Source: an uncultured Bacilli bacterium
Lineage (GTDB): Bacteria; Bacillota_I; Bacilli_A; RF39; UBA660
Assembly: GCA_944358775.1 (NCBI GenBank)
Contig: CALVRU010000003.1
Span: 5,783-69,782, forward strand
Reading direction: 5' to 3'
Length of the DNA stretch: 64,000 bases
Part shown: positions 1 through 64,000 of the stretch, piece after piece
Layout: the number at the start of each line of letters is the position of its first letter
Position numbering within the stretch: position 1 is the first letter of the stretch
Translations under genes and position numbers: made by a program
The notes under the pieces: model-generated
Told to the model about the DNA's origin: nothing
What the model saw: only the letters and a program-made list of their open reading frames with translations
Database searches by the model: none

Positions 1-1
1 G

Positions 2-220
2 ACTCTAGTTTTACTTGCCGATGTCTTTCACACCAGTATTGATCAATTATTAGGAAAAGATTTGTATATGATTGCTGAAAATGATCAAAAGTATGGAATT
101 AGTTTAGCAAAGGAGGAACTTGTTTTAATTCAGAAGATTCGAAATCGACCATTATTGTATCAGTTGTTAGTCGATAAAATGGATCCGACATTAGATGAAA
201 TTGAAAGAAAGATACGTTAA
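2..220 (+). CDS. C-terminal fragment of an XRE-family HTH regulator (5' end lies outside the window)
   Basis: Frame 2 reads ...LLADVFHTSIDQLLGKDL... to a TAA stop at 218-220; this resembles the C-terminal helix of Cro/C1 HTH proteins. No in-window start. Confidence 0.4.
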   Translation, partial: TLVLLADVFHTSIDQLLGKDLYMIAENDQKYGISLAKEELVLIQKIRNRPLLYQLLVDKMDPTLDEIERKIR

Positions 221-1074
221 TCTTTCTTTTTTACTTTGATAAGGGGTAGCTCTTCTTGCAAGCAATTCATGAGTTCTTGAAAGGGAATGGTGGGTAGGTA
301 GTTTATACTTTCTCTGGTTAGAGGCATCTCGTGATTGATAAGATAGGTCGAGTATAAGTTGCCAAGTGGATAACGTAGATAATAATCGATTAAGTGATCG
401 TAATTTTTGGTTAAGAGTGGTTGAATCTTTTTTTCATCGTAATATTCGTTGGGAATAAATCCGTGTTTTTGATACAAGTTAATATAAAATAGTAAGTGAT
501 CGATTCGTTTTAGAAATCTTTTTTCAAAATAAAGTCGTGCTAGAATACGCATTTCGATGAGATCTTGATATCTTTTGTCGAGGGATAATAAATAAGACTG
601 TAATTTTTTCTCCATGTAAAAAGCAATTGTTTCACATAGATATTTTTTCTCATAAGGAACAAGTGTCGGAGAAAGATTAACGTCAATAAAATGGCCTAAT
701 TCATGTACTAATAAAAATAGGTCGCCATCATTTTCTTGGAGTAAGATATAAGAGGTCATCGTGATAAAGTCGAAACAGGATTTTTTCATGGTGGCAATAT
801 CGTGACTTATTCGGATACTTCCTTTTTCGATGCCATCTTGAATCATGTCATAGTATTTGGGGTAATTCTTTTTAAAAAAGGTTGATACGATTGCGAAAGA
901 GTCTAAACTGTTTTTCGGATAATGAGGATGATCTATTGAAAAAGAAAACCCTTTTTTCAATTGTGTTATTTCGTTTAGTGATAGAACCGGTGTGTATTGT
1001 GCTTCACGCTCTATTAATTCTTCGAGGCAATTTAATATTTGTTTTTTTGTGTCCATTTGATCAACTTCTTTCAA
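217..1074 (-). CDS. ImmA/IrrE-family (COG2856-like) zinc metallopeptidase, 285 aa, longer than usual
   Basis: HEXXH motif as LLVHELGHFIDVNL (the HELGH form typical of ImmA/IrrE). Convergent with the upstream XRE fragment and divergent from the XRE gene at 1155. Confidence 0.55.
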   Translation of the reverse strand: MKEVDQMDTKKQILNCLEELIEREAQYTPVLSLNEITQLKKGFSFSIDHPHYPKNSLDSFAIVSTFFKKNYPKYYDMIQDGIEKGSIRISHDIATMKKSCFDFITMTSYILLQENDGDLFLLVHELGHFIDVNLSPTLVPYEKKYLCETIAFYMEKKLQSYLLSLDKRYQDLIEMRILARLYFEKRFLKRIDHLLFYINLYQKHGFIPNEYYDEKKIQPLLTKNYDHLIDYYLRYPLGNLYSTYLINHEMPLTRESINYLPTIPFQELMNCLQEELPLIKVKKKD

Positions 1075-1154
1075 AATTTCTTTCTATTGTAACAGGAAAT
1101 TTATAAAAACGCAAAAAAGTATAGTATAATAAAGATAATTAGAAAAAAATTGGG

Positions 1155-1868
1155 ATGTGGAGTATGGATCAGCAAAAAATCGGAAATCTTATTAAACAAA
1201 TTCGAAAACAAAATCATTTTACACAACAGCAATTTGCCGATCGATATGGTGTTACCTATCAGGCAGTTAGTAAATGGGAAAATGGTAAGAATATGCCGGA
1301 CATTTCTTTATTAAAAGCGATCAGTGATGATTTTGATGTTAACATAGATGATATTTTAAATGGAGAAGTTACTCCGGCAGCACCTAAGAAAAACAAAACT
1401 TATTTTGTCCTTATTGCGATATTAATCGTATTGGCAATCGTTTGTATTATTGTAATTGTTTCGCTTAATCGTGACCCTAACTTTGAATTTCGGACGATTT
1501 CGTCGAACTGTGAACAATTCACTATTTCTGGCAGTATTGCTTATAATGACAATAAGTCATCTATTTATATTTCAAATATTGACTATTGTGGAGCACTCGA
1601 TGAAACAAAGTATGAAAAGCTTGAATGTATTTTATATGAGAAGCATGATAATCGGGAAATTCAAATTAGTCAGTATGCTTCTTCTGGAAAGGAAAAGTTA
1701 TCGTTAGAAGAATTTTTAAAGCAAGTTCGTTTTAAAGTGGATGATTATGAACAAACGTGTAAGAATTACGATCAAGATAGTTTATATTTACAAATTAATG
1801 CATTTCATTCGGATGATAAGGTCACTTCTTATAAAGTGCAATTGTCCTTGGATGATGATTGTGTTTAG
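1155..1868 (+). CDS. membrane-tethered XRE-family HTH transcriptional regulator
   Basis: N-terminus QQQFADRYGVTYQAVSKWENGKNMP is a classical Cro/C1 HTH; one TM segment (YFVLIAILIVLAIVCIIVIV) follows, then an extracytoplasmic domain of about 130 aa. Confidence 0.7.
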   Translation: MWSMDQQKIGNLIKQIRKQNHFTQQQFADRYGVTYQAVSKWENGKNMPDISLLKAISDDFDVNIDDILNGEVTPAAPKKNKTYFVLIAILIVLAIVCIIVIVSLNRDPNFEFRTISSNCEQFTISGSIAYNDNKSSIYISNIDYCGALDETKYEKLECILYEKHDNREIQISQYASSGKEKLSLEEFLKQVRFKVDDYEQTCKNYDQDSLYLQINAFHSDDKVTSYKVQLSLDDDCV

Positions 1869-2067
1869 AAAGTGTCGAGAAATGATAATAACTTCAAAAG
1901 AAAGTGAGAATAGAATAGGCCTTGCTACTGTCTATGACATATATTAAAAGTAAAGAAATAAAAAGAATTTCAAACAAATAATGAAATTCTTTTTGTTTTT
2001 CGCAAAACATCTTAAAATCGACAAAAAGTGATTCTCGAACCAGCTATGATGTAGGTGGTGACAAGAT

Positions 2068-2523
2068 ATGAAATTAAAAGTGATTATTCCAATGGTGGCA
2101 GCAATTTTATTAGGATATTTTTGTGGGAAGTTTGTGTTTCAACAATATGAGAAAAATGAGAGCGTTTTTCAGGATGCAGGGATTGTTTATTTTTTACAAC
2201 AAGGAGTCTATACTTCGACGGATTCGGTTGCCCAAAATACGGATGAATTAAGTGATTTTTTAACGACGATAGAAGATGGTAAGTATTATGTCTATGTTGG
2301 CATTACTTCGAAAGAAGAAAATGCAAATAAGGTAAAAGAAGCATATCAAAAAGAGAATATCGAACTTTATATTAAACCGGTAGTCGTCAGCAATAAAGAG
2401 TTTTTAAATAATTTGGAACAATATGATATTTTACTGTCGGCATGTAACACGTTGGACGAGATGAATGCAGTTTTGAAAACAGTTGTTGCCTCTTATCAAG
2501 AGTCCGTTTTAAATCAATCTTAG
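2068..2523 (+). CDS. hypothetical membrane-anchored protein (possible SPOR-like C-terminal domain)
   Basis: N-terminal TM helix; C-terminal YYVYVGITSKEENANKVKEAYQKENIELYIKP resembles a SPOR-type fold. Lies upstream of radC. Confidence 0.35.
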   Translation: MKLKVIIPMVAAILLGYFCGKFVFQQYEKNESVFQDAGIVYFLQQGVYTSTDSVAQNTDELSDFLTTIEDGKYYVYVGITSKEENANKVKEAYQKENIELYIKPVVVSNKEFLNNLEQYDILLSACNTLDEMNAVLKTVVASYQESVLNQS

Positions 2524-2568
2524 GAATTTCGAAAAGATTTGAAATAATAAATTTAGGAAGTGATTTAC

Positions 2569-3261
2569 ATGAGTGTTGCGATGGAAAAAATACCATTGGA
2601 AGATCGACCGCGGGAACGTTTCTTAAAAGTAGGAGTCGAAAATCTGAGTAATGAAGAACTGTTATCGATTTTATTAAAAACAGGCTTTAAAGGTCAGAGT
2701 GTACAAGCTGTTTCACGAGAATTGTTATATCAGCTAGGGGGAATGGAACATTTTCAAAATGTTACGATGTCTTATCTGACTAAAACAAAAGGTATTGGCA
2801 AAATTAAAGCGATGGAATTGTTGACTGCTATTGAACTAGGGAAACGTATTTTTTATAAAACAGAGTCCTCAAATCTACTTTTAAAAACGCCGGCGGACAT
2901 TTATGAAAAAATGCGATATTTATTTGTCGGTAAAAAACAAGAATGTTTTTACTGTCTTTATTTTAATACAAAACAAGAATTAATTGAAAGGAAGTTATTA
3001 TTTATGGGAACGGTAAATCGTAGTCTAGTTCATCCACGTGAAGTTTTTAAAGAAGCATATTTAAACAGTGCTTCTGCGATTGTGTGTCTACATAATCATC
3101 CGTCGAATGATTTAACACCAAGTCAGGAAGACAAATGTTTGACGAAGGCTTTAGTGGAAATTGGTGAGTTAAATGGAATTCCAGTAGTAGATCATATTAT
3201 TGTCGGTGATTATGGTTATTATAGTTTTTATGAACATCATCTATTAGAGAGGCATTTATGA
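2569..3261 (+). CDS. radC: RadC-like JAB-domain protein
   Basis: N-terminal ...EDRPRERF...; JAB/MPN metal site HNHPSNDLTPSQED; RBS AGGAAG lies 8 nt before the ATG; sits upstream of mreC as in Bacillus. Confidence 0.85.
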   Translation: MSVAMEKIPLEDRPRERFLKVGVENLSNEELLSILLKTGFKGQSVQAVSRELLYQLGGMEHFQNVTMSYLTKTKGIGKIKAMELLTAIELGKRIFYKTESSNLLLKTPADIYEKMRYLFVGKKQECFYCLYFNTKQELIERKLLFMGTVNRSLVHPREVFKEAYLNSASAIVCLHNHPSNDLTPSQEDKCLTKALVEIGELNGIPVVDHIIVGDYGYYSFYEHHLLERHL

Positions 3262-4046
3262 GAAGAAAAAAACAAGAAAAGAAGAAGCGTATTTTAATTG
3301 GGAGTATTGTTGTCCTTGTTGTAGGAGGCTTATTTTTATTTATTTTTTATCGTCAAGATAAGAATTACTCAATGGTTGGGCAATGGATGAAAGAAGTGGG
3401 TGTCGGAATTACGCGAATGTTTTCTATTCCAGTACAGCAGGTATTATTGCCCTCACCAAACGAGTTGGATCTTAGTTTAAGTAAGGCAAAAGATCAAGAA
3501 ATCGAAGAATTAAAAAAGCTATTAGAAATCAAAAGTACGTATACACAATTCCAGGTAATTACTGCTTTGACGATCGAACGTAATACGGATTATTTTAAAG
3601 AGGGTTTGACGATCAATAAAGGAGAGAAAGACGGAATTCAAAAAGATATGGCTGTTATTACTCCGTATGGATTGATTGGCAAGATCTCTAAAGTCGGTCA
3701 AACATTTAGTGAGGTAAGATTACTTTCTTCTTTATCCGAACCAATTCAAGTTTCTGTTCAGGTGAATAGTCAAGAGGAAACGTACCATGGCGTATTAAGT
3801 GGTTATGATGAAAAGAAAGGACTATTTCGTGTAACTGGAATTGCTTCTCAAAGTACGATTCAAATAGGCGATAAGATAACGACCAGTGGTCTAGGTGGAA
3901 TTTTCCCAGAAGGAATTTATGTGGGAGAAGTAGTAGAAGTGACACAAGATGAATTTGGTATTACGAAGACTTTGTATTTGGCAAGCGGGCAGGATTTTAA
4001 TCAGATCAATTATGTGAGTGTCTTAGTGAGAGGAGTGGAATCGTGA
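3258..4046 (+). CDS. mreC: rod shape-determining protein MreC
   Basis: N-terminal TM, coiled-coil region, then a beta-rich periplasmic domain; overlaps the radC stop and is directly followed by mreD. Confidence 0.8.
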   Translation: MRRKKQEKKKRILIGSIVVLVVGGLFLFIFYRQDKNYSMVGQWMKEVGVGITRMFSIPVQQVLLPSPNELDLSLSKAKDQEIEELKKLLEIKSTYTQFQVITALTIERNTDYFKEGLTINKGEKDGIQKDMAVITPYGLIGKISKVGQTFSEVRLLSSLSEPIQVSVQVNSQEETYHGVLSGYDEKKGLFRVTGIASQSTIQIGDKITTSGLGGIFPEGIYVGEVVEVTQDEFGITKTLYLASGQDFNQINYVSVLVRGVES

Positions 4047-4510
4047 TTTATATACTCGGTTTTTTCTTTTTACTATTCGAAGGTGTCATCTCAAATTTTG
4101 TACCGTATTTTTCGTATTCTTTTACGATTCACTTTTCTTTTTTTATTCTTTTTTATCTTTTTTTCTTGTTTTTTCATCGCGAATATCGATACTTATGGTT
4201 CGGCGTAATAGCAGGAGTATTCTATGATCTTTCTTATACTTCGTGGTTCATCTATCACGCGATTTTTTTTACTGTTTTAGGTTTTGCTTATTTGAAACTG
4301 CTAGAACATACCGATTATCCATTTCTTAGTATGTTACTCGTTTTGCTCGGTGGGTTTAGCTTACATTATTTCGTCTATGGAGTACTTCAAAATTATGTGC
4401 TGTCATGGTCTACTTATTTCCTTTATCTATTGCAATTTGTTTTATCGAATAGTCTTTTCTTTTTGTTAGGGTACTTACTTTTTCGCAAGTGTAAAATTCA
4501 TAAAATATAA
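4043..4510 (+). CDS. mreD: rod shape-determining protein MreD (polytopic membrane protein)
   Basis: 155-aa protein dominated by hydrophobic helices; GTG start overlaps the mreC stop; position after mreC. Confidence 0.55.
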   Translation: MIYILGFFFLLFEGVISNFVPYFSYSFTIHFSFFILFYLFFLFFHREYRYLWFGVIAGVFYDLSYTSWFIYHAIFFTVLGFAYLKLLEHTDYPFLSMLLVLLGGFSLHYFVYGVLQNYVLSWSTYFLYLLQFVLSNSLFFLLGYLLFRKCKIHKI

Positions 4511-4547
4511 TATTACTTCATAGAATTCTCTAGAGGAGAATGGAGCT

Positions 4548-5162
4548 ATGAACGAATATAAATCAGTTGCTAAATTCAAGAAAAAGCATCACCAGGGAAC
4601 AAACTCAAAAATACCGATAGGCTGGAAAAAGTTTTTCATTCATTTTGTCAGTCGGGTATTAATTGTCGTCATTCTTTTTTTAATTACGTTGATCGTAATG
4701 AAAGTAAATCCAAAATTTAAAACATGGGTAACAGAAAACGTCTATCATACTTCTTTTCAGTTTGCCGAAGTGAAACAGTTTTATAATAAATATATCGGTA
4801 GTGTCTTACCGTTTGGCGATCAGCTAGATGATAAACCAGTTTTTCAAGAACAATTTACCTATCAAGAAGCCAATGTCTATTTAGATGGGGCTAGTGTAAA
4901 AGTTGGTAAAAATTATTTAGTTCCTTCTTTAGAAAGCGGAATTGTTGTCTATATTGGGGAAAAAGAAGGATACGGTAATACTTTAGTAGTTCAGCAAGTT
5001 AATGGAATTGACGTATGGTATGCAAACGTTCAATTGGTAGATTTAAAACTATATGATTATATTGAAAAAGGGACTTTGTTAGGAGAAGCAAAAGAAGAAA
5101 ATATTTATTTAGTATTTCAAAAAGATGGGAAATTTTTAGATTATAAAGACTATCTTGCCTAA
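4548..5162 (+). CDS. SpoIVFA-like protein with a degenerate LytM/M23 domain
   Basis: Basic N-terminus, one TM, C-terminal M23-like beta domain (YLDGASVKVGKNY...GNTLVVQQVNGIDVWYANV). Position matches the Bacillus order mreD-(minCD)-spoIVFA-spoIVFB. Confidence 0.45.
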   Translation: MNEYKSVAKFKKKHHQGTNSKIPIGWKKFFIHFVSRVLIVVILFLITLIVMKVNPKFKTWVTENVYHTSFQFAEVKQFYNKYIGSVLPFGDQLDDKPVFQEQFTYQEANVYLDGASVKVGKNYLVPSLESGIVVYIGEKEGYGNTLVVQQVNGIDVWYANVQLVDLKLYDYIEKGTLLGEAKEENIYLVFQKDGKFLDYKDYLA

Positions 5163-5898
5163 GGTTCGTTTTGATTTTTCTTTTTTTCTTTTGCTTTTTG
5201 GTATTATTTTAACGGGGACATTTCGTGAATTTTCATTCTTTTTTAGTATTCTATTTGTACATGAATGTGGACATTTTTTAATGGCCCGTTTTTTTCATTG
5301 GGAAGTACGGGAAATTGCATTTTATCCATATGGTGGATGTACAAAGTTTAAAACAAGGGTCAATACTCCATTAAAAGAAGAATTTTGGGTTTTGATTATG
5401 GGCCCTTTTTTTCAGGTGGTGTTTGCATTCTTTATGATGCAGATTCTTTCTCGCACTGTCGATCAACAAGCTTTTTTACAGTATCACTATGGGATTTTGA
5501 TATTTAATTTATTACCGATTTATCCTTTGGATGGTGGCAAATTATGTCATTTATTATGGGAACGATTTGTTCCGTATAAAAAAAGTTTTTCTTATGTATT
5601 TACGATGTCGTTCTTCTTTTTGGTCGGATTGAGTATTTTACTCATTTCGAATCACCAAGTAAATTACTTGGTAATCTTAGTTTTGTTATGGCTAAAATTA
5701 TTTCAGGAGGTGCGTAAAAGTGGATATTATTATCAGCGATTTTTAATGGAGCGGTATTTAGAACAACTCAATTTTCCACGCCATAAACTGATCAACGAGG
5801 AAAATGGTATGTTTCGCGATTGCCGTCATTTGTTTTATCAGAAAGGACATTATTTGACGGAACGTCAAGTTTTGAAAAGGAAATTCCGGGGTCTTTAA
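5155..5898 (+). CDS. SpoIVFB-like site-2 (M50) intramembrane metalloprotease
   Basis: HEXXH inside a TM helix (VHECGHFLMARFF) plus a downstream LPIYPLDGG (LDG) motif. Non-ATG (TTG) start, so start uncertain. Confidence 0.6.
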   Translation: MPKVRFDFSFFLLLFGIILTGTFREFSFFFSILFVHECGHFLMARFFHWEVREIAFYPYGGCTKFKTRVNTPLKEEFWVLIMGPFFQVVFAFFMMQILSRTVDQQAFLQYHYGILIFNLLPIYPLDGGKLCHLLWERFVPYKKSFSYVFTMSFFFLVGLSILLISNHQVNYLVILVLLWLKLFQEVRKSGYYYQRFLMERYLEQLNFPRHKLINEENGMFRDCRHLFYQKGHYLTERQVLKRKFRGL

Positions 5899-6005
5899 AA
5901 TCTCGATAATTTTTGTCGAATTGTGTCAAGTTTCGTTGACTTTATAAAAATAGCGATGATAGAATGAATGTGTAGCAAAAATAACGATAGGGGGGAAAAG
6001 AAAAA

Positions 6006-7442
6006 ATGGACACAAGAGAAGACAATGTGAAAAAAATTGTAGCTGTTGTTCTTGTGATCGTGGTCATCATTGCTATCCTTATCGGAGTACGTAGTTGTGG
6101 GAAGAAGGACGAAAAAATAGAACCAACTCCAACACCAACTGCGACTGTTACTCCAGAACCAACCTCGACACCTGATGATGAAGAGAACGATACTAATAGC
6201 AATCATAATTACGATACAGGTTATAACAGACCAGATACGGATGTTACAGTTCCGGTGAATAACGAACCAGAAGTAACACCGACACCGACACCAGAAGTAA
6301 TTGATTTAGAAGGATTAAAAAATGCAGTTAAAGAAGCAAGTACTGTAATCGATAATCTCGTTTTTGAAGAAGGAAGCTCAGATTCAACATTAATCGATTT
6401 GTTAGCAGAGTTATCTACTGTAGAAGAAGAAGGAGCTATGTTACTTCAAGAAGCGGATTTGACACAAGCGAAAGTAGATGCGAAACAAGCGGAAATCGAA
6501 GTGTTAATCGATGAAATTACGGAACGAATTGCTTGGTTGACAGAAGATGCTACTAATGCTGTCAGTTTAGCAGAAGAAAAAATTACAAGTGAAAATTATG
6601 AAATGGCAGTGATTGCCGTAGGTAAACTACCAATTAGTGAAGTAAAAGAAGAATTACAGAACCGTTTGCAAGCGATTGAATCACTTGTGGGAACGATTGC
6701 GTATATTACAAATGAAGACGAGTTAATGGAAGCATTAGCAAATGAAGACATTACGACGATCGAATTAGAAAACGATTTGGAGGATATCTCTGGATTTGTT
6801 ATCGATCGACCAATGAATTTCGAAGGTAATGAATATCAGATGACGTTCAAGGAGTTCGAATTAAAAGGTATCACGATTATCAGTGATGATGTTGTTTTAA
6901 ATAACGTTACCGTAGCTCTTACAGATGAAATTGACTGGCAAGGAAGCTATGGTGTTCATGTGTATAATGCGAAAAATGTCGTATTAAATAACTACACTGG
7001 TATGAATGCAGATGCGGCTTTATTAGTAAATGCATCGGAAGTAGAATTAACTGGTATTACCAATGTTTCGAATAATGAATTTGGAGGTATCGAAGTTTCC
7101 AAAGGAATCGGTGAGGATTTAGAAAATTCTGTTCTTACTATTTCCGGTACCATCGTGAATGAAACCGAAGCTTATGCTCTTCCGACGGTATGGGTTATTA
7201 AAGGCGAAGGAACGGTTAATGGAACTTTTGCAGCAACCAATGAAGAGATCAAAGAAGATCAAATTCAATATTACTTAGTAGAAGAGAATGCGACGGATTC
7301 GGAAGTTGTTGTCGACGACGATGAGAAAGAAGAAGAAACAATCGAAGAACAACCAGCGGTAGAGGAAGAACAAGAGGAAATGGTTATAGAAGAAATCGTC
7401 GGTTCTGCTGCCGAAGTAGAAAGCGAACAAGAAAGTGAGTAA
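6006..7442 (+). CDS. membrane-anchored surface protein with Pro/Thr linker, beta-helix-like repeats and acidic tail
   Basis: Signal-anchor helix, (PT)n linker, repeated N-V-T/N-N-Y motifs suggesting a parallel beta-helix, Glu-rich C-terminus. Confidence 0.45.
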   Translation: MDTREDNVKKIVAVVLVIVVIIAILIGVRSCGKKDEKIEPTPTPTATVTPEPTSTPDDEENDTNSNHNYDTGYNRPDTDVTVPVNNEPEVTPTPTPEVIDLEGLKNAVKEASTVIDNLVFEEGSSDSTLIDLLAELSTVEEEGAMLLQEADLTQAKVDAKQAEIEVLIDEITERIAWLTEDATNAVSLAEEKITSENYEMAVIAVGKLPISEVKEELQNRLQAIESLVGTIAYITNEDELMEALANEDITTIELENDLEDISGFVIDRPMNFEGNEYQMTFKEFELKGITIISDDVVLNNVTVALTDEIDWQGSYGVHVYNAKNVVLNNYTGMNADAALLVNASEVELTGITNVSNNEFGGIEVSKGIGEDLENSVLTISGTIVNETEAYALPTVWVIKGEGTVNGTFAATNEEIKEDQIQYYLVEENATDSEVVVDDDEKEEETIEEQPAVEEEQEEMVIEEIVGSAAEVESEQESE

Positions 7443-7737
7443 TCACTTTTTTGCTTTTTCCAAAGAAATGAAGAAAGAAACACAGATTGTTTCCTTTCGA
7501 CAATTGCAGCAAGAAGAAAAAGAAGCATATCTCGATGATTTTCTATCGTCTTATCAAAAAGCCTGTCATTTGCGAGAATTATTACTTTATTATCGAACTT
7601 TATTAGAAACAAGTATTTCTCAAAGTGAACGTAATCTTTATCAAACTCTTGCCGAGAAAGTGGCGAAAGAACAGTTCGAAGTCGAAGAAGTAAGCAATTA
7701 TTTTAAACAGAAGCTACGATCTTACCGAAATATGTAG
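7435..7737 (+). CDS. hypothetical small protein
   Basis: 100-aa ORF followed by a clean hairpin terminator. Confidence 0.3.
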   Translation: MSNHFFAFSKEMKKETQIVSFRQLQQEEKEAYLDDFLSSYQKACHLRELLLYYRTLLETSISQSERNLYQTLAEKVAKEQFEVEEVSNYFKQKLRSYRNM

Positions 7738-7745
7738 TTCATAAA

Positions 7746-7770
7746 ATCATCCAAATGGATGATTTTTTCT
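7746..7770 (+). terminator. rho-independent terminator
   Basis: Perfect 8-bp palindrome atcatcca-aa-tggatgat followed by a T-run. Confidence 0.55.
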
Positions 7771-7822
7771 TTTTTCTTTTTTTTAGTTATGTTATAATCT
7801 ATCTAGAATAGGGTGATGTGTG

Positions 7823-9652
7823 ATGTTAGGAAAAATTATCAGTATTGTCGATAATATGGTGACCGTTCGTCTATCAATCGATATTACGCAGCAGGTAAAT
7901 TTGATTAATCTACATGTTGTTTTTGAAGATAAAAACACTAAAATTGTGGGAGAAATTCAAGATATTCAGAATGATACGATGATTTGTAACATTGTCGGAG
8001 AAATTGAGAATGGTGTATTTATGCCTGGCTTTTCCAAAAAGCCATCTTTTAAGTCGAAGGTGCGTTTAATTACGGGTGATGAATTAGTCCTTATTTTAGG
8101 AAAACAACAGTTAGAAGATCAAACTCAAGTAGCCTTTGGGCTATCGACGGTTTATCAGAATTACCAAATCAACGTCAATATTAATCAGTTCTTTAGTAAT
8201 CATTTTGCAATTCTAGGTAATACTGGTAGTGGTAAATCGTTTACGGTAGCAAGATTATTACAAAATGTATTTGCAAACCCAAAAGCCGTTCCAGTCAGCG
8301 CGAATATCTTTTTGTTTGATGCGTATGGGGAATATACACATGCTTTTTCTAAAATCAATCAGATTTCACCGTTGTTACATTATAAAAATTATACGACGAA
8401 CACTTCGTATCCAGATGGAGAATTACTACAAATTCCACTTTGGTTACTCGATGTCGATGATGTGGCACAACTTTTAGGAGTAACTACTTCGATGCAATTG
8501 CCGATTATCGAAAAAGCGTTAAAACTAGTAACTATTTTAAAAAATGATGATGAAGAAGTAATGCAACATAAAAATGATATTATTGCGCGGGCAATTATGG
8601 ATATTTTAGTAAGTGGAAAAGATTCGACGAAAATTCGTGATCAGGTAATGGCCGTGCTAACGAACTTTAATACGAAAGATTTAAATTTAGAGTCGTTGAT
8701 TGTTCAGCCGGGTTATACCAGAACGTTACGGCAACTTCTTTATACGGATAAAACTGGCAAGATGCAAGAGATGCAAGTGGTCGTCGATTTTATGAACCAA
8801 TTTATCGTCGATGGCTTGGAATTAAAGACACCGGATGGATCGGTCCCATTTTCTTTGATCGATTTAGAAAAAGCTCTTAATTTTGCTTTGATTTCAGAGG
8901 GCGTTTTAAAAAGTGACAAAGTATTTGATTATGCCAATATCTTGTCGGTGCGTCTTCATTCATTAGTAAATAGTGATGCAGCGGCCTATTTTAATTATCC
9001 CGATATGATATCAAGGGAAGATTATATCAAAAAACTAATTACTACTTTAGAAGGATATAAAGCTCAAATTATCAATTTCAATATTAATTATGTCGATGAT
9101 CGGATGGCAAAAGCAATTACGAAAATTTTATCGAAATTGCTCTTCGATTATGCGGTCAATCAGAAAAATCGTGCTTCTATGCCATTTCATATTATTATCG
9201 AAGAAGCTCATCGCTATGTTCAAAACGATAGTGACGTCGAAATTTTGGGATATAATATTTTTGAGCGGATTACAAAAGAAGGTCGAAAATATGGAGTACT
9301 TTTAGGCTTAATTACGCAAAGGCCTTCGGAACTTAGTGAAACGGCGATCTCACAGTGTTCGAACTTTATTATTTTAAGAACGTTACATCCAAAAGATCTA
9401 GAATATATTCGCAATATGGTTCCAAATATTAGTAGTGCGATTGTCGAACAATTAAAAACATTGCAGCCTGGTAATTGTATTGCTTTCGGAAGCGCTTTCC
9501 AAGTACCGGTGGCGATGCGTTTAAATCGTCCGGATCCGGAGCCACTTAGCAATAATGCGGACATTGAAAAATTATGGTTTGTGGCGGTCGATGAAAATCA
9601 TATTTCACCACCTCCACAAGCAACTGTTACAGGAACAAGCACCTTTGAATAA
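7823..9652 (+). CDS. HerA/DUF87-family (FtsK/VirB4-like) P-loop ATPase
   Basis: HAS-barrel-like N-terminus; Walker A ILGNTGSGKSF; Walker B/DExx-like IIIEEAHRYV. Monocistronic, terminator upstream. Confidence 0.6.
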   Translation: MLGKIISIVDNMVTVRLSIDITQQVNLINLHVVFEDKNTKIVGEIQDIQNDTMICNIVGEIENGVFMPGFSKKPSFKSKVRLITGDELVLILGKQQLEDQTQVAFGLSTVYQNYQINVNINQFFSNHFAILGNTGSGKSFTVARLLQNVFANPKAVPVSANIFLFDAYGEYTHAFSKINQISPLLHYKNYTTNTSYPDGELLQIPLWLLDVDDVAQLLGVTTSMQLPIIEKALKLVTILKNDDEEVMQHKNDIIARAIMDILVSGKDSTKIRDQVMAVLTNFNTKDLNLESLIVQPGYTRTLRQLLYTDKTGKMQEMQVVVDFMNQFIVDGLELKTPDGSVPFSLIDLEKALNFALISEGVLKSDKVFDYANILSVRLHSLVNSDAAAYFNYPDMISREDYIKKLITTLEGYKAQIINFNINYVDDRMAKAITKILSKLLFDYAVNQKNRASMPFHIIIEEAHRYVQNDSDVEILGYNIFERITKEGRKYGVLLGLITQRPSELSETAISQCSNFIILRTLHPKDLEYIRNMVPNISSAIVEQLKTLQPGNCIAFGSAFQVPVAMRLNRPDPEPLSNNADIEKLWFVAVDENHISPPPQATVTGTSTFE

Positions 9653-9720
9653 ATTGGACTTTCCAATTTATATGAATTGTGATACAATAAATTTAATAAG
9701 AATAAACGGAGGAGATTATT

Positions 9721-10140
9721 ATGGCACTATCAAAGATTAAAAACTTTTTTGGAGTAGAGGAGGAACAGCCAGTTGAGTCAACCGGTGACGATGAATTTTA
9801 CACCGCTTCAAAAGAAGCAGTCCAAGAAGGTACTGTGACGAATAAGATGATGCTACTTGAGCCACGGGCATATTCTGAGTCACAACAAATCGCTGATTAT
9901 TTAAAAGCTCGTAATGCGGTTGTCGTCAATTTAAAACGAGTAACGCCAGACCAAGCCAAGCGAATTGTCGATTTTTTAAGTGGTACTTTGTATGCCATTG
10001 GTGGCGATCTACAAAAACTTGGTGGTGGAATTTTCTTATGTACACCAAATAATGTCAATGTAGAAGGAAAAATTTCAGATGACAATGCAAAAAGCGTGAA
10101 AGGAAGCAAAAAAGAAAAAGAAGAAGAATTTAATTGGTAA
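9721..10140 (+). CDS. sepF: cell division protein SepF
   Basis: Core [29 protein letters not shown]...[31 protein letters not shown] matches the SepF (YlmF) fold; strong RBS GGAGGAG. Confidence 0.85.
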
Positions 10141-10162
10141 TTGTGCTAAATAGGTGATGGGT

Positions 10163-10636
10163 ATGGAAAAGTTTAGTAAGGAGTTTAATGGTTATAATCG
10201 GCAAGAAGTAAACCAATTTTTAAGTGATACAATCAAACAGTTGGAGGGTATGTTACAAAAAGCAGAGCAACAAGATAAAATATTAAAAGAACAGCATACT
10301 AAAATTGCCGAACAAACAAAAACAATTCAATCTTTGCAAGAAAAACTAGTCCATTATCAGTCGATCGAGTCGACTTTACAAAAAGCACTTTTCCAAGCCG
10401 AAGAATCGAGTAATAATATAAAACGAATGGCTCAAGAACAAGCGAATTTAATCATTCAAGAAGCGAAGCAAAATGCGAATCGTATTGTCAATGATTCGCT
10501 TTTACGAAGCGAAAAGATCGAATTACAAGCAGATACGCTAGACCGGAATTTGCGAATTTTTAAGAAAAAATTGCGTCTTGTTGTCGAACAACAACTAGCA
10601 GTTGTCGAGGAAATTGAAGATTTAGAATTGAATTGA
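10163..10636 (+). CDS. divIVA: DivIVA-domain protein
   Basis: N-terminus MEKFSKEFNGYNRQEVNQFL is the DivIVA signature, followed by extended coiled coil. Sits between sepF and the ileS region as in Bacillus. Confidence 0.75.
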   Translation: MEKFSKEFNGYNRQEVNQFLSDTIKQLEGMLQKAEQQDKILKEQHTKIAEQTKTIQSLQEKLVHYQSIESTLQKALFQAEESSNNIKRMAQEQANLIIQEAKQNANRIVNDSLLRSEKIELQADTLDRNLRIFKKKLRLVVEQQLAVVEEIEDLELN

Positions 10637-10908
10637 AGGAGATATTATGTCTCTTTTTTTTGTAATAATTTATTTCCAACATTTCGTTTCTTCCATCAAA
10701 TAAAATAGAACAATTGACAATTATATTAAAATATACAATAATAGTATTTAACAAGTTGGGTGTGTTTGCCCATTATTAATTTGCTTAATTACTATTTTAG
10801 GAGGCAAACATTTTGTGTTTTGCTTCCTTTTTTTGTACACAACATAGGAAACTGAAACTATGATGATATATAAGTTGTTAAAGAAAAATAGTGAAAGGAG
10901 GAGTTTGG

Positions 10909-11043
10909 ATGAAAAAAATGGCAATTAAGAATGATATTGTTAAAAACTTAAAAACGAAACTTTCAAATAAAAAAATCAAAATTTCTTTTGGCAATAAGAT
11001 AGGATTGGGTTACGATGGATGCGGAACCCATACGCATAAATAG
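10909..11043 (+). CDS. 44-aa candidate precursor peptide (MKKMAIKNDIVKNLKTKLSNKKIKISFGNKIGLGYDGCGTHTHK)
   Basis: Strong SD AAAGGAGGAG 6 nt upstream of the ATG; lies 52 nt upstream of the radical SAM/SPASM gene; Lys-rich leader-like N-terminus and a C-terminal YDGCGTHTH core with a single Cys. Confidence 0.45.
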   Translation: MKKMAIKNDIVKNLKTKLSNKKIKISFGNKIGLGYDGCGTHTHK

Positions 11044-11095
11044 ACATTTAATACTAATCTCCTATGTTGTGTAAATTTATTATTGGAGGTTAGGT

Positions 11096-12679
11096 ATGAG
11101 GAGTCCGTGGTTAAGTCGTGAATACGAAAAATCTACTGACGTTGTAGTTAATGAAGTAGATGGTAATTATGAATTGAAAAATATTAATACAAATGCTAGT
11201 TTATTGTTGAGTAAAGTAGAATATGATAAATATGAAAATAATTTATTTAATGAAATAGAATGGGAAAAGTTATATTTAAAAGGGTTGGCAGTTGATAAAA
11301 ATTGTGATGATTTAATAATCGATAGTTCGTTTGATGTGTCTAATAAAAAATTTATTAAATCAAAGAATGTTGAGAATTTTTCGCTTAAAGTTGGAAAACA
11401 TAAATTTCAAATATTAATTAATCCAGAATTGGGATCTTGGATGGCATTAACGGAAGAAGAATATGGTAAATATAAAAAGGATGATTTAACACAAGAAGAA
11501 TGGTTAAGTTTGTTTATTCGAGGATTGGCTGATGATGAAGAACATACGGAAGTAGATTTTGATTTTCCTGTTCCTGCTGATTATCCGAGTGTCATAGTTG
11601 TAAATATTACTACTGGATGTAATTTGAGATGTAAATATTGTTTTGCTGATTGTGGACCTTTTAAGGGCGAGAATATGACTGAAGATGTTATGGATGCTAC
11701 GATTGATAGTATGTTGTCAATGCCACAGGTAAAAGTTATCACATTTGAATTTCAAGGTGGTGAAGCATCTACGAATGTTTCAGGAATGCGAAAATTTATC
11801 GAAAAAGTTGAATCAGTCAAAGCAAATTATGATAAATTAGTCAAATATAGAACAGAAATTAATTGTGTGTTGGTAACAGATGAATTGATCAAGTTGGTGA
11901 AAGATTTTAATGTGAGTGTTGGGGTAAGTCTAGATGGCCCTAAAGAAATGACGGATCAAACACGGGTCGACATAAATGGTCAAGGTGCATTTGATAGAAT
12001 TGAAAAGGGAATAAAAAAATTAAGAGATAATGGAATTTATATAGATGGCGCTGTTTGCACAATAGGACAACATAACGTTCGCTATCCAAGACAATTAATG
12101 GAATATTTTGATCAAATTGGAATGAACTTTAAACCTAGACCAGTCAATATTCTGGGAAGAGAAAAAGAAAATCACTTGACTACAAGGCCTGGTGAATGGG
12201 CTGAGTGCTTTAAAGAAATGCATAAAATGAAAGACGAGATCGATGTAGAAAACTTTTCAATTCATATATTTGAAGAAAATGTATATACGCCTATAAGAGA
12301 TTATATTTGTTTAAGATACCCGTGTGGGGCTGCTCGAGAATTGGTTTCGGTTAATCCGAATGGCGATGTTTTTCCTTGTGATGGCTTTAAAGGTGAAAAG
12401 CAGTTTGTGATGGGAAATGTCTTAAATGAAAGAATTGAGGATATGTTAAAAAAACCAAAAATTATCGAATTAAGAAATAGAACGGCAAAAACGATTGATA
12501 AGTGTAGTAAATGTATATTTAGAGGAATGTGTTGTTCCTGTTGTTATTCGGCATATGGTAAATTTGGTGATATCTATAGAGAGGATCCTCATTGTGCTGA
12601 TAGAAAACAAATGTATATCTATTTAATGCAAGCCTGGATTGAAGAAAATGTTATAGGCAAGGAAGATACGTATGAATAA
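11096..12679 (+). CDS. radical SAM enzyme with C-terminal SPASM domain, peptide-maturase type
   Basis: CX3CX2C as ITTGCNLRCKYCFADCG; C-terminal cysteine cluster CSKCIFRGMCCSCCYSAYGKFGDIYREDPHC typical of SPASM auxiliary Fe-S clusters; about 170-aa N-terminal extension with two copies of a roughly 55-aa repeat. Confidence 0.85.
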   Translation: MRSPWLSREYEKSTDVVVNEVDGNYELKNINTNASLLLSKVEYDKYENNLFNEIEWEKLYLKGLAVDKNCDDLIIDSSFDVSNKKFIKSKNVENFSLKVGKHKFQILINPELGSWMALTEEEYGKYKKDDLTQEEWLSLFIRGLADDEEHTEVDFDFPVPADYPSVIVVNITTGCNLRCKYCFADCGPFKGENMTEDVMDATIDSMLSMPQVKVITFEFQGGEASTNVSGMRKFIEKVESVKANYDKLVKYRTEINCVLVTDELIKLVKDFNVSVGVSLDGPKEMTDQTRVDINGQGAFDRIEKGIKKLRDNGIYIDGAVCTIGQHNVRYPRQLMEYFDQIGMNFKPRPVNILGREKENHLTTRPGEWAECFKEMHKMKDEIDVENFSIHIFEENVYTPIRDYICLRYPCGAARELVSVNPNGDVFPCDGFKGEKQFVMGNVLNERIEDMLKKPKIIELRNRTAKTIDKCSKCIFRGMCCSCCYSAYGKFGDIYREDPHCADRKQMYIYLMQAWIEENVIGKEDTYE

Positions 12680-13301
12680 CAATCAGTTAATAGTTGAAAG
12701 TCAAGAAACAGGCAAGACTACATATTTATTTAATGAGATAGAAAGGTTAATTTCAGAGGGCGTTGGAATTATAATATTAGATTCTGCTACTGAACATGAG
12801 GATAAATCATTATTAAAAAAAGTGGTGCAAAAGTATAATAATGTTTCTGTTATTGATATGCGCGATGAGAAACAAATTGTTTTAGATGAATGGAATGTAA
12901 ATGGTTTTATCGATAATTTTATGAAGTACTTTCCATTTCATGATGTGTTGAAAAATAAAAATAAAATAATATGTTTTGATCTATCTTATTTTTTAGAAAA
13001 AGGACATGATGTTTTTGATGAGACGAACGATAAAGAATTATACACGTATTATAGAAATCTTTACAATCGATTAGCAAACCAAATCGTGGTAACATTAATC
13101 TTAATGGAAAAGTATGGTATAATTAAAAACAGGTTTATAGTTATGGATGAAATAGAGTTTCCAATTACAGATTATGATATTAGTAAATTACAAGAAGATA
13201 TCCATTTTATAGCATCTGTTCATCCTGAAAATGCTTTTGGAACATTTTATGAAAGTTTTGATAGAATAAAATTTCGAGCATATCAAAAAAGAAAGGATTG
13301 A
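12672..13301 (+). CDS. hypothetical protein with degenerate P-loop (ETGKTT) and hhhhD motif
   Basis: Start overlaps the rSAM stop, indicating translational coupling; ESQETGKTTYLF plus IIILDSATEHE suggests an ATPase relic. Confidence 0.35.
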   Translation: MNNNQLIVESQETGKTTYLFNEIERLISEGVGIIILDSATEHEDKSLLKKVVQKYNNVSVIDMRDEKQIVLDEWNVNGFIDNFMKYFPFHDVLKNKNKIICFDLSYFLEKGHDVFDETNDKELYTYYRNLYNRLANQIVVTLILMEKYGIIKNRFIVMDEIEFPITDYDISKLQEDIHFIASVHPENAFGTFYESFDRIKFRAYQKRKD

Positions 13302-13307
13302 TATAGA

Positions 13308-15377
13308 ATGAATATTACATCAGAACAATTGGAACAGGAAAAAAAGTATTTAAAAAAGACATTAAAAGTAATCCAATCCCTTATAGACCAAAGTGATTCT
13401 ACTATTCAATATAGAATGAACTCTATTAATGAGTTGAAAAGATATATTTGGGAAAATAATGCTGTTTTAGATGACATGGAAATAGCAACTGGAATGTATC
13501 ATGTTAATACTGATGTAGGATATACGAATGAAAGTATAAGACAATTTCAAAAATTAAAGAAATCATTAATGAATCCTTATTTTGGAAGAGTAGATTTTGA
13601 AAATGATGGAGATACGAGTGCCATTTATATTGGAATAAATGGTATTATGAAAGATTTAGATTTCTATGTTTTTGATTGGAGATCCCCTGTAGCAAGTTTA
13701 TTCTATAATTATGGCATTGGTAAAGCCTCTTATGAAGCACCCAGTGGGCAAATAGATGGCAAGTTAACATTGAAAAGACAATATAAAATTGTAGGTAATA
13801 AAATTGAACGTTGTTTTGATAGTGATATTAATATTGATGATGAATACTTACAAGAAATTTTATCTAATTCTTCTTCTGATAAAATGACTAATATTGTTAA
13901 TACGATTCAAAGAGAACAAAATGAAATTATTCGAAATATTACCGATCGATTTTTAATTGTTCAAGGAATAGCGGGTAGTGGAAAAACTTCGGTTGCGTTA
14001 CATAGAATTGCCTATTTACTTTATAAAGAAAAAAATCTTACTTCAAATAATGTTTTAATCTTTTCACCAAATGATGTTTTCTCGGAGTATATATCAGATG
14101 TACTTCCAGGGCTTGGAGAAGATAATGTTTTACAGTCGACCTTTAGTGATTTTGCAAGTTCGTACATTAAAGATTACAAGGAAATTGAAAGTTTTACAGC
14201 ATTTTTAGAAAGATTTTATAAAGACGGGAAAGTTGACGAAGAAAGTTTTAAGGTAACGAAATATAAATTGTCTGATGAGTTTAAAAGCTATTTAGATAAT
14301 TATATTGAAAAATTAAGATTGAGTATTCACTTTTCAAAAGGGATTATCATAAATAATAAAGAAATAACAAAAGAAGAATTAAATCGACTATTAATAGATC
14401 GATTTTCACGATTTCCTTTTTTAAAAAGAATTGATTCCATTTCAGAATATCTATGCGACTTAAATCATATTTCTTATAAGAAATATGGAAAAAAGCTTAG
14501 TGAAAAACTTCGGGATTTATTAAACGATGACTTAAATATAATGTCTATTTATTCAAAAATATTATCTTCAGAAGATTTTAAAACAAATGCTGGTATAATA
14601 TCGTTTTCCTCTTTTCAAGCGGGAAGGGTGTTAAAGTATGAAGATTTATTACCAGTAATGTATTTGTATTTTGAGTTAAATGGTTATCCTAATGGTAATG
14701 CTATTAGACATATTATTATTGATGAAGCTCAAGATTATTCCTTGTTGCAATTTCACATGTTAAAAAAAATATTTCATAAAGCATCTTTTACTATTTTAGG
14801 AGATATTCATCAAACTATTAATCCGTATTATATATATAATAATTTGAACGAGATAAATTCGATATTTGATAACAATGGTCGATATATTGAACTAACAAAA
14901 ACATATCGTTCTAGTGAAGAAATTATCGATTTTACGAATCATATATTAGGTATTAACAATGCTTGTTCAGTAAGAAGAAGTAATTCAATCCCAGTAGTGT
15001 TTCGAGATGTTGAAAGAGAGCAGGCCATTGAACAGTTAGTTATTGATATTAATCAAATGAAAGAAAATGGTATGAAAAGAATTGCAATTATTACTAAAAA
15101 TAATGCTGAAACAATCGATTTATATGAAAGTTTGAAAGAACAATTTTCAAGTATTAATTTGATAGATGGGGATGGAAAAAAAGAGATTAGCGATCTCGTG
15201 ATTTTGCCGTCGTATGTTTCAAAAGGATTAGAATTTGATGGTGTGATCGCTTATTCTGACAAGAAACATGTGTATCAAGAAAAAGATCGATATCTATTCT
15301 ATGTTGTATGCACAAGAGCGCAACATAGTTTAACTGTTTATAATCAAAAAAAATTAGTGTTGCAGAGAGAAAAATGA
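13308..15377 (+). CDS. HelD-like (helicase IV family) RNA polymerase-associated UvrD-type SF1 ATPase
   Basis: N-terminal PYFGRVDFENDGD...IYIGINGI...VFDWRSPVASLFYNYG resembles the HelD N-domain; Walker A GIAGSGKTSVALHR; Walker B IIIDEAQDYS. Confidence 0.65.
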   Translation: MNITSEQLEQEKKYLKKTLKVIQSLIDQSDSTIQYRMNSINELKRYIWENNAVLDDMEIATGMYHVNTDVGYTNESIRQFQKLKKSLMNPYFGRVDFENDGDTSAIYIGINGIMKDLDFYVFDWRSPVASLFYNYGIGKASYEAPSGQIDGKLTLKRQYKIVGNKIERCFDSDINIDDEYLQEILSNSSSDKMTNIVNTIQREQNEIIRNITDRFLIVQGIAGSGKTSVALHRIAYLLYKEKNLTSNNVLIFSPNDVFSEYISDVLPGLGEDNVLQSTFSDFASSYIKDYKEIESFTAFLERFYKDGKVDEESFKVTKYKLSDEFKSYLDNYIEKLRLSIHFSKGIIINNKEITKEELNRLLIDRFSRFPFLKRIDSISEYLCDLNHISYKKYGKKLSEKLRDLLNDDLNIMSIYSKILSSEDFKTNAGIISFSSFQAGRVLKYEDLLPVMYLYFELNGYPNGNAIRHIIIDEAQDYSLLQFHMLKKIFHKASFTILGDIHQTINPYYIYNNLNEINSIFDNNGRYIELTKTYRSSEEIIDFTNHILGINNACSVRRSNSIPVVFRDVEREQAIEQLVIDINQMKENGMKRIAIITKNNAETIDLYESLKEQFSSINLIDGDGKKEISDLVILPSYVSKGLEFDGVIAYSDKKHVYQEKDRYLFYVVCTRAQHSLTVYNQKKLVLQREK

Positions 15378-15381
15378 TCGT

Positions 15382-15930
15382 ATGAGTGATTTAATACTAT
15401 GTGGTAGTTCTTGTGTAAAATATATATTAAGATATTATAAGAAAAGTTTTGACGATATTAACTTACAAATGATCTGGGCAACGGAATTAGCTATTTGTTT
15501 AAAAGAAAAAGGTTTTAATAACATTGAAATTATGTGTTATAAAAGTAATTTGTTTTTTGATTATACAAGAAAAAAGAATATTGATTTAGGATTTGCAGGA
15601 TTTAAAAATATAGAAAAAGCATTAAATTTAAATATTCCGATTATAGAAAAAAAGTTTGATGAAAGAGAATTATTTAAAGAAATAGAGCAGAGTAAATTTA
15701 TTATTCTATGTGTTGAATCTGCTGTTTTTAATGATAAAAATATGAGGGGAGGACATTTTATAATATTAGATGGGACAATTAATAATGAGATTAAAATAAT
15801 TAATCCGATTAAAGAACAATATGAATGTAAATTAAAAAAACCGAAGGATATTATTCAATGTTGTAAAAATTATGGCTCATGGAGAGTATTAATCAAGGAG
15901 GATATCAATGATAAAAGTTATAGCGTTTGA
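15382..15930 (+). CDS. papain-fold cysteine peptidase, C39-like (bacteriocin leader peptidase-like), stand-alone
   Basis: LCGSSCVKYILRYY resembles the C39 DCGxAxLxxILxYY catalytic-Cys motif; GGHFIILDG resembles the catalytic-His strand. No fused ABC transporter. Confidence 0.4.
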   Translation: MSDLILCGSSCVKYILRYYKKSFDDINLQMIWATELAICLKEKGFNNIEIMCYKSNLFFDYTRKKNIDLGFAGFKNIEKALNLNIPIIEKKFDERELFKEIEQSKFIILCVESAVFNDKNMRGGHFIILDGTINNEIKIINPIKEQYECKLKKPKDIIQCCKNYGSWRVLIKEDINDKSYSV

Positions 15931-16453
15931 TTTAGTTGGAGTTTTGGTTAATGAAAAGGATATTGAATTGACACTTGAAGAAGATAAGTTGGAAAGAATG
16001 TTTGGAAGCAATAGGAATGATTCTGATTATCTGATGGATGCGAGAAAAATTATTCAAAAAGATTCTGTTTTAATAAGAACAACCGAAGAGTTAATTGAAA
16101 AGATATATCGAGTGAGAGATCGTGATATTTTTAAAAAAATAAAAGAAAAGGATCCTAATTTAAAAATTATTATTGCTACGAATCATGTTTCATACGTACG
16201 AAATTTTATTGGAGAATCATTTGGGGTTGATTATTTAGATGATGTTTTGATCTCGGCAGAGATTCATAAAGTTAAGCCGGATTCGGATTTTTATGAGCAT
16301 ATCATAAATAAATATCATATTGAGCCGAATGAATTACTTTTTCTAGATGATAATGCTGAAAATATTGATGGGGCAAATAGATTGGGAATAAATACTATTA
16401 AAGTAAATAGAGATACCGATTTATTCGAAGAAATATGTAAATGGTTAAAATAG
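15908..16453 (+). CDS. HAD-superfamily hydrolase with atypical motif I
   Basis: IAFDLVGVLV (motif I with the second Asp replaced), ...KVKPD..., LFLDDNAENIDGANRLG (motif IV). Confidence 0.55.
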   Translation: MIKVIAFDLVGVLVNEKDIELTLEEDKLERMFGSNRNDSDYLMDARKIIQKDSVLIRTTEELIEKIYRVRDRDIFKKIKEKDPNLKIIIATNHVSYVRNFIGESFGVDYLDDVLISAEIHKVKPDSDFYEHIINKYHIEPNELLFLDDNAENIDGANRLGINTIKVNRDTDLFEEICKWLK

Positions 16454-16480
16454 AATAATTATTAAAATGGTGAAAGATAT

Positions 16481-17209
16481 ATGGGCAAATTATTTGTTGT
16501 TGGAGTTGGTAGTGGTATTTATGAGGATTTGACTATTAGGGCAGATAGAACTTTAAAAAATTCTGATTTAATTTATTGTGATGAAAAATTATACCGGTCA
16601 TTAATGACTCATTTTGATCCGAAAAAAATAATTAGTAATTCTTATAATGCAACAAGAGAAAGATGTATGAACGCAGTTAAAAGTGCTATGCAAGATAAAA
16701 ATGTTTCAATTGTTGGAAGTGGAGATACTGGTATTTATGGTATTTCTTCGATTATGATACAGTTAGTTGAGGAATTTTGTCCTGATATAGATATAGAAAT
16801 AATTCCGGGCATAACTTCTTTTATATCAGGTGCTGCTATATTGGGATCTCCTCTTACAAAAGATTTTGCGATCATTTCATTAAGTGATAATTTTAATGAA
16901 CAGGAAAAGACAAAAGAAAGAATTGAAGCGGTAGCAAAAACAAATTTCGGCATAGTATTTTATAGCCCGCATAATTCTACTTATCATAATTTGTTGATGG
17001 CAAGAGAAATTATTTTAAAATATAGGTCTTCGGAAACACTTATAGGTATAGTTAAAAATATTGGAAGTAATGATCAAAGTGTTACAATTACCAATTTAAG
17101 CGAGATTGATATTAATGATATTGACTCATTAACTACTATTTTTATTGGTCGAGATGATACTAGAGTTGCTGATATAAAGATTAAAAAAATGGTTACTTCA
17201 TTGTATTAA
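16481..17209 (+). CDS. SAM-dependent methyltransferase of the tetrapyrrole-methylase (TP_methylase/RsmI-like) fold
   Basis: GKLFVVGVGSGIYEDLTIRADRTLKNSDLIYCDE matches the N-terminal signature of TP_methylase-fold enzymes. Confidence 0.5.
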   Translation: MGKLFVVGVGSGIYEDLTIRADRTLKNSDLIYCDEKLYRSLMTHFDPKKIISNSYNATRERCMNAVKSAMQDKNVSIVGSGDTGIYGISSIMIQLVEEFCPDIDIEIIPGITSFISGAAILGSPLTKDFAIISLSDNFNEQEKTKERIEAVAKTNFGIVFYSPHNSTYHNLLMAREIILKYRSSETLIGIVKNIGSNDQSVTITNLSEIDINDIDSLTTIFIGRDDTRVADIKIKKMVTSLY

Positions 17210-17282
17210 AAAAATGTACTTTAGATAAATGGTATTCATAATTATGATTGTAATATGCCTTTTCTTTTGCACGATAAATCTT

Positions 17283-17312
17283 TTGAAAAGTTCTTGATGT
17301 CTTTTTTAGAAT
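17283..17312 (+). promoter_or_regulatory. sigma-A-type promoter of the ileS leader
   Basis: TTGAAA - 18 nt - TAGAAT. Confidence 0.4.
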
Positions 17313-17319
17313 GTGATAT

Positions 17320-17557
17320 ATTAAAAAAGAATTCAATAAAAACAAGTGCGAAAGACGTAATGATTGGATGTTTGAAAGAGAATCTTTGGTTGGTGTGAAA
17401 AGAGCAAACTACTTTCATTAAGATCACTTTCAAGTTGTGTTTTGTGGATAAGATAAAACCGGTAACGCGTTATAGTTTTGAGGTAAGTTCGATACTTATA
17501 AAATAAGGTGGTACCACGAAATGATTCGTCCTTTGTTCTAACAAAGGGCGTTTTTTT
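17320..17557 (+). promoter_or_regulatory. T-box riboswitch leader (Ile-specific candidate)
   Basis: Conserved T-box sequence AAGGTGGTACCACG at about 17505-17518; intrinsic terminator CGTCCTTTG-ttctaa-CAAAGGGCG plus T7 at 17527-17557; candidate specifier AUC followed by A at 17423-17426. Sits upstream of ileS. Confidence 0.7.
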
Positions 17558-17574
17558 ATGAAAGGAGAGGGATT

Positions 17575-20500
17575 ATGTTTAAAGAGTTATCAAAAGAAAA
17601 GGTAAGTAAAGTAGAAGAAGAAATCAGTAAAAAATGGCAACAGATGAATTTGTTAGAAAAGTCGATTGAAACTCGTAAAAATAGTGAAAATTTCGTATTT
17701 TATGACGGTCCGGCAACGGCGAATGGAATGCCGGGACTTCATCACATGTTAGCAAAGTTCTTAAAAGATTCGTTTTGTAAATACAAGACTATGCAGGGTT
17801 ATCATGTTTTAAGAAAAATCGGTTGGGATACACATGGTTTGCCTGTTGAAGTACAAGTAGAAAAGGAAATGGGATTTCATTCGAAAAAGGATATTGAAGA
17901 CTTTGGTATTAAAGAATTCAATGAAAAATGTCGGGCTTCTGTCTGGGAAAATAAAGAGGCATTTTCGGATTTAACTAGAAAGATGGGACAGCTTATCGAT
18001 TTAGATGATCCGTATATCACGTATAAAAATGATTATATTGAAACCGAGTGGTGGATTTTAAAGAAATTTTTTGATGAAGGATATTTCTATTTAGGGCATA
18101 AAATTTTACCGTATTGTCCACGTTGTGGAACTGGTCTTGCGTCTCATGAAGTGGCCCAAGGATATAAAGAAGTTCCGACCGATACGGTTATTGTTCCAAT
18201 GAAAGTAAAGGGGCAAGAGGATACTTATTTCTTAGCATGGACGACGACACCATGGACTTTGATTGCCAATGTGGCTTTGTGCGTTAATCCCGATGTGAAA
18301 TATGTAAAATGCTTATCCAAAGGCCATCATTTCATTGTTGCCAAAGACTTGATGTCTATAGTATTAGGGGAAGATGCAACCATTGAGGAAGAATACCTTG
18401 GAAAAGATTTAGAATACACGGAATATGAACAATTGTTGCCATTTTTAGAAGTAGATAAAAAAGCATTTTATGTCGTCTGTGCATCTTATGTTACGACGGA
18501 AGATGGTACCGGTGTCGTTCATATTGCACCAGCTTTTGGACAAGACGATTATTTAGTCGGTCGTAAATATGATTTGCCGGTCTTAAATCCAGTTGGTGAA
18601 GATGGAGCCTATAATGCCGGACCTTGGGCAGGAATGGATGTGTTCCAAGCAAACGATGAAGTGATTCGTTATTTGAAAGAGAACGATAAATTATTTAAAA
18701 AACAGAGAATTGTCCATGACTATCCACATTGTTGGAGATGTGATACACCACTTATTTATTATGCGAAACCGAGTTGGTATATTGAAGTGACGAAGCTTCG
18801 TGATCGTATTTTAGAAGAAAATAAGAAAGTTCATTGGCATCCTTCTTATATTGGTGAGAAGCGTTTTGGTAATTGGCTCGAAAATTTAAATGACTGGGCA
18901 ATTTCAAGAAAACGTTACTGGGGAACTCCACTTCCACTTTGGATTTGTGAATGTGGTCATAAAGAGATGATAGGATCCCGCAAAGAACTAGTGGAAAAAG
19001 CGATCGAACCAATTGATGAAAACATCGAATTACATCGTCCTTATGTTGACGAAGTACATTTAAAATGTCCGAAATGTGGCAAAGCAATGGAACGTGTCAG
19101 CGATGTCATCGATTGTTGGTTTGATTCCGGTAGTATGCCATTTGCACAGTATCATTATCCATTTGAGAACAAAGAATTATGGGAAAGTCAATTTCCAGCA
19201 GATTTTATTTGTGAAGGAGTCGATCAAACGCGTGGATGGTTCTATTCGCTTTTAGTTATTTCTACTTTTGTCAAAGGTTGTGCTCCTTATAAGAACGTAT
19301 TAGTAAACGACTTGTTACTCGATAAATATGGTAAAAAGATGAGTAAGTCAAAAGGAAATAAAGTCGATCCATTTGAATTGATCGAAAAATATGGAGCGGA
19401 TCCAATTCGGTGGTATCTTCCATATGTTTCGCCAGTTTGGACACCTCTTCGGTTTGATGAAGATGGTTTAAAAGAAGTGTATTCGAAATTTTTTAATACG
19501 TTAAAAAACACTTATAACTTTTTTGCTCTATATGCGAATACCGATCACTTAGATCCAAGAGAGTTTACGGTGTCGAAAGAGGAGTTGGAAGAGATCGATT
19601 TATGGATGCTTTCTCGGTATCATCATTTAGTTCAAAATGTAACTACTTATTATGATGAATATGATTTGACAAAAGTAGTACATGCGATTACCGATTTTGT
19701 GAACGAAGATTTATCGAATTGGTATATTCGAAGAAATCGCCGCAGATTCTGGGCCAGTGAATTGGATGCCAGTAAAAAAGCAGTCTATAAGACAACGTAT
19801 GATGTCCTAATCGGCATTTCTAAAATGATTGCACCGATCGTTCCGTTTGTGTCAGAGGAAATTTATTGCAACTTGACGGAGGAAGAATCCGTACATTTGG
19901 CATATTTCCCGAAAGCAGATGAAACATATTTCAACGATATTTTAGAAAATAAAATGGAAATGGTGCGGACGCTTATTTCGTTAGGGCGAAATGTTCGAGA
20001 AGAAGTAAGAATCAAAGTAAGACAACCGATTCAAGAAGTAATCTTAGATTATAAAAATGAAACGGTATTGGGAAATCTGGTCGATTTGTTAAAAGAAGAA
20101 CTGAATGTAAAGAAAGTAACCTTCGTAACGGATTTATCCCAATATATGAATATCGAAGTAAAACCGAATTTTAAAATCTGTGGTAAAATCTTTGGAGCTA
20201 ATATTCGAGTATTCCAAGAACAATTAAAGAACTTGTCGAAGGAAGAGATTGCTCTTTTAGAACAAGGGGAAGCAATTCATATGACAGTTGCAGATCGGGA
20301 AGAAGAAATCACTTCGGAAATGGTCGAAATGAGAGTATCTAGTAAAGAAGGCTTTAATGCTGCTCACGATGGAAACCTATTCATTGTTTTAGATACTACG
20401 TTGACGAAAGAATTAGAACAAGAAGGTTTAGCAAGAGAATTGATCAGTAAAGTTCAACAACTTCGAAAGAATAAGGACTTCGATATTACGGATCGAATTA

Positions 20501-20670
20501 CTGTATATTATGATGGTCCACAAGAATTCCAAGAGATGTTGGCGAATTTCAAAGAAATGATTCAAGAAGAGACGCTTGCATTGGAGTTAGTCGAAAAGAA
20601 AGATTTAGAAGAAGAGTATCTTTTAAATGGTATCGATGTCAAATTGGATGTCGAGAAAAGAGCCGAATAA
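17575..20670 (+). CDS. ileS: isoleucine--tRNA ligase, type 2 (eukaryote-like) form
   Basis: 1031 aa; class I motifs PGLHHMLAKF (HIGH-like), GWDTHGLPVE and KMSKSKGN; T-box leader upstream. Confidence 0.95.
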   Translation: MFKELSKEKVSKVEEEISKKWQQMNLLEKSIETRKNSENFVFYDGPATANGMPGLHHMLAKFLKDSFCKYKTMQGYHVLRKIGWDTHGLPVEVQVEKEMGFHSKKDIEDFGIKEFNEKCRASVWENKEAFSDLTRKMGQLIDLDDPYITYKNDYIETEWWILKKFFDEGYFYLGHKILPYCPRCGTGLASHEVAQGYKEVPTDTVIVPMKVKGQEDTYFLAWTTTPWTLIANVALCVNPDVKYVKCLSKGHHFIVAKDLMSIVLGEDATIEEEYLGKDLEYTEYEQLLPFLEVDKKAFYVVCASYVTTEDGTGVVHIAPAFGQDDYLVGRKYDLPVLNPVGEDGAYNAGPWAGMDVFQANDEVIRYLKENDKLFKKQRIVHDYPHCWRCDTPLIYYAKPSWYIEVTKLRDRILEENKKVHWHPSYIGEKRFGNWLENLNDWAISRKRYWGTPLPLWICECGHKEMIGSRKELVEKAIEPIDENIELHRPYVDEVHLKCPKCGKAMERVSDVIDCWFDSGSMPFAQYHYPFENKELWESQFPADFICEGVDQTRGWFYSLLVISTFVKGCAPYKNVLVNDLLLDKYGKKMSKSKGNKVDPFELIEKYGADPIRWYLPYVSPVWTPLRFDEDGLKEVYSKFFNTLKNTYNFFALYANTDHLDPREFTVSKEELEEIDLWMLSRYHHLVQNVTTYYDEYDLTKVVHAITDFVNEDLSNWYIRRNRRRFWASELDASKKAVYKTTYDVLIGISKMIAPIVPFVSEEIYCNLTEEESVHLAYFPKADETYFNDILENKMEMVRTLISLGRNVREEVRIKVRQPIQEVILDYKNETVLGNLVDLLKEELNVKKVTFVTDLSQYMNIEVKPNFKICGKIFGANIRVFQEQLKNLSKEEIALLEQGEAIHMTVADREEEITSEMVEMRVSSKEGFNAAHDGNLFIVLDTTLTKELEQEGLARELISKVQQLRKNKDFDITDRITVYYDGPQEFQEMLANFKEMIQEETLALELVEKKDLEEEYLLNGIDVKLDVEKRAE

Positions 20671-20758
20671 TCGGTTCTTTTTTCATTTCAATAATTGACG
20701 GTTTTAGACTTTGTTCTTCTCTTTGTTTCTGATATAATGTTAAAGTCAAGGAGGATTT

Positions 20759-21571
20759 ATGAACTTATTATTAGCGATCAATTATAAATTTTTTAGTAGA
20801 AGTGCGAAAGAACTTGTCCATTTGGTCGAAATGATGGACCATGATCGGGTCGTCGATGGTTATGAGATCATGGTCGATTGTCAAAATAAAATGGAAATGG
20901 ATTATCTGTTAGAACTTGCTTATCTAGCAAAAGAGCGAGGTTTTCTTTTGCAAGTACATTCTAGTAGTTATGATGATATCGAAATACAGAAAAAGTTTTT
21001 AGATGCGGTGGCGGAATGTGCACTTGTCACTGGTAAGACGATTAATATTGTCTATCATCCGGTTACGATGGAGGAAGATGGATGCGAAAGTGTCGCTTTA
21101 GAAAAAACAAACTATTTATTAAGTGAATTGTTAAACTATATTTATATGAAACAATATCATTTAACTCTCAGTTTGGAAAATTTGGATCAGCGTTTCGGGG
21201 TAACTCGTTTGACGAAAGAGCAGATTGAACCAGTTTTATATAATAATCATGATTTGTATTATACCTATGACTTAGGTCATGAATTTCGGAATCATGGGGC
21301 GATTACCGATCTTGATCCAATCGAAGTAGAACGGTTAAACAATGTTCATCTTCATCGTGACGAGTATTATTACAAAGCCCATCTGCCGTTTCAAGAGAAC
21401 GACGAGGATAAAGAAAATTGGGTCAAGGCGATCGTCTATTTGAAATCACTCGATTATCAGAAGAGTGTCGTATTAGAATATGATTTCTATTTGATGGAAG
21501 GAAGTACATATGAAGAACAATTAGAAGATTATATTCATCATGCTACTTTCTTAAAACCGTACTTATCTTAA
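20759..21571 (+). CDS. xylose-isomerase-like TIM-barrel (sugar phosphate isomerase/epimerase family) protein
   Basis: LSLENL and YDLGHEF motifs resemble the AP-endonuclease-2/xylose-isomerase-like barrel; weak call. Confidence 0.35.
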   Translation: MNLLLAINYKFFSRSAKELVHLVEMMDHDRVVDGYEIMVDCQNKMEMDYLLELAYLAKERGFLLQVHSSSYDDIEIQKKFLDAVAECALVTGKTINIVYHPVTMEEDGCESVALEKTNYLLSELLNYIYMKQYHLTLSLENLDQRFGVTRLTKEQIEPVLYNNHDLYYTYDLGHEFRNHGAITDLDPIEVERLNNVHLHRDEYYYKAHLPFQENDEDKENWVKAIVYLKSLDYQKSVVLEYDFYLMEGSTYEEQLEDYIHHATFLKPYLS

Positions 21572-21699
21572 AGAAACGCTATTTTAGACTTGCATTTTGA
21601 AAAGAAATTTAGTATAGTATGGATGTACCTTGTCCCTTGATGTGGATTCTTCCGACCCGTCTTGAGAGAAGGCGAATTAAAATTAAAGGAGGAGAAACT

Positions 21700-21969
21700 A
21701 TGGCTTTAACTAGTGAAAAGAAACAAGAAATCATCAAGAAATATGCAAGAAATGAAAAAGATACTGGTTCTTGTGAAGTTCAAATTGCTATTTTAACTGA
21801 AGAAATCAATAATTTGACGGATCATTTAAAAGAGCATAAGCATGATTATCATTCACGTCGTGGTCTCTTAAAGAAAGTTGGACAACGTCGTAGTTTGTTG
21901 AACTATCTTGCTAAGAATGATGTTACAAGATATCGGGAACTTGTTAAAAAATTAGGATTAAGAAAATAG
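21700..21969 (+). CDS. rpsO: 30S ribosomal protein S15
   Basis: 89 aa starting [15 protein letters not shown]...; RBS AAAGGAGGAG. The ORF-track N-terminal extension from 21619 is an artefact. Confidence 0.95.
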
Positions 21970-21995
21970 GCACTTTTTTAAGTGTCTTTTTTTTG
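21969..21995 (+). terminator. hairpin/terminator between rpsO and pnp
   Basis: GGCAC-loop-GUGUC followed by a U8 run; this is the usual site of an attenuating structure in rpsO-pnp operons. Confidence 0.45.
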
Positions 21996-22028
21996 ATAAT
22001 AGAAAGATAGTAATGAGGATGGTGTAAA

Positions 22029-24161
22029 ATGAAACAAGTATTTCAATTGAATTTTCGTGGCCGCGATCTTATTGTCGAGCATGGGGAACTCGCGAAACAG
22101 GCGAACGGTGCCGTTTTAGTTCGTTATGGAGATACGGTTGTTCTTTCGACGGCAGTCGTTTCTAATAATGCGAATCTGTTATCGGATTTTTTTCCATTGA
22201 TGGTGCTTTATCAGGAAAAACTATATTCGGTCGGAAAAATACCGGGTGGTTTTATTAAGAGAGAAGGTCGTCCAACCGAAGAAGCTACTTTAGCAGCACG
22301 GATGATCGATCGTCCAATGCGACCACTTTTTCCAAGTGATTTCCGTAATGAAGTACAAGTCGTCAATACGGTACTTTCCGTCGATCAGGATAATATTCCA
22401 GAAATGGCGGCTATGTTCGGTTCTAGTTTGGCAACTTGTATTAGTAAAATTCCATTTGATGGTCCAATTGCGGGAGTAAAGGTCGGTCGGGTGAATGGAG
22501 AATTCGTCATTAATCCAACGGTTGCGCAAATGGAACAATCGGATATTGATTTAACGGTTGCGGGTACGAAATATGCAATTAACATGGTCGAGTCTTCGGC
22601 GAAACAGGTGACGGAAGAAGATATGTTAAAAGCGTTAATGTTCGGACATGAAGCGATTAAAGAATTGGTTGCTTTCGAAGAGGAAATTATTCAGGCGATC
22701 GGTGTTCCAAAAATGGAATATCCACATCTTGAAATCAGTGAAGAGCTTCGTCAAGAAGTCGAAGATATGGTTGGAGATCGAGTCGATAAAGGATTACGGA
22801 TCGTCGATAAATTAGAAAAAAATGCTTTTTTAGAAGCAATTCGCGACGATTTGTTAAAAACGTACAAAGAACGTTATGAAGACGCGATGAAGCCAGATGA
22901 ATTGCAAGAATTGTATACGAAAGTTATGTTGATTTACGAAGATATTCAATATCGTATTTTCCGCTCGATTGTCGTACAAGAACATACCCGTGCGGATGGT
23001 CGTAAAATGACCGAAATCAGACCATTATCGACGGCAATCGATTTACTTCCAAGAACTCATGGGTCTGCTTTATTTACGCGCGGACAAACCCAAAGTTTAA
23101 GTGTGACTACGCTAGGTGCTTTAGGAGAACATCAAGTATTGGACGGACTTGGAATTGAAGATCAAAAAAGATTTATGCTACATTATAATTTCCCAGCTTT
23201 CTCAGTAGGGGAGACCGGTCGTTATGGTTCTCCAGGACGCCGTGAAATTGGTCATGGAGCACTTGGAGAAAAAGCGTTATCTCAAGTAATTCCGAGTGAA
23301 GAAGAATTTCCATATACCATCCGCGTTGTTTCTGAAATTTTGGAAAGCAATGGTAGTAGTAGCCAAGCAAGCATTTGTGCAGGATGTATGAGTTTGATGG
23401 CGGCAGGAGTTCCAATCAAAGCTCCAGTCGCAGGAATTGCCATGGGACTTATTACGGATGGTGACGATTATCAAATTCTAACCGATATCCAAGGAATGGA
23501 AGATCATTTAGGCGATATGGACTTCAAAGTGGCAGGTACTAGAAATGGTATTTGTGCATTACAGATGGACATAAAAATTAAAGGCGTAACCGAAGAGATT
23601 TTAAGAAAAGCACTTGCACAAGCGAAAGATGCGCGAATGGAAATTTTAGATGTCATTGAAAAACAAATTAAAGAGCCTCGTAAAGAAGTAAGCAAATATG
23701 CACCAAAGACGATGATATTCTATATTAAACCAGAAAAAATTAAAGATGTCATTGGTCGTGGAGGCGAAATGATTACCAAAATTATCTGTGAAGAAAGTAA
23801 TGTTACGGATGTTAATAATATAAATGCCGTGAAAGTAGATTTAGAGGATGATGGAAGAGTCATTATTTATCATACGGATCAAGATGTGATCGATCGGACA
23901 GCGAAGAGAATTCAAGATGTTGCAAAAGAAGTCGAAGAAGGAAAAATTTATACTGGAAAAGTAGTGAAAGTAGAAGATTTTGGCTGCTTTGTAGAATTGT
24001 GGCCAGGGTGCGAAGGAATGGTTCATGTATCTCAACTTGCCAAAGACCGAGTAAATAAAGCAAGTGATGTCGTGAAAGTGGGCGACGAAATTGTCGTCAA
24101 ATCTCTTGGCTTTGATAAACGGGGAAGATTAAACTTATCAAGAAAAGAAGCAATGAAATAG
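22029..24161 (+). CDS. pnp: polyribonucleotide nucleotidyltransferase (PNPase)
   Basis: 710 aa, two RNase PH-like cores, C-terminal KH (VIGRGGEMI) and S1 (GKVVKVEDFGCFVEL) domains. Follows rpsO. Confidence 0.95.
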   Translation: MKQVFQLNFRGRDLIVEHGELAKQANGAVLVRYGDTVVLSTAVVSNNANLLSDFFPLMVLYQEKLYSVGKIPGGFIKREGRPTEEATLAARMIDRPMRPLFPSDFRNEVQVVNTVLSVDQDNIPEMAAMFGSSLATCISKIPFDGPIAGVKVGRVNGEFVINPTVAQMEQSDIDLTVAGTKYAINMVESSAKQVTEEDMLKALMFGHEAIKELVAFEEEIIQAIGVPKMEYPHLEISEELRQEVEDMVGDRVDKGLRIVDKLEKNAFLEAIRDDLLKTYKERYEDAMKPDELQELYTKVMLIYEDIQYRIFRSIVVQEHTRADGRKMTEIRPLSTAIDLLPRTHGSALFTRGQTQSLSVTTLGALGEHQVLDGLGIEDQKRFMLHYNFPAFSVGETGRYGSPGRREIGHGALGEKALSQVIPSEEEFPYTIRVVSEILESNGSSSQASICAGCMSLMAAGVPIKAPVAGIAMGLITDGDDYQILTDIQGMEDHLGDMDFKVAGTRNGICALQMDIKIKGVTEEILRKALAQAKDARMEILDVIEKQIKEPRKEVSKYAPKTMIFYIKPEKIKDVIGRGGEMITKIICEESNVTDVNNINAVKVDLEDDGRVIIYHTDQDVIDRTAKRIQDVAKEVEEGKIYTGKVVKVEDFGCFVELWPGCEGMVHVSQLAKDRVNKASDVVKVGDEIVVKSLGFDKRGRLNLSRKEAMK

Positions 24162-24180
24162 TTGCTTTTTTTTAATGAAT

Positions 24181-24216
24181 ATTATGAGTTTCGGCAATAT
24201 TATGAGTTTCGGCAAT
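24181..24216. repeat. perfect 18-bp direct tandem repeat, 2 copies (attatgagtttcggcaat)
   Basis: Seen directly in the sequence, immediately downstream of pnp and upstream of a TTGCAA-17-TATAAT promoter. Confidence 0.8.
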
Positions 24217-24279
24217 ATCATCTTGCAAAAGCATTTCGAAAAGAGTATAATAATGTAAAGAGAATAAAGTGAGGTAGCT

Positions 24280-25557
24280 ATGAAGAAGCAGCAAAAAAAA
24301 TCGTTATCTTTTGAGTTTTTTAAGAAAAGAGTGCGCGTTTCTGTAATTGTCGTAACTCTTCTTTTGGGTGCACTTCTTTTGCTCATTAGTTATAGTTATG
24401 CTTTTTATACCATTTCTTATGAAAAGAAAAACGCTTTAACCTTAACAGCAGGCTCGATTTCTTATACATTGACAAGTGGTTCGATGAATGAAAGACAAGA
24501 AGTAACGGTTGGGGCAAATTCGATGCTTACGTTTACGGTCAATTTAAAAAGCAACAATGAAATCGATTCCTTGTATCAACTTTATTATAGTGGAACACTA
24601 CCAAGCGGAGTAACGATTTCTTATAAGACGAGTGTACCCGATGGAGTAATTGAAAAAGGAGCAACCGAAGTAATTGTCTTAGCGATCGAAAATACAAACA
24701 GTAGTAGTAAGATAATTACGATTGGTGTACAAGGAGGATTATTAGATAAACCACTAGAACAAGAAGCAAATACAACGTCCATTAAAGGATTGTATCAAGT
24801 AAAGAAGCCAACGATTACACTTAATACTACAACGGTTACGATCAATGCAGGAGATAGTTATCAAGTGATGACGGGAGTCAGTGCGAAAGATCCTTACGGA
24901 AAAGATATTACGAGTAAAATTAGTTACAGCCCGACAAGTTGGGATAATCATACGATTGGAACTACTAAAATTACTTATCAAGTGACCGATGACTATGGAC
25001 AGAGTGCAAGTTCTACTCGTTCGATTACCGTTAATCGAGTTTATGTTTATAATTATGAGTCGGATCATTTAGTCACAAATGGATGGGAACAATTTTTTAA
25101 GACATGTGATTCTGCTTCCTTTTATCAAGGAGGCTATCATAAGGCAAATTTCATATACGATTATGGAGGTACCACCGATGATTTAATTATGAATGGAATG
25201 GTAAAATCATCCCTTTTAGCGACCGAACGATCCATTGTATCTTTAGCTACCAATTATATGATAGATTTATCAAAATATAAACGTCTCGCATTTCGACATG
25301 ATGTAAAAAATTTAACAACAACTGGTGAATTAGGAGCGCATGTTGGAATTGGCTGTTTTAAGTCGGTTAATAACATTAATCATGCAGAACCAGTAGTCGG
25401 AACAGAATTAACTGGTAAAGGGACTACTCCCGGATATTATTATTTTGATGTAAGTAATATTAATACAAGTTGTTACCTAGGATTTTACATTTTTTCGGAA
25501 GCTATCGATGACAATACAACTTGGTATGTGTCTATTTCACGAGTCTGGCTTGAATGA
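24280..25557 (+). CDS. secreted protein with SipW-cognate-like signal peptide and Ig-like domains
   Basis: N-terminal ...SYSYAFYTISYEKKNALTLTAGSISYTL resembles the TasA/camelysin-class signal (AxF.D..N.F.AG.L.L); Big-like region TITLNTTTVTINAGDSYQV... Confidence 0.45.
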   Translation: MKKQQKKSLSFEFFKKRVRVSVIVVTLLLGALLLLISYSYAFYTISYEKKNALTLTAGSISYTLTSGSMNERQEVTVGANSMLTFTVNLKSNNEIDSLYQLYYSGTLPSGVTISYKTSVPDGVIEKGATEVIVLAIENTNSSSKIITIGVQGGLLDKPLEQEANTTSIKGLYQVKKPTITLNTTTVTINAGDSYQVMTGVSAKDPYGKDITSKISYSPTSWDNHTIGTTKITYQVTDDYGQSASSTRSITVNRVYVYNYESDHLVTNGWEQFFKTCDSASFYQGGYHKANFIYDYGGTTDDLIMNGMVKSSLLATERSIVSLATNYMIDLSKYKRLAFRHDVKNLTTTGELGAHVGIGCFKSVNNINHAEPVVGTELTGKGTTPGYYYFDVSNINTSCYLGFYIFSEAIDDNTTWYVSISRVWLE

Positions 25558-25702
25558 TAAGCGATAAAATGAGTGGATCGAAAATTTTTACTTTTCGAGA
25601 TTGGATATAAGAAAAAGAAAAGTGCATTAGCTTTTCTTTTCTTTTTCCAGCGATTTAGTTCTATCTATTTTCCAAAATCCATATAGTTTATTAGGTGATA
25701 AA

Positions 25703-26566
25703 ATGAAACGTATCTTTACCGCTTTAGGAGTTATGACTCTAGTATGTTTTAGTTTTTATTATACCGAACAAATTGCTTTACTTGCTCGTAATGCGGACCC
25801 ATTGATGCAAGAAATTTTAAGTGTCTATGAAGAATACGAAGTTCCAGCGACGGATGCGGTATTGACGGAGCAAGGATTAATTCCCGGTGTCAACGGGTTA
25901 AAGGTTGATTTAAATAAGAGCTATTCCAATATGAAGCGACTCGGTGAATTTAATGCTAGTTTATTTGTGTTTGAAGAAGTGACGCCCGAATTTTCTAGTG
26001 AGAAGCAATACGATCATTATTTTATTCAAGGAAATGAATCACGACAGTCGGTTTCCCTTGTTTTTCAAGTAGAAAACGATAACTATCTCGATCGTATTTT
26101 ACAGATTTTGGCGGAAAAACAAGTAGTTGCTACTTTTTTTGTCGATGGAGAATGGGTTGAAAATAAGATGGAAACAGTGTATGAAATGGCAAAAGATGGA
26201 CACGAGGTCGAAAATGGGGGATACGATGGATCGTATGCGAAAGAATGGCTTGTCTGGACGAATAATTTAATTGAATCGATTACGAATGTTACGCCGAAAT
26301 ATTGTTATACGAAATATCGAAATAACTCGGTATTGGATCTATGTAGTACGTATCGGATGTATTCGGTAAAACCGACTATTTTAACTTCGAACTATCCATT
26401 TAATACCGTAAAGAAAAACTTACAACCTGGAGCAATTATCCATTTGGAAATGAATCAGACGACGGCAACAGAGTTGGGTACTTTAATTAATTATATTAAG
26501 CAAAAAGGCTATCAGTTTGAAACATTAGCGAGTATTCTATCGGAAAACGGAACGATCGAAAAATAA
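25703..26566 (+). CDS. YlxY-like polysaccharide deacetylase-family protein, likely sporulation-associated
   Basis: Signal-anchor N-terminus; NodB-like region VSLVFQVENDNYLDRILQILAEKQVVATFFVDGEW; lies downstream of pnp as ylxY does in Bacillus. Confidence 0.45.
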   Translation: MKRIFTALGVMTLVCFSFYYTEQIALLARNADPLMQEILSVYEEYEVPATDAVLTEQGLIPGVNGLKVDLNKSYSNMKRLGEFNASLFVFEEVTPEFSSEKQYDHYFIQGNESRQSVSLVFQVENDNYLDRILQILAEKQVVATFFVDGEWVENKMETVYEMAKDGHEVENGGYDGSYAKEWLVWTNNLIESITNVTPKYCYTKYRNNSVLDLCSTYRMYSVKPTILTSNYPFNTVKKNLQPGAIIHLEMNQTTATELGTLINYIKQKGYQFETLASILSENGTIEK

Positions 26567-26631
26567 TACAATGTCTTTTTGAACCACAAAAAAAGTAGTA
26601 TTCAATTCAATACTACTTTTTATCGTTTCTT

Positions 26632-27105
26632 TTATGAAGTGCAGCCAATGAAAGTATCTGGTAAACATTTTAATGCTCCAACACATTCAAGGTTGAGAGT
26701 AAAGAATGAGTCGGTTGACACAAATGGGAACGCATCTGCTTGACTTGTATCTGGATTTGGTGCTAAAACACGGCAAGTGACACAGCAGCCATCGAGATTT
26801 TCAACACGGAAAACGCCTGAAAAACCAGTAGTGCCATTTAAAGTGAAAGGCATAGTCCATTGTTCGCCATCCGCGCAACGATAGAATGTCACTGGTCTCG
26901 TATTATAACAAGTAATGTTTGGACATGGTCCTAAGAATGGTTTGTCACATCCCTCATTAAATTGGTCTATTTTTTCTCCGCGACGTTGTAGTTTTAAAAT
27001 GACTTCTAGAATATCTCCGAAGCAACTACATCCAGAAGCAACATGCGTATTTTCATTTGGACGATCATTATTTCCACACATAGCAATTCCTCCTTTCGTA
27101 GACAA
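26632..27105 (-). CDS. CotY/CotZ-family cysteine-rich spore coat protein
   Basis: 157 aa, about 15 Cys, region GVFRVENLDGCCVTCRVL resembles the CotZ FFRVE...G.CATL segment. Confidence 0.55.
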   Translation of the reverse strand: MSTKGGIAMCGNNDRPNENTHVASGCSCFGDILEVILKLQRRGEKIDQFNEGCDKPFLGPCPNITCYNTRPVTFYRCADGEQWTMPFTLNGTTGFSGVFRVENLDGCCVTCRVLAPNPDTSQADAFPFVSTDSFFTLNLECVGALKCLPDTFIGCTS

Positions 27106-27423
27106 TAATGGGTTGTAGTAAAAATGTTATCCTTTTTTCACTTTTGATCCTTTCTTACGATTGAGTCATTTATTTGGTTCACCAATGAATTGGTTATAAA
27201 ATCGAAAGAAATGTTTTTTTCGAATGTTCTAGTTGCCAGGAAACATTTTGAACCCCCGCATATCTTGCTAGGAAACGCTATCAACCCTTTATTTATTATC
27301 TAATATAGAATATGTAAAGAGCCTTTTTTGGTGTGTTACTTCTACCTATTTTTTTTTGCCTTGTGTTTTCTTTGGAATTCTTTTCAAAACATAGTATAAT
27401 AATAACAAGTAGGTGATAAAAAC

Positions 27424-28608
27424 ATGCGTATTCTATCTTTTTTGCTATGGCCCATATTTCTTTTGTTTGTTTTGGTTATTAGTATTTTTCCAATTCAAAT
27501 AGCGAAGGAAGATTCGTTAGAATATCTTGCCCCTTTTGAAGTATCTGTTTATGAGGATGCGATGTTATCTGATTTTGTTCAAGTAAAGAATGGAACATTA
27601 GAAGACGTTGCCATCGACACTTCTAGCTTGGGTATCCAACCGATTTCTTTTTCTTATCGAGATCAACAAGGAGTGCGGAAAAAGCGGACGATTGGAATTC
27701 AGGTGGTCGATCATACGCCGCCTTTGATTTGGTTAAGTAATTCTTATACGGTTGTAAAAGGAACGACTTCTTTTATCGAAGACATTTTATGTGGTGATAA
27801 CTATGACAAAGAACCGCATTGTTATATCGAGGGGGAATACAATTTAAATGAAGTGGGCAATTATCCACTTTTGTATGTAGCAGAAGATAAAAGTGGTAAT
27901 GTTGCGAAACAAGAGTTTACTTTAAACGTAATCGAGAAAAAAAAGGGAAGTTCGTCTTCTTCTAAAACGACGACATCTTTTCAAGAGATTTTAAAAAAGC
28001 ATCAAAGTGAACAGGTAATGGTCGGAATCGATGTATCGAAATGGCAAGGTGAAATCAATTTTGCAGAATTGAAAAAAGCAGGATGCGAGTTTATTATGAT
28101 TCGACTTGGTTCGCAAGGTGGGGTCTTAAAAGATTCGACGATCGATCCTTATTTTGAAGCGAATTTAAAGCAGGCAAAAGAACTTGGATTCCAAGTGGGA
28201 GTGTACTATTATTCGTATGCTTCGAGTACGGAAGAGGCCCGTTTACAAGCGGAATGGGTGTTATCGCAATTGAATGGGGAGAAGCTCGATTTGCCGATTG
28301 TATTTGATTGGGAATGTTGGAGTCATTTTCGAACGATGAAGATCAGTTTTTATGACTTAAATGAAATTAGCAATGCATTTTTAGATACGATTCAACAAGC
28401 GGGCTACGAAACGATGCATTATAGTAGTAAAAACTATTTAGAAAAGATTTGGACGACGATCGATCATGATGTCTGGTTAGCCCATTATACCAAGGCGACG
28501 AACTATCAAGGGGCATATCGAATGTGGCAACTTTGCAATAATGGCCGAATTGCGGGAATCGATGGCGATGTCGATATTGATTTGCTCTATTTGCAAGAAG
28601 GAGAATAA
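27424..28608 (+). CDS. membrane-anchored GH25-family muramidase with N-terminal Ig-like domain
   Basis: GIDVSKWQGEINF...GCEFIMIRLG plus downstream DxE/acidic residues typical of GH25 (Cpl-1/Lyz2-like). Confidence 0.65.
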   Translation: MRILSFLLWPIFLLFVLVISIFPIQIAKEDSLEYLAPFEVSVYEDAMLSDFVQVKNGTLEDVAIDTSSLGIQPISFSYRDQQGVRKKRTIGIQVVDHTPPLIWLSNSYTVVKGTTSFIEDILCGDNYDKEPHCYIEGEYNLNEVGNYPLLYVAEDKSGNVAKQEFTLNVIEKKKGSSSSSKTTTSFQEILKKHQSEQVMVGIDVSKWQGEINFAELKKAGCEFIMIRLGSQGGVLKDSTIDPYFEANLKQAKELGFQVGVYYYSYASSTEEARLQAEWVLSQLNGEKLDLPIVFDWECWSHFRTMKISFYDLNEISNAFLDTIQQAGYETMHYSSKNYLEKIWTTIDHDVWLAHYTKATNYQGAYRMWQLCNNGRIAGIDGDVDIDLLYLQEGE

Positions 28609-28678
28609 AATTCTCTTTTTTCTTGCCCGATTTCTGGTATTATAGTATAATTTTAACTAGTGAAGATAGGTGAAAGGT

Positions 28679-31624
28679 ATGTATTTAAAGGAAATAGAAG
28701 CAAGTGGTTTTAAATCTTTCGCGGATAAATTAAAAATTACGCTCGATGATAATATTACTTGTATTGTCGGTCCAAATGGAAGTGGAAAAAGTAATGTTGT
28801 CGATGCAGTACGTTGGGTTTTAGGAGAACAATCGGTTAAAAGTCTTCGGGGAGAAGGCAGTATGAGTGATGTTATTTTCTCAGGAAGTAAATCACGAAAT
28901 AGTTTGAATGTAGCTAGTGTCACTTTGACGTTCGATAATACGGATCATTATTTAAATGTTCCATATGACGAAGTGGCGGTCAAAAGAAGAGTATATCGGA
29001 CGGGTGAAAACGAATATTTTATCAATGGCGAAAAATGTCGCTTGAAAGACATTACTGATTTATTTTTAGATAGTGGAATCGGCAAAGAATCATTTAATAT
29101 TATTTCGCAAGGAGAAGTTCAAAAAATATTAAGTAATTCGCCACTTGATCGACGCAGTATTTTTGAAGAGGCAGCTGGTGTTTTAAAGTATAAAAAACGA
29201 AAAGAAGAAGCGCTTCGTAAATTAGATCGTACGCATGATAATCTCGATCGGGTGGAAGATATTATTGCTGAATTAGAAGTACAAGTAGGGCCTTTAAAAG
29301 AACAAAGTATTCGCGCAAAAGAATATTTGGAAGCAAAGAAGAATCTCGAGGATATCGAAGTTGCCTTAACGGTCTATGAAATCGATTTTATCAATGAGAA
29401 ATATCAACTTGCCAAGAAAAAAATGGAAGAGTTAAATAATAGCAAGTTGACTTTAGAAGGTCAAAATAGTGATGCGCGGACGGATCAATTAAAATTAGAT
29501 CTTTTAAAATTGGAAGAGACATTATCGGATTGCAATCGTCTTTTGTTGGAACAAACGCGCACCGAAGAAAAACTACGTGGCGAGAAGAATATGTTGAAAG
29601 AGCGTAGTAAATACGATGCGAAAGATGATCGAGTACATGATCAAATTGCCTCTTTAAAAGAAGCAAAGTTAAAGGTCGAAACAGAGGTCGCATTGCTTCA
29701 AGAACAAGTTTTAAATATGGAACAAGATCACAATCGGCGGGAAAAGGATCAGTTGACTTACGAACAGAATTTGCGTTTACTCGAGGAAAAGAGACGGGAT
29801 CTAGAAAAAGAAAGAGCGCTTAAGGACCGGGAACGTTTGGAAAGTATCCATCGTATTCAGATGTTAGAAAATTCCTTGGAAAATGGCAGTGGTCTACCAA
29901 ATAGTGTGCGAGCAATATTGAATCATCCGAAGTTAAGAGGAATTCATGATGTCATCGGTAACTTGTTTCAAGTAGATGAAAAATATTCGAAAGCGATGGA
30001 AATTGCGTTGGGGGCGAGCAAACAGTTTATCGTGGTTGATGATAGTAATAGTGCGAAGGATGCCATTCGTTATCTAAAAGAAAATAAATTAGGACGGGCT
30101 ACTTTTTTTCCATTGAATGTGATCAAACCAAAAGGGGTCGATTATGAGACACTCGATTTATTAAAGCAAGAAAGTGATTTTATTGATGTCGGTAGTAATT
30201 TGATTACGTTCGATAACGAATATCGTAATATTTTCACTAATCAACTTGGTAATGTTTTAATTGTCCGTGATATCGATGCGGCGACGCGAATTAGTAAGAT
30301 GATAAAGGAACGCTATAAAATTGTCACTTTGGATGGTGATGTCGTTCATGTCGGTGGTTCGATGACTGGTGGTACGATGACTTTTAGTAAAAGTATGATC
30401 ACGGAGCGAATCGAATTGGAAAAAGGAAAAGAAAAGCGCCAAGAATTAGAAGAAGTCGTCCAAGAGCTGGATCGGAAATGGAATGATCAAGAAAAAGAAA
30501 TCAGCACAATGGAACAAAAAGTGTACGAGAGTAAAGTGGCATCTTATTTAGCAAGTGAAGAGCTACGAAAGAAAAAAGAAGAGATGGAAGCGAAAAAAGA
30601 GTATTTGGAAGAAGTGACTTCCGAATTATCTAGTCTCGGTCATGTCGTCGATTCGTCTTTTTCTAAAGAAGAAGAACGAATTATGAATGCTTATTATGAA
30701 GCAATTCAAGAAAAAGAGAAAACACAGGAAGAAATCAAGCAGAAGACCAAAGAGAAAGAGCGGTTACAACAAGTGATCGATGAGTTGGAAGCCAAAAATA
30801 AAATGACCCAAAGTAATTTAAAACAGGTGGAAAATCAATTGAAAGAATTGGAAATTTCGACGAATCGGATGGATGTTCAATTAGATCATTATCTTTCTAT
30901 TTTAAGTGAAGATTATGAGTTGACCTATGAAAAAGCAAAAAGCAATTATCTATTGGTCGATGAAGTGGACGAGGCAAGAAGTAAAGTTGCAAATTATAAA
31001 AATCGTATCAAAGAAATCGGAATGGTTAATTTGGCTGCGATCGAAGAATTTGAGCGGGTCAATACGAGATATGAGTTTTTAACCAAACAGAAAGATGATT
31101 TATTACACGCCAAAGATACATTGCTTGAAATCATCGAAGAAATGGATCAAGTGATGATCGATGAATTCAAATCGACTTTCGACAAGATTCAAGTAGAATT
31201 TAAAAATGTTTTTACCCAATTATTCCATGGTGGAACCGCATCGTTGAAATTGACGGATCCAGATCATTTATTGGAAACCGGAATCGAAATTATTGCCTCG
31301 CCACCTGGAAAAAGATTAACGAGTATTTCACTTTTGTCCGGTGGGGAAAAGACACTTACTGCAATCAGTTTATTGTTTGCTATTCTAAATGTTCGAACCG
31401 TACCATTTTGTATTTTTGACGAAGTGGAAGCAGCGCTTGATGAAGCAAATGTCGAGCATTTTGGAAAATATTTGGAACACTACAAAGCAAAGACTCAGTT
31501 TTTGTTGATTACGCATAAGAAAAAGACAATGGAGTATGCTAATACACTTTATGGAATTACGATGCAAGAATCCGGAGTGTCAAAACTTGTCAGTGTTCGT
31601 TTTGAAGAAGGGAAAACAGCTTGA
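28679..31624 (+). CDS. smc: chromosome segregation protein SMC (short form)
   Basis: N-terminal Walker A IVGPNGSGKSNVVDA, long coiled coils, hinge region, C-terminal signature LSGGEKTLTAISLLFAI and Walker B IFDEVEAALD. Confidence 0.9.
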   Translation: MYLKEIEASGFKSFADKLKITLDDNITCIVGPNGSGKSNVVDAVRWVLGEQSVKSLRGEGSMSDVIFSGSKSRNSLNVASVTLTFDNTDHYLNVPYDEVAVKRRVYRTGENEYFINGEKCRLKDITDLFLDSGIGKESFNIISQGEVQKILSNSPLDRRSIFEEAAGVLKYKKRKEEALRKLDRTHDNLDRVEDIIAELEVQVGPLKEQSIRAKEYLEAKKNLEDIEVALTVYEIDFINEKYQLAKKKMEELNNSKLTLEGQNSDARTDQLKLDLLKLEETLSDCNRLLLEQTRTEEKLRGEKNMLKERSKYDAKDDRVHDQIASLKEAKLKVETEVALLQEQVLNMEQDHNRREKDQLTYEQNLRLLEEKRRDLEKERALKDRERLESIHRIQMLENSLENGSGLPNSVRAILNHPKLRGIHDVIGNLFQVDEKYSKAMEIALGASKQFIVVDDSNSAKDAIRYLKENKLGRATFFPLNVIKPKGVDYETLDLLKQESDFIDVGSNLITFDNEYRNIFTNQLGNVLIVRDIDAATRISKMIKERYKIVTLDGDVVHVGGSMTGGTMTFSKSMITERIELEKGKEKRQELEEVVQELDRKWNDQEKEISTMEQKVYESKVASYLASEELRKKKEEMEAKKEYLEEVTSELSSLGHVVDSSFSKEEERIMNAYYEAIQEKEKTQEEIKQKTKEKERLQQVIDELEAKNKMTQSNLKQVENQLKELEISTNRMDVQLDHYLSILSEDYELTYEKAKSNYLLVDEVDEARSKVANYKNRIKEIGMVNLAAIEEFERVNTRYEFLTKQKDDLLHAKDTLLEIIEEMDQVMIDEFKSTFDKIQVEFKNVFTQLFHGGTASLKLTDPDHLLETGIEIIASPPGKRLTSISLLSGGEKTLTAISLLFAILNVRTVPFCIFDEVEAALDEANVEHFGKYLEHYKAKTQFLLITHKKKTMEYANTLYGITMQESGVSKLVSVRFEEGKTA

Positions 31625-31673
31625 GTGAGCTGTTTTCGTTTGTTATAATAAAAATAGAATCGGGTCGATATAT

Positions 31674-32084
31674 ATGACTATTGTAGTAACCGTAAGTAAA
31701 GATTTTGGACTTTTGTTTCATCAGCGAAGACAAAGTCAAGATCGTCTACAAAGAGCTAATTTAAAAGCACTTATCGGAAGTTGTCCTCTTTATATGAATG
31801 CCTATAGTTATTCGTTATATCAGGACTTTTTTAAGGAAAGTAGTGTTGTTGCCGAAGATTTTTTGGATCTTTGTCCAAAAGATGGGTGGGCTTTGATAGA
31901 AGATCAGTCAATTCAAAAATATATTTCAAAAATTGATCAAGTGATTGTATATCAATGGAATCGTAGTTATCCGTCCGATACGTGGCTTGATATTTCGCTT
32001 GATTCGTTTCAGCTAGTAGAACAAGTGGACTTTGTCGGATCATCTCACGAGCGAATTACTCGATTGACGTATCAAAGGAGGTAG
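31674..32084 (+). CDS. hypothetical protein
   Basis: 136-aa ORF with no recognisable motif. Confidence 0.3.
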   Translation: MTIVVTVSKDFGLLFHQRRQSQDRLQRANLKALIGSCPLYMNAYSYSLYQDFFKESSVVAEDFLDLCPKDGWALIEDQSIQKYISKIDQVIVYQWNRSYPSDTWLDISLDSFQLVEQVDFVGSSHERITRLTYQRR

Positions 32085-32088
32085 CAGT

Positions 32089-32976
32089 ATGAAAAAAGTT
32101 CCTAAGTTTCTTTTTCTTCTTTTCTTTCTCGTTCTTTTTGGGATAACCGGTTGTTCGTCTTTTGCTCTTCCGGATGAGCCTTCTAACACGCCGAATCCAA
32201 CGATTGCGGTTCCGGATTATGATGAACAGCAAGTACTCGTATTAAATGATAATATTCCTAATTTTACGGATGAAGAATTATCTCGTACAGTTTTTGAACA
32301 CTATAGTGATCTTGATGAACTAGGACGCTGTGGGGTAGCTTTTGCAATGATTGGACCAGAGTTAATGCCAACGGAAGAACGTGGTAGTATTGCGTCGATT
32401 AAACCGAGTGGGTGGCATACGATTAAATATGATTTTATCGATGGTAAGTATTTATATAATCGCTGTCATTTAATCGGGTATCAATTAACGGGCGAAAATG
32501 CCAACGAAAAGAATTTAATTACTTGTACGCGAAAGATGAATGTAGAATTAATGTTACCGTTTGAGAACATGGTAGCAGATTATATCAAAGAGACCGGAAA
32601 TCATGTATTATATCGAGTTACACCTGTCTATGAAGGGAATAATTTAGTTGCTAAGGGCGTGGAAATGGAAGCAAAGTCGATAGAAGATAATGGAGAAAGT
32701 ATTTTATTCCATGTCTTTGTTTATAATGTACAAGATGGAGTCAAAATCGATTATGCTACTGGTGCTAGTGAAGCGGTTTTAAATCAGGAAAAAGATTCTG
32801 CCAAGGGGGAAACGACAACAACGGAAGAAGTTGAAATTCGTGGTAATGCGAGTTCTAAAATTTATCACTGTCCGAATCAGGCGGATTATGATGAGATGAA
32901 AGATTCACCGAATTTAATGATTTTTCATAGTGAAGAAGAAGCTCAAGCGGCCGGTTATCGGAAAGCAAAACGTTAA
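32089..32976 (+). CDS. secreted lipoprotein, DNA-entry/non-specific endonuclease-like, with a C-terminal His/Cys-containing motif
   Basis: Lipobox ...GITGC; GWHTIKYDFIDGKYLYNRCHLIGYQLTGENANEKNLITCTRKMN resembles EndA-type nuclease cores; C-terminal SKIYHCPNQADYDEM...EAQAAGYRKAK module. Confidence 0.45.
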   Translation: MKKVPKFLFLLFFLVLFGITGCSSFALPDEPSNTPNPTIAVPDYDEQQVLVLNDNIPNFTDEELSRTVFEHYSDLDELGRCGVAFAMIGPELMPTEERGSIASIKPSGWHTIKYDFIDGKYLYNRCHLIGYQLTGENANEKNLITCTRKMNVELMLPFENMVADYIKETGNHVLYRVTPVYEGNNLVAKGVEMEAKSIEDNGESILFHVFVYNVQDGVKIDYATGASEAVLNQEKDSAKGETTTTEEVEIRGNASSKIYHCPNQADYDEMKDSPNLMIFHSEEEAQAAGYRKAKR

Positions 32977-33032
32977 AACTTGCACTATTTTCCATTTTTT
33001 GGTATGATAAGGCACAAAAGTGAGATGGTCTT

Positions 33033-33392
33033 ATGAAATATGTATTAAAGATTGGCGAGAAAGAAACGGCACGATATGTTTTGTTCGAAAAAAACAGTGA
33101 ATTGTATCGTTTTTTATTATTTTTCGTAAATTGTAATATCGACGAAAAGGATCCAGTACGGTATCGTTGGTTTGGATATCTTTATGGTTATTTGTTAGCA
33201 AATATGGAATTTTATCCGATTGTTTCCCAGGAAGAAGCATCGAAATATCCTGTCTTTTTGCAGATTCCCGAAAACGATCCGGCGATTTTATTTTCACAAG
33301 AATTATTCTTCAGTCAAGATCATACGAAATCAGAAGAAGAAGCTTATCGAAATGGTTATAGGGATGGCAAAGAATATCGCAAGATAAAATAA
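33033..33392 (+). CDS. hypothetical protein
   Basis: 119-aa ORF followed by a strong terminator; the overlapping minus-strand ORF was rejected. Confidence 0.3.
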   Translation: MKYVLKIGEKETARYVLFEKNSELYRFLLFFVNCNIDEKDPVRYRWFGYLYGYLLANMEFYPIVSQEEASKYPVFLQIPENDPAILFSQELFFSQDHTKSEEEAYRNGYRDGKEYRKIK

Positions 33393-33437
33393 TATAAATC
33401 AGGTGGAATTATCGAATGTATAATATGCTCGAAAAAT

Positions 33438-33470
33438 GGAAACAATTTCCAATTCGGAAATTGTTTTTTT
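33438..33470 (+). terminator. rho-independent terminator
   Basis: GGAAACAATTTCC-aattc-GGAAATTGTTTT followed by a T-run. Confidence 0.6.
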
Positions 33471-33512
33471 ATGATAAAATAAAGGATAGAGTAGAGTTTC
33501 TTTTCCTTTAGG

Positions 33513-33543
33513 CTTGCAAAAATGCCTAGGGGGGGGGGTATAA
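33513..33543 (+). promoter_or_regulatory. promoter with G10 homopolymer in the spacer (candidate phase-variable promoter)
   Basis: TTGCAA (33513-33518), 19-nt spacer containing G10 (33528-33537), TATAAT (33538-33543), then an RBS GAGGTG and the ATG at 33571. Confidence 0.5.
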
Positions 33544-33570
33544 TGATTTATAGAATAGTAGAGGTGTAGC

Positions 33571-35574
33571 ATGAATAAGAAAAAAAGAATGATTTTAATA
33601 GGAAGCAGTTTGATGGCGTTGTTATTCGTTACAGTAGGAGTCACGTATGCTTTCTATATCTATCGAGGTCAAGGTCAAAAAGAGAATACAGTAAAGACCG
33701 GATCCTTAACTTTTGTCTATGATGAACAACGAGCAGAAGGAAATCAAGTGACGCTCACAAATGCGTTTCCAATGACCGATGACCAAGGAAAAGTTCAAAC
33801 GGGAGAAAATAATGTATTTGAGTTTCAGATCACTGCAACCACGAAAGGAGCACCTATTTCTTATGAGATCTATTTGACAAAAGAAGAAAGTTCGACGTTA
33901 TCGGAACAAGTGGTAAAAACCTATTTAACGAAAGTAACGGATAATAGTGAAACCGCAGTGGTAGATACGAGAAATCAAAGAGAGATCAACTTGTATAGTG
34001 AACTAGGAGATACCACATTAGTAGCACAAGGGAAGACGTTGTATCAAGAAACGATCCCAGCCAGTCAAGCAACTTATAATCAAACATTCCGGTATCGGAT
34101 GTGGATCGATGAAGATGCAAGTCAAATGCAAGATGGAGAATGGATTTATAATGGAAAGAGTTTCAGTGTGAAAGTCAATGTATATGCATCCAATGAAGAA
34201 ATGAGAGCTCCATTAGAAGAAGTATTAGTCTATGAAGATACCACAACGGCAAATGTACCTGAGCTTGCCGAAGGAATGATCCCTGTTGTATATAGTATAA
34301 CGAAACATGCTTGGGTGAAACAAGATTTAGAGAAAAGTTATGCGTATCAAGAGCAAGTATGGGCGAATGCCGTAACCGTAGTAGAAAATGGAACGAATAC
34401 GAGAGAGTACTATCAAAGTGCCCCAGCAGAAACCGTTATACCGATGGAAGATATTAATACGATGTGGGTGTGGGTCCCAAGATATGAATACAAGTACACG
34501 AATTTAGGAACTCAATACGCTGGAGGAACAAAGGCACAACCAGGAGAGATTCAAATTAATTTTATTTCGAAAGAGACAACAAGTCCAAGTAGTAGCGAAT
34601 ACAAAGTACATCCAGCCTTTACGTTTGGCGAAGAAGAATTAAGTGGGATCTGGGTTGGAAAGTTCGAAACGACAGGAACACTCCCAAGTACCAATTACTG
34701 TAGAGATGAAAGTTGTAATGTAAGTACAGTTACGATTAAACCAGGAGTAACCTCTTTAAGAAATCAACAAGTAGCAAGTTTGTTCTATATGACAAGAAGT
34801 ATGCAGACAAACAATGCAAGTACGTATGGATTTGCAAGTGACAATAGTTATAATATCCATATGGCAAAGAATTCTGAATGGGGAGCAGTTGCTTATTTAA
34901 GTCAGAGTCGATATGGAAAATATGGTAATCCGGATTATGAAGGAGTAAACAAAGAGATTTATCAAAACAAATCTTCTTCTTTCATTACAGGAAGTAGCAA
35001 TGGAACGCCAAGTACCGAAAGTACGAATCCTCAAGTGAGTTATGATACACCTTATTCTGGATATGGGGCATCTACTACTGGAACCATTTATGGTATCTAT
35101 GATATGAGTGGCGGATCATGGGAATATGTGATGGGAAATTATAATCGATATTCTGGATATACAGCACGAAGTTACACTATAGAGGAAGCGAAAACAATTT
35201 TAGGAAGAACAGACAATCAAGCGATTGGAATCTGGAATAGTGGATTTAATGGTCCAGTATATGGAAAAGATAGTGATGGAAGTGAAATGAGTTGGACAAC
35301 AGGAGTTGAATTTCCAGAAGAGAAGTACTTCGATTTATATACAACTTCGAATGGAACAACAGCATGTAATGGAACATGTGATGGCCATGCTTTAACGGAG
35401 ACAGCCGGATGGTATAACGATTCCTCATGGATTGTTACGGCATCTAGTCCTTGGTTCGTTCGTGGTGGTGTCTGGAGCAGCACTGCGAATGCCGGTGTGT
35501 TCTATTCCAACGTCACGTACGGTATCGCGGGTGGCATCTACGCGTCTCGGGCGGTGTTGGCCCCATATTTATAA
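33571..35574 (+). CDS. large secreted protein: SipW-cognate-like signal peptide, beta-rich middle, C-terminal FGE-sulfatase (SUMF1)-like domain
   Basis: N-terminal ...TVGVTYAFYIYRGQGQKENTVKTGSLTFVY; C-terminal AKNSEWGAVAYLS and RGGVWSS...YASRAVL resemble FGE-domain motifs. Confidence 0.55.
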   Translation: MNKKKRMILIGSSLMALLFVTVGVTYAFYIYRGQGQKENTVKTGSLTFVYDEQRAEGNQVTLTNAFPMTDDQGKVQTGENNVFEFQITATTKGAPISYEIYLTKEESSTLSEQVVKTYLTKVTDNSETAVVDTRNQREINLYSELGDTTLVAQGKTLYQETIPASQATYNQTFRYRMWIDEDASQMQDGEWIYNGKSFSVKVNVYASNEEMRAPLEEVLVYEDTTTANVPELAEGMIPVVYSITKHAWVKQDLEKSYAYQEQVWANAVTVVENGTNTREYYQSAPAETVIPMEDINTMWVWVPRYEYKYTNLGTQYAGGTKAQPGEIQINFISKETTSPSSSEYKVHPAFTFGEEELSGIWVGKFETTGTLPSTNYCRDESCNVSTVTIKPGVTSLRNQQVASLFYMTRSMQTNNASTYGFASDNSYNIHMAKNSEWGAVAYLSQSRYGKYGNPDYEGVNKEIYQNKSSSFITGSSNGTPSTESTNPQVSYDTPYSGYGASTTGTIYGIYDMSGGSWEYVMGNYNRYSGYTARSYTIEEAKTILGRTDNQAIGIWNSGFNGPVYGKDSDGSEMSWTTGVEFPEEKYFDLYTTSNGTTACNGTCDGHALTETAGWYNDSSWIVTASSPWFVRGGVWSSTANAGVFYSNVTYGIAGGIYASRAVLAPYL

Positions 35575-35686
35575 AGACACTATTATTCTGAAAAGAAATG
35601 AAGTAGAAAAATCATTTCTTTTTCTTTTGCTATCTTTTTTAAAATCAATTATAATAGAGATGAACGTGGAAAAGGTAGTGATAAGA

Positions 35687-37489
35687 ATGAGTATGATACA
35701 GATCATGGATGAAGATCTTGCTAACAAGATTGCTGCTGGAGAAGTTGTCGAGCGGTGCATGAATGTTGTAAAGGAATTGGTTGAAAATTCAATCGATGCG
35801 AAGAGTACGGAAATTCATATTGATTTGATTGACTCTGGTATTAAAGAAATTCGCGTTGGCGATAATGGAATTGGCATGAACAAGGAAGATGCAGTGCTTG
35901 CTTTTTCACGACATGCTACTTCGAAACTAAAATCGATTGAAGATTTATTTCAAATTCATTCTTTGGGATTTCGTGGCGAAGCGTTACCATCAATTGCGGC
36001 AGTTTCACATGTTGTTTTAAAAACATCGGATGGAACCAGTGGGACGCTTGTCGAGATCAATGGTGGTAAGTTAGAAAAAGTCGAAGCGACCGATCTTCGT
36101 CAAGGGACAATCATTACCGTTTCGGATTTGTTTTATAATACGCCGGTTCGCTTAAAGTATTTGCGCAACCCATATGCGGAACTAGCTAGTATTACGGATT
36201 ATATTAATAAGATGGCTCTTAGTTATCCGGCAATTAAATTTGTTCTTACCAATAATAATAAAATATTGTTAAATACGGATGGAAGCAATCGTCTTTTAAA
36301 AGTAATTCATGCGATTTATGGATTAGAAGTTACGAAAAAAATGGTTGAAATTCATAATGCAAATGACGATTATGAGATCAGTGGTTATATTTCTTATCCG
36401 GAGATGATGAAAAACAATCGGAACGCCATTACGATTATGGTCAATGGTCGTGTGATTAAGAATAATGAAGTGATTCGCTACATTTGTGATAGTTATCATA
36501 CTTATATGCCACCGGATAAATTTCCAATTGCAGTAATCAAAATTGAAGTCGATCCTATTTTAGTCGATGTGAATATTCATCCGACGAAGATGGATGTAAA
36601 ATTTTCGAAGATCGAGGCTTTAAAAGAGTTGATCCTATCGACTATTTCTAGTACTTTAGAAAAGCTTACTTTAATTCCAGATGCAGGCCTTAAAACGGTT
36701 TCAGAAGGAAACACGACAAAGGTTGCCAATTATTATGGAACGTATTCCTTGAGTGATCGTGAATATGATATCGATAAGAAAAATGAAGAGTTTGCTCAAT
36801 TTGAAAAAATGTCTCTTTCGCTAGAAGTGGCGGAAGATCAAGACACGATTACGAATACATTACAATCCTCTTCGAATGAATCGGAACACGAAGAAAAAAA
36901 AGAGCCACGAATCAAGGAAATGTATCCAGTAGGTTTAGTGCACGGTACTTATATTGTGGCCGAAAATGAAGATGGAATGTTTCTGATTGATCAACATGCC
37001 GCGAATGAAAGAATTAATTATGAATATTATTTAAAAGAGTTATCGAATCCAACCCCTCATAAAACAGACTTATTAGTACCGATCACTTTAGAGTTTCCGA
37101 GTAATGAATGGATCATATTAAAAGAGCATCTTGATTTACTTACCAAAATGGGGTTTGAATTTGAAGACTTTGGATTCCAAACATTGCTTATTCGAACTGT
37201 ACCACTTTGGTTACCAAAAGGGAATGAAGAGTTAGCGATTCGTAAGATTATGGATATTATTACATCGATTGAAGACTTTTCACTTGCTAAGTTTTTTGAT
37301 CATGTTGCTGCGACAGTGGCATGCAAGGCGAGTATTAAAGCCAATGATTTTATTACGGAAGATGATATGAGGGTATTGTTGTCGCGATTACGAGCATGTC
37401 AAAATCCATTTACTTGTCCACATGGACGACCGACGATTATCACTTATTCGAATTATGAATTAGAACGTTTATTTAAACGAGCTATGTAG
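35687..37489 (+). CDS. mutL: DNA mismatch repair protein MutL
   Basis: MSMIQIMDEDLANKIAAGEVVER (GHKL ATPase N-terminus), ...GFRGEAL..., C-terminal dimerisation domain with FTCPHGRP. The ORF-track extension back to 35432 is an artefact of the upstream GC-rich patch. Confidence 0.9.
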   Translation: MSMIQIMDEDLANKIAAGEVVERCMNVVKELVENSIDAKSTEIHIDLIDSGIKEIRVGDNGIGMNKEDAVLAFSRHATSKLKSIEDLFQIHSLGFRGEALPSIAAVSHVVLKTSDGTSGTLVEINGGKLEKVEATDLRQGTIITVSDLFYNTPVRLKYLRNPYAELASITDYINKMALSYPAIKFVLTNNNKILLNTDGSNRLLKVIHAIYGLEVTKKMVEIHNANDDYEISGYISYPEMMKNNRNAITIMVNGRVIKNNEVIRYICDSYHTYMPPDKFPIAVIKIEVDPILVDVNIHPTKMDVKFSKIEALKELILSTISSTLEKLTLIPDAGLKTVSEGNTTKVANYYGTYSLSDREYDIDKKNEEFAQFEKMSLSLEVAEDQDTITNTLQSSSNESEHEEKKEPRIKEMYPVGLVHGTYIVAENEDGMFLIDQHAANERINYEYYLKELSNPTPHKTDLLVPITLEFPSNEWIILKEHLDLLTKMGFEFEDFGFQTLLIRTVPLWLPKGNEELAIRKIMDIITSIEDFSLAKFFDHVAATVACKASIKANDFITEDDMRVLLSRLRACQNPFTCPHGRPTIITYSNYELERLFKRAM

Positions 37490-37497
37490 GGGGATTT

Positions 37498-38124
37498 ATG
37501 AACAAAATAACACCATATGCGATTTCCGAATATCGCAGTGCTTTAAAATTAAGACGGGAACGTTTTACTTTACGTGATTTTTTCGAGGAAAGAAAAGAAA
37601 AGAACTATATTGCAGCGAATATGATTGCCTATACGCTCAGTCGATATTATGCAAATGGTTATCCGGCGATTCCTTATGAGTTCACTACTACTTCACAGGA
37701 TTCGATCTTATCTTTTTTGACGAATTTAAATACGAGAGGGGCCTGTTTTTTATGTGACCCGGAGGACGAGACCATTTATCCAAAAGGGCAACTTCCTTTG
37801 TTGGAAGAGAATGGGTTGGCGATTAGTAGTTCGTATTCTTATTTTTTAGAGCAAACGTTACAGGCTAATTTTGGATACTTCCAAAATTTTGATTATATTG
37901 GTTGCATAACGGGAAATGTTGATGATCCATATTATCAAATTCAAGTGAAAAGTTGTGATGAGATGATCGAACGTTTGAAAGACAATTTCGGTGACGCTGT
38001 ACAAATAGGACGCGATTGGGAATTAGTTGATACGAAACCGACGATTTACCATTCGACTGCATTCTGTTGTATAAAGCGGAGTAATCCTTGTGAGTTGGTG
38101 AAACGGTATTATGCAAAAAATTAA
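37498..38124 (+). CDS. hypothetical protein
   Basis: 208-aa ORF between mutL and miaA. Confidence 0.35.
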   Translation: MNKITPYAISEYRSALKLRRERFTLRDFFEERKEKNYIAANMIAYTLSRYYANGYPAIPYEFTTTSQDSILSFLTNLNTRGACFLCDPEDETIYPKGQLPLLEENGLAISSSYSYFLEQTLQANFGYFQNFDYIGCITGNVDDPYYQIQVKSCDEMIERLKDNFGDAVQIGRDWELVDTKPTIYHSTAFCCIKRSNPCELVKRYYAKN

Positions 38125-39028
38125 GAATCAAAAATGCCCGATTTTGGTCATTGTCGGTCCGACTGGAGTCGGCAAAACAGCTCTTAGTATCGCTCTAGCA
38201 AAAGCTTTTCAAGGAGAAATTATCAATGCCGATAGTATGCAAGTTTATCGTGGATTGAATATTGGAACAGCAAAGGTAACGGAAAAAGAGAAAGAAAATA
38301 TACCGCATCATCTATTTGATGTTTGTGATGTCGAAGATTTCTATACAGTATACGATTATCAAAAAGATGCTCGTGAAAAAATACGAGAAATCGAAGAAAG
38401 AGGACATACTCCAATTTTTGTTGGTGGTACGGGGTTATATTTAAAAGCAGCATTATATCGTTATGATTTTCAAAAAGAAAGTGTCTATGATGATTGTCGT
38501 GATAAAAGTAATGAAGAAATTATGCAATTCCTAGAAGAAAGAAAAGTTTCTCATGAGATCCATATTCATAATCGAAAGCGCTTAATTCGTCTTTACAACC
38601 GGGTATTGAATCATAATTTGCCGACCAATAGTGGAAATGAAGTATTATATGATTTTATTTGTATCGGTTTGACAGCACCTAGAGATCAATTGTATCGGCG
38701 AATTAATGAAAGAGTCGATCAAATGATTCAAAACGGTTTAATGGATGAAGTACGATCTTTCTATGATCAAAATATTAGAAGTAAAGCGTTGCAGACCGGC
38801 ATTGGTTATAAAGAATGGTACGATTATTTTGATGGAGACCAGACACTCTCCGAAACGATTGCTAAAATAAAACAAAATTCAAGACACTACGCCAAACGGC
38901 AGTATACGTTTTTTCGCCATCAATTACCAGTTACTTGGTTCGAAGTAAATTACAATAACTTTCAGGTGACGATCGATGAAATCAAGACATATTGTCAAAA
39001 ACAGTTCCAAAATAAAAAGTCACGATAG
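38111..39028 (+). CDS. miaA: tRNA dimethylallyltransferase
   Basis: P-loop VIVGPTGVGKTALS; INADSMQVYRGLNIGTAKVT. Confidence 0.9.
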   Translation: MQKIKNQKCPILVIVGPTGVGKTALSIALAKAFQGEIINADSMQVYRGLNIGTAKVTEKEKENIPHHLFDVCDVEDFYTVYDYQKDAREKIREIEERGHTPIFVGGTGLYLKAALYRYDFQKESVYDDCRDKSNEEIMQFLEERKVSHEIHIHNRKRLIRLYNRVLNHNLPTNSGNEVLYDFICIGLTAPRDQLYRRINERVDQMIQNGLMDEVRSFYDQNIRSKALQTGIGYKEWYDYFDGDQTLSETIAKIKQNSRHYAKRQYTFFRHQLPVTWFEVNYNNFQVTIDEIKTYCQKQFQNKKSR

Positions 39029-39038
39029 AAGTGACTTT

Positions 39039-39953
39039 TTATTTGGCCTCTTGATAAATTGCTGTATCAAAATTATGTTGGTTTGTTTGTAGTTCTTGTA
39101 GTTCTTGAGTAGTGATTAAAAAGAAATTATATTCTAGAACATCTTTGCCATTTGTAACAATCGGATCATCCCACGTTAGATCGAGATGAAGCCATTGATC
39201 ATTTACTTTTACGAGATTCCATACATGGTTTTCACTGGCGATTTTATAATTGGGGATTTGATAAAGATCTAAGAATAATTTCATACTATCCGCATAACCA
39301 CCACAGATTCCATAACCTTGAATTAGATTTCCATAAGCAGTATCCGACTGATATTTTACTGTTTTTTGGTCGCTTCGATCGCTATCGTAACGGCTGTTAT
39401 TAATGATATAATCATGAATTAGTTTGATCATTTTTTCGGGATCTTGTTCATCTTGAATCACATCTTTTTGAATCTCTTTTGTTTTTTGTTGAAGGGACCG
39501 AATCATTTCGTCCGTATAAGTATGACTGATTTTGATCGTTATTTTACCAAGTGTATCGTATTCCGTCTCGATACTTTTAAAACTGTTGTAGGGATGGACG
39601 AAATTATTAATATGGGAGAGTAATACTTGATTGTTTGAGATGTCTTTTACATCTTGGATGCATTCTTTGTATTCCTCGCTACAGTAAAAGACAAAATCGG
39701 TTAAACCGCGATCTAAAATAGTGTAATAAATATTCAAGATATCTTGTTTATTCGATGGCGTAAAATTTGTAGTCGACTGTACGAACGAGTAATTTTCCCC
39801 TAGAAAATAGTCGTTTTTTTCATTGGCACTTAAAGTGACAGTCTTATCGATCGAGACAAAATGATCGACATAAAACTTCACTAAAGGTTCACGATATAGG
39901 CAAGTTAAGCCCAAAATAAGTAACAGCATTCCAGATACAAATAGTTTTTTCAT
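39039..39953 (-). CDS. membrane-anchored transglutaminase-like cysteine protease-fold protein
   Basis: YGICGGYADSMKLF...HVWNLVKV...DLTWDD gives a Cys-His-Asp core typical of the transglutaminase-like superfamily. Confidence 0.5.
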   Translation of the reverse strand: MKKLFVSGMLLLILGLTCLYREPLVKFYVDHFVSIDKTVTLSANEKNDYFLGENYSFVQSTTNFTPSNKQDILNIYYTILDRGLTDFVFYCSEEYKECIQDVKDISNNQVLLSHINNFVHPYNSFKSIETEYDTLGKITIKISHTYTDEMIRSLQQKTKEIQKDVIQDEQDPEKMIKLIHDYIINNSRYDSDRSDQKTVKYQSDTAYGNLIQGYGICGGYADSMKLFLDLYQIPNYKIASENHVWNLVKVNDQWLHLDLTWDDPIVTNGKDVLEYNFFLITTQELQELQTNQHNFDTAIYQEAK

Positions 39954-40015
39954 GATTCTTCACCTTATTATCATTATAGCAAAGGAAGCCAAAAAAAAGA
40001 AGTAAAACTTCGATT

Positions 40016-40279
40016 TTACTCCATTGCATTTGTTAATTTCGTCAATCTTGATTTTTCTCTTGACGCTTTATTTTGTTTGATGACACCACCTGTTAAAGCC
40101 TTGTCGATTCTTTTTGCCGCAACTTGTAAGTTTTTCTTGGCAGTCTCTTTATCGTTTGCTTTTACTGCTTTTTCGACATTTTTAACAGCAGTTCTCATAC
40201 TTGATTTTAACACGGTATTGTTTTCGGCTTTTTTAATTGTTTGTTTTACACGCTTTTTGGCACTCTTAATATTTGGCAT
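40016..40279 (-). CDS. rpsT: 30S ribosomal protein S20
   Basis: 87 aa, MPNIKSAKKRVKQ...; basic. Confidence 0.95.
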   Translation of the reverse strand: MPNIKSAKKRVKQTIKKAENNTVLKSSMRTAVKNVEKAVKANDKETAKKNLQVAAKRIDKALTGGVIKQNKASREKSRLTKLTNAME

Positions 40280-40381
40280 TTTCTCACCTCACTTTTTGTA
40301 ACATTTTCATTCTACCAAATAATCCTAAAAAATGCAAATAAAACTGACGTTTTTTGGGAAAAATAATGCTAGGTGAGAAAG

Positions 40382-41446
40382 ATGCATGAAATCGATTTAA
40401 AAAAATACCAAGTACGTACCGATTTGATTTTGGATAGTATCGTTCATCAAAATTTGCGGGATCTAGAAAAAAAGGAACGACTTCACGGCAAAATTCGGAC
40501 GACCGAAGTGTATTTAGATGCTAAGAGTGCCAAGACTTTGGATAAGATGGAAGGGACTTATCTAACGATTAGTTTTATCGATATTACGGACTCCAGTCGC
40601 CAAGAACAATTAGGAGAAGTATTAGTCGAAGAACTCACTCATCTTTTGGAACTATCTGGGATTAAAGCGACGGATAAATGCTTTGTCGTTGGTCTTGGCA
40701 ATCGTGAATCGACACCGGATGCACTTGGTCCTAAAGTAATCGATGATATTTTAGTGACGAAATATTTATTTGACTTCGATCCATCACAAGTATCCAAAGA
40801 ATATCGCAATGTATCTGCTTTTATTCCGGGGGTAATGGGCTCTACTGGAATTGAATCAAGCGATGTTATTTTAGGAATAATTGAGCGTACCAAACCGGAT
40901 TTTCTGATTGTCATCGACGCTTTAGCCGCTTCGAATATCGATCGCTGTAATAAGACAATTCAACTGACCGATACTGGTATTCATCCAGGAAGTGGCGTTG
41001 GCAATAGTCGAAAAGAAATTTCCAAGGCAACGATTGGAATACCAGTAATTGCGATCGGGGTACCGACCATTGTCGATGCTGTTACAATCGTTTCTGATAC
41101 GATTCAGTTTATGTTAAAACAATTTAGTTACAACAAAGAAAACTTGCGAAATCATCGCCATAAATTGATCCCCAGTATTCATCGCAATTATTTAAATCAT
41201 CAAACGAATTTAACGGCCAAAGAGAAGGAACAGCTACTTGGAATGGTCGGCATGTTAGAGGAAGATCAAATGAAATCTTTAATCTTTGAAGTTTTAACAC
41301 CAATCGGATATAATTTGATGGTAACTCCCAAAGAAGTTGATTTTGTCATCGAAAAATTAAGTAAAGTGATCTCTCGTAGTATCAATCAATGTCTTCATCC
41401 CAAATTGCGAAAAGAACTAGAACAGCGTAAATCCGACAAAACCTAA
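40382..41446 (+). CDS. gpr: spore germination protease (GPR endopeptidase)
   Basis: VVGLGNRESTPDALGPKV, DTGIHPGSGVGN and LMVTPKEVD follow B. subtilis Gpr closely; divergent from rpsT as in Bacillus. Confidence 0.9.
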   Translation: MHEIDLKKYQVRTDLILDSIVHQNLRDLEKKERLHGKIRTTEVYLDAKSAKTLDKMEGTYLTISFIDITDSSRQEQLGEVLVEELTHLLELSGIKATDKCFVVGLGNRESTPDALGPKVIDDILVTKYLFDFDPSQVSKEYRNVSAFIPGVMGSTGIESSDVILGIIERTKPDFLIVIDALAASNIDRCNKTIQLTDTGIHPGSGVGNSRKEISKATIGIPVIAIGVPTIVDAVTIVSDTIQFMLKQFSYNKENLRNHRHKLIPSIHRNYLNHQTNLTAKEKEQLLGMVGMLEEDQMKSLIFEVLTPIGYNLMVTPKEVDFVIEKLSKVISRSINQCLHPKLRKELEQRKSDKT

Positions 41447-41492
41447 CGTCATATTGTGGTATTCTCTTTCATAGAATGAAGGGAGAGTAGAT

Positions 41493-42497
41493 ATGAAACA
41501 AATGAAATTGAAAAAGAATAAAAAGAAATCTTCGAAAAAAAAGTGGTATATTTTTCTTCTTTGTACCGCGATGGTTCTTACGTTTTGTTATGAGGCCATG
41601 ATGCATTTGGAATTTAATATATCGAACGAAGAGTTTATTCGTCGGCTACTACAAGATGGGAATCATCATAACAATTCTGTTCAAACAAGTAATAATGTGT
41701 TGACGGAAGTATTACAATTTTTTTCGGGGATTAATTTTCAGGATGCCACTTCGATTTTGCAAAAAAACTATCAAGGTTTGACGGACCTTAGTGTAGATAG
41801 TGACCAACAGATTAGTCTAGAGGATGCTTCTAAATTGAGTGAATATATTGAAAATCCGTATCCAGACAAGGTTACCACCGATCCCTTGGTTTATATTTAC
41901 AATACTCATCAATTAGAACAGTACAGTAAAAGTAATATCGAAAGTTATAATGTTACTCCCAATGTGATGATGGCAAGTTATATTTTGAAAGAAAAGCTAA
42001 ACGATCTTGGAATTTCCAGTTTAGTAGAAGAACAAAACGTGACGGAACTCTTACAGATGAACAATTGGAATTATGCTTCTAGTTATAAAGTGACAAAGAT
42101 GTTAATGGAAGATGCGAAGGAAAAAAATCCAACTTTAAAATATTTTGTCGACTTGCACCGAGATTCAGTTACAAAAGGAATTTCGACTGCCGAAATCAAT
42201 GGAAAAAATTATGCTAAAATCATGTTTATTGTCGGTCTTGAAAATCCCGATTATGAAAAGAATTTAGCGATTACGAACGATATCAATGAACGCCTAAAGA
42301 AAAAGTATCCTGGTATTTCACGCGGGATTTACAAAAAAGAAGGAAAAGGTGTGAATGGAGTCTATAATCAAGATGTCAGTCCGAATGCAATTTTAATTGA
42401 ATGTGGTGGATATGAAAATACCATTGAGGAGGTTTTGAATACGATTGAGGCAATCGCCCAAGTATTGGCGGATTATATAGGTGATAACAATGGGTAA
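41493..42497 (+). CDS. spoIIP: stage II sporulation protein P (SpoIIP-like amidase)
   Basis: Signal-anchor; VYIYNTHQLEQY...LHRDS core; follows gpr as in Bacillus. Confidence 0.75.
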   Translation: MKQMKLKKNKKKSSKKKWYIFLLCTAMVLTFCYEAMMHLEFNISNEEFIRRLLQDGNHHNNSVQTSNNVLTEVLQFFSGINFQDATSILQKNYQGLTDLSVDSDQQISLEDASKLSEYIENPYPDKVTTDPLVYIYNTHQLEQYSKSNIESYNVTPNVMMASYILKEKLNDLGISSLVEEQNVTELLQMNNWNYASSYKVTKMLMEDAKEKNPTLKYFVDLHRDSVTKGISTAEINGKNYAKIMFIVGLENPDYEKNLAITNDINERLKKKYPGISRGIYKKEGKGVNGVYNQDVSPNAILIECGGYENTIEEVLNTIEAIAQVLADYIGDNNG

Positions 42498-42825
42498 TAT
42501 CACGAAGAGCCAAGTGGCAAAATTTTTCCTTGCTTTTTTATTTTTATTATTTATTGGACTTTATTTTACAGCCTCAAATGGTTATTATGAAACGGAAGAA
42601 CGGCGGAAGACAACATTGACTGAAGAACAAATTGACAAGTTTGAAGAAGATGTTAAAAATGGCAAGCAGATTGATATCGAAGACTATTTGAAATTAAATG
42701 AAAAAAATTACGATAACAAAATCTCGACGATCGCCTTAAATTTATCCAAAGAAATCAGTAAAACGTTTGGCAAAGGACTCGATTATATCTTTTCATCGAT
42801 GGCAAAAGCTGTCAATGAAAAATGA
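42481..42825 (+). CDS. small membrane protein (YqxA-like by position)
   Basis: 114 aa with an N-terminal TM; sits between spoIIP and lepA. Confidence 0.35.
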   Translation: MITMGNITKSQVAKFFLAFLFLLFIGLYFTASNGYYETEERRKTTLTEEQIDKFEEDVKNGKQIDIEDYLKLNEKNYDNKISTIALNLSKEISKTFGKGLDYIFSSMAKAVNEK

Positions 42826-42886
42826 TTGTAATTTTGAAAGATGTGTGGTATAATATATTCCACTGAAATTGCGAGGAGATAACAAA

Positions 42887-43603
42887 ATGCAAAATTATAC
42901 AGTTTATGATATTAGTCAAGCCTTACAGTGGGGCATGAAACCGCTTTTAGATTTTATGTATCCGCCTTATTTAGAACAGTTTTTAATGCCAAAATTGAAG
43001 TTGGTAAAATACCGTCAATTACCTAGTACGTTGGCGAGTAATGAGGTAGATGCAATCATTAGAGATATTCGTAGTATCAAACGAATTGAAATTGAAAAAC
43101 TCAATTCTCAATTTTTGATATCGCTTTATTGCCGAAGTTTACCGAACCCGCTTACCACAAAAAAACATATCTTATTAGAATCGAGCAATGGAGATGCCGC
43201 TTACTATCCAAATGAACTGGGATTGCCAAGTCGTATTACGAATTTGCATATTCTACAACAAGAGTTTCAAAGCATGTATTATGTTCTACAGCGAAAAAGT
43301 GTGATTCTACATAATCCTTATTTGCTCGATTGTCATGCCCTTGAAGATCAAAATGGTCATCATTATTATTTCTATGAATTTTACCCAGATCGGGTTTATG
43401 AATTGCCATTTTTAAGTGAGTTACAACAAAAGGTATATGCAATTCCAAGCGAAGAATTAAAAGAACGCTTTGTTACGGAACAAGAATTGTCACGACATTG
43501 TGCATTTAATTCTTTACTCGATCATAATTATTTAAAAGCATCGCAGGAAGAAAAAGAAGACTATTGTAAAATATATCATAAAAAAAGTAAGTTCTCGATT
43601 TAA
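42887..43603 (+). CDS. hypothetical protein
   Basis: 238 aa counted from the first ATG, with RBS GAGGAG; no recognisable motif. Confidence 0.35.
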   Translation: MQNYTVYDISQALQWGMKPLLDFMYPPYLEQFLMPKLKLVKYRQLPSTLASNEVDAIIRDIRSIKRIEIEKLNSQFLISLYCRSLPNPLTTKKHILLESSNGDAAYYPNELGLPSRITNLHILQQEFQSMYYVLQRKSVILHNPYLLDCHALEDQNGHHYYFYEFYPDRVYELPFLSELQQKVYAIPSEELKERFVTEQELSRHCAFNSLLDHNYLKASQEEKEDYCKIYHKKSKFSI

Positions 43604-43670
43604 GAACTTCTTTTTCTTTGCGCTTTATTAAGAAATACGTTATAATGTTACTAGTTTGGTGGTGATCAAG

Positions 43671-45473
43671 ATGAAGCAAGAAAACATTCGTAATTTTTCA
43701 ATTATCGCCCATATCGATCATGGGAAAAGTACTCTTGCCGATCGTATATTGGAAGTGACAAATGCCGTTTCCAAGCGCGAAGCAAAAGAGCAAATGCTCG
43801 ATAATATGGATATCGAACGAGAACGTGGAATTACGATCAAGTTAAATGCCGTCCAACTTACGTATCAATATGAAAATCAAGAGTACTATCTCCATTTGAT
43901 CGATACGCCAGGACATGTCGATTTTAGTTATGAAGTAAGTCGTAGCTTGGCTGCTTGTGAAGGAGCAATCTTAGTAGTCGATGCGGCGCAAGGCGTAGAG
44001 GCTCAGACACTTGCTAACCTTTATTTAGCAATGGAACACGATCTGACAATTATTCCAGTTATCAATAAGATCGATTTGCCAAACGCCGATATCGAAAAAG
44101 TAAAAAAAGAATTAATCGAAGATTTGGGATTTTCGGAAGACGAAATCATTTTGACAAGTGCTAAGACAGGATACGGGGTAGAGGAGTTGGTCCAAGCGAT
44201 TATCAAACGGATTCCAGCGCCAACGGGAGATCCTAAAGCTCCGTTACAAGGGCTTATTTTTGATAGCTTTTTCGATCCCTACCGTGGGGTTGTCATTTCG
44301 ACGCGTATTGTCAATGGCGAGTTAAAAGTAGGAGACGAAATTCTACTAATGGAAACAAATGCTACTTACGAAGTAATAGAGCTTGCCGTGATGACACCGA
44401 AAGAACAAAAAGTATCGCTTTTATCTAGTGGCGAAGTTGGACATATCATTGCATCGATTAAATCGATTGAAGATGTCCGAGTTGGGGATACAGTCACACT
44501 TAAGAGTTGTAAAGCACTCAAACCACTTCCTGGTTACCAACCGATGAAATCGATGGTTTACTGTGGAATTTACCCGATTGACTCAACGAAATTTGATGAT
44601 TTGCGCGAAGCATTAGATAAACTAAAACTAAACGACGCTTCCCTTGTTTATGAACCGGAAACCTCCAAAGCATTAGGGTTTGGTTTTCGATGTGGCTTTT
44701 TAGGACTATTGCATATGGAAATCATCGAAGAGCGAATCGAGCGAGAATTTAAAATTGATTTAATTGCAACCGCTCCATCCGTTATTTATCGAGTGGTTAT
44801 GACAGATGGGAGCATTTTAGAAATTGATGCTCCAACGAAATTACCAGATCGAGTTAAAATAAAGGAAATAGAAGAACCGTATGTAAAAACGAGTATTTTT
44901 ACGCCAACCGAGTATATCGGTCCGATCATGGAATTGTGTCAGAACAAAAGGGGCGTGTATCGAGCAATGGATTATCTCGATAAAGAACGCGTCAATATTC
45001 ATTATGAATTGCCGCTTTCGGAAATTATCTATGATTTTTTTGATCGTTTAAAGTCGACGACGAAAGGATATGCTTCTTTCGATTATGAATTAATCGGTTA
45101 TCGTGTCAGTGATTTGGTACGATTAGATATTTTATTGAATGGTGAGATTGTCGACGCATTCAGTACGATCGTACATAAAGATTTTGCTTATTCTAGAGGC
45201 CGAAATTTGGTTGAAAAACTACGTTCGATTATTCCCCGTCAGATGTTTGAAGTACCGATCCAAGCAGCGATTGGTAGTAAGATCATCGCCCGGGCAGATA
45301 TTAAAGCAATGCGTAAAGATGTGTTGGCCAAATGTTATGGTGGCGATGTATCACGAAAGAAAAAGTTATTAGAAAAGCAAAAAGAGGGAAAAAAGCGGAT
45401 GAAGCAAATCGGAGCTGTCGAAGTACCGCAAGAAGCCTTTTTATCGGTACTATCAATGGATGAAAAAGCATAG
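43671..45473 (+). CDS. lepA: elongation factor 4 (LepA)
   Basis: [21 protein letters not shown] (G1), DTPGHVDF (G3), NKID (G4); characteristic LepA C-terminal domain. Confidence 0.95.
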
Positions 45474-45524
45474 ACTTTTTCTCTTTTTTTTGCTATAATA
45501 AGTTATTCAAAAAGAGGGGATTTT

Positions 45525-46202
45525 ATGAAATTGAGTCGAAAACAACAAGAAATCTATGATCGGACGAATGAATTGTGGTATCGTTATGTTGTCGACGGAA
45601 AAAATCAAACGGAACTTGCTCAAGAGTGGCATATGACTCATCAGGCAATTTCATTGCACATGAAGAAAATCGAACGATTTCCCGATCTAAAAGAGAAATA
45701 CGAAGAAATTCGCAGACAACAATATGAGCAGGAGAAACAAGTTTTAAGCATAAAAAAACAAAGACTTCTCCAAAAGAAGCAGCAATTGCTTATGAGTATT
45801 GTTGACGATATTTTGCTAACACATGCTTCTTACCTGGAAATTGCTCAAAAATACCATATGGGCTTTTCAACAGTGGCATGGCATGTGAACAATTTTGAGA
45901 AAGCGCATCCGGAATATCGCGAAGCACTGCAACAAGTAAGAAAAGAAAATCAGCAGATCGTATCATTCACGCAAGAGCAATCTCTTACAAAAGCAAGACA
46001 AGTATTCGAGTATCTGTTGGAGACAGCGGTACCAGTTCGTGTAGCAGCTTATGAATTATATTTTCCAGTTGGAATGTATGAATATTATCGGCAGTTGTTA
46101 TTAAATTCGAATTGTAGTTCGGATCAAGAACTAGTCTTTTCTGTATCTCTTATGTTAGAACAAGAGCCACAGCGGGCTCCTATTTTGATTCTCCAGAAAT
46201 AA
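45525..46202 (+). CDS. multi-HTH DNA-binding protein (paralogue 1)
   Basis: At least two HTH-like segments (ELAQEWHMTHQAISLHMKKI and YLEIAQKYHMGFSTVAWHV). Confidence 0.4.
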   Translation: MKLSRKQQEIYDRTNELWYRYVVDGKNQTELAQEWHMTHQAISLHMKKIERFPDLKEKYEEIRRQQYEQEKQVLSIKKQRLLQKKQQLLMSIVDDILLTHASYLEIAQKYHMGFSTVAWHVNNFEKAHPEYREALQQVRKENQQIVSFTQEQSLTKARQVFEYLLETAVPVRVAAYELYFPVGMYEYYRQLLLNSNCSSDQELVFSVSLMLEQEPQRAPILILQK

Positions 46203-46217
46203 AAAGGAGGAAAAGTT

Positions 46218-46922
46218 ATGACGCGAGAAGAACAATCCGCTTTAAAAGAACAACGAATTCGAACTATTTGGGAAATGATTTTGAAAGAACATTTGTCAGT
46301 TGTCGAGATCAGTAAACGACTTCAAGTAACGAGAGCCTATGTGTACGAGTTATTAAAAGATACTTCCCATTTCGAAGAATTATCTCGTTGGGTAGAAGAG
46401 CAACAAATGGACCAAAAATTACAACAGTTTGTCCAAAAACAAAATAAGCAATATCAAAATGCTCTTAAAATATACTGCAAATATTTTCCGTATTACCAGT
46501 ACATGCGTCTTCATCAGGCTACTTATTTTGAGACGGCCAATCATTTTAACACCTCTTTAGGAGCGATTGAAAATGGAATTCAACATCTAAAAGCTTTATC
46601 ACCATCGATCTGTGATCCGCTTAGAATTATCGCTCAAAATAATATTCATCATTCCCATCGTCCCAAAGGACGTTATCAAAGAAAAAGAAAAGTAAATATG
46701 GTACGTGTTTATCAAACGGTACGCTTTATTTTAGAACATCCGTGTACGTTACAAAAAGCAGCCAGTCTACAAGGAATGACTTATTGGCAAGTACACTACG
46801 ATTTAAAATGCGCATTGAGTTCGGATGATGTTACTTTGGTAGAAAATGCGACACGAGCGAAACAGATAGCTTTTATGGAACGAAATAAAGAAAAAGAAAA
46901 GAGGATAAAAAGTGGTAACTAG
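46218..46922 (+). CDS. multi-HTH DNA-binding protein (paralogue 2)
   Basis: HTH-like segments VVEISKRLQVTRAYVYELL, YFETANHFNTSLGAIENGI and LQKAASLQGMTYWQVHY; same architecture as the upstream gene. Confidence 0.4.
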   Translation: MTREEQSALKEQRIRTIWEMILKEHLSVVEISKRLQVTRAYVYELLKDTSHFEELSRWVEEQQMDQKLQQFVQKQNKQYQNALKIYCKYFPYYQYMRLHQATYFETANHFNTSLGAIENGIQHLKALSPSICDPLRIIAQNNIHHSHRPKGRYQRKRKVNMVRVYQTVRFILEHPCTLQKAASLQGMTYWQVHYDLKCALSSDDVTLVENATRAKQIAFMERNKEKEKRIKSGN

Positions 46923-47997
46923 TATGTATATTCATATTCCGTTTTGTAAGACGATCTGCTCTTATTGTGATTTCTGTAAGATGTTTTATGATTCGAAGTT
47001 TGTAAAAAAATATTTACAATCGTTATCGAAAGAGATTCAAGTAAGTTATCAAAAAGAATCCCTTGCAACACTTTATATTGGAGGTGGGACTCCTAGTTGT
47101 CTCACTTTGGAAGATTTAGAAATCTTGTTTGAGACCGTTGATCAAGTAAAATTGCAAGAAGAATATGAATTTACTTTTGAATGTAATATTGACGATTTAA
47201 CGAGCGAAAAATTACTTTTTTTGAAAAAACACCGTGTGAATCGGCTCAGTATTGGGGTCGAAACCGTTCAAGAAAAGTTTTTCTCGTTTCTCAAACGCTC
47301 TTCATCGGAAAAAGAAGTAAAAGAAAAAATCGAGTTAGCAAAAGAAATCGGTTTTTCCAATATTAATGTTGATTTTATGTACGCTTTCCCAAATGAGACA
47401 CTTTCCGATGTCGAACATGATTTGAATTTTTTCTTATCGCTACAAGTACCTCATATTTCGTTTTATTCTTTAATCATCGAAGATCATACCTATTTATCGT
47501 TGCAAGAAGTGAAGGAAATTGATCAAGATCTCGATGCGAAAATGTATCATTTGATTGAGGAAACTTTAGAGAAAAAGGGATATGTTCATTACGAAACGAG
47601 CAATTATGCGTATCCTCACTTTGAATCGCAGCATAATTTAGTTTATTGGAATAACGATGAATACTATGGATTTGGACTTGGTGCAAGCGGATATGTGAAA
47701 TCACTTCGTTATACGAACACAAGAAGTTTAATTCATTATAATAAGGGCTGTTATCGACTCGAAGAAGAAGAAATTTCGAAAAAAGAAAATATGAGTTATG
47801 AGATGATTTTAGGATTACGAAAAATGGAAGGTGTTTCTCTTTCCAAGTTTCAAACAAAATTTGGCGTTTCACTTTTACAGGAATATGATATAATGGACTT
47901 ACTAGAAAATGGATTTCTAGTAATTGAGGGAGATTATATCAAGATTCCGAAAGATAAAATATATGTTGCAAACGAAGTGTTAGTACGCTTTGTTTAA
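46912..47997 (+). CDS. hemW: radical SAM heme chaperone HemW / oxygen-independent coproporphyrinogen III oxidase-like
   Basis: YIHIPFCKTICSYCDFC (CX3CX2C) and downstream HemN-like domain; follows lepA as yqeR does in Bacillus. Confidence 0.85.
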   Translation: MVTSMYIHIPFCKTICSYCDFCKMFYDSKFVKKYLQSLSKEIQVSYQKESLATLYIGGGTPSCLTLEDLEILFETVDQVKLQEEYEFTFECNIDDLTSEKLLFLKKHRVNRLSIGVETVQEKFFSFLKRSSSEKEVKEKIELAKEIGFSNINVDFMYAFPNETLSDVEHDLNFFLSLQVPHISFYSLIIEDHTYLSLQEVKEIDQDLDAKMYHLIEETLEKKGYVHYETSNYAYPHFESQHNLVYWNNDEYYGFGLGASGYVKSLRYTNTRSLIHYNKGCYRLEEEEISKKENMSYEMILGLRKMEGVSLSKFQTKFGVSLLQEYDIMDLLENGFLVIEGDYIKIPKDKIYVANEVLVRFV

Positions 47998-48008
47998 AAG
48001 GAGTACTT

Positions 48009-48611
48009 ATGGAAAAAACATTGGATACTGCGAATAAAATTGCTTACTTTGAAACTGAACTTTCTTATATTAAAAATCCGGAATATCGGGAGGATGCTCG
48101 CTTTTTGGTGGGGCATCTACCAGATTATTTCTTTGAAATTCAAGCTGCTTCGACTGGTAAGTATCATCCCCGTTATACGCTTGGCGAAGGCGGTTTATTA
48201 AGACATACCAAAGCCGCCGTACGAATCGCCTATGAATTGTTTATGGATCCATTGATCGGCAATAAATATACGGCAAATGAACGCGACCTGATGCTAATCG
48301 CACTATTAATTCACGATGGCATTAAACTAGGTAAAGATCGCAGCAAATACACCAAAACAGATCATCCTTTGCTAGCTGCACAATATGTCGAAGAAAATAA
48401 AGATTCGCTCCATTTTACAAAAGAGGAAATCGAATTTTTAAAAGATGTTATTTCGAGCCATATGGGTCCTTGGAATAAAGATTTTGATGGCAATGAAGTA
48501 TTGCCGATTCCTCATACAAAGTATGAAAATTTTGTTCATATGTGTGACTATCTGGCAAGTCGTAAATGTATTTTATTTGAATTCGATGAAAATGGTCAAA
48601 TTATAGGATAA
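48009..48611 (+). CDS. HD-domain phosphohydrolase
   Basis: H...LLIHDGIKLGKD...H...D gives an HD motif arrangement. Confidence 0.55.
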   Translation: MEKTLDTANKIAYFETELSYIKNPEYREDARFLVGHLPDYFFEIQAASTGKYHPRYTLGEGGLLRHTKAAVRIAYELFMDPLIGNKYTANERDLMLIALLIHDGIKLGKDRSKYTKTDHPLLAAQYVEENKDSLHFTKEEIEFLKDVISSHMGPWNKDFDGNEVLPIPHTKYENFVHMCDYLASRKCILFEFDENGQIIG

Positions 48612-48794
48612 GGAAACTTATTCTTTTTTTTATAAAAATTTATTGACAATTTATATGGAGGTTCTTGGTCAAGTCGTGAATTTCAAAAATAAAATAAAGA
48701 ATAATCAATGGATTCGAACGGTAACATCATGATATTTTATTGACACGAATATATGTTCTAGTGTATAATGAAGAAGAAGATAGGGGATGTACTT

Positions 48795-49475
48795 ATGAAT
48801 CAAAAAGGAAAATTAATCGTAATCGAAGGAAACGATTGTTCCGGCAAGCAAACCCAAGGGACTTTATTAGTGGAAAACTTAAAAAAAATGGGATATCCAG
48901 CAATTTATTTATCGTTTCCGATGTATGATACACCGACTGGGCGAATTATTGCTGGCCCTATTTTAGGAAAAGAAGAATTTGGTCCGTGCTTCTTTGAAGA
49001 GGGGATTGATCTCGATCCGTATATTGCTTCTTTGTATTATGCGGCGGATCGAAAATATAATATAAAGAAAGTACAGGATTATCTCGATCAAGGTTACTTT
49101 GTTATTCTCGATCGTTATATTAGTTCGAATATGGCGCATCAGGGTAGCAAGATCGAAGATGATGAAAAACGTTTTTATTTATTTCAATGGGTCGACAAAT
49201 TGGAATATTGGTTACTTGGTTTGCCAAAACCAGATCAGACAATTTTTCTTCATGTCCCATATAAAGTAACGGTGGAATTACTTTCAAAACGCGGTCATTT
49301 GGATATTGCAGAGAAAAGTACGGATAATTTAAAACGCGCAGAGAAAACGTATATTGAACTATCGGAATTATATCATTGGGATCATATCGATTGTGTTAAA
49401 GACGAACAATTATTATCGATCGAGGAGATTTCCCAGAAGATTTTAAATAGCGTATTAAAAAAAGAATCGGTATGA
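48795..49475 (+). CDS. thymidylate kinase-like nucleoside monophosphate kinase
   Basis: P-loop IVIEGNDCSGKQTQ; DRYISSNMAHQG (the DRY motif of Tmk). Confidence 0.6.
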   Translation: MNQKGKLIVIEGNDCSGKQTQGTLLVENLKKMGYPAIYLSFPMYDTPTGRIIAGPILGKEEFGPCFFEEGIDLDPYIASLYYAADRKYNIKKVQDYLDQGYFVILDRYISSNMAHQGSKIEDDEKRFYLFQWVDKLEYWLLGLPKPDQTIFLHVPYKVTVELLSKRGHLDIAEKSTDNLKRAEKTYIELSELYHWDHIDCVKDEQLLSIEEISQKILNSVLKKESV

Positions 49476-49514
49476 TTCTTTTTTCTTTTTCATATATTTA
49501 GTTGAGGTGAACTT

Positions 49515-50219
49515 ATGAATTTAATTGCCTATCGTGGTCTCTCATCAAAAAATGTAGCATATCATACAAAAGATGCAATTATTTTAGCATTAAATGCAGA
49601 TTATTTATCCGGAATTTCGATGCATGTGCGATTGACGAAGGATCAAGAATTAGTTGTATATGATGAAGAAGAGTTTCGGATTGGAAACCATTCGTTTGGT
49701 TCGATTCAAGATCTTTCCTTAAATGAACTAAGACATTTTAATGTCGGCAACAAAATACAACGTCAGATGATTCCAACGCTCCGTGAAATTCTCGATTGTT
49801 ATCGGACGGAAAAAATACTGCTATTAGAACTAGCCGATGAACAAGATCGAAATTTTTTGTTCGCCGAACGAGTAGCTGCTTTGCTGAATCAATATCGCAA
49901 TATTAATTTATTGGTGACGAGCCAATCAAAAGAACTAGTCTTGTATTTACAAGATCTACTAACCACTGGTAAGTTGGGATTAACTTTTACAGATCCAAAT
50001 GATTATCAATGCCCAATCGCCGTCGATTTCTATCAGATTCCATTTTCGTTTCATGATGCTGAGAAAGTGATGCAAAAATTAGAGAATCATTATGGCATCG
50101 TACTAAGTGGTATATCCAATCCAGATGAAATCGTCTCTCTACAAGAAAAATATTCAGAAAATTTCTCGCGACTATTTTTAGTCGCACATAATCTTCCACG
50201 AATTATGAATGAGATATAA
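49515..50219 (+). CDS. glycerophosphodiester phosphodiesterase-family protein (possibly degenerate)
   Basis: AYRGLSS...TKDQELVVYDEE resembles the GDPD HRG...DG..V.HD pattern, with the first His replaced. Confidence 0.45.
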   Translation: MNLIAYRGLSSKNVAYHTKDAIILALNADYLSGISMHVRLTKDQELVVYDEEEFRIGNHSFGSIQDLSLNELRHFNVGNKIQRQMIPTLREILDCYRTEKILLLELADEQDRNFLFAERVAALLNQYRNINLLVTSQSKELVLYLQDLLTTGKLGLTFTDPNDYQCPIAVDFYQIPFSFHDAEKVMQKLENHYGIVLSGISNPDEIVSLQEKYSENFSRLFLVAHNLPRIMNEI

Positions 50220-50229
50220 AAAAAGAAGC

Positions 50230-51579
50230 TTATTCCTTTGGAGCTTCTTTTTGATTATTCATTTGATCCGCTGTATTTTCTTGATCTTGTTGAGCGATCT
50301 GTCGAACAAATTTATTTTGGAGATCTTCGGTGATTTTTTTAAATTCCTCACCGTATTGTTCATCCAAATCATTTTCAATTTCGATCAATTTATAAATTTC
50401 TTCGAACGTCGTGAATCCTTCGATTACTTTTTCTAATCCATCTTGTAGAAGAGTGGTGACATCATGCTGATAAACGAGTTCTCGTAAATCCTCACGCTTC
50501 ATATTTTCATTATTAATGGCATCGCGAATTTCATCATTGATTAAAAGCACTTCTTGAATTGCCATTCGACCTCGATAACCAGAAATACAATGATCACAGT
50601 GAATTGGATTGATATCGTAAATCTCAATAACATCTTTATTTAAGACCCGTTTGAATACTTGCTTTTCAAATGGAGTAGTATTTCTTAAAATTTTACATTT
50701 TGGACAAAGAGTTCTAGCTAGTTTTTGTGAGATAATACCGGTTAGGGCAGAAGATAACAAATAACGCTCGACGTTCATATCCAATAACCGTTCAATTGTA
50801 CTTAATGAATTGTTGGTATGGACTGTAGAAAGAACAAGGTGTCCAGTAATGGAAGCACGAACGGCGATTTGCGCAGTTTCACTATCACGAATTTCTCCGA
50901 TTAGAATGATATTTGGGTCTTGTCGTAAGATAGAACGTAAAACATTTCCAAATGTAAGACCAATTTCACTATTGACTTGAACTTGATTGACTCCTTCGAT
51001 ATTCATTTCGATCGGATCTTCGACTGTGATAATATTCGTCGTCTCTTTGTTTAGTTCCTGAAGCATCGAATAAGTAGTGGTACTTTTACCAGAACCAGTC
51101 GCACCGGTTACTAAAATAATACCATTTGGAGTCATCATCATTTTTAACACTTTTAAGAAATTTTTACGAGAGAAACCGAGTGCTTCGATTCCTGATAAAC
51201 TACGACTGTAATCGAGAATACGAATTACTACTTTTTCACCTTCGTTTGTCGGTAGAGCAGATACACGCATATCGAGGTCAACACCATCGATTCTTCCTTT
51301 GATGTCCCCATCTTGTGGCAATCTTGTTTCGGTAATATTCATATTTGAAATCAACTTAATACGAGTAATTAAATTTCGTTCGTATTCTTTCGGAATAACA
51401 GTATGATCACGTAGATCCCCATCAATTCGGATTCGAACCTTCAATCCTTCTTCGATCGGGTCAAAGTGAATATCACTGGCACGTGATTTGACTGCACTGA
51501 CAATAATCTTATTTACTAAATCGACAATTGGTGTATTTGCTAAATCGTAAGTTACCATTTGTGTCCCGTTCATGTTCAT
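50230..51579 (-). CDS. type II/IV secretion-system ATPase (PilB/GspE/ComGA family)
   Basis: Walker A ILVTGATGSGKSTT; Asp/His boxes; the tetracysteine motif appears as CPKC...CDHC; unusual acidic/polar C-terminal tail. Confidence 0.85.
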   Translation of the reverse strand: MNMNGTQMVTYDLANTPIVDLVNKIIVSAVKSRASDIHFDPIEEGLKVRIRIDGDLRDHTVIPKEYERNLITRIKLISNMNITETRLPQDGDIKGRIDGVDLDMRVSALPTNEGEKVVIRILDYSRSLSGIEALGFSRKNFLKVLKMMMTPNGIILVTGATGSGKSTTTYSMLQELNKETTNIITVEDPIEMNIEGVNQVQVNSEIGLTFGNVLRSILRQDPNIILIGEIRDSETAQIAVRASITGHLVLSTVHTNNSLSTIERLLDMNVERYLLSSALTGIISQKLARTLCPKCKILRNTTPFEKQVFKRVLNKDVIEIYDINPIHCDHCISGYRGRMAIQEVLLINDEIRDAINNENMKREDLRELVYQHDVTTLLQDGLEKVIEGFTTFEEIYKLIEIENDLDEQYGEEFKKITEDLQNKFVRQIAQQDQENTADQMNNQKEAPKE

Positions 51580-51673
51580 TCCCCTTTAATCTTTTTTTAT
51601 TTTTCTCTATTCTTTTATACTAATTTAGTATATAATAATTTTATAAGATAGGCAAGGAGGAAGTGGAACTTTT

Positions 51674-52249
51674 GTGAAAACGAATCGTCAAAATGGTTTT
51701 TTATTAGTAGAAACTTTAATTGTCACAGTCTTTGTGATGACATTGTTTTTATTTATCTATCGTAATGTCGTTCCATTGGTCGGTGAATACACACGTCGCG
51801 AAAATTACGACGATATCGATAGTGTTTATGCGGCATCTTTAATCCGTAATCTTATTTTATCGGATGGAAATTATGATAGTTTAGTAGCAGGTATCGATAA
51901 CGAGCATCCTTATAAAGATATTAGTGACTGCAATTTATATCAACAAAAAAACTTGTGCAATGCATTGAAAGAACAATTGAACATTACGCAAGTGATTGAT
52001 GAGAATAATAATGTGGTGGATGGAAAGATTTATCTATCCCGTTATGAGTTGACTCGCCTGAAAAGACAAGTAAGTGAAGGAACGATATTCAATAATAATA
52101 CAGAACGTGGCATCAGAGAATACATTTCTTATTTGCCGAATTATACTTCGAAAGACTTAGTCATCGGCTATCGAGTGATCATTGTTCGAAATACTCGAGT
52201 TGGAGATGACTTAGTACCAAAATATGCAAATATCGAGGTGGTGAAGTGA
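51674..52249 (+). CDS. type IV prepilin/pseudopilin
   Basis: Leader MKTNRQNG then FLLVE with Glu at +5 and a hydrophobic helix. Confidence 0.6.
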   Translation: MKTNRQNGFLLVETLIVTVFVMTLFLFIYRNVVPLVGEYTRRENYDDIDSVYAASLIRNLILSDGNYDSLVAGIDNEHPYKDISDCNLYQQKNLCNALKEQLNITQVIDENNNVVDGKIYLSRYELTRLKRQVSEGTIFNNNTERGIREYISYLPNYTSKDLVIGYRVIIVRNTRVGDDLVPKYANIEVVK

Positions 52250-52788
52250 TGAGAGCATTAAATAAGAAGGGCTTTACCTTGATCGAAGTAGTATTGAGTT
52301 TCGTTTTGATTACGATCATTTTAGGTGAGTTAATGGTGATTGTGATGAATTACCAAGGACGAGCAAACGAGGAACAATTACGAAGCGATTATATGACTTT
52401 AAAAAATTTGGTTACAAAGGATGTCCAAACCGATATTTTAAAGTTGAAATTACAAAGCGCAGAACGTTGTAATGGAACGAATGATTGTGTGGAATTGACC
52501 TTTGCGAACGGTGAGAAAAAACAGTTATTAGTACACAACGTGCAGACTGCTCAAGAAGTGACGAACAAATATATTCAATATGGCGATAGTAAATATAAAA
52601 TCAGAGAAGATTTTCCGGACGATAAAGACAATAATTGGAAGTTAACGCATCAAAGTGTCGATGTCAATGCGGGTAGATTATTAGAAAAGATAGAAGTAGA
52701 TGGAAGAGTTATTTATTCGTTTCGAATTTCTCTTACAAGTTCGTATTTTGTAGATGACTTTGGCTTTCATATTGTTACAGTAGTCTAA
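52246..52788 (+). CDS. type IV prepilin/pseudopilin
   Basis: Canonical MMRALNKKG|FTLIEVV class III signal with Glu at +5; overlaps the upstream pilin stop. Confidence 0.7.
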   Translation: MMRALNKKGFTLIEVVLSFVLITIILGELMVIVMNYQGRANEEQLRSDYMTLKNLVTKDVQTDILKLKLQSAERCNGTNDCVELTFANGEKKQLLVHNVQTAQEVTNKYIQYGDSKYKIREDFPDDKDNNWKLTHQSVDVNAGRLLEKIEVDGRVIYSFRISLTSSYFVDDFGFHIVTVV

Positions 52789-53746
52789 AAAGACTCAAAC
52801 AGCCATATAATAGAAGACAAGATATGCCACCATGAAGTAGTCGAGCGACGAAAAATGGAGCATATTTTATTTTGCTATCACCGATGATACTGTATACTTG
52901 CATGTGTACCGATAAACCGCCAAAAGATAAGAAAAATGTGATGAGTAAAGCAATCCAAGTAGTTGGAATCATCAATTGACTGACCGCATAAATACCTTGG
53001 GTCATTTCTAAAATCCCGGAAAATAGGGCAGTTTTTGTGGAAGAAAGCGGAATCCAGGTTCGAAAGAGTGAGGTAATCATCAAAAAGAATGTGATGACTC
53101 CTAGCATTAAAAGTAGCGTTTGAAAGGTATGAAATGTTGCGTTTTTTAAAACCGTCCCAAAGCTTTGATGATTGCTAACTCTATAATTGTGCATTTTGAT
53201 AATAGCAGTTCGGAAATCCGTTTTATGGCTAGGGATTGATTGCTTGGACCGAAAAAGAAAGCCGATGATAAAGTTTGTGATATAGTGACAGAATAATATT
53301 AAAATTGCTAATGATTGATTTTGTAATAATATGGTACCGACGGTTCCCAAAATAAAAAGAGGATTAGAAAAGTGCGTAAAGGTAATGAGATGATTTGCTT
53401 CTTTCGTCGTTATCTTTCCCTCGTCTAACAAACTTCTTGTGTATTTCGCTCCACTCGGAAAGCCTGAAATCATACTCATCGCAAGGACGAATGCACATTC
53501 TCCTCCGAGATGAAATATTTTGTTCATAAATGGCCGGAATAATTCGCCTAAAAATTCTACGATTCCATATTGGATCATCAGTTCGGATAAAAAGAAAAAT
53601 GGAAATAAAGAAGGAATCAATTGATTCATCCATAAAGAAACAGAAAAACGAATCGATTCGATAATCGTCTGTGAATTCGTGAAGACATATAAACTAAATA
53701 CAAACAAAACAAAGGCTATCAGAATACTTTCTATTTTTTTGTTCAT
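52775..53746 (-). CDS. YlbJ-like sporulation integral membrane protein (nucleoside-recognition/gate domain)
   Basis: Polytopic protein; position next to a YlbL-like gene as in the Bacillus ylbJ-ylbL region. Confidence 0.45.
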   Translation of the reverse strand: MNKKIESILIAFVLFVFSLYVFTNSQTIIESIRFSVSLWMNQLIPSLFPFFFLSELMIQYGIVEFLGELFRPFMNKIFHLGGECAFVLAMSMISGFPSGAKYTRSLLDEGKITTKEANHLITFTHFSNPLFILGTVGTILLQNQSLAILILFCHYITNFIIGFLFRSKQSIPSHKTDFRTAIIKMHNYRVSNHQSFGTVLKNATFHTFQTLLLMLGVITFFLMITSLFRTWIPLSSTKTALFSGILEMTQGIYAVSQLMIPTTWIALLITFFLSFGGLSVHMQVYSIIGDSKIKYAPFFVARLLHGGISCLLLYGCLSLFRLL

Positions 53747-53797
53747 AAAAACGCTTCTTTCATGTTATAATGAATTAGATATAAAGGATTTGATGAC

Positions 53798-54814
53798 ATG
53801 TTTAATAAACTATATGAAAAAACCAAACGATTTATCATCGAAAATTACAAAATACTAATCGTCTATCTTGTTTTATTTGCGATTATTTTATGGCCTGTCC
53901 CATATTATATTTATACAGGAGGCGGAACTCTCCCGGTTAATTCTAAGATTACGATCGATCAAGAAACGGAAAGTGCCGGCAGTTTTAATTTGGCATACGT
54001 TTCGGAAATTAAGGCGACTGTCTCGACCTATCTTTTAAGTTTTCTTTTTCCGAGTTGGGAACGGGTGAAAGTAAGTGATGTGACGATCAGTGATACCGAG
54101 ACAACAGAAGATGTGATGATACGCGATCAAATTTTTTTAAACGATGCGAATCAGAGTGCAATTAAAGTAGCTTATGAGAAAGCCGGTAAAAACTTCACGA
54201 TCGAAAAGGAGGTAAATCGGGTGATTTATCTCGATCCACAAGCCCAGACAACTTTGAAAATAGGGGATACCCTATTAGCGGTCGAAGGGGTAACGGTTAC
54301 TGATACAACGGAATTGAGAGAGTTCGTGAAAACGAAAAAAAAAGGTGACTTGTTGACATTAGAAATCGAACGTGACGGAGAAAAAATGCAAGGAACAGCA
54401 ACGGTTCAAGAAATCAATGGAGAACTTCTATTGGGAATTTCTTTTTTAAAAGAGTACATTTACAAAACGGATCCTAATTTAACACTTCATTTTTCAAGTA
54501 ACGAGTCTGGTCCCTCCGGTGGCTTGATCATGGCTTTGTCGATCTATGATAAGCTAATTCCAGAAGATTTAACGCACGGTTTGAAGATTGTCGGTACGGG
54601 AACGATCGATAGTGATGGAAAGGTCGGCGAAATCGGTGGTGTTCGATATAAGCTAAAAGGCGCGGTTTCACAGAACGCAGATATTTTTCTCGTACCAAAT
54701 GGTGCCAATTATGAAGAGTGTATGGAGTTAAAAGAAAAAAACAATTACGATATAAAGATCATCGGAGTATCTACTTTCGATGAAGCGGTTCAGGCGCTAG
54801 AAGAGCTTTCTTAG
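53798..54814 (+). CDS. YlbL-like PDZ plus Lon-protease (S16) C-terminal domain protein
   Basis: N-terminal TM; PDZ region; SNESGPSGGLIMALSIYD resembles the Lon serine site. Confidence 0.7.
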   Translation: MFNKLYEKTKRFIIENYKILIVYLVLFAIILWPVPYYIYTGGGTLPVNSKITIDQETESAGSFNLAYVSEIKATVSTYLLSFLFPSWERVKVSDVTISDTETTEDVMIRDQIFLNDANQSAIKVAYEKAGKNFTIEKEVNRVIYLDPQAQTTLKIGDTLLAVEGVTVTDTTELREFVKTKKKGDLLTLEIERDGEKMQGTATVQEINGELLLGISFLKEYIYKTDPNLTLHFSSNESGPSGGLIMALSIYDKLIPEDLTHGLKIVGTGTIDSDGKVGEIGGVRYKLKGAVSQNADIFLVPNGANYEECMELKEKNNYDIKIIGVSTFDEAVQALEELS

Positions 54815-54859
54815 TTCTTTTTTTGATTTCGTAGTATAGAATAAAAATAGGTGAAGAAT

Positions 54860-55186
54860 ATGAATTTGCGTTTAGTGTTTTTGGATGACGTCGGTTATCT
54901 CGATGATAGTTTACTAGAGCTACAGGAAGTAGCGAATAATTTATTTATATTAAAAGATGCACCGCTTAGCATTCGTACACGCATCGATATCTATGAAATG
55001 TTACATCATTGTTATTTGTGCTATAACTATGATCTATTGTTAAGTAAAAATGTTCCAATCAGTGAAGAATATGTCGTTTCCCTACACGATAATGGTAATG
55101 GTACTTATTCTCATCTTGATAAGGAACAGGTAAAAACTTATCATCCATCGTCATCGAATCGTTTTGCAAAAAGACAAATCAAGTAG
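54860..55186 (+). CDS. hypothetical protein
   Basis: About 108 aa from the ATG, with RBS AGGTGA. Confidence 0.3.
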   Translation: MNLRLVFLDDVGYLDDSLLELQEVANNLFILKDAPLSIRTRIDIYEMLHHCYLCYNYDLLLSKNVPISEEYVVSLHDNGNGTYSHLDKEQVKTYHPSSSNRFAKRQIK

Positions 55187-55248
55187 ATTCTTGTCTTTTT
55201 TTCTTGATCAAGTTATGGTAAAATATGGATAGAAAAAGAGTGATAAAA

Positions 55249-57804
55249 ATGAAACGTAGTGAAGTAGATCGCAATCAGTTGTCTCCAATGATGAGACAGT
55301 ACATGGAAATTAAAGATAAATACGAAGATAGTATTATCTTTTTTCGACTTGGCGATTTTTATGAAATGTTTTTTGAAGATGCACTGACAGCATCGAAAGA
55401 ATTAGAGCTTGCCCTTACTGGAAAACAGGCAGGACTTGCTGAACGCGTTCCGATGTGTGGAATTCCCCATCATTCCTATCAAACGTATTTGGACAAGCTT
55501 ATCGATAAAGGCTATAAAGTGGCGATCGCCGAACAATTACAAGATCCAAAAGAAACAAATGGTATGGTCGATCGCGATGTCATCCAAGTTGTTACCAAAG
55601 GAACACGACTCGATTATTCCCTATCTGAGAAGGATAATAATTTTATCGGTAATATTTTTGATTTTGAATACTGTTATGGGGTTAGTTTTACGGATATTTC
55701 GACTGGCCAATTCTACATGATGTTTCTAGAGCACGAAACGGAGCAGTTGCTACGGGAGATTGTTAATCGCAATATGAAAGAAGTAATTGCAAACAGTAAG
55801 ATCGATCGGGAAATCGTTCGTGTACTTCGGGAAAATTACAGCGTGATGGTAACGATTCAAGACGATATTTATTCCGCGAACGATTATGATTTTTTATTTG
55901 AAAAGATTCAAGATATCCGAATTATTACGACGGTCCGTCATTTACTTGCTTATTTAGCTGAAACCAAAAAAGGAAATTTGGCGCATTTGCAAGCAATTGA
56001 AATGATCGATGTAAATCAATACTTGGAATTCGATATTCACACGAAGAAAAATCTAGAATTAACGGAGACTATGCGGCTTCATGAACGGACCTTCTCATTG
56101 CTATGGCTTTTAGATAAAACGAAAACAGCCATGGGAGGCAGACTTTTAAAAATTAATATCGAACAGCCTTTACGAGACCGCAAAGAAATCGAACGGCGTT
56201 ATCAGATTATCGAGACTTTTTTAACGGAATTTATTTTAACGGAAGAATTGCGCAAAGAATTGGAACCAGTTTACGATTTAGAACGGTTAGTAGGTCGAAT
56301 CAGTTATGGTAATTTAAACGCCCGAGATTTGATTCAGTTACGTAATTCGCTTGCTCATTTGCCAGCAATTCATCGTTTGCTAGAAGAATTACACTACGAT
56401 AAAAATGTCGAGGAGTTAAACGAACTATATGATTTGTTACAAAAATCGATTAATGAAGATGCTCCAATCGGCGTTCATGAAGGCGGTTTGATTCAAAGTG
56501 GTTATCATCAAGAGTTAGACGAACTTCGTAAAATTCGGAGTGGTTCCAAGGACTTTATCGTACAAATGGAAAACGATGAGAAAGAACGAACCGGAATTCG
56601 TAATTTGAAAGTCGGTTATAATAAGGTATTCGGTTATTATATCGAAGTAAGTAAAAGCAACATTCCGTTGATTAAAGAGGAGTTTGGTTATGAACGAAAA
56701 CAAACCTTGGTCAACTGTGAACGCTTTATTACGCCATTATTGAAAGAAAAAGAAAATATTATCTTAGGCGCCGAAGAGAAGATTATCAATTTGGAATATC
56801 AGTTATTCATGGAAATTAGAGAACAAGTAAAACAATACATGGGGCGCATTCAGAGAATTGCGAAAGTAATTGCCGAAGTGGATATGATGCAAAGTTTGAC
56901 GAAAGTGGCGGAAGAAAATAATTATGTAAGACCGACCTTAACGACGGAACGAATCATCGATATTCGCGACGGAAGACATCCGGTCGTTGAAAAAGTAAAC
57001 CGCATCGATTATGTGCCAAACGATATCGTCATGGGTAAAGATACGAATATTTTATTGATTACTGGTCCCAATATGGCTGGAAAAAGTACTTATATGAGAC
57101 AAGTTGCAATTATTGTGATTATGGCTCAAATAGGTTCTTTTGTACCGTGTAAAAGTTGTACCATTCCACTATTCGATCAAATCTTTACGAGAATTGGGGC
57201 GAGTGATGACTTAGTCAGTGGGGAATCTACTTTCATGGTGGAAATGAAAGAAGCGAATCGGGCCATTCAAAAAGCAACGGAAAACAGCTTAATTCTATTT
57301 GACGAACTAGGACGTGGAACAGCCACTTACGATGGAATGAGTTTAGCCCAGGCGATTTTAGAGTATATTCATGATAAGATTAAAGCAAAAACATTATTTT
57401 CGACTCATTATCACGAGTTAACTGCGCTTGCATCTACTTTGCCAAACTTAAAAAATGTACATGTTTCGGCGATTGAAGAAGACGGTAAGATTACTTTCTT
57501 GCACAAAGTGAAAAATGGGGCAGTAGATAAAAGTTACGGTATTCATGTAGCATCGCTTGCTCAATTACCAGCTTCCTTAATCAAACGGGCGGAAGAAATC
57601 TTAAATATTTATGAACATAAGAATCAAAAACAAGAAACATTTACTCAAACCTCTTTGTTTTTCGACTTTGAAGACGAGAAGAAAGAAGAACCGACATCAA
57701 ACGAAGCTTTGGAAAAATTGGAAACCTTAAATCCGTTGGAAATGACTCCGATGGAAGCACTTAGTGCCTTGTTTGAACTAAAACAGATGCTAAAGAAAAA
57801 ATAG
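55249..57804 (+). CDS. mutS: DNA mismatch repair protein MutS
   Basis: N-terminal SPMMRQYMEIKDKYEDSIIFFRLGDFYEMFFEDA; Walker A GPNMAGKSTYMRQ; STFMVEM signature. Confidence 0.95.
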   Translation: MKRSEVDRNQLSPMMRQYMEIKDKYEDSIIFFRLGDFYEMFFEDALTASKELELALTGKQAGLAERVPMCGIPHHSYQTYLDKLIDKGYKVAIAEQLQDPKETNGMVDRDVIQVVTKGTRLDYSLSEKDNNFIGNIFDFEYCYGVSFTDISTGQFYMMFLEHETEQLLREIVNRNMKEVIANSKIDREIVRVLRENYSVMVTIQDDIYSANDYDFLFEKIQDIRIITTVRHLLAYLAETKKGNLAHLQAIEMIDVNQYLEFDIHTKKNLELTETMRLHERTFSLLWLLDKTKTAMGGRLLKINIEQPLRDRKEIERRYQIIETFLTEFILTEELRKELEPVYDLERLVGRISYGNLNARDLIQLRNSLAHLPAIHRLLEELHYDKNVEELNELYDLLQKSINEDAPIGVHEGGLIQSGYHQELDELRKIRSGSKDFIVQMENDEKERTGIRNLKVGYNKVFGYYIEVSKSNIPLIKEEFGYERKQTLVNCERFITPLLKEKENIILGAEEKIINLEYQLFMEIREQVKQYMGRIQRIAKVIAEVDMMQSLTKVAEENNYVRPTLTTERIIDIRDGRHPVVEKVNRIDYVPNDIVMGKDTNILLITGPNMAGKSTYMRQVAIIVIMAQIGSFVPCKSCTIPLFDQIFTRIGASDDLVSGESTFMVEMKEANRAIQKATENSLILFDELGRGTATYDGMSLAQAILEYIHDKIKAKTLFSTHYHELTALASTLPNLKNVHVSAIEEDGKITFLHKVKNGAVDKSYGIHVASLAQLPASLIKRAEEILNIYEHKNQKQETFTQTSLFFDFEDEKKEEPTSNEALEKLETLNPLEMTPMEALSALFELKQMLKKK

Positions 57805-57881
57805 ATTTTGATTGGAAAAGAAAAGGGATTTGCTCGACTTTTCTTTTTGTTTATGATAGAATTTAAGGGTAGGTGAGACGA

Positions 57882-58292
57882 ATGAAAAACAGAAGTGAAT
57901 TACGGGAAATTATTGTAAAAGTACTGTATCAAGTATATATATTAGAAAATACGAATTTGAGTTATGATATCGCCGGATTAGAGAAAGAATTACTCGAAGT
58001 TTCCAATGACTTTGTCGATCAATGTGTACGTGGGGTCATCGAACATCAGAAGGTGATCGATCAACTTGCCAATAAGTATTTAGATGGTTGGAATATCGAT
58101 CGGTTAAGTAAAGTCGATAAAGCGATTTTATCGCTTGGTATTTATGAGTTAAAATTCACCGATACACCGAGTATTGTAGCAATTAATGAAGCGATCGAAC
58201 TATCGAAACGTTATAGCGATGAAAAGGTTACGAAAATGATCAATGCGGTTTTGGATCAGATTTATCATAACGAGGAAGAAAATGCAAGATAA
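57882..58292 (+). CDS. nusB: transcription antitermination factor NusB
   Basis: 136 aa; RELIVKVLYQ...LDGWNIDRLSKVDKAILSLGIYEL; upstream of xseA as in Bacillus (folD absent). Confidence 0.8.
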   Translation: MKNRSELREIIVKVLYQVYILENTNLSYDIAGLEKELLEVSNDFVDQCVRGVIEHQKVIDQLANKYLDGWNIDRLSKVDKAILSLGIYELKFTDTPSIVAINEAIELSKRYSDEKVTKMINAVLDQIYHNEEENAR

Positions 58293-59634
58293 GTATATTA
58301 CAGTTACACAGTTAACCCGTTATATTAAATTTAAATTAGATAATGATGAAAATCTGATGCAAGTATTTTTAAAGGGTGAAATTTCTAATTTTAAGGCACA
58401 TACTCGCGGTCATTACTACTTTACGATTAAGGATGAATTTAGCCGCATTAATGCGATTATGTTTGCGACGAACGTGAAAAAATTAAAGTTTTTGCCACAA
58501 GACGGAATGAAAGTGATGCTTACTGGTCGTATTTCAGTGTATGAAGCAAGCGGAACCTACCAGATCTATGTAAATGATATGATCGAAGACGGTATTGGTA
58601 ACTTGTATGTCGCATATGAACAGTTAAAAGCAAAACTAGAAAAAGAAGGATTATTTGATCCGAGTCATAAAAAAAGAATACCGAAATTTCCAGAGAAAAT
58701 TGGAATTATTACAGCACCTACCGGAGCGGCCATTCGCGATATTTTATCGACGATCCAAAGACGTTGGCCAATCGCGGAGACTCTTTTATTTCCGAGTCTT
58801 GTGCAAGGCGCAGCGGCCGCACCATCGGTAGTACGGCAAATCGAACAGGCGCAAGCATATGATTTAGATGTTTTAATCGTCGGCCGTGGTGGTGGGTCAA
58901 TCGAAGATCTATGGTGTTTTAACGATGAAAACGTAGCGCGTGCCATTTATCATTCTCGAATTCCAGTTATCAGTGCGGTCGGTCATGAAATCGACTTTAC
59001 GATTGCGGATTTCGTAGCAGATTTAAGAGCTCCAACGCCAACCGGCGCGGCGGAGATGGCAGTCCCAAATCAAGATGATTTTTATCAGTTTTTATTACAA
59101 TTAAAATTACGGTTGAGCAAACGAGTTCATGCCAAAATCGAAATGGAAAAAGAACGTCTCGAACGTTTTAAAGAAAGTTATGTTTTAAAAAATCCGTTAG
59201 CCATTTACGAAATAAAGGAACAACGGTTTGATGCTTTATTTGAACGTGGTGTTCGAATTATTAAAACGTTACTTACGAATGCTCGAAATCGACTTTCGAC
59301 ATTGGAACAAGCTTACATTTTTCAAAATCCGGAAAAAATATACGAAGCAAAACAAGTTGCGTTTCAAAATATCTTAACGAAATATCAACACGTCAGTCAT
59401 ACTTTTTACAATGCAAAAGAACGTGATTTCCAAGTGTTACTTTCGAAATGCGATGCATTAAATCCGCTTTTGACTATGAAACGTGGTTATACGATTACTC
59501 GGCAAAACGACCATGTAATTCATTCGCTTCAAGAAGTCGATCATAATAAAATTCTAACGATCGAATTCCAAGATGGAACAATCGATACAAAGGTGGTGAA
59601 TTCGAGCAATGGGCTTGATCACAAAACGAAATGA
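58282..59634 (+). CDS. xseA: exodeoxyribonuclease VII large subunit
   Basis: N-terminal OB fold ITVTQLTRYIKFKLDND...GEISNFKAHTRGHYYFTIKD; catalytic region GRGGGSIEDL. Confidence 0.9.
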   Translation: MQDKYITVTQLTRYIKFKLDNDENLMQVFLKGEISNFKAHTRGHYYFTIKDEFSRINAIMFATNVKKLKFLPQDGMKVMLTGRISVYEASGTYQIYVNDMIEDGIGNLYVAYEQLKAKLEKEGLFDPSHKKRIPKFPEKIGIITAPTGAAIRDILSTIQRRWPIAETLLFPSLVQGAAAAPSVVRQIEQAQAYDLDVLIVGRGGGSIEDLWCFNDENVARAIYHSRIPVISAVGHEIDFTIADFVADLRAPTPTGAAEMAVPNQDDFYQFLLQLKLRLSKRVHAKIEMEKERLERFKESYVLKNPLAIYEIKEQRFDALFERGVRIIKTLLTNARNRLSTLEQAYIFQNPEKIYEAKQVAFQNILTKYQHVSHTFYNAKERDFQVLLSKCDALNPLLTMKRGYTITRQNDHVIHSLQEVDHNKILTIEFQDGTIDTKVVNSSNGLDHKTK

Positions 59635-59824
59635 ATTAAATGAGGAAGATAATAATCTTTATTTTGAATACAGTCAATCGATTCTTGAAAAACAACAACG
59701 CTTGAACAATCCCGATTTATCTTTTTCCGAAAAACAGAAAATTCAAACCGAGATTCAAGAATTATATATGAAACAATTGTCTTTACAAGGAATATTAAAA
59801 GAAGGAGGAACAAAACATGAGTAA
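59609..59824 (+). CDS. hypothetical 71-aa coiled-coil-like small protein between xseA and xseB
   Basis: ORF fills the xseA-xseB gap, overlapping the last 26 nt of xseA and the first 8 nt of xseB; no recognisable motif. Confidence 0.25.
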   Translation: MGLITKRNELNEEDNNLYFEYSQSILEKQQRLNNPDLSFSEKQKIQTEIQELYMKQLSLQGILKEGGTKHE

Positions 59825-60050
59825 TAAAAAAGAAGTTAGCTTCGAAGAAAATCTCGCTCATTTAGAAACGATTGTCAAGGAATTGGAAAGTGGGACAATT
59901 CCGTTGGATGATGCGATTCACAAATTCAATGAAGCGATGAAAATTGCCAAAGAATGCAATGATAAATTAAAAAATGCGGAAGAATCCGTGAATAAAATTT
60001 TAAACGATGATGGAACGATCACTGATTTTAAAATCGAAGAAAACTCATAA
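59817..60050 (+). CDS. xseB: exodeoxyribonuclease VII small subunit
   Basis: 77 aa; SFEENLAHLETIVKELESGTIPLDDAIHKFNEAMKIAKEC. Confidence 0.9.
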   Translation: MSNKKEVSFEENLAHLETIVKELESGTIPLDDAIHKFNEAMKIAKECNDKLKNAEESVNKILNDDGTITDFKIEENS

Positions 60051-60257
60051 TAGGAGTTTTTTTCTTTGGCATAAAATATCGATAAAAAACCAAACTAAAA
60101 TAGTAAATTTAAAAAATTGATTTGTTTGTCATTTTTAGTATGTTCTTCACTTCAATTTTAAAAACCGTTAATTATTGGTGATACTGGCATATTTTTCATT
60201 GGTTGGAAGATATCGATTCGGCCATAATAATAATGTAGTCTGTTGGGAGATGAAGTC

Positions 60258-61247
60258 ATGAAAAAGGCAAACTACAAACTACAATTTCTCTTTTTTCTTC
60301 TTTTACTTTGCATTCCGATTAAAGTTTTTGCTTATTCCAATGAAATTATTCCCGGTGGAGAAAATATTGGGATTCATCTAAATACCGATGGAATTGTCAT
60401 TGTTGGCTTTTATGAAGTAAATGGAACTTATTTAGGACAAGATGCCGGCCTTGCTTTAGGAGACCGAATTACGAAAGTAAATGGGAAAGAATGTACGACG
60501 ATTGAAGAGATGGTTTCTCTCTTAAATGCGAGTCCTGATTTCAATCGCGTAGTAATTACTTTTAAACGAGATCAACAGGAAAAAACAACGCATTTAAAAT
60601 TAATTGAAGATGAAAACGGTGTTTACAAAACAGGACTTTATGTAAAAGATCAAATTAATGGAATTGGAACACTTACGTACATTGACCCAAATACGAAGAT
60701 ATATGGCGCCCTAGGACATGAAATTGCTGACAAAAACACCATGCAGAAAGTCGAAATTAAAGATGGTCATATTTTCCGATCGGAAGTAACGAACATTACC
60801 AAAAGTGAAACAGGTTCACCTGGTGAGAAAAATGCAAAATTTTACAATGATGAACGCTATGGCGACATCAAAGAAAATGAAGAATCGGGAATTTTTGGCA
60901 CTTATCAAGAACAAATTCCTCAAACAGACGCGATCGAAGTTGGAAAACCAGACGATGTCACGATTGGGGAGGCTGAAATAAGAACGGTTCTATCTGGAAA
61001 TACCGTTGAAAATTTTAAAATTAATATTTTAAAAATCGATAAGAAAAGTGCTACGAAAAATATTCTATTTGAAATTACCGATGATCAATTATTGAATCAA
61101 ACTGGTGGTGTCGTACAAGGAATGAGCGGAAGTCCAATCATTCAAAATGGTAAAATTATCGGAGCAGTTACTCACGTAATTGTAAACGATGCGAAAAAAG
61201 GATACGGAATTTTCATTACGACAATGTTAGAAGAAGGAGAGAATTAA
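60258..61247 (+). CDS. spoIVB: SpoIVB peptidase (S55)
   Basis: Signal peptide, PDZ region and S55 core GMSGSPIIQNGKIIGAVTHVIVNDAKKGYGIF; RBS GGGAGA. Confidence 0.85.
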   Translation: MKKANYKLQFLFFLLLLCIPIKVFAYSNEIIPGGENIGIHLNTDGIVIVGFYEVNGTYLGQDAGLALGDRITKVNGKECTTIEEMVSLLNASPDFNRVVITFKRDQQEKTTHLKLIEDENGVYKTGLYVKDQINGIGTLTYIDPNTKIYGALGHEIADKNTMQKVEIKDGHIFRSEVTNITKSETGSPGEKNAKFYNDERYGDIKENEESGIFGTYQEQIPQTDAIEVGKPDDVTIGEAEIRTVLSGNTVENFKINILKIDKKSATKNILFEITDDQLLNQTGGVVQGMSGSPIIQNGKIIGAVTHVIVNDAKKGYGIFITTMLEEGEN

Positions 61248-61324
61248 GAGACTTAGGTCTCTTTTTTTCAATTGACTTATCGTTAAATTATTTATATAAT
61301 AATTACAGAATAGGAGGCTAATTT

Positions 61325-61687
61325 ATGGAACAAGATCCAAATACAGTGACAAATCAAGAAACGACAGAACCAGTTGCACAGACTGTAGAAACAGTAGAAC
61401 CGGAAGAAACACCAAAAAAGAAAAAGAAGAAACATCATTTTATTCGTAACTTTTTCTATATTTTATCAACAATTATCGTTTTCCTTTTATTAGCAAACAC
61501 TGCCCTTGCAGTTGTTAACTTCATCCAGATCTCAAACGATAAAGAACCTTATCTCTTCACTGATGTTGTTTCAACCGAAGAAAATGGAGTAACGAGAAAC
61601 GATTATAAACAAGGATTTTATCATATCGTCGAAGAAAAAGAAGGAACCAATCTTCGTTACATGTTAAAACCATTCTTTTTAAAATAA
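61325..61687 (+). CDS. hypothetical membrane protein
   Basis: Acidic N-terminus, K-rich stretch, one TM. Confidence 0.35.
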   Translation: MEQDPNTVTNQETTEPVAQTVETVEPEETPKKKKKKHHFIRNFFYILSTIIVFLLLANTALAVVNFIQISNDKEPYLFTDVVSTEENGVTRNDYKQGFYHIVEEKEGTNLRYMLKPFFLK

Positions 61688-61930
61688 AATAATAAAAAAG
61701 ACTTTCAATGATGAAAAGTCTTTTCTTATACAAAATAAATAACGATTCCAACGATGAAACTTGCCACCATAATTAATGTTAAACAAAGAGCCATAACCTT
61801 TGTTGCTTTTTTACTCATTTTTATCCACCTCATTTTTGATTATACGTAATTTTTCTCATTTTGTAAATCTTTATTTCGATTTTGGTATAATTGTAATTTC
61901 ACCGAATAGAATGAACTAGGTGAAAAAGAA

Positions 61931-62563
61931 ATGAATCAAACAATGAAGCAAGCAAAAGAGCATATTAAAAGACAGAAAAAAGCATATTTATTTTTAATTA
62001 TATTACTAGGACTAGGTTTAATTTCCGGAATTGTTTTTATTTTCTTTTTATCCAAAGAGGATAGTGCGATGGTAAAAGAACAATTACGACTTTTTTTTGA
62101 ACAGATGAAGAACTTGGACAACCTTAATTATCAAAAAGGATTTCTAAATAGTATTACTTCTAATTTTCTATTTGCCGGATCGATCTTTTTTCTTGGAATA
62201 TCGATTATCGGATTGCCAATTGTATTATTTTTACTTTTTATGAAAGGATTTATCACGGGTTTTTCCATTTCCTCTATCATCGCAAACTACCAATGGAAAG
62301 GCATTTTAGGCACCGGTGCTTATATTTTCCCACATCAGATTATAAACCTCGTTATTTGGCTTCTTTTGACCTTTTACGCAGCTTCTTTTTCGATCAAATT
62401 GTTTTCTTGCCTTTTTTTAAAGAAAAACATTAATTTACGAGAAGCGATGAAAAAGTTTTTAAAAATATTTTTGATCTGTATTATCGGTTTAGCAATCTCA
62501 AGTATTATCGAAATATTTGTATCGCCATTCTTATTGCAGTTATTCGCACAGACAGTCGGATAA
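61931..62563 (+). CDS. SpoIIM-like (DUF95) stage II sporulation membrane protein
   Basis: 210 aa with four or five TM helices in an arrangement like SpoIIM. Confidence 0.5.
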   Translation: MNQTMKQAKEHIKRQKKAYLFLIILLGLGLISGIVFIFFLSKEDSAMVKEQLRLFFEQMKNLDNLNYQKGFLNSITSNFLFAGSIFFLGISIIGLPIVLFLLFMKGFITGFSISSIIANYQWKGILGTGAYIFPHQIINLVIWLLLTFYAASFSIKLFSCLFLKKNINLREAMKKFLKIFLICIIGLAISSIIEIFVSPFLLQLFAQTVG

Positions 62564-62645
62564 AGTAAATGAATAAAATTCATAAGGAAAAGGGAAATCC
62601 TTTTCTTTTTTTTCTTTTTGGGCTATAATGAAATAGGTGAAGTTC

Positions 62646-63752
62646 ATGACAAAAGTAATTATTGGAATTTCAGGTGGCGTAGATTCGAGTGTCGCAGCAC
62701 TTTTATTGCAAAAAGCTGGATATCAAGTAGAAGGATTGTTTATGCGAAATTGGGATACTTCTATCAATGGTGATATTTTGGGTAATCCGGATTTAAACAA
62801 CGATATTTGTCCGCAGGAAAAGGATTATAACGATGCCAAAGCAGTCTGTGATAAATTAGGAATTCCACTTCATAGAATTGATTTTGTAAAAGAATATTGG
62901 GATTATGTATTTACTTATTTTTTAGACGAATTAAAAAAAGGACGAACTCCCAACCCAGATATTATGTGTAATAAATATATCAAGTTCGACTATTTTATTC
63001 AAGAAGCGAAAAGACTAGGCGCTGATTATATTGCGACCGGCCATTATGCGAAAATGCAAGATGGCTATTTATGTCGTAGTAAAGATCAAAATAAAGATCA
63101 AACTTACTTTTTATCGCAACTTTCGAAAACGCAACTCGATCATGTGTTATTTCCACTCGGAGATATTACAAAGCCGGAAGTGCGAAAAATGGCGGAGGAA
63201 GCAGCTCTACCGATCGCTCATAAAAAAGACTCTACGGGGATTTGTTTTATTGGAGAACGCAATTTTAAAAACTTTTTAAAAAATTATCTACCGAATCAAC
63301 CAGGCAAGATTGTCGACATTGAAACGAAACAAGTGTTAGGTAACCATATCGGATTAATGTATTATACGATTGGGCAGAGAAGGGGACTTGAAGTAGGAGG
63401 AACGGATGATCGTCTCTTCGTCGTCGGAAAAGATTTAAAAGAAAATATATTGTACGTCTGTGAAGGAGAAGATAATCCGTATTTATATTCGAATGGTTGT
63501 TATGTCGAACAAGTGAATTTTAATTGTGATTTAAGACCCCAAAAATGTACGGCTAAATTCCGCTATCGTCAACAAGATTATGCCGTTGAAGTGGAATATT
63601 TAGAAGATGGAAGGCTTTATGTATCGTACGATGGAATTAAGGCTGTAACGCCGGGACAAGCATGTGTGCTTTATCTAGAAGAAAAGTGTCTAGGTGGTGG
63701 CATTATTCAAGAAGTCTGTAAAGATAAGAAAAAATTATGGTATTTATTGTAA
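62646..63752 (+). CDS. mnmA: tRNA-specific 2-thiouridylase
   Basis: PP-loop IGISGGVDSSVAA; catalytic Cys region STGICFIGERNF; extended -10 TGGGCTATAAT upstream. Confidence 0.95.
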   Translation: MTKVIIGISGGVDSSVAALLLQKAGYQVEGLFMRNWDTSINGDILGNPDLNNDICPQEKDYNDAKAVCDKLGIPLHRIDFVKEYWDYVFTYFLDELKKGRTPNPDIMCNKYIKFDYFIQEAKRLGADYIATGHYAKMQDGYLCRSKDQNKDQTYFLSQLSKTQLDHVLFPLGDITKPEVRKMAEEAALPIAHKKDSTGICFIGERNFKNFLKNYLPNQPGKIVDIETKQVLGNHIGLMYYTIGQRRGLEVGGTDDRLFVVGKDLKENILYVCEGEDNPYLYSNGCYVEQVNFNCDLRPQKCTAKFRYRQQDYAVEVEYLEDGRLYVSYDGIKAVTPGQACVLYLEEKCLGGGIIQEVCKDKKKLWYLL

Positions 63753-63824
63753 ACTAAAATGTCAACTTTACTATTGCAATTCAAAGTTTATGCGTGATAG
63801 AATGATATTAGGGAGGTCATTGAG

Positions 63825-64000
63825 ATGAACAATCTTAATCAAGTATTATCCGAATTGGGTATTTCAAAAGTACGTCTTGCCAAATATTTAGGTGTTTCAA
63901 GACAAATGTTATACAATTATTTAGCTCAGCCAAGTCTTGCTGAATGGCCGAAAGAAAAAGCAATGAAAATCCTTTGTTTATTAGGAATTAAAGAAGAAAA
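63825..64000 (+). CDS. HTH (XRE-like) protein, 5' fragment truncated by the window end
   Basis: RBS GGGAGG; ...LSELGISKVRLAKYLGVSRQMLYNYL is an HTH pattern. Confidence 0.45.
   Translation, partial: MNNLNQVLSELGISKVRLAKYLGVSRQMLYNYLAQPSLAEWPKEKAMKILCLLGIKEE

Follow-up and report, generated by a model that had tools for sequence, protein, structure and literature searches.

Tandem RRE-like modules at the N-terminus of a radical SAM/SPASM enzyme that seem to have been duplicated independently in two clades

The window, a 64,000-nt stretch of DNA from an uncultured Bacilli bacterium, carries on its forward strand a radical SAM (rSAM)/SPASM gene (527 aa; 11096-12679), preceded by a small peptide gene and followed by a series of conserved genes, all on the same strand. 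The peptide gene (10909..11043) lies 52 nt upstream and encodes a 44-aa precursor, MKKMAIKNDIVKNLKTKLSNKKIKISFGNKIGLG-YDGCGTHTHK; its ribosome-binding site, AAAGGAGGAG, is found 6 nt 5' of the ATG, and that of the rSAM gene, GGAGG, 7 nt 5' of its ATG. Downstream, a 209-aa partner protein (12672..13301), of which the gene start overlaps the rSAM stop codon, is followed by a HelD-family RNA-polymerase recycling motor of 689 aa (13308..15377; NCBIfam NF041464 HelD_BACSU, 508.7 bits versus a cutoff of 419), a conserved 182-aa protein (15382..15930) and a HAD-family hydrolase (15908..16453; PF00702, PF13419), the last conserved gene of the cassette. The cassette genes overlap translationally, and none of them encodes an exporter or transporter. 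No significant Pfam, NCBIfam, PADLOC, PHROG or PDB match is obtained for the 209-aa protein. The 182-aa protein, which is conserved in the cassette loci, matches PF03412 weakly (E 3e-4, under the cutoff) and is possibly a C39/papain-like leader peptidase. PADLOC assigns neither of these proteins nor the rSAM enzyme to a defence system. The PADLOC matches of the rSAM enzyme are of the generic viperin-fold type only, and the weak GajB matches of the helicase are superseded by its HelD equivalog match.

The 527-aa protein has the cluster motif, the TIM-barrel core and the SPASM Cys ligands of a radical SAM/SPASM peptide maturase. Its extreme N-terminus is a short tail, MRSPWL (aa 1-6; 11096..11113), present in single-copy and double-copy enzymes alike, with a within-clade pairwise identity of 0.95-1.00 and W5 in at least 90% of 95 sequences. 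Two modules follow. Module 1 (aa 7-85; 11114..11350) is the distal, extra copy, i.e., the segment that is missing from 46 single-copy relatives in the alignment, and module 2 (aa 86-162; 11351..11581) is the core-proximal copy, orthologous to the single module of these relatives. The radical SAM core (aa 163-409; 11582..12322; PF04055, E 1.8e-17) contains the CX3CX2C motif at nt 11618-11641 (aa 175-182), in which C175, C179 and C182 are invariant. It is followed by a SPASM/auxiliary Fe-S cluster domain with a C-terminal helix (aa 410-527; 12323..12679; PF13186, E 3.9e-11, aa 410-473). Nine cysteines are invariant in the C-terminal part (405, 410, 428, 470, 473, 479, 480, 482 and 500). The enzyme corresponds to no named equivalog (HxsB, PapB, DynA, anSME, DarE, SCIFF maturase and others), with all 25 listed NCBIfam matches far under their curated cutoffs, including the top one, HxsB (165.9 bits versus 370).

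The segment flagged in the initial annotation (11096-11610, aa 1-171) stops just short of the CX3CX2C motif, and the internal tandem repeat that had been proposed there, ahead of the core, is borne out. Smith-Waterman self-alignment (BLOSUM62) pairs aa 27-76 with aa 107-156 without gaps and in the proposed register (15/50 identities, score 70), while 2000 shuffles give 26 ± 5 with a maximum of 54, so that none reaches the observed score (z ~9). Similarly, hhalign of 35 copy-1 against 35 copy-2 sequences yields a probability of 99.4% (E 5.6e-21). The repeat is still visible in the DNA, with a local score of 44 versus a codon-shuffle maximum of 37 (0/500) and a nucleotide identity of 55% between the copies in register. 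The proposed size of ~55 aa applies to the conserved core of the unit, while the full unit, as delimited by alignment with the single-copy relatives, is ~78 aa (aa 7-85 and aa 86-162) and includes a Y/F-x-K-S lead-in strand. As had also been described, both modules are acidic (net charge -7 and -8) and contain Trp, which is conserved in each of them (copy 1, W55 in NEIEWE; copy 2, W115 and W136).

RiPP enzymes grip the leader of their precursor peptide through RRE domains. In two independent AF2 models, DSSP gives each module a beta-beta-beta-alpha-alpha-beta order with a 5-residue loop between the helices (module 1, pLDDT ~90: E10-12, E16-21, E24-29, E35-38, H40-47, H53-61, E65-67; module 2: E86-88, E93-99, E102-108, E115-118, H120-127, H133-141, E145-147). 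The predicted modules thus have two helices and a terminal strand, which falls short of the strict secondary-structure definition of an RRE. Because there are only two DSSP helices per copy, we regard the modules as non-canonical and, as far as the models indicate, as RRE-like rather than strict RREs. In three dimensions they do resemble solved RREs, the great majority of their top structural matches are RiPP RREs, and they are fused to an rSAM/SPASM enzyme with the gene for the 44-aa peptide nearby. At the sequence level, neither PF05402 (PqqD) nor any other Pfam or NCBIfam profile matches aa 1-171, even at E<=1, the profile of the N-terminus has no match to PDB sequences at E<=10, and the module HMM reaches E 0.29 against the HxsB-like N-terminus of protein P0056. 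When 1.84 billion representatives were searched with a profile, 24 matches were obtained. Since these are mostly the family's own N-terminus at the start of a protein or short fragments, the exceptions being two weak matches in long multi-stretch proteins (P0141 and P0142), no wider domain family was found. These results agree with the view of the initial annotation that the segment is not a standard PqqD fold and could be a non-canonical RRE-like element; of the outcomes named there as speaking against it, neither the lack of a significant repeat nor a confident match to a characterised non-peptide-binding domain was encountered. Leader recognition by the modules is suggested by their predicted fold and their context. 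A fused RRE is no proof of its use, as in the SuiB crystal structure that Davis et al. described in 2017 the fused RRE reportedly makes no contact with the leader. The pTM falls from 0.89 for the full-length model to 0.64 for the N-terminus alone, which hints that the core does more to position the modules than they do for one another.

Compared to canonical RREs (PqqD-like, PF05402; for instance TbiB1 5v1u, TfuB1 6jx3, the PbtF RRE 8t19 and PqqD 5sxy), the folded part of a module is shorter (~55-60 versus ~85-90 aa) and has, where those have three helices, only two plus a terminal strand; the module also lacks a detectable sequence relationship to them and is present in two copies. The solved precedent found for two consecutive RRE-type "peptide-clamp" domains in one chain is the cyanobactin oxidase ThcOx (5lq4). 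It is the top Foldseek match of the 162-aa tandem query, aligned throughout (208 columns, prob 0.96, E 0.012, identity 12-13%), although its catalytic domain is an FMN oxidase rather than an rSAM/SPASM domain. Of the two ThcOx clamps, one is presumed inactive because the other occludes its binding groove (PMC5108345). Given the low identity and the lack of a PDB sequence match, ThcOx counts as an architectural analogue, with homology not demonstrated. Over the full length, the best structural match is CteB (5wgg/5why; Foldseek E 1e-21, TMt 0.72; followed by anSME and ChlB), the thioether-forming SCIFF maturase, which is also the PDB entry that matches the core best by sequence (E 9e-29, aa 164-494) and shares the order RRE, rSAM barrel, SPASM. 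Yet, CteB, TigE (8vpo) and SuiB (5v1q) have a single RRE and another substrate, the sequence match stops short of the N-terminal domain, and the NCBIfam equivalog scores of the present enzyme are far under cutoff. HxsB (TIGR03978), the maturase of the His-Xaa-Ser system, is the best NCBIfam match. Its alignment starts at aa 106, inside module 2, which points to an N-terminal domain of similar type; the weak NCBIfam alignments to DarE and CbpB start in module 2 as well. On the other hand, the score is under half of the HxsB cutoff, HxsA, HxsC and HxsD genes are not recognised, and the peptide core is GYDGCGTHTH instead of His-Xaa-Ser repeats.

The 95 homologues divide into 46 single-module and 49 two-module proteins. 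Relatives with 53-63% identity have a single copy, and the two-copy enzymes form two separate clades, one comprising the lineage of the window (clade A) and the other labelled by the sequence MKTPWMQ (clade B). The question of one versus two duplications was judged by a core tree and by column-bootstrap distances. In a core-only neighbour-joining (NJ) tree, none of 100 bootstraps unites the two double-copy clades, and each clade branches from within the single-copy proteins. Each module 1 is nearer to its own module 2 than to either module of the other clade (column bootstraps 0.95-0.99), hhalign scores own-clade module pairs at 103 and 90 versus 57 across clades, and clade-specific residues are common to both modules within a clade (EW..LF versus KMENLY). 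With every extra copy thus most similar to the module it is paired with, the module seems to have been duplicated independently in the two clades. In a module-only NJ tree, the two module-1 groups do adjoin, but their branches are long, so this tree is uninformative on the number of duplications. An adjoining position would equally be expected from a single ancient duplication followed by many losses, and exchange between the copies by gene conversion could give a false impression of independent origins.

The two modules differ in what they have retained. Module 2 aligns column for column with the sole module of single-copy enzymes. Its G113 and W115 are invariant and its N109 and S114 near-invariant (NPExGSW), with EWxSLFIRGLA thereafter. 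Module 1 keeps NEIEWEKL(F/Y)xxGLAxDxN but not NPExGSW, which is conserved only in module 2 and in single modules and is lost from module 1 in both double-copy clades. Identity is lower in module 1 than in module 2, at 0.45 versus 0.56 in clade A and 0.42 versus 0.60 in clade B. In solved RREs, it is the third strand that pairs with the leader.

The 44-aa peptide consists of a Lys-rich bipartite leader with a net charge of +9, as opposed to -7 and -8 for the modules, and a near-invariant C-terminal core. This complementarity of charge is an indirect pointer to leader binding. The leader elements KNDIVKNLKTK and KIKISF are separately conserved in the alignment of all clades, and a homologous peptide with the core G(Y/F)DGCG(T/S/V)H(T/G)H occurs in 36 of the 39 related loci. 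Single-copy locus L001 encodes a peptide of equal length with 71% identity. No difference was found between the leaders of single-copy and double-copy loci, nor was any other change seen in the locus that accompanies the second module. As single-copy enzymes act on nearly the same peptide, the second module is not needed for substrate recognition.

We consider it likely that the N-terminal extension comprises two tandem compact RRE-type (PqqD-like winged-helix) domains that arose by recurrent duplication, with module 2 as the leader binder. The ancestral architecture would have been the MRSPWL tail, one module and the rSAM/SPASM core. An in-frame internal duplication would then have placed an additional module behind the tail, ahead of the original one, at least twice: in the lineage of the window (gut Bacilli/'Tenericutes' metagenome-assembled genomes) and separately in the MKTPWMQ clade. 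We infer that leader binding is the task of module 2, because this module adjoins the catalytic domain, is the orthologue of the single module and has kept both the invariant NPExGSW hairpin and the third strand. The Lys-rich leader (KNDIVKNLKTK...KIKISF) would dock on it, which would bring the core YDGCGTHTHK to the active site of the radical SAM domain. Module 1 would be a faster-evolving paralogue that is still under selection and that lost the NPExGSW strand in both duplications. It most likely no longer engages the leader canonically and probably has an accessory or shielding role, packed against the enzyme like the second clamp of ThcOx.

A less probable but serious alternative is that both modules are active RREs, each gripping one half of the leader (KNDIVKNLKTK or KIKISF) for avidity or to fix the register of the core. 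The separate conservation of the two leader elements in all clades fits such a double grip, as do the acidic modules that complement the +9 leader, the strongly conserved helix motif of module 1 (NEIEWE..GLA.D.N) and the fixation of the extra copy on two occasions. Nonetheless, single-copy enzymes handle the same bipartite leader, and module 1 lacks in both clades the hairpin and third strand that form the leader-pairing element of solved RREs. It is rather unlikely that module 1 instead offers a docking surface for a cassette protein (the 209-aa partner, the C39-like protein or HelD) and not for the peptide. The cassette is tightly conserved with translationally overlapping genes, and some RRE-like domains do mediate protein-protein contacts, such as that of the oxidase BmdC, solved in complex with an NRPS module (PMC8795117), but clade B duplicated the module without having HelD, the 182-aa protein or the HAD hydrolase, and single-copy loci have the same partners. 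A very improbable reading is that the modules have nothing to do with peptide recognition and are plain winged-helix domains that bind nucleic acids. Their occurrence together with HelD, an RNA-polymerase motor, would make this plausible, but the strongly acidic character of both modules disfavours DNA or RNA binding, the great majority of their top structural matches are RiPP RREs, JmjC-fused domains are themselves regarded as RRE-like (PMC12710340), and the modules are fused to a SPASM peptide maturase with the precursor next door. Finally, that the similarity of the two halves is a compositional artefact of AT-rich, Glu/Lys-rich sequence (GC ~31%; region rich in E, K and N) can practically be dismissed, as it is refuted by the composition-preserving shuffles, by hhalign and by the single-copy relatives, which miss exactly one unit, with both halves also having identical predicted secondary structure.

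In genome mining, the chief class-independent handle on RiPP pathways is the RRE. As the domain is invisible to sequence models, compact (two helices) and confined to one enzyme family, current tools may miss this rSAM family. Moreover, natural one-copy and two-copy enzymes that act on an almost identical peptide offer a natural comparison that could show what an additional leader-binding domain brings, be it avidity, shielding or partner docking. They would parallel, among rSAM enzymes, the double clamp of ThcOx, which is likewise unexplained. The cassette itself may encode new chemistry or biology. In the literature searched, no counterpart of its combination of an invariant GYDGCGTHTH core, HelD and no transporter was found, and searches on the peptide motif, tandem RREs and HelD with RiPPs gave nothing relevant apart from the papers on the RRE definition, ThcOx and BmdC. 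A broader and rather speculative possibility is that the locus represents an undescribed peptide system across domains of life, made up of the precursor, the rSAM/SPASM enzyme, the orphan 209-aa protein and often HelD, the C39-like protein and the HAD hydrolase. In it, the core decapeptide would become a small metal-binding or RNA-polymerase-directed molecule that stays inside the cell, given that no exporter is encoded, with HelD as a functional partner or immunity factor; the recurrently gained second RRE-like domain would then be an adaptation to substrate or partners, and the duplication a side-feature.

The system is patchily distributed over Bacilli, Clostridia, Bacteroidota, Ignavibacteriota, Lentisphaerae, Pseudomonadota, CPR bacteria and DPANN archaea. 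By tblastn, the 209-aa gene immediately follows the rSAM gene in 35 of 39 loci, including those of clade B, and HelD adjoins the rSAM gene in loci from Bacilli, Clostridia, Melioribacteraceae, Lentisphaerae and Bacteroidetes. The HAD gene accompanies the cassette in 23 of 28 clade-A loci; it lies beside but upstream of it in L004, L005 and L025, while two loci from Clostridia (L026 and L027) have it on the other strand.

The N-terminal region of the rSAM/SPASM enzyme is predicted to comprise a tandem pair of compact RRE-like domains on an uncharacterised maturase. The open reading frame (527 amino acids; 11096-12679, forward strand) starts 7 nt downstream of a GGAGG ribosome binding site, and the segment under study, 11096-11610, corresponds to codons 1-171. 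Pfam places a Radical_SAM domain at aa 169-321 and a SPASM domain at aa 410-473, and returns nothing significant for the first ~165 residues. The best NCBIfam match of the protein is HxsB (166 bits; cutoff 370), and every listed NCBIfam match falls far under its curated cutoff. The weak alignments of HxsB, DarE, CbpB and not_ScfB start at about aa 97-118, within the second repeat. By sequence, the closest solved relative is the SCIFF maturase CteB, covering aa 164-494 of the query only. CteB is also the best Foldseek match of the full-length model (E 1e-21), followed by anSME, ChlB, TigE, SkfB and SuiB.

The initial annotation proposed a duplicated module of ~55 aa in this region. The repeat itself holds: local self-alignment (BLOSUM62) pairs aa 27-76 with aa 107-156, ungapped and in the proposed register, with a score of 70 (2000 shuffles: mean 26, SD 5, maximum 54; z about 9). 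It persists in the DNA, where a local score of 44 exceeds the codon-shuffle maximum (37) and in-register nucleotide identity is 55%. A profile-profile comparison of the two modules from 35 orthologues gives a probability of 99.4% (E 5.6e-21). These are two homologous RRE-fold modules, the product of internal duplication. The proposed unit length does not hold, as the alignment of single-copy relatives sets the bounds at aa 7-85 (module 1) and aa 86-162 (module 2).

The AlphaFold2 model of the apo enzyme, built on a 95-sequence alignment, has a mean pLDDT of 89.8 and a pTM of 0.89; the modules lie at ~85-97 and the linker at aa 71-80 falls to 69. Secondary-structure elements recur between the modules with an offset of 76-80 residues. 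Module 1 is modelled with strands at aa 10-12, 16-21, 24-29 and 35-38, helices at 40-47 and 53-61 and a terminal strand at 65-67; the corresponding elements of module 2 are strands at 86-88, 93-99, 102-108 and 115-118, helices at 120-127 and 133-141 and a terminal strand at 145-147. Modelled alone, aa 1-162 yield the same elements (pLDDT 84.4), and because the pTM is then only 0.64, the models hint that the core fixes the module positions more than the partner module does. The top Foldseek match of this partial model is ThcOx (5lq4; 208 columns, probability 0.96, E only 0.012). In ThcOx, residues 7-86 and 87-194 form two consecutive "peptide-clamp" domains; the first buries the binding site of the second, which the authors judged "unlikely to be active" (PMC5108345); the window enzyme likewise carries a tandem pair. 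Among the top structural matches, those outside RiPP enzymes are to the JmjC proteins MINA53 and NO66, in their winged-helix domains, and such JmjC-fused domains are counted as RRE-like in the RRE literature (PMC12710340).

The modules can be called RRE-like by predicted fold and by context, while strict RRE membership fails on two features: each module has only two helices in both models, and no sequence model (Pfam, NCBIfam, or a profile against PDB sequences) detects them. Their folded part spans ~55-60 residues, compared to about 90 for canonical RREs (PMC10288494). Searching 1.84 billion representatives with a profile built from 46 module sequences retrieved 24 proteins (E<=1e-3). Two of these (P0141 and P0142) are weak matches to long multi-stretch proteins; the others that were inspected show the family's own N-terminus at their start, and the rest are short fragments. 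The earlier description as a "non-canonical" RRE-like element is thus borne out, the models depicting a compact RRE-like domain that is an orphan at the sequence level.

Among 277 matches to the enzyme in 5.8 billion proteins (E<=1e-10), 95 were aligned. A single module, with CX3CX2C near residue 99, is present in 46 of them, and the other 49 have two modules, with CX3CX2C near residue 175-179. All open with a near-invariant tail, and the extra module lies between this tail and the universally present module. Double-copy proteins fall into two groups: clade A (35 sequences starting MRSPWLS, including the window protein) stems from MAGs that carry the label Bacilli, Tenericutes, Mycoplasmatota or Erysipelotrichia, and clade B (14 sequences starting MKTPWMQ) shares ~50% identity with the window protein. 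CPR and DPANN MAGs encode the enzyme as well. The tail (11096-11113, aa 1-6), which reads MRSPW(L/M) or MKTPWM in single- and double-copy enzymes alike, stayed N-terminal through the duplication; it may serve as a lid or insert into the core. A protein on a 1552-bp metagenome contig (P0056) has 69% identity over the C-terminal 78% of the query, and its N-terminal ~100 residues, CX3CX2C surroundings included, are unrelated and HxsB-like (MLNYFNFKLTDSGEYLITNDFGRYLF...). This is either a natural recognition-domain swap or a chimeric assembly.

As judged from the sequences, two separate duplications are favoured over one. In a neighbour-joining tree of the catalytic core alone (aa 163-515), three single-copy proteins (P0055, P0057, P0058) are sister to clade A, and clade B lies within other single-copy proteins in the opposite half of the tree. 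All 100 bootstraps recover clade B as monophyletic and 71 recover clade A, and none contains a split uniting both. On this topology, we count about nine independent precise losses for a single origin versus two gains. Module 1 is nearest to its own module 2 (column-bootstrap support 0.95-0.99). In clade A, its mean identity is 0.289 to its own module 2 and 0.217 to both modules of clade B; in clade B, it is 0.265 to its own module 2, 0.203 to module 2 of clade A and 0.217 to module 1 of clade A. Similarly, hhalign scores module 1 against module 2 at 103 and 90 within the clades, versus 57 for module 1 against module 1 across them, and residues common to both copies differ between clades (EW..LF in A, KMENLY in B). 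Gene conversion between copies would mimic this within-clade likeness without independent origins. In a modules-only tree, the two fast-evolving module-1 groups are adjacent, which could reflect long-branch attraction or a single old duplication.

The two copies have met unequal fates. The proximal module, orthologous to the single module, bears the family's invariant residues: G113 and W115 are found in 95 of 95 sequences, with N109 and S114 close to invariant. The motif NPExGSW, which in module 2 or the single module spans the hairpin and the third strand, is lost from module 1 in clades A and B alike. Conservation of module 1 versus module 2 is 0.45 versus 0.56 in clade A and 0.42 versus 0.60 in clade B (catalytic core, ~0.8). 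Module 1 retains a strongly conserved helix-turn motif, NEIEWEKL(F/Y)..GLA.D.N in A and L(K)MEN(L/M)YYRGLA.DDEG in B.

A conserved precursor is co-encoded with the enzyme, as a putative 44-aa peptide gene (10909-11043) with its own strong ribosome binding site that ends 52 nt before the enzyme gene. Homologous peptides adjoin 36 of the 39 related loci. Their core is near-invariant, G(Y/F)DGCG(T/S/V)H(T/G)H, with K after it in most cases and a conserved Gly before it; it is common to MAGs of Bacilli, Clostridia, Bacteroidetes, Melioribacteraceae, Lentisphaerae, Pseudomonadota, CPR and Parvarchaeota, with differing leaders. Such conservation looks more like that of a cofactor, signal or metal-binding precursor than of an antibiotic. 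Two stretches of the leader are conserved, (K/R)N(D/E)x(V/I)xx(L/I)K and K(I/V)x(I/V/L)x(F/Y), and the leader carries a net charge of about +7 to +10 in most loci, compared with -7 and -8 for the modules; these opposite charges favour binding of a peptide over that of nucleic acid. We propose that module 2 holds the leader, probably through strand pairing at aa 115-118, the mode seen in solved complexes of RREs with leaders, and that docking would offer YDGCGTHTHK to the rSAM/SPASM active site. Module 1 would be an accessory domain, since its strand motif was lost twice, yet it is still under selection. Our leading, tentative guess, by analogy with ThcOx, is a packed or shielding copy. A second contact for a bipartite leader ranks next and is rather doubtful; no peptide change tracks the second module between single- and double-copy loci, and the peptide beside a single-copy enzyme of Melioribacteraceae (L001) has the same length and 71% identity. 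A partner-docking domain is improbable. The apparently recurrent duplication, with natural one- and two-copy enzymes acting on one peptide, makes a neat experimental system.

Fusions of RREs with rSAM enzymes are common, and the surrounding cassette is a more unusual object than the module pair. Its conserved, overlapping genes encode the peptide, the rSAM enzyme, an orphan 209-aa protein, a HelD-family motor, a 182-aa protein and a HAD hydrolase, without a transporter; the searched literature contains no paper with the peptide motif or this gene combination. The gene at 13308-15377, labelled a UvrD-like helicase, is reassigned to the HelD family of RNA-polymerase recycling motors, as NF041464 scores above cutoff (508.7 versus 419 bits). 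HelD accompanies the enzyme in Bacilli, Clostridia, Melioribacteraceae, Lentisphaerae and Bacteroidetes loci. As this adjacency is kept across distant phyla (L001, L026-L030, L032), it suggests a functional link of the peptide product to RNA polymerase or a HelD role in immunity. Apart from the peptide, no partner is as constant as the 209-aa protein (12672-13301), which is also present in clade B and whose start overlaps the stop codon of the rSAM gene. Pfam, NCBIfam, PADLOC, PHROGs and PDB sequences give no significant match to it; visual inspection shows a possible degenerate P-loop (QETGKTT) together with an hhhhDE motif (IVMDEIE). The 182-aa protein (15382-15930) has a weak, under-cutoff Peptidase_C39 match (E 3e-4), an N-terminal Cys (CGSSC) and GGHF further on. 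Along with the conserved Gly that immediately precedes the peptide core, these suggest a candidate leader peptidase that would free YDGCGTHTHK.

The cassette region (~10640-17200) has a GC content of 26-31% versus about 35% in its surroundings, and is flanked by divIVA (10154-10636) and a TP_methylase gene (16481-17209), after which follows a class I aminoacyl-tRNA synthetase gene read as ileS (17575-20670). Because divIVA and ileS are usually adjacent in Firmicutes, the cassette looks like an inserted island between them. Directly upstream of sepF and divIVA, a 610-aa HerA-type ATPase (7820-9652) strongly matches a PADLOC HerA model (E 1.6e-116); in the single upstream neighbour scanned (6006-7442; pectate-lyase-like match only), neither of the usual partners, SIR2 or DUF4297, was recognised. 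Clade B loci L002/L003 and L031 have a different downstream set without HelD, which in L002 includes Aminotran_5 and NTP_transf_5 genes. A 187-aa protein of L002/L003 matches the 209-aa protein over its first ~113 residues only. In L002/L003, the neighbours of the set are ClpP, TraG/T4SS-coupling and MCM-like AAA genes, a setting suggestive of a mobile element.

Follow-up and report, generated by a model that had tools for sequence, protein, structure and literature searches.

A poly-G tract as a probable length-variable promoter spacer of a DGR target gene in an uncultured gut Bacilli bacterium

In the 64,000-nt stretch of DNA analysed here (the window), a run of ten guanines separates putative -35 and -10 elements upstream of a gene for a 667-aa DGR variable protein. 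We consider it probable that this tract is a length-variable promoter spacer, in which slipped-strand changes would set the -35/-10 spacing of the gene. Read directly, the layout on the forward strand is CTTTAGGC TTGCAA AAATGCCTA GGGGGGGGGG TATAAT GATTTATAGAATAGT AGAGGTG TAGC ATG. The -35-like hexamer TTGCAA (33514-33519) is followed by a 19-nt spacer (33520-33538) made up of AAATGCCTA and the G10 homopolymer (33529-33538, by run count and regex), the perfect consensus -10 hexamer TATAAT (33539-33544), the Shine-Dalgarno sequence AGAGGTG 4 nt before the ATG (33560-33566) and the start codon at 33571. Direct reading and coordinate checks thus bear out the TTGCAA, the 19-nt spacer with ten G's and the TATAAT of the preliminary description; the site is real, although the interval given there, 33513-33543, is off by one base at both ends. 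The TATAAT lies 26 nt and the tract 32 nt upstream of the gene, which implies a 5' UTR of about 20 nt if transcription starts about 7 nt past the -10. The spacing of the hexamers from the Shine-Dalgarno sequence and the ATG is that expected of a promoter for this gene.

The GC content of the window is 34.6%, slightly above the 33% or so first claimed, and the G10 tract is the sole G/C run of at least 7 in the 64 kb. The earlier claim that it contains no comparable G/C homopolymer holds, as the next longest is a G6 at 5990-5995; C runs of 6 or more are absent from the window. For 64 kb with such a base content, chance predicts 0.006 G runs of at least 10. Among A and T, the longest runs of the window are A9 and T9 (54335-54343 and 27349-27357). 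A simple promoter scanner did not list the TTGCAA-19-TATAAT site, because it takes spacers of 16-18 nt only. It did match TTTCCA-18-TATGAT at 33446-33475, a weak promoter-like site, and an extended -10-like motif, TGATAAAAT, is present at 33472-33480, 49 nt upstream of the tract; transcription from the promoter-like sites at 33446-33480 would put the G tract in the 5' UTR. An inverted repeat around the -35 (TAGGC...GCCTA) was dropped as an element since it is not conserved in paralogues.

To judge from the sequence, the 667-aa gene is its own, monocistronic transcription unit, because terminators are found upstream and downstream and mutL has its own promoter. The upstream gene, for a 119-aa protein, ends in an intrinsic terminator on the + strand (33440-33470; stem AAACAATTTCC / GGAAATTGTTT, loop AATTC and a T-run) with a hairpin of -13.2 kcal/mol (RNAfold). 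A hairpin search placed a terminator-like hairpin, AGAAATGA / TCATTTCT with a T-run, after the stop codon of the 667-aa gene (35594-35628, + strand), and the promoter scan placed the mutL promoter, TTGCTA-17-TATAAT, at 35627-35655. Co-transcription with mutL was rejected on account of this hairpin, the separate mutL promoter and the unrelated contexts in which paralogues are found. The usual mutS-mutL pair is split in the window, with mutL (35687-37489) directly downstream of the poly-G gene and mutS (55225-57804) 18 kb away. Both mismatch-repair genes are present; tract instability therefore does not come from an obvious repair defect. Genes for a germination protease (Peptidase_A25), SpoIIP, SpoVIF and SpoIVA are found at 40373-42497 of the window and at L112:5093-7243, from which it follows that the lineage forms endospores; this is at odds with the label 'uncultured Tenericutes' on some related MAGs. 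Three other putative surface or secreted proteins are encoded in the window without G/C tracts (24280-25557, 27424-28608 and 6006-7442). Two of these have bacterial Ig-like surface domains, in one case fused to a GH25 lysozyme, and the third has a pectate-lyase-like adhesive domain.

The tract differs in length between strains. Exact-sequence look-up of the 667-aa protein and of P0001 gave no match, and the orthologous locus was reached via the neighbouring 119-aa, mutL and 208-aa genes. The exact 119-aa upstream protein is encoded on more than 20 contigs from independent samples, which have the synteny SMC / 136-aa / endonuclease / 119-aa in common. Tract lengths were counted by regex at the locus in the window and in seven other assemblies; in short-read assemblies homopolymer length may be wrong by one. 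Promoters of the form TTGCAA-AAATGCCTA-Gn-TATAAT have G10 in the window, L116 and L119, G9 in L121 and G8 in L118, while those of the form TTGCAA-AAATGCCT-Gn-TATAAT have G9 in L117 and G10 in L120 and L122. G8, G9 and G10 correspond to spacers of 17, 18 and 19 nt. Upstream of the promoter, six contigs match the window over 4.9 kb and the G8 contig L118 does so over 942 nt (99.6%); identity ranges from 98.6 to 100%, so that the seven contigs represent conspecific strains. Since tract length varies on both flanking haplotypes, repeated change is a better explanation than a single inherited one. The comparison shows that between strains the tract mutates far faster than its flanks. The preliminary description had proposed such a comparison, and the tract proved not to be invariant, with G8, G9 and G10 in the seven other assemblies; the 17-18 nt spacers that it expected from the loss of one or two G's are present in L118 (G8) and in L121 and L117 (G9).

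Two contigs with 96%-identical genes start inside the tract, L113 with GGGGTATAAT and L114 with GGGTATAAT, their first letters being GGGG and GGG, respectively, followed by TATAAT. Several other contigs end 44 nt before the tract. One strain (L123 and L132, after position 1900 and 4919, respectively) departs from the window right past the upstream terminator, and its divergent sequence is similar to the region upstream of the promoter of paralogue L112. By its sequence, this locus may be a different family copy or a recombinant.

The 667-aa protein has more than 4,400 detectable relatives, and species-representative genomes show a multi-copy family of uncultured gut Bacilli. Members are found, among others, in MAGs that bear the labels 'Tenericutes' and Candidatus Onthousia and come from the guts of rabbit, chicken, human and other hosts. 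Among loci L001-L080, at least 8 copies were found in one MAG (CANQIE, Lapin-030 bin56) and at least 9 in another (CAMMBX, ERR4304505 bin.69), and some copies stand in tandem arrays about 2 kb apart (L043, L062, L072). These copy numbers equal or exceed the largest target numbers in a DGR survey, which are eight tandem targets for Stenotrophomonas and seven that are non-adjacent for Treponema (PMC5758913). A scan of metagenome contigs gave only distant paralogues of at most 36% identity, except for 54% over a short fragment (L098), and no orthologues.

Poly-G tracts are associated with this family in a strand-specific manner. A G run of at least 7 was present within 400 nt upstream of 30 of the 86 family genes with enough upstream DNA. 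In about 0.6 Mb of fetched related loci, all 41 G runs of at least 7 were on the coding strand of the family gene and 35 of them preceded a recognisable family ORF by at most 400 nt; the remaining six were in the same leader types, with the downstream ORF cut off or disrupted. The lone C7 in the same 0.6 Mb belongs to a GC-rich hairpin that follows a VR (the variable region described below). The promoters fall into three classes. Class 1 has the form GTTGAC(G/C)T-G9-TAGTTT-TATAAT with a 16-nt spacer. Class 2, to which the promoter in the window belongs, has the form TTG(A/C)(A/C)A-9 nt-G9..G11-TATAAT or TATGNT with spacers of 18-20 nt (e.g. L111, L112, L115, L026 and L059), and the TATAAT is directly 3' of the tract in all promoters of the window's class. 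In class 3 the tract lies within a transcribed leader. Paralogous promoters of the same design as in the window have G10 (L111), G11 (L112) and G9 (L115); the sequences upstream of their -35 are unrelated, and the -35 of paralogous promoters is TTGACA or TTGCCA where the window has TTGCAA.

Comparisons between MAGs gave further length differences: G6 (L071) and G9 (L060) were found in different MAGs with flanks identical over at least 90 nt on each side. An interrupted tract, GGGGTGGGG (L018:2940-2994), occurs in a promoter homologous to one with G10 in another MAG (L006:80-142), and is a candidate 'locked' allele. A pure G tract has been kept at one position and on one strand in paralogues that share as little as about 35% identity, which is difficult to account for unless the tract itself is under selection. 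When the tract length is in frame, gene callers carry the N-terminus through the G tract (MGGGIMIYRIIKRCT-MKKK...; L115:71-2116, protein P0005; L111:91), and databases therefore contain spurious N-terminal variants.

The 667-aa protein (33571-35574, + strand) was characterized from its ORF and from structure and sequence searches. It has a Lys-rich start, a hydrophobic helix and a GVTYAFY motif, and its N-terminus, MNKKKRMILIGSSLMALLFVTVGVTYAFY, is presumably like TasA/camelysin signals. SipW-dependent TasA/camelysin fibre proteins have an N-terminal signal of the type ...GGT(F/W)A(Y/A)F and a TasA beta-sandwich fold, and the GVTYAFY motif may be a signal of this type. A TasA-like beta domain (about residues 40-210) is followed by a C-type-lectin/FGE-fold domain (about residues 330-667). 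An AlphaFold model built on 49 homologues had a pLDDT of 73, with 85-94 across most of residues 270-450, and the sole match in a PDB sequence search was 5VF4 (TaqVP of Thermus aquaticus). Neither Pfam nor NCBIfam gave a match above threshold for the full protein. The C-terminal half matched FGE-sulfatase (PF03781) at 17.7 bits, below the gathering score of 23.3 for the FGE/SUMF family. The VR is displayed on the C-type-lectin fold. The protein is likely secreted or surface-displayed. Compared with the DGR proteins TaqVP (5VF4), TvpA of Treponema denticola (2Y3C) and Mtd of a Bordetella phage, both the TasA-like N-terminal module and the copy number of the family (at least 8-9 per related MAG) are unusual.

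Comparison with template repeats and with other strains placed the variable region (VR) in the last ~32 codons before a conserved SRAVLA motif (35448-35543, + strand). It is followed by an IMH-like GC-rich element of 20 nt, GTCTCGGGCGGTGTTGGCCC (35544-35563, + strand), which forms the 3' boundary of adenine mutagenesis, is the same as the end of the template repeat (TR) in L113 and is common to all compared VRs and the TR. The TR is an AAC-rich repeat, ...TCCAACAACACGAACGGTAACGCGAATGGCAACAACGC-GTCTCGGGCGGTGTTGGCCC, downstream of the close paralogues L111 and L113, and the comparisons thus use a TR from closely related contigs and not from the window. Between the VR of the window and the TR of L113 there were 14 mismatches, all 14 at template adenines (27 A in 116 nt); compared with the TR of L111, just two non-A differences were found, both in the IMH. 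Proteins 92-96% identical to that of the window differ almost exclusively over the ~45 residues at the C-terminus. Beside mutL, the VRs of other strains are 71-87% identical, whereas the next 600 nt are 99% identical, and at this same site the counts of adenine/non-adenine differences are 14/0 (L141), 15/1 (L143) and 16/1 (L140). Since these strain differences are at template adenines at the same site, this very copy is being diversified. On the sequence evidence, this confirms that the window gene is a DGR variable-protein target whose VR is diversified at the locus.

The 64-kb window contains neither a TR-like repeat nor an RT motif, and the gene is therefore a remote target. Remote targets are a documented arrangement for chromosomal DGRs (PMC5758913), so that absence of an RT and a TR does not exclude membership of the DGR targets. 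The TR sequence was absent from the viral contig set searched, and there is no sign of a prophage-borne cassette. In L037, L076 and L089, family genes adjoin RVT_1 reverse transcriptases that contain IGNYTSQ and YMDD, both DGR motifs. L076:1-4672 is a complete DGR cassette, of which the first gene has a poly-G promoter (TTGACA-GGTA-G10-TGATGG-TATAAT, 165-174), followed by the VR (~1534-1618), the TR (~1909-1993), a 120-aa Avd-like ORF (2260-2622) and the RT (2951-3991). If this cassette is one operon, the tract might gate the mutagenesis machinery too. A perfect 12-bp GC-rich hairpin, CACGGGCCACCC...GGGTGGCCCGTG, is located about 55 nt past the IMH in paralogues close to a cassette (L113:2040-2160, the tail of L115 and L111:2143-2270); it is the same kind of inverted repeat as promotes retrohoming in Bordetella phage. 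A GC-rich inverted repeat is absent downstream of the IMH in the window, where only the AT-rich terminator hairpin follows 30 nt on; the remote copy in the window lacks the 12-bp hairpin and its VR is diversified all the same. Such repeats are found in 34% of DGRs only (PMC5758913). A role of the tract in retrohoming was rejected because of its distance of 1.9 kb to the VR.

On the preferred reading, the 667-aa gene would be driven by a sigma-A-type promoter, TTGCAA - 9 nt + Gn - TATAAT, and slipped-strand mispairing in replication would add or remove G's and so shift the spacing. Alleles with G8 (17 nt) are predicted to be ON and strongest, those with G9 (18 nt) intermediate, and those with G10-G11 (19-20 nt) weak or OFF. 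The window allele has G10 and a 19-nt spacer, for which a low or OFF state is therefore predicted. Most assembled alleles have spacers of 18-20 nt, above the optimum; on this model most copies would therefore be weak or OFF, which is plausible for a gene family. Across the family, each copy in a repertoire of lectin-fold binding proteins would probably be gated stochastically and on its own, and their ligand-binding tips would be rewritten independently by a DGR acting in trans. On our analysis, the controlled gene is of the kind that is usually phase-varied, being both one of multiple secreted binding proteins and a DGR target. Strain polymorphism, paralogous promoters and the strand-specific association with the family support the phase-variable spacer reading proposed at the outset; from the analogues porA, opc, hif and vlp we infer promoter use, spacer-length-dependent activity, and the rate and reversibility of switching.

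The class 3 sister loci appear to use the tract differently. About 26 leaders consist, in this order, of an extended -10 promoter, the conserved AGAAAGAAGGTA and a short uORF that encodes ..(T)(R/C)LQxVTW and then Gly codons supplied by the G tract. Of the three frames, two stop 5-18 nt past the tract, and in most leaders the third continues for another 46-69 nt, or for 78-90 nt in the case of L035 and L046. This long frame stops inside the terminator-like hairpin, wherever one was located, just before the family gene. Assembled copies are mostly in the short frame and four are in the long frame. With RNAalifold the SD region of the uORF pairs with the conserved UACUUUCUUU downstream, in a helix that is invariant and without covariation support. 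In Rfam, the window matched nothing at the gathering score and six related loci matched nothing at E <=1. The class includes L008, L011, L024, L031, L035, L041, L043, L044, L048-L050, L054, L060 (e.g. L060:2778-2925), L062, L064, L071, L072, L083 and L084. This arrangement could possibly represent a phase-variable leader-peptide attenuator, a reading that does not apply to the locus in the window.

What is observed is length polymorphism, which would also arise if the tract were a neutral mutational hotspot that varies because G10 is slippery, with expression independent of its length; the assembled spacers of 18-20 nt are all suboptimal, which fits such a view. We regard it as improbable, since an unselected homopolymer should decay by substitution, whereas paralogues down to 35-50% identity, in MAGs from several gut hosts, retain a G tract on one strand and at one site in the promoter. 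Interrupted versions are rare (L018), and the tract is always next to a consensus -10 or inside a 16-20 nt spacer. Slightly less probable still is that the tract belongs to a leader transcribed from the upstream promoter (TGATAAAAT, 33472-33480) and acts after initiation, for example via the frame of a uORF. The class 3 loci offer a precedent, as a conserved uORF holds the tract there, with an extended -10 promoter before it and a terminator after it. In the window an ATG at 33522 (ATG CCT AGG GGG...) begins a frame that, with G10, runs as far as a TAG lying 1 nt ahead of the main ATG, and a weak promoter-like site is present at 33446-33475. However, this ATG has no Shine-Dalgarno sequence and is missing in paralogue L112 (AAAATCACTT-G11), the 32 nt from tract to gene contain no terminator, and class 2 conserves a -35 of the form TTGNNA and a perfect TATAAT rather than a peptide. 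The uORF reading of the window tract was dropped because of the missing Shine-Dalgarno sequence and the unconserved ATG.

G-rich spacers can alter promoter geometry, which would fit a tract that binds a protein or forms a DNA structure (G-quadruplex-like or a rigid G:C block) and so modulates the promoter with no change in length. It seems very unlikely here: length alone varies while the flanks are constant, and conservation of the neighbouring sequence does not extend across promoter classes. A single run of G8-G11 cannot make a stable intramolecular four-tract quadruplex, and the G-quadruplex was dropped for this reason. If simple spacing is what matters, a mutated tract of equal length (e.g. 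GGGGAGGGGG) would keep full, stable activity. Finally, several contigs end at or near the tract, as they might if it were a sequencing or assembly artefact (two-colour poly-G, chimeric joins). We give this hardly any credence, because the tract has unique sequence on both sides and its place with respect to the gene is constant in assemblies made independently in many studies and with many assemblers (ENA, Logan, NCBI MAGs). The length-variable promoter spacer thus remains the preferred reading of the window locus.

Repeat tracts between the -35 and -10 are known from Neisseria meningitidis porA (poly-G) and opc (poly-C) and from Haemophilus influenzae hifA/hifB (TA repeats). In these surface-protein genes the repeat number sets the spacer length and thereby, stepwise, the promoter strength (high, intermediate or none). 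The window likewise has a repeat tract between putative -35 and -10 hexamers. However, porA, opc and hif are single genes of Gram-negative pathogens, whereas the window is from uncultured spore-forming gut Bacilli and its gene belongs to a multi-copy, DGR-diversified family. The vlp genes of Mycoplasma hyorhinis have poly-A in the promoter spacer of each surface-lipoprotein copy, which results in combinatorial ON/OFF switching. Here the likeness extends to a multigene surface-protein family with a homopolymer in the spacer of each copy in low-GC Bacillota/Mollicutes, but vlp has poly-A and repeat-based size variation, whereas the window has poly-G in an AT-rich genome and adenine mutagenesis by a retroelement. 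The Vlp system and the hif reference (van Ham 1993) are both cited in a review (PMC11868660).

For Campylobacter jejuni NCTC11168, 29 poly-G loci with tracts of at least 7 are given in PMC4965091. This genome, too, is AT-rich and rare poly-G runs of at least 7 mark phase-variable surface-related genes, but the tracts are mostly in coding regions and act by frameshift, unlike the promoter spacer in the window. In Bifidobacterium breve, replication slippage at a G tract switches a sortase-dependent pilus ON and OFF (PMC9187656); this is a G-tract surface switch in a Gram-positive gut commensal, but the tract is inside the coding sequence and not in a promoter spacer. The literature searched describes no repeat-tract promoter on a DGR target. 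A full-text search for DGR with phase variation, homopolymers or repeats gave nothing relevant, and the word 'promoter' is absent from the DGR survey PMC5758913. The switch design is already known; the novelty lies in the host, in the deployment of the switch throughout a large family of paralogues and, most of all, in its link to DGR targets.

More tentatively, and with somewhat less than even confidence, we propose that poly-G tracts provide family-wide gating of DGR-diversified lectin-fold proteins, with a single retroelement rewriting all the tips and with two switch designs, the promoter spacer and the leader attenuator. If true, this would be a two-tier diversification strategy, antibody-like or var-gene-like, and the class 3 attenuator, in which tract length would set the uORF frame and only one frame would bring ribosomes as far as the terminator, would be a phase-variation switch of a novel type. 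Even without this, the probable spacer switch at a DGR target would join the two 'programmed hypermutation' devices that are best known in bacteria within a single gene family, one acting on the expression of a copy and the other on what that copy binds. Spacer-length phase variation is documented almost wholly in a few cultured pathogens, and here it would operate in uncultured spore-forming gut commensals. It would also give a handle on the expression control and function of DGR targets, which are not addressed in the DGR literature searched, and would account for the fragmentation of assemblies of these genomes at these loci. For the gut community, it predicts strong cell-to-cell heterogeneity of surface lectins.
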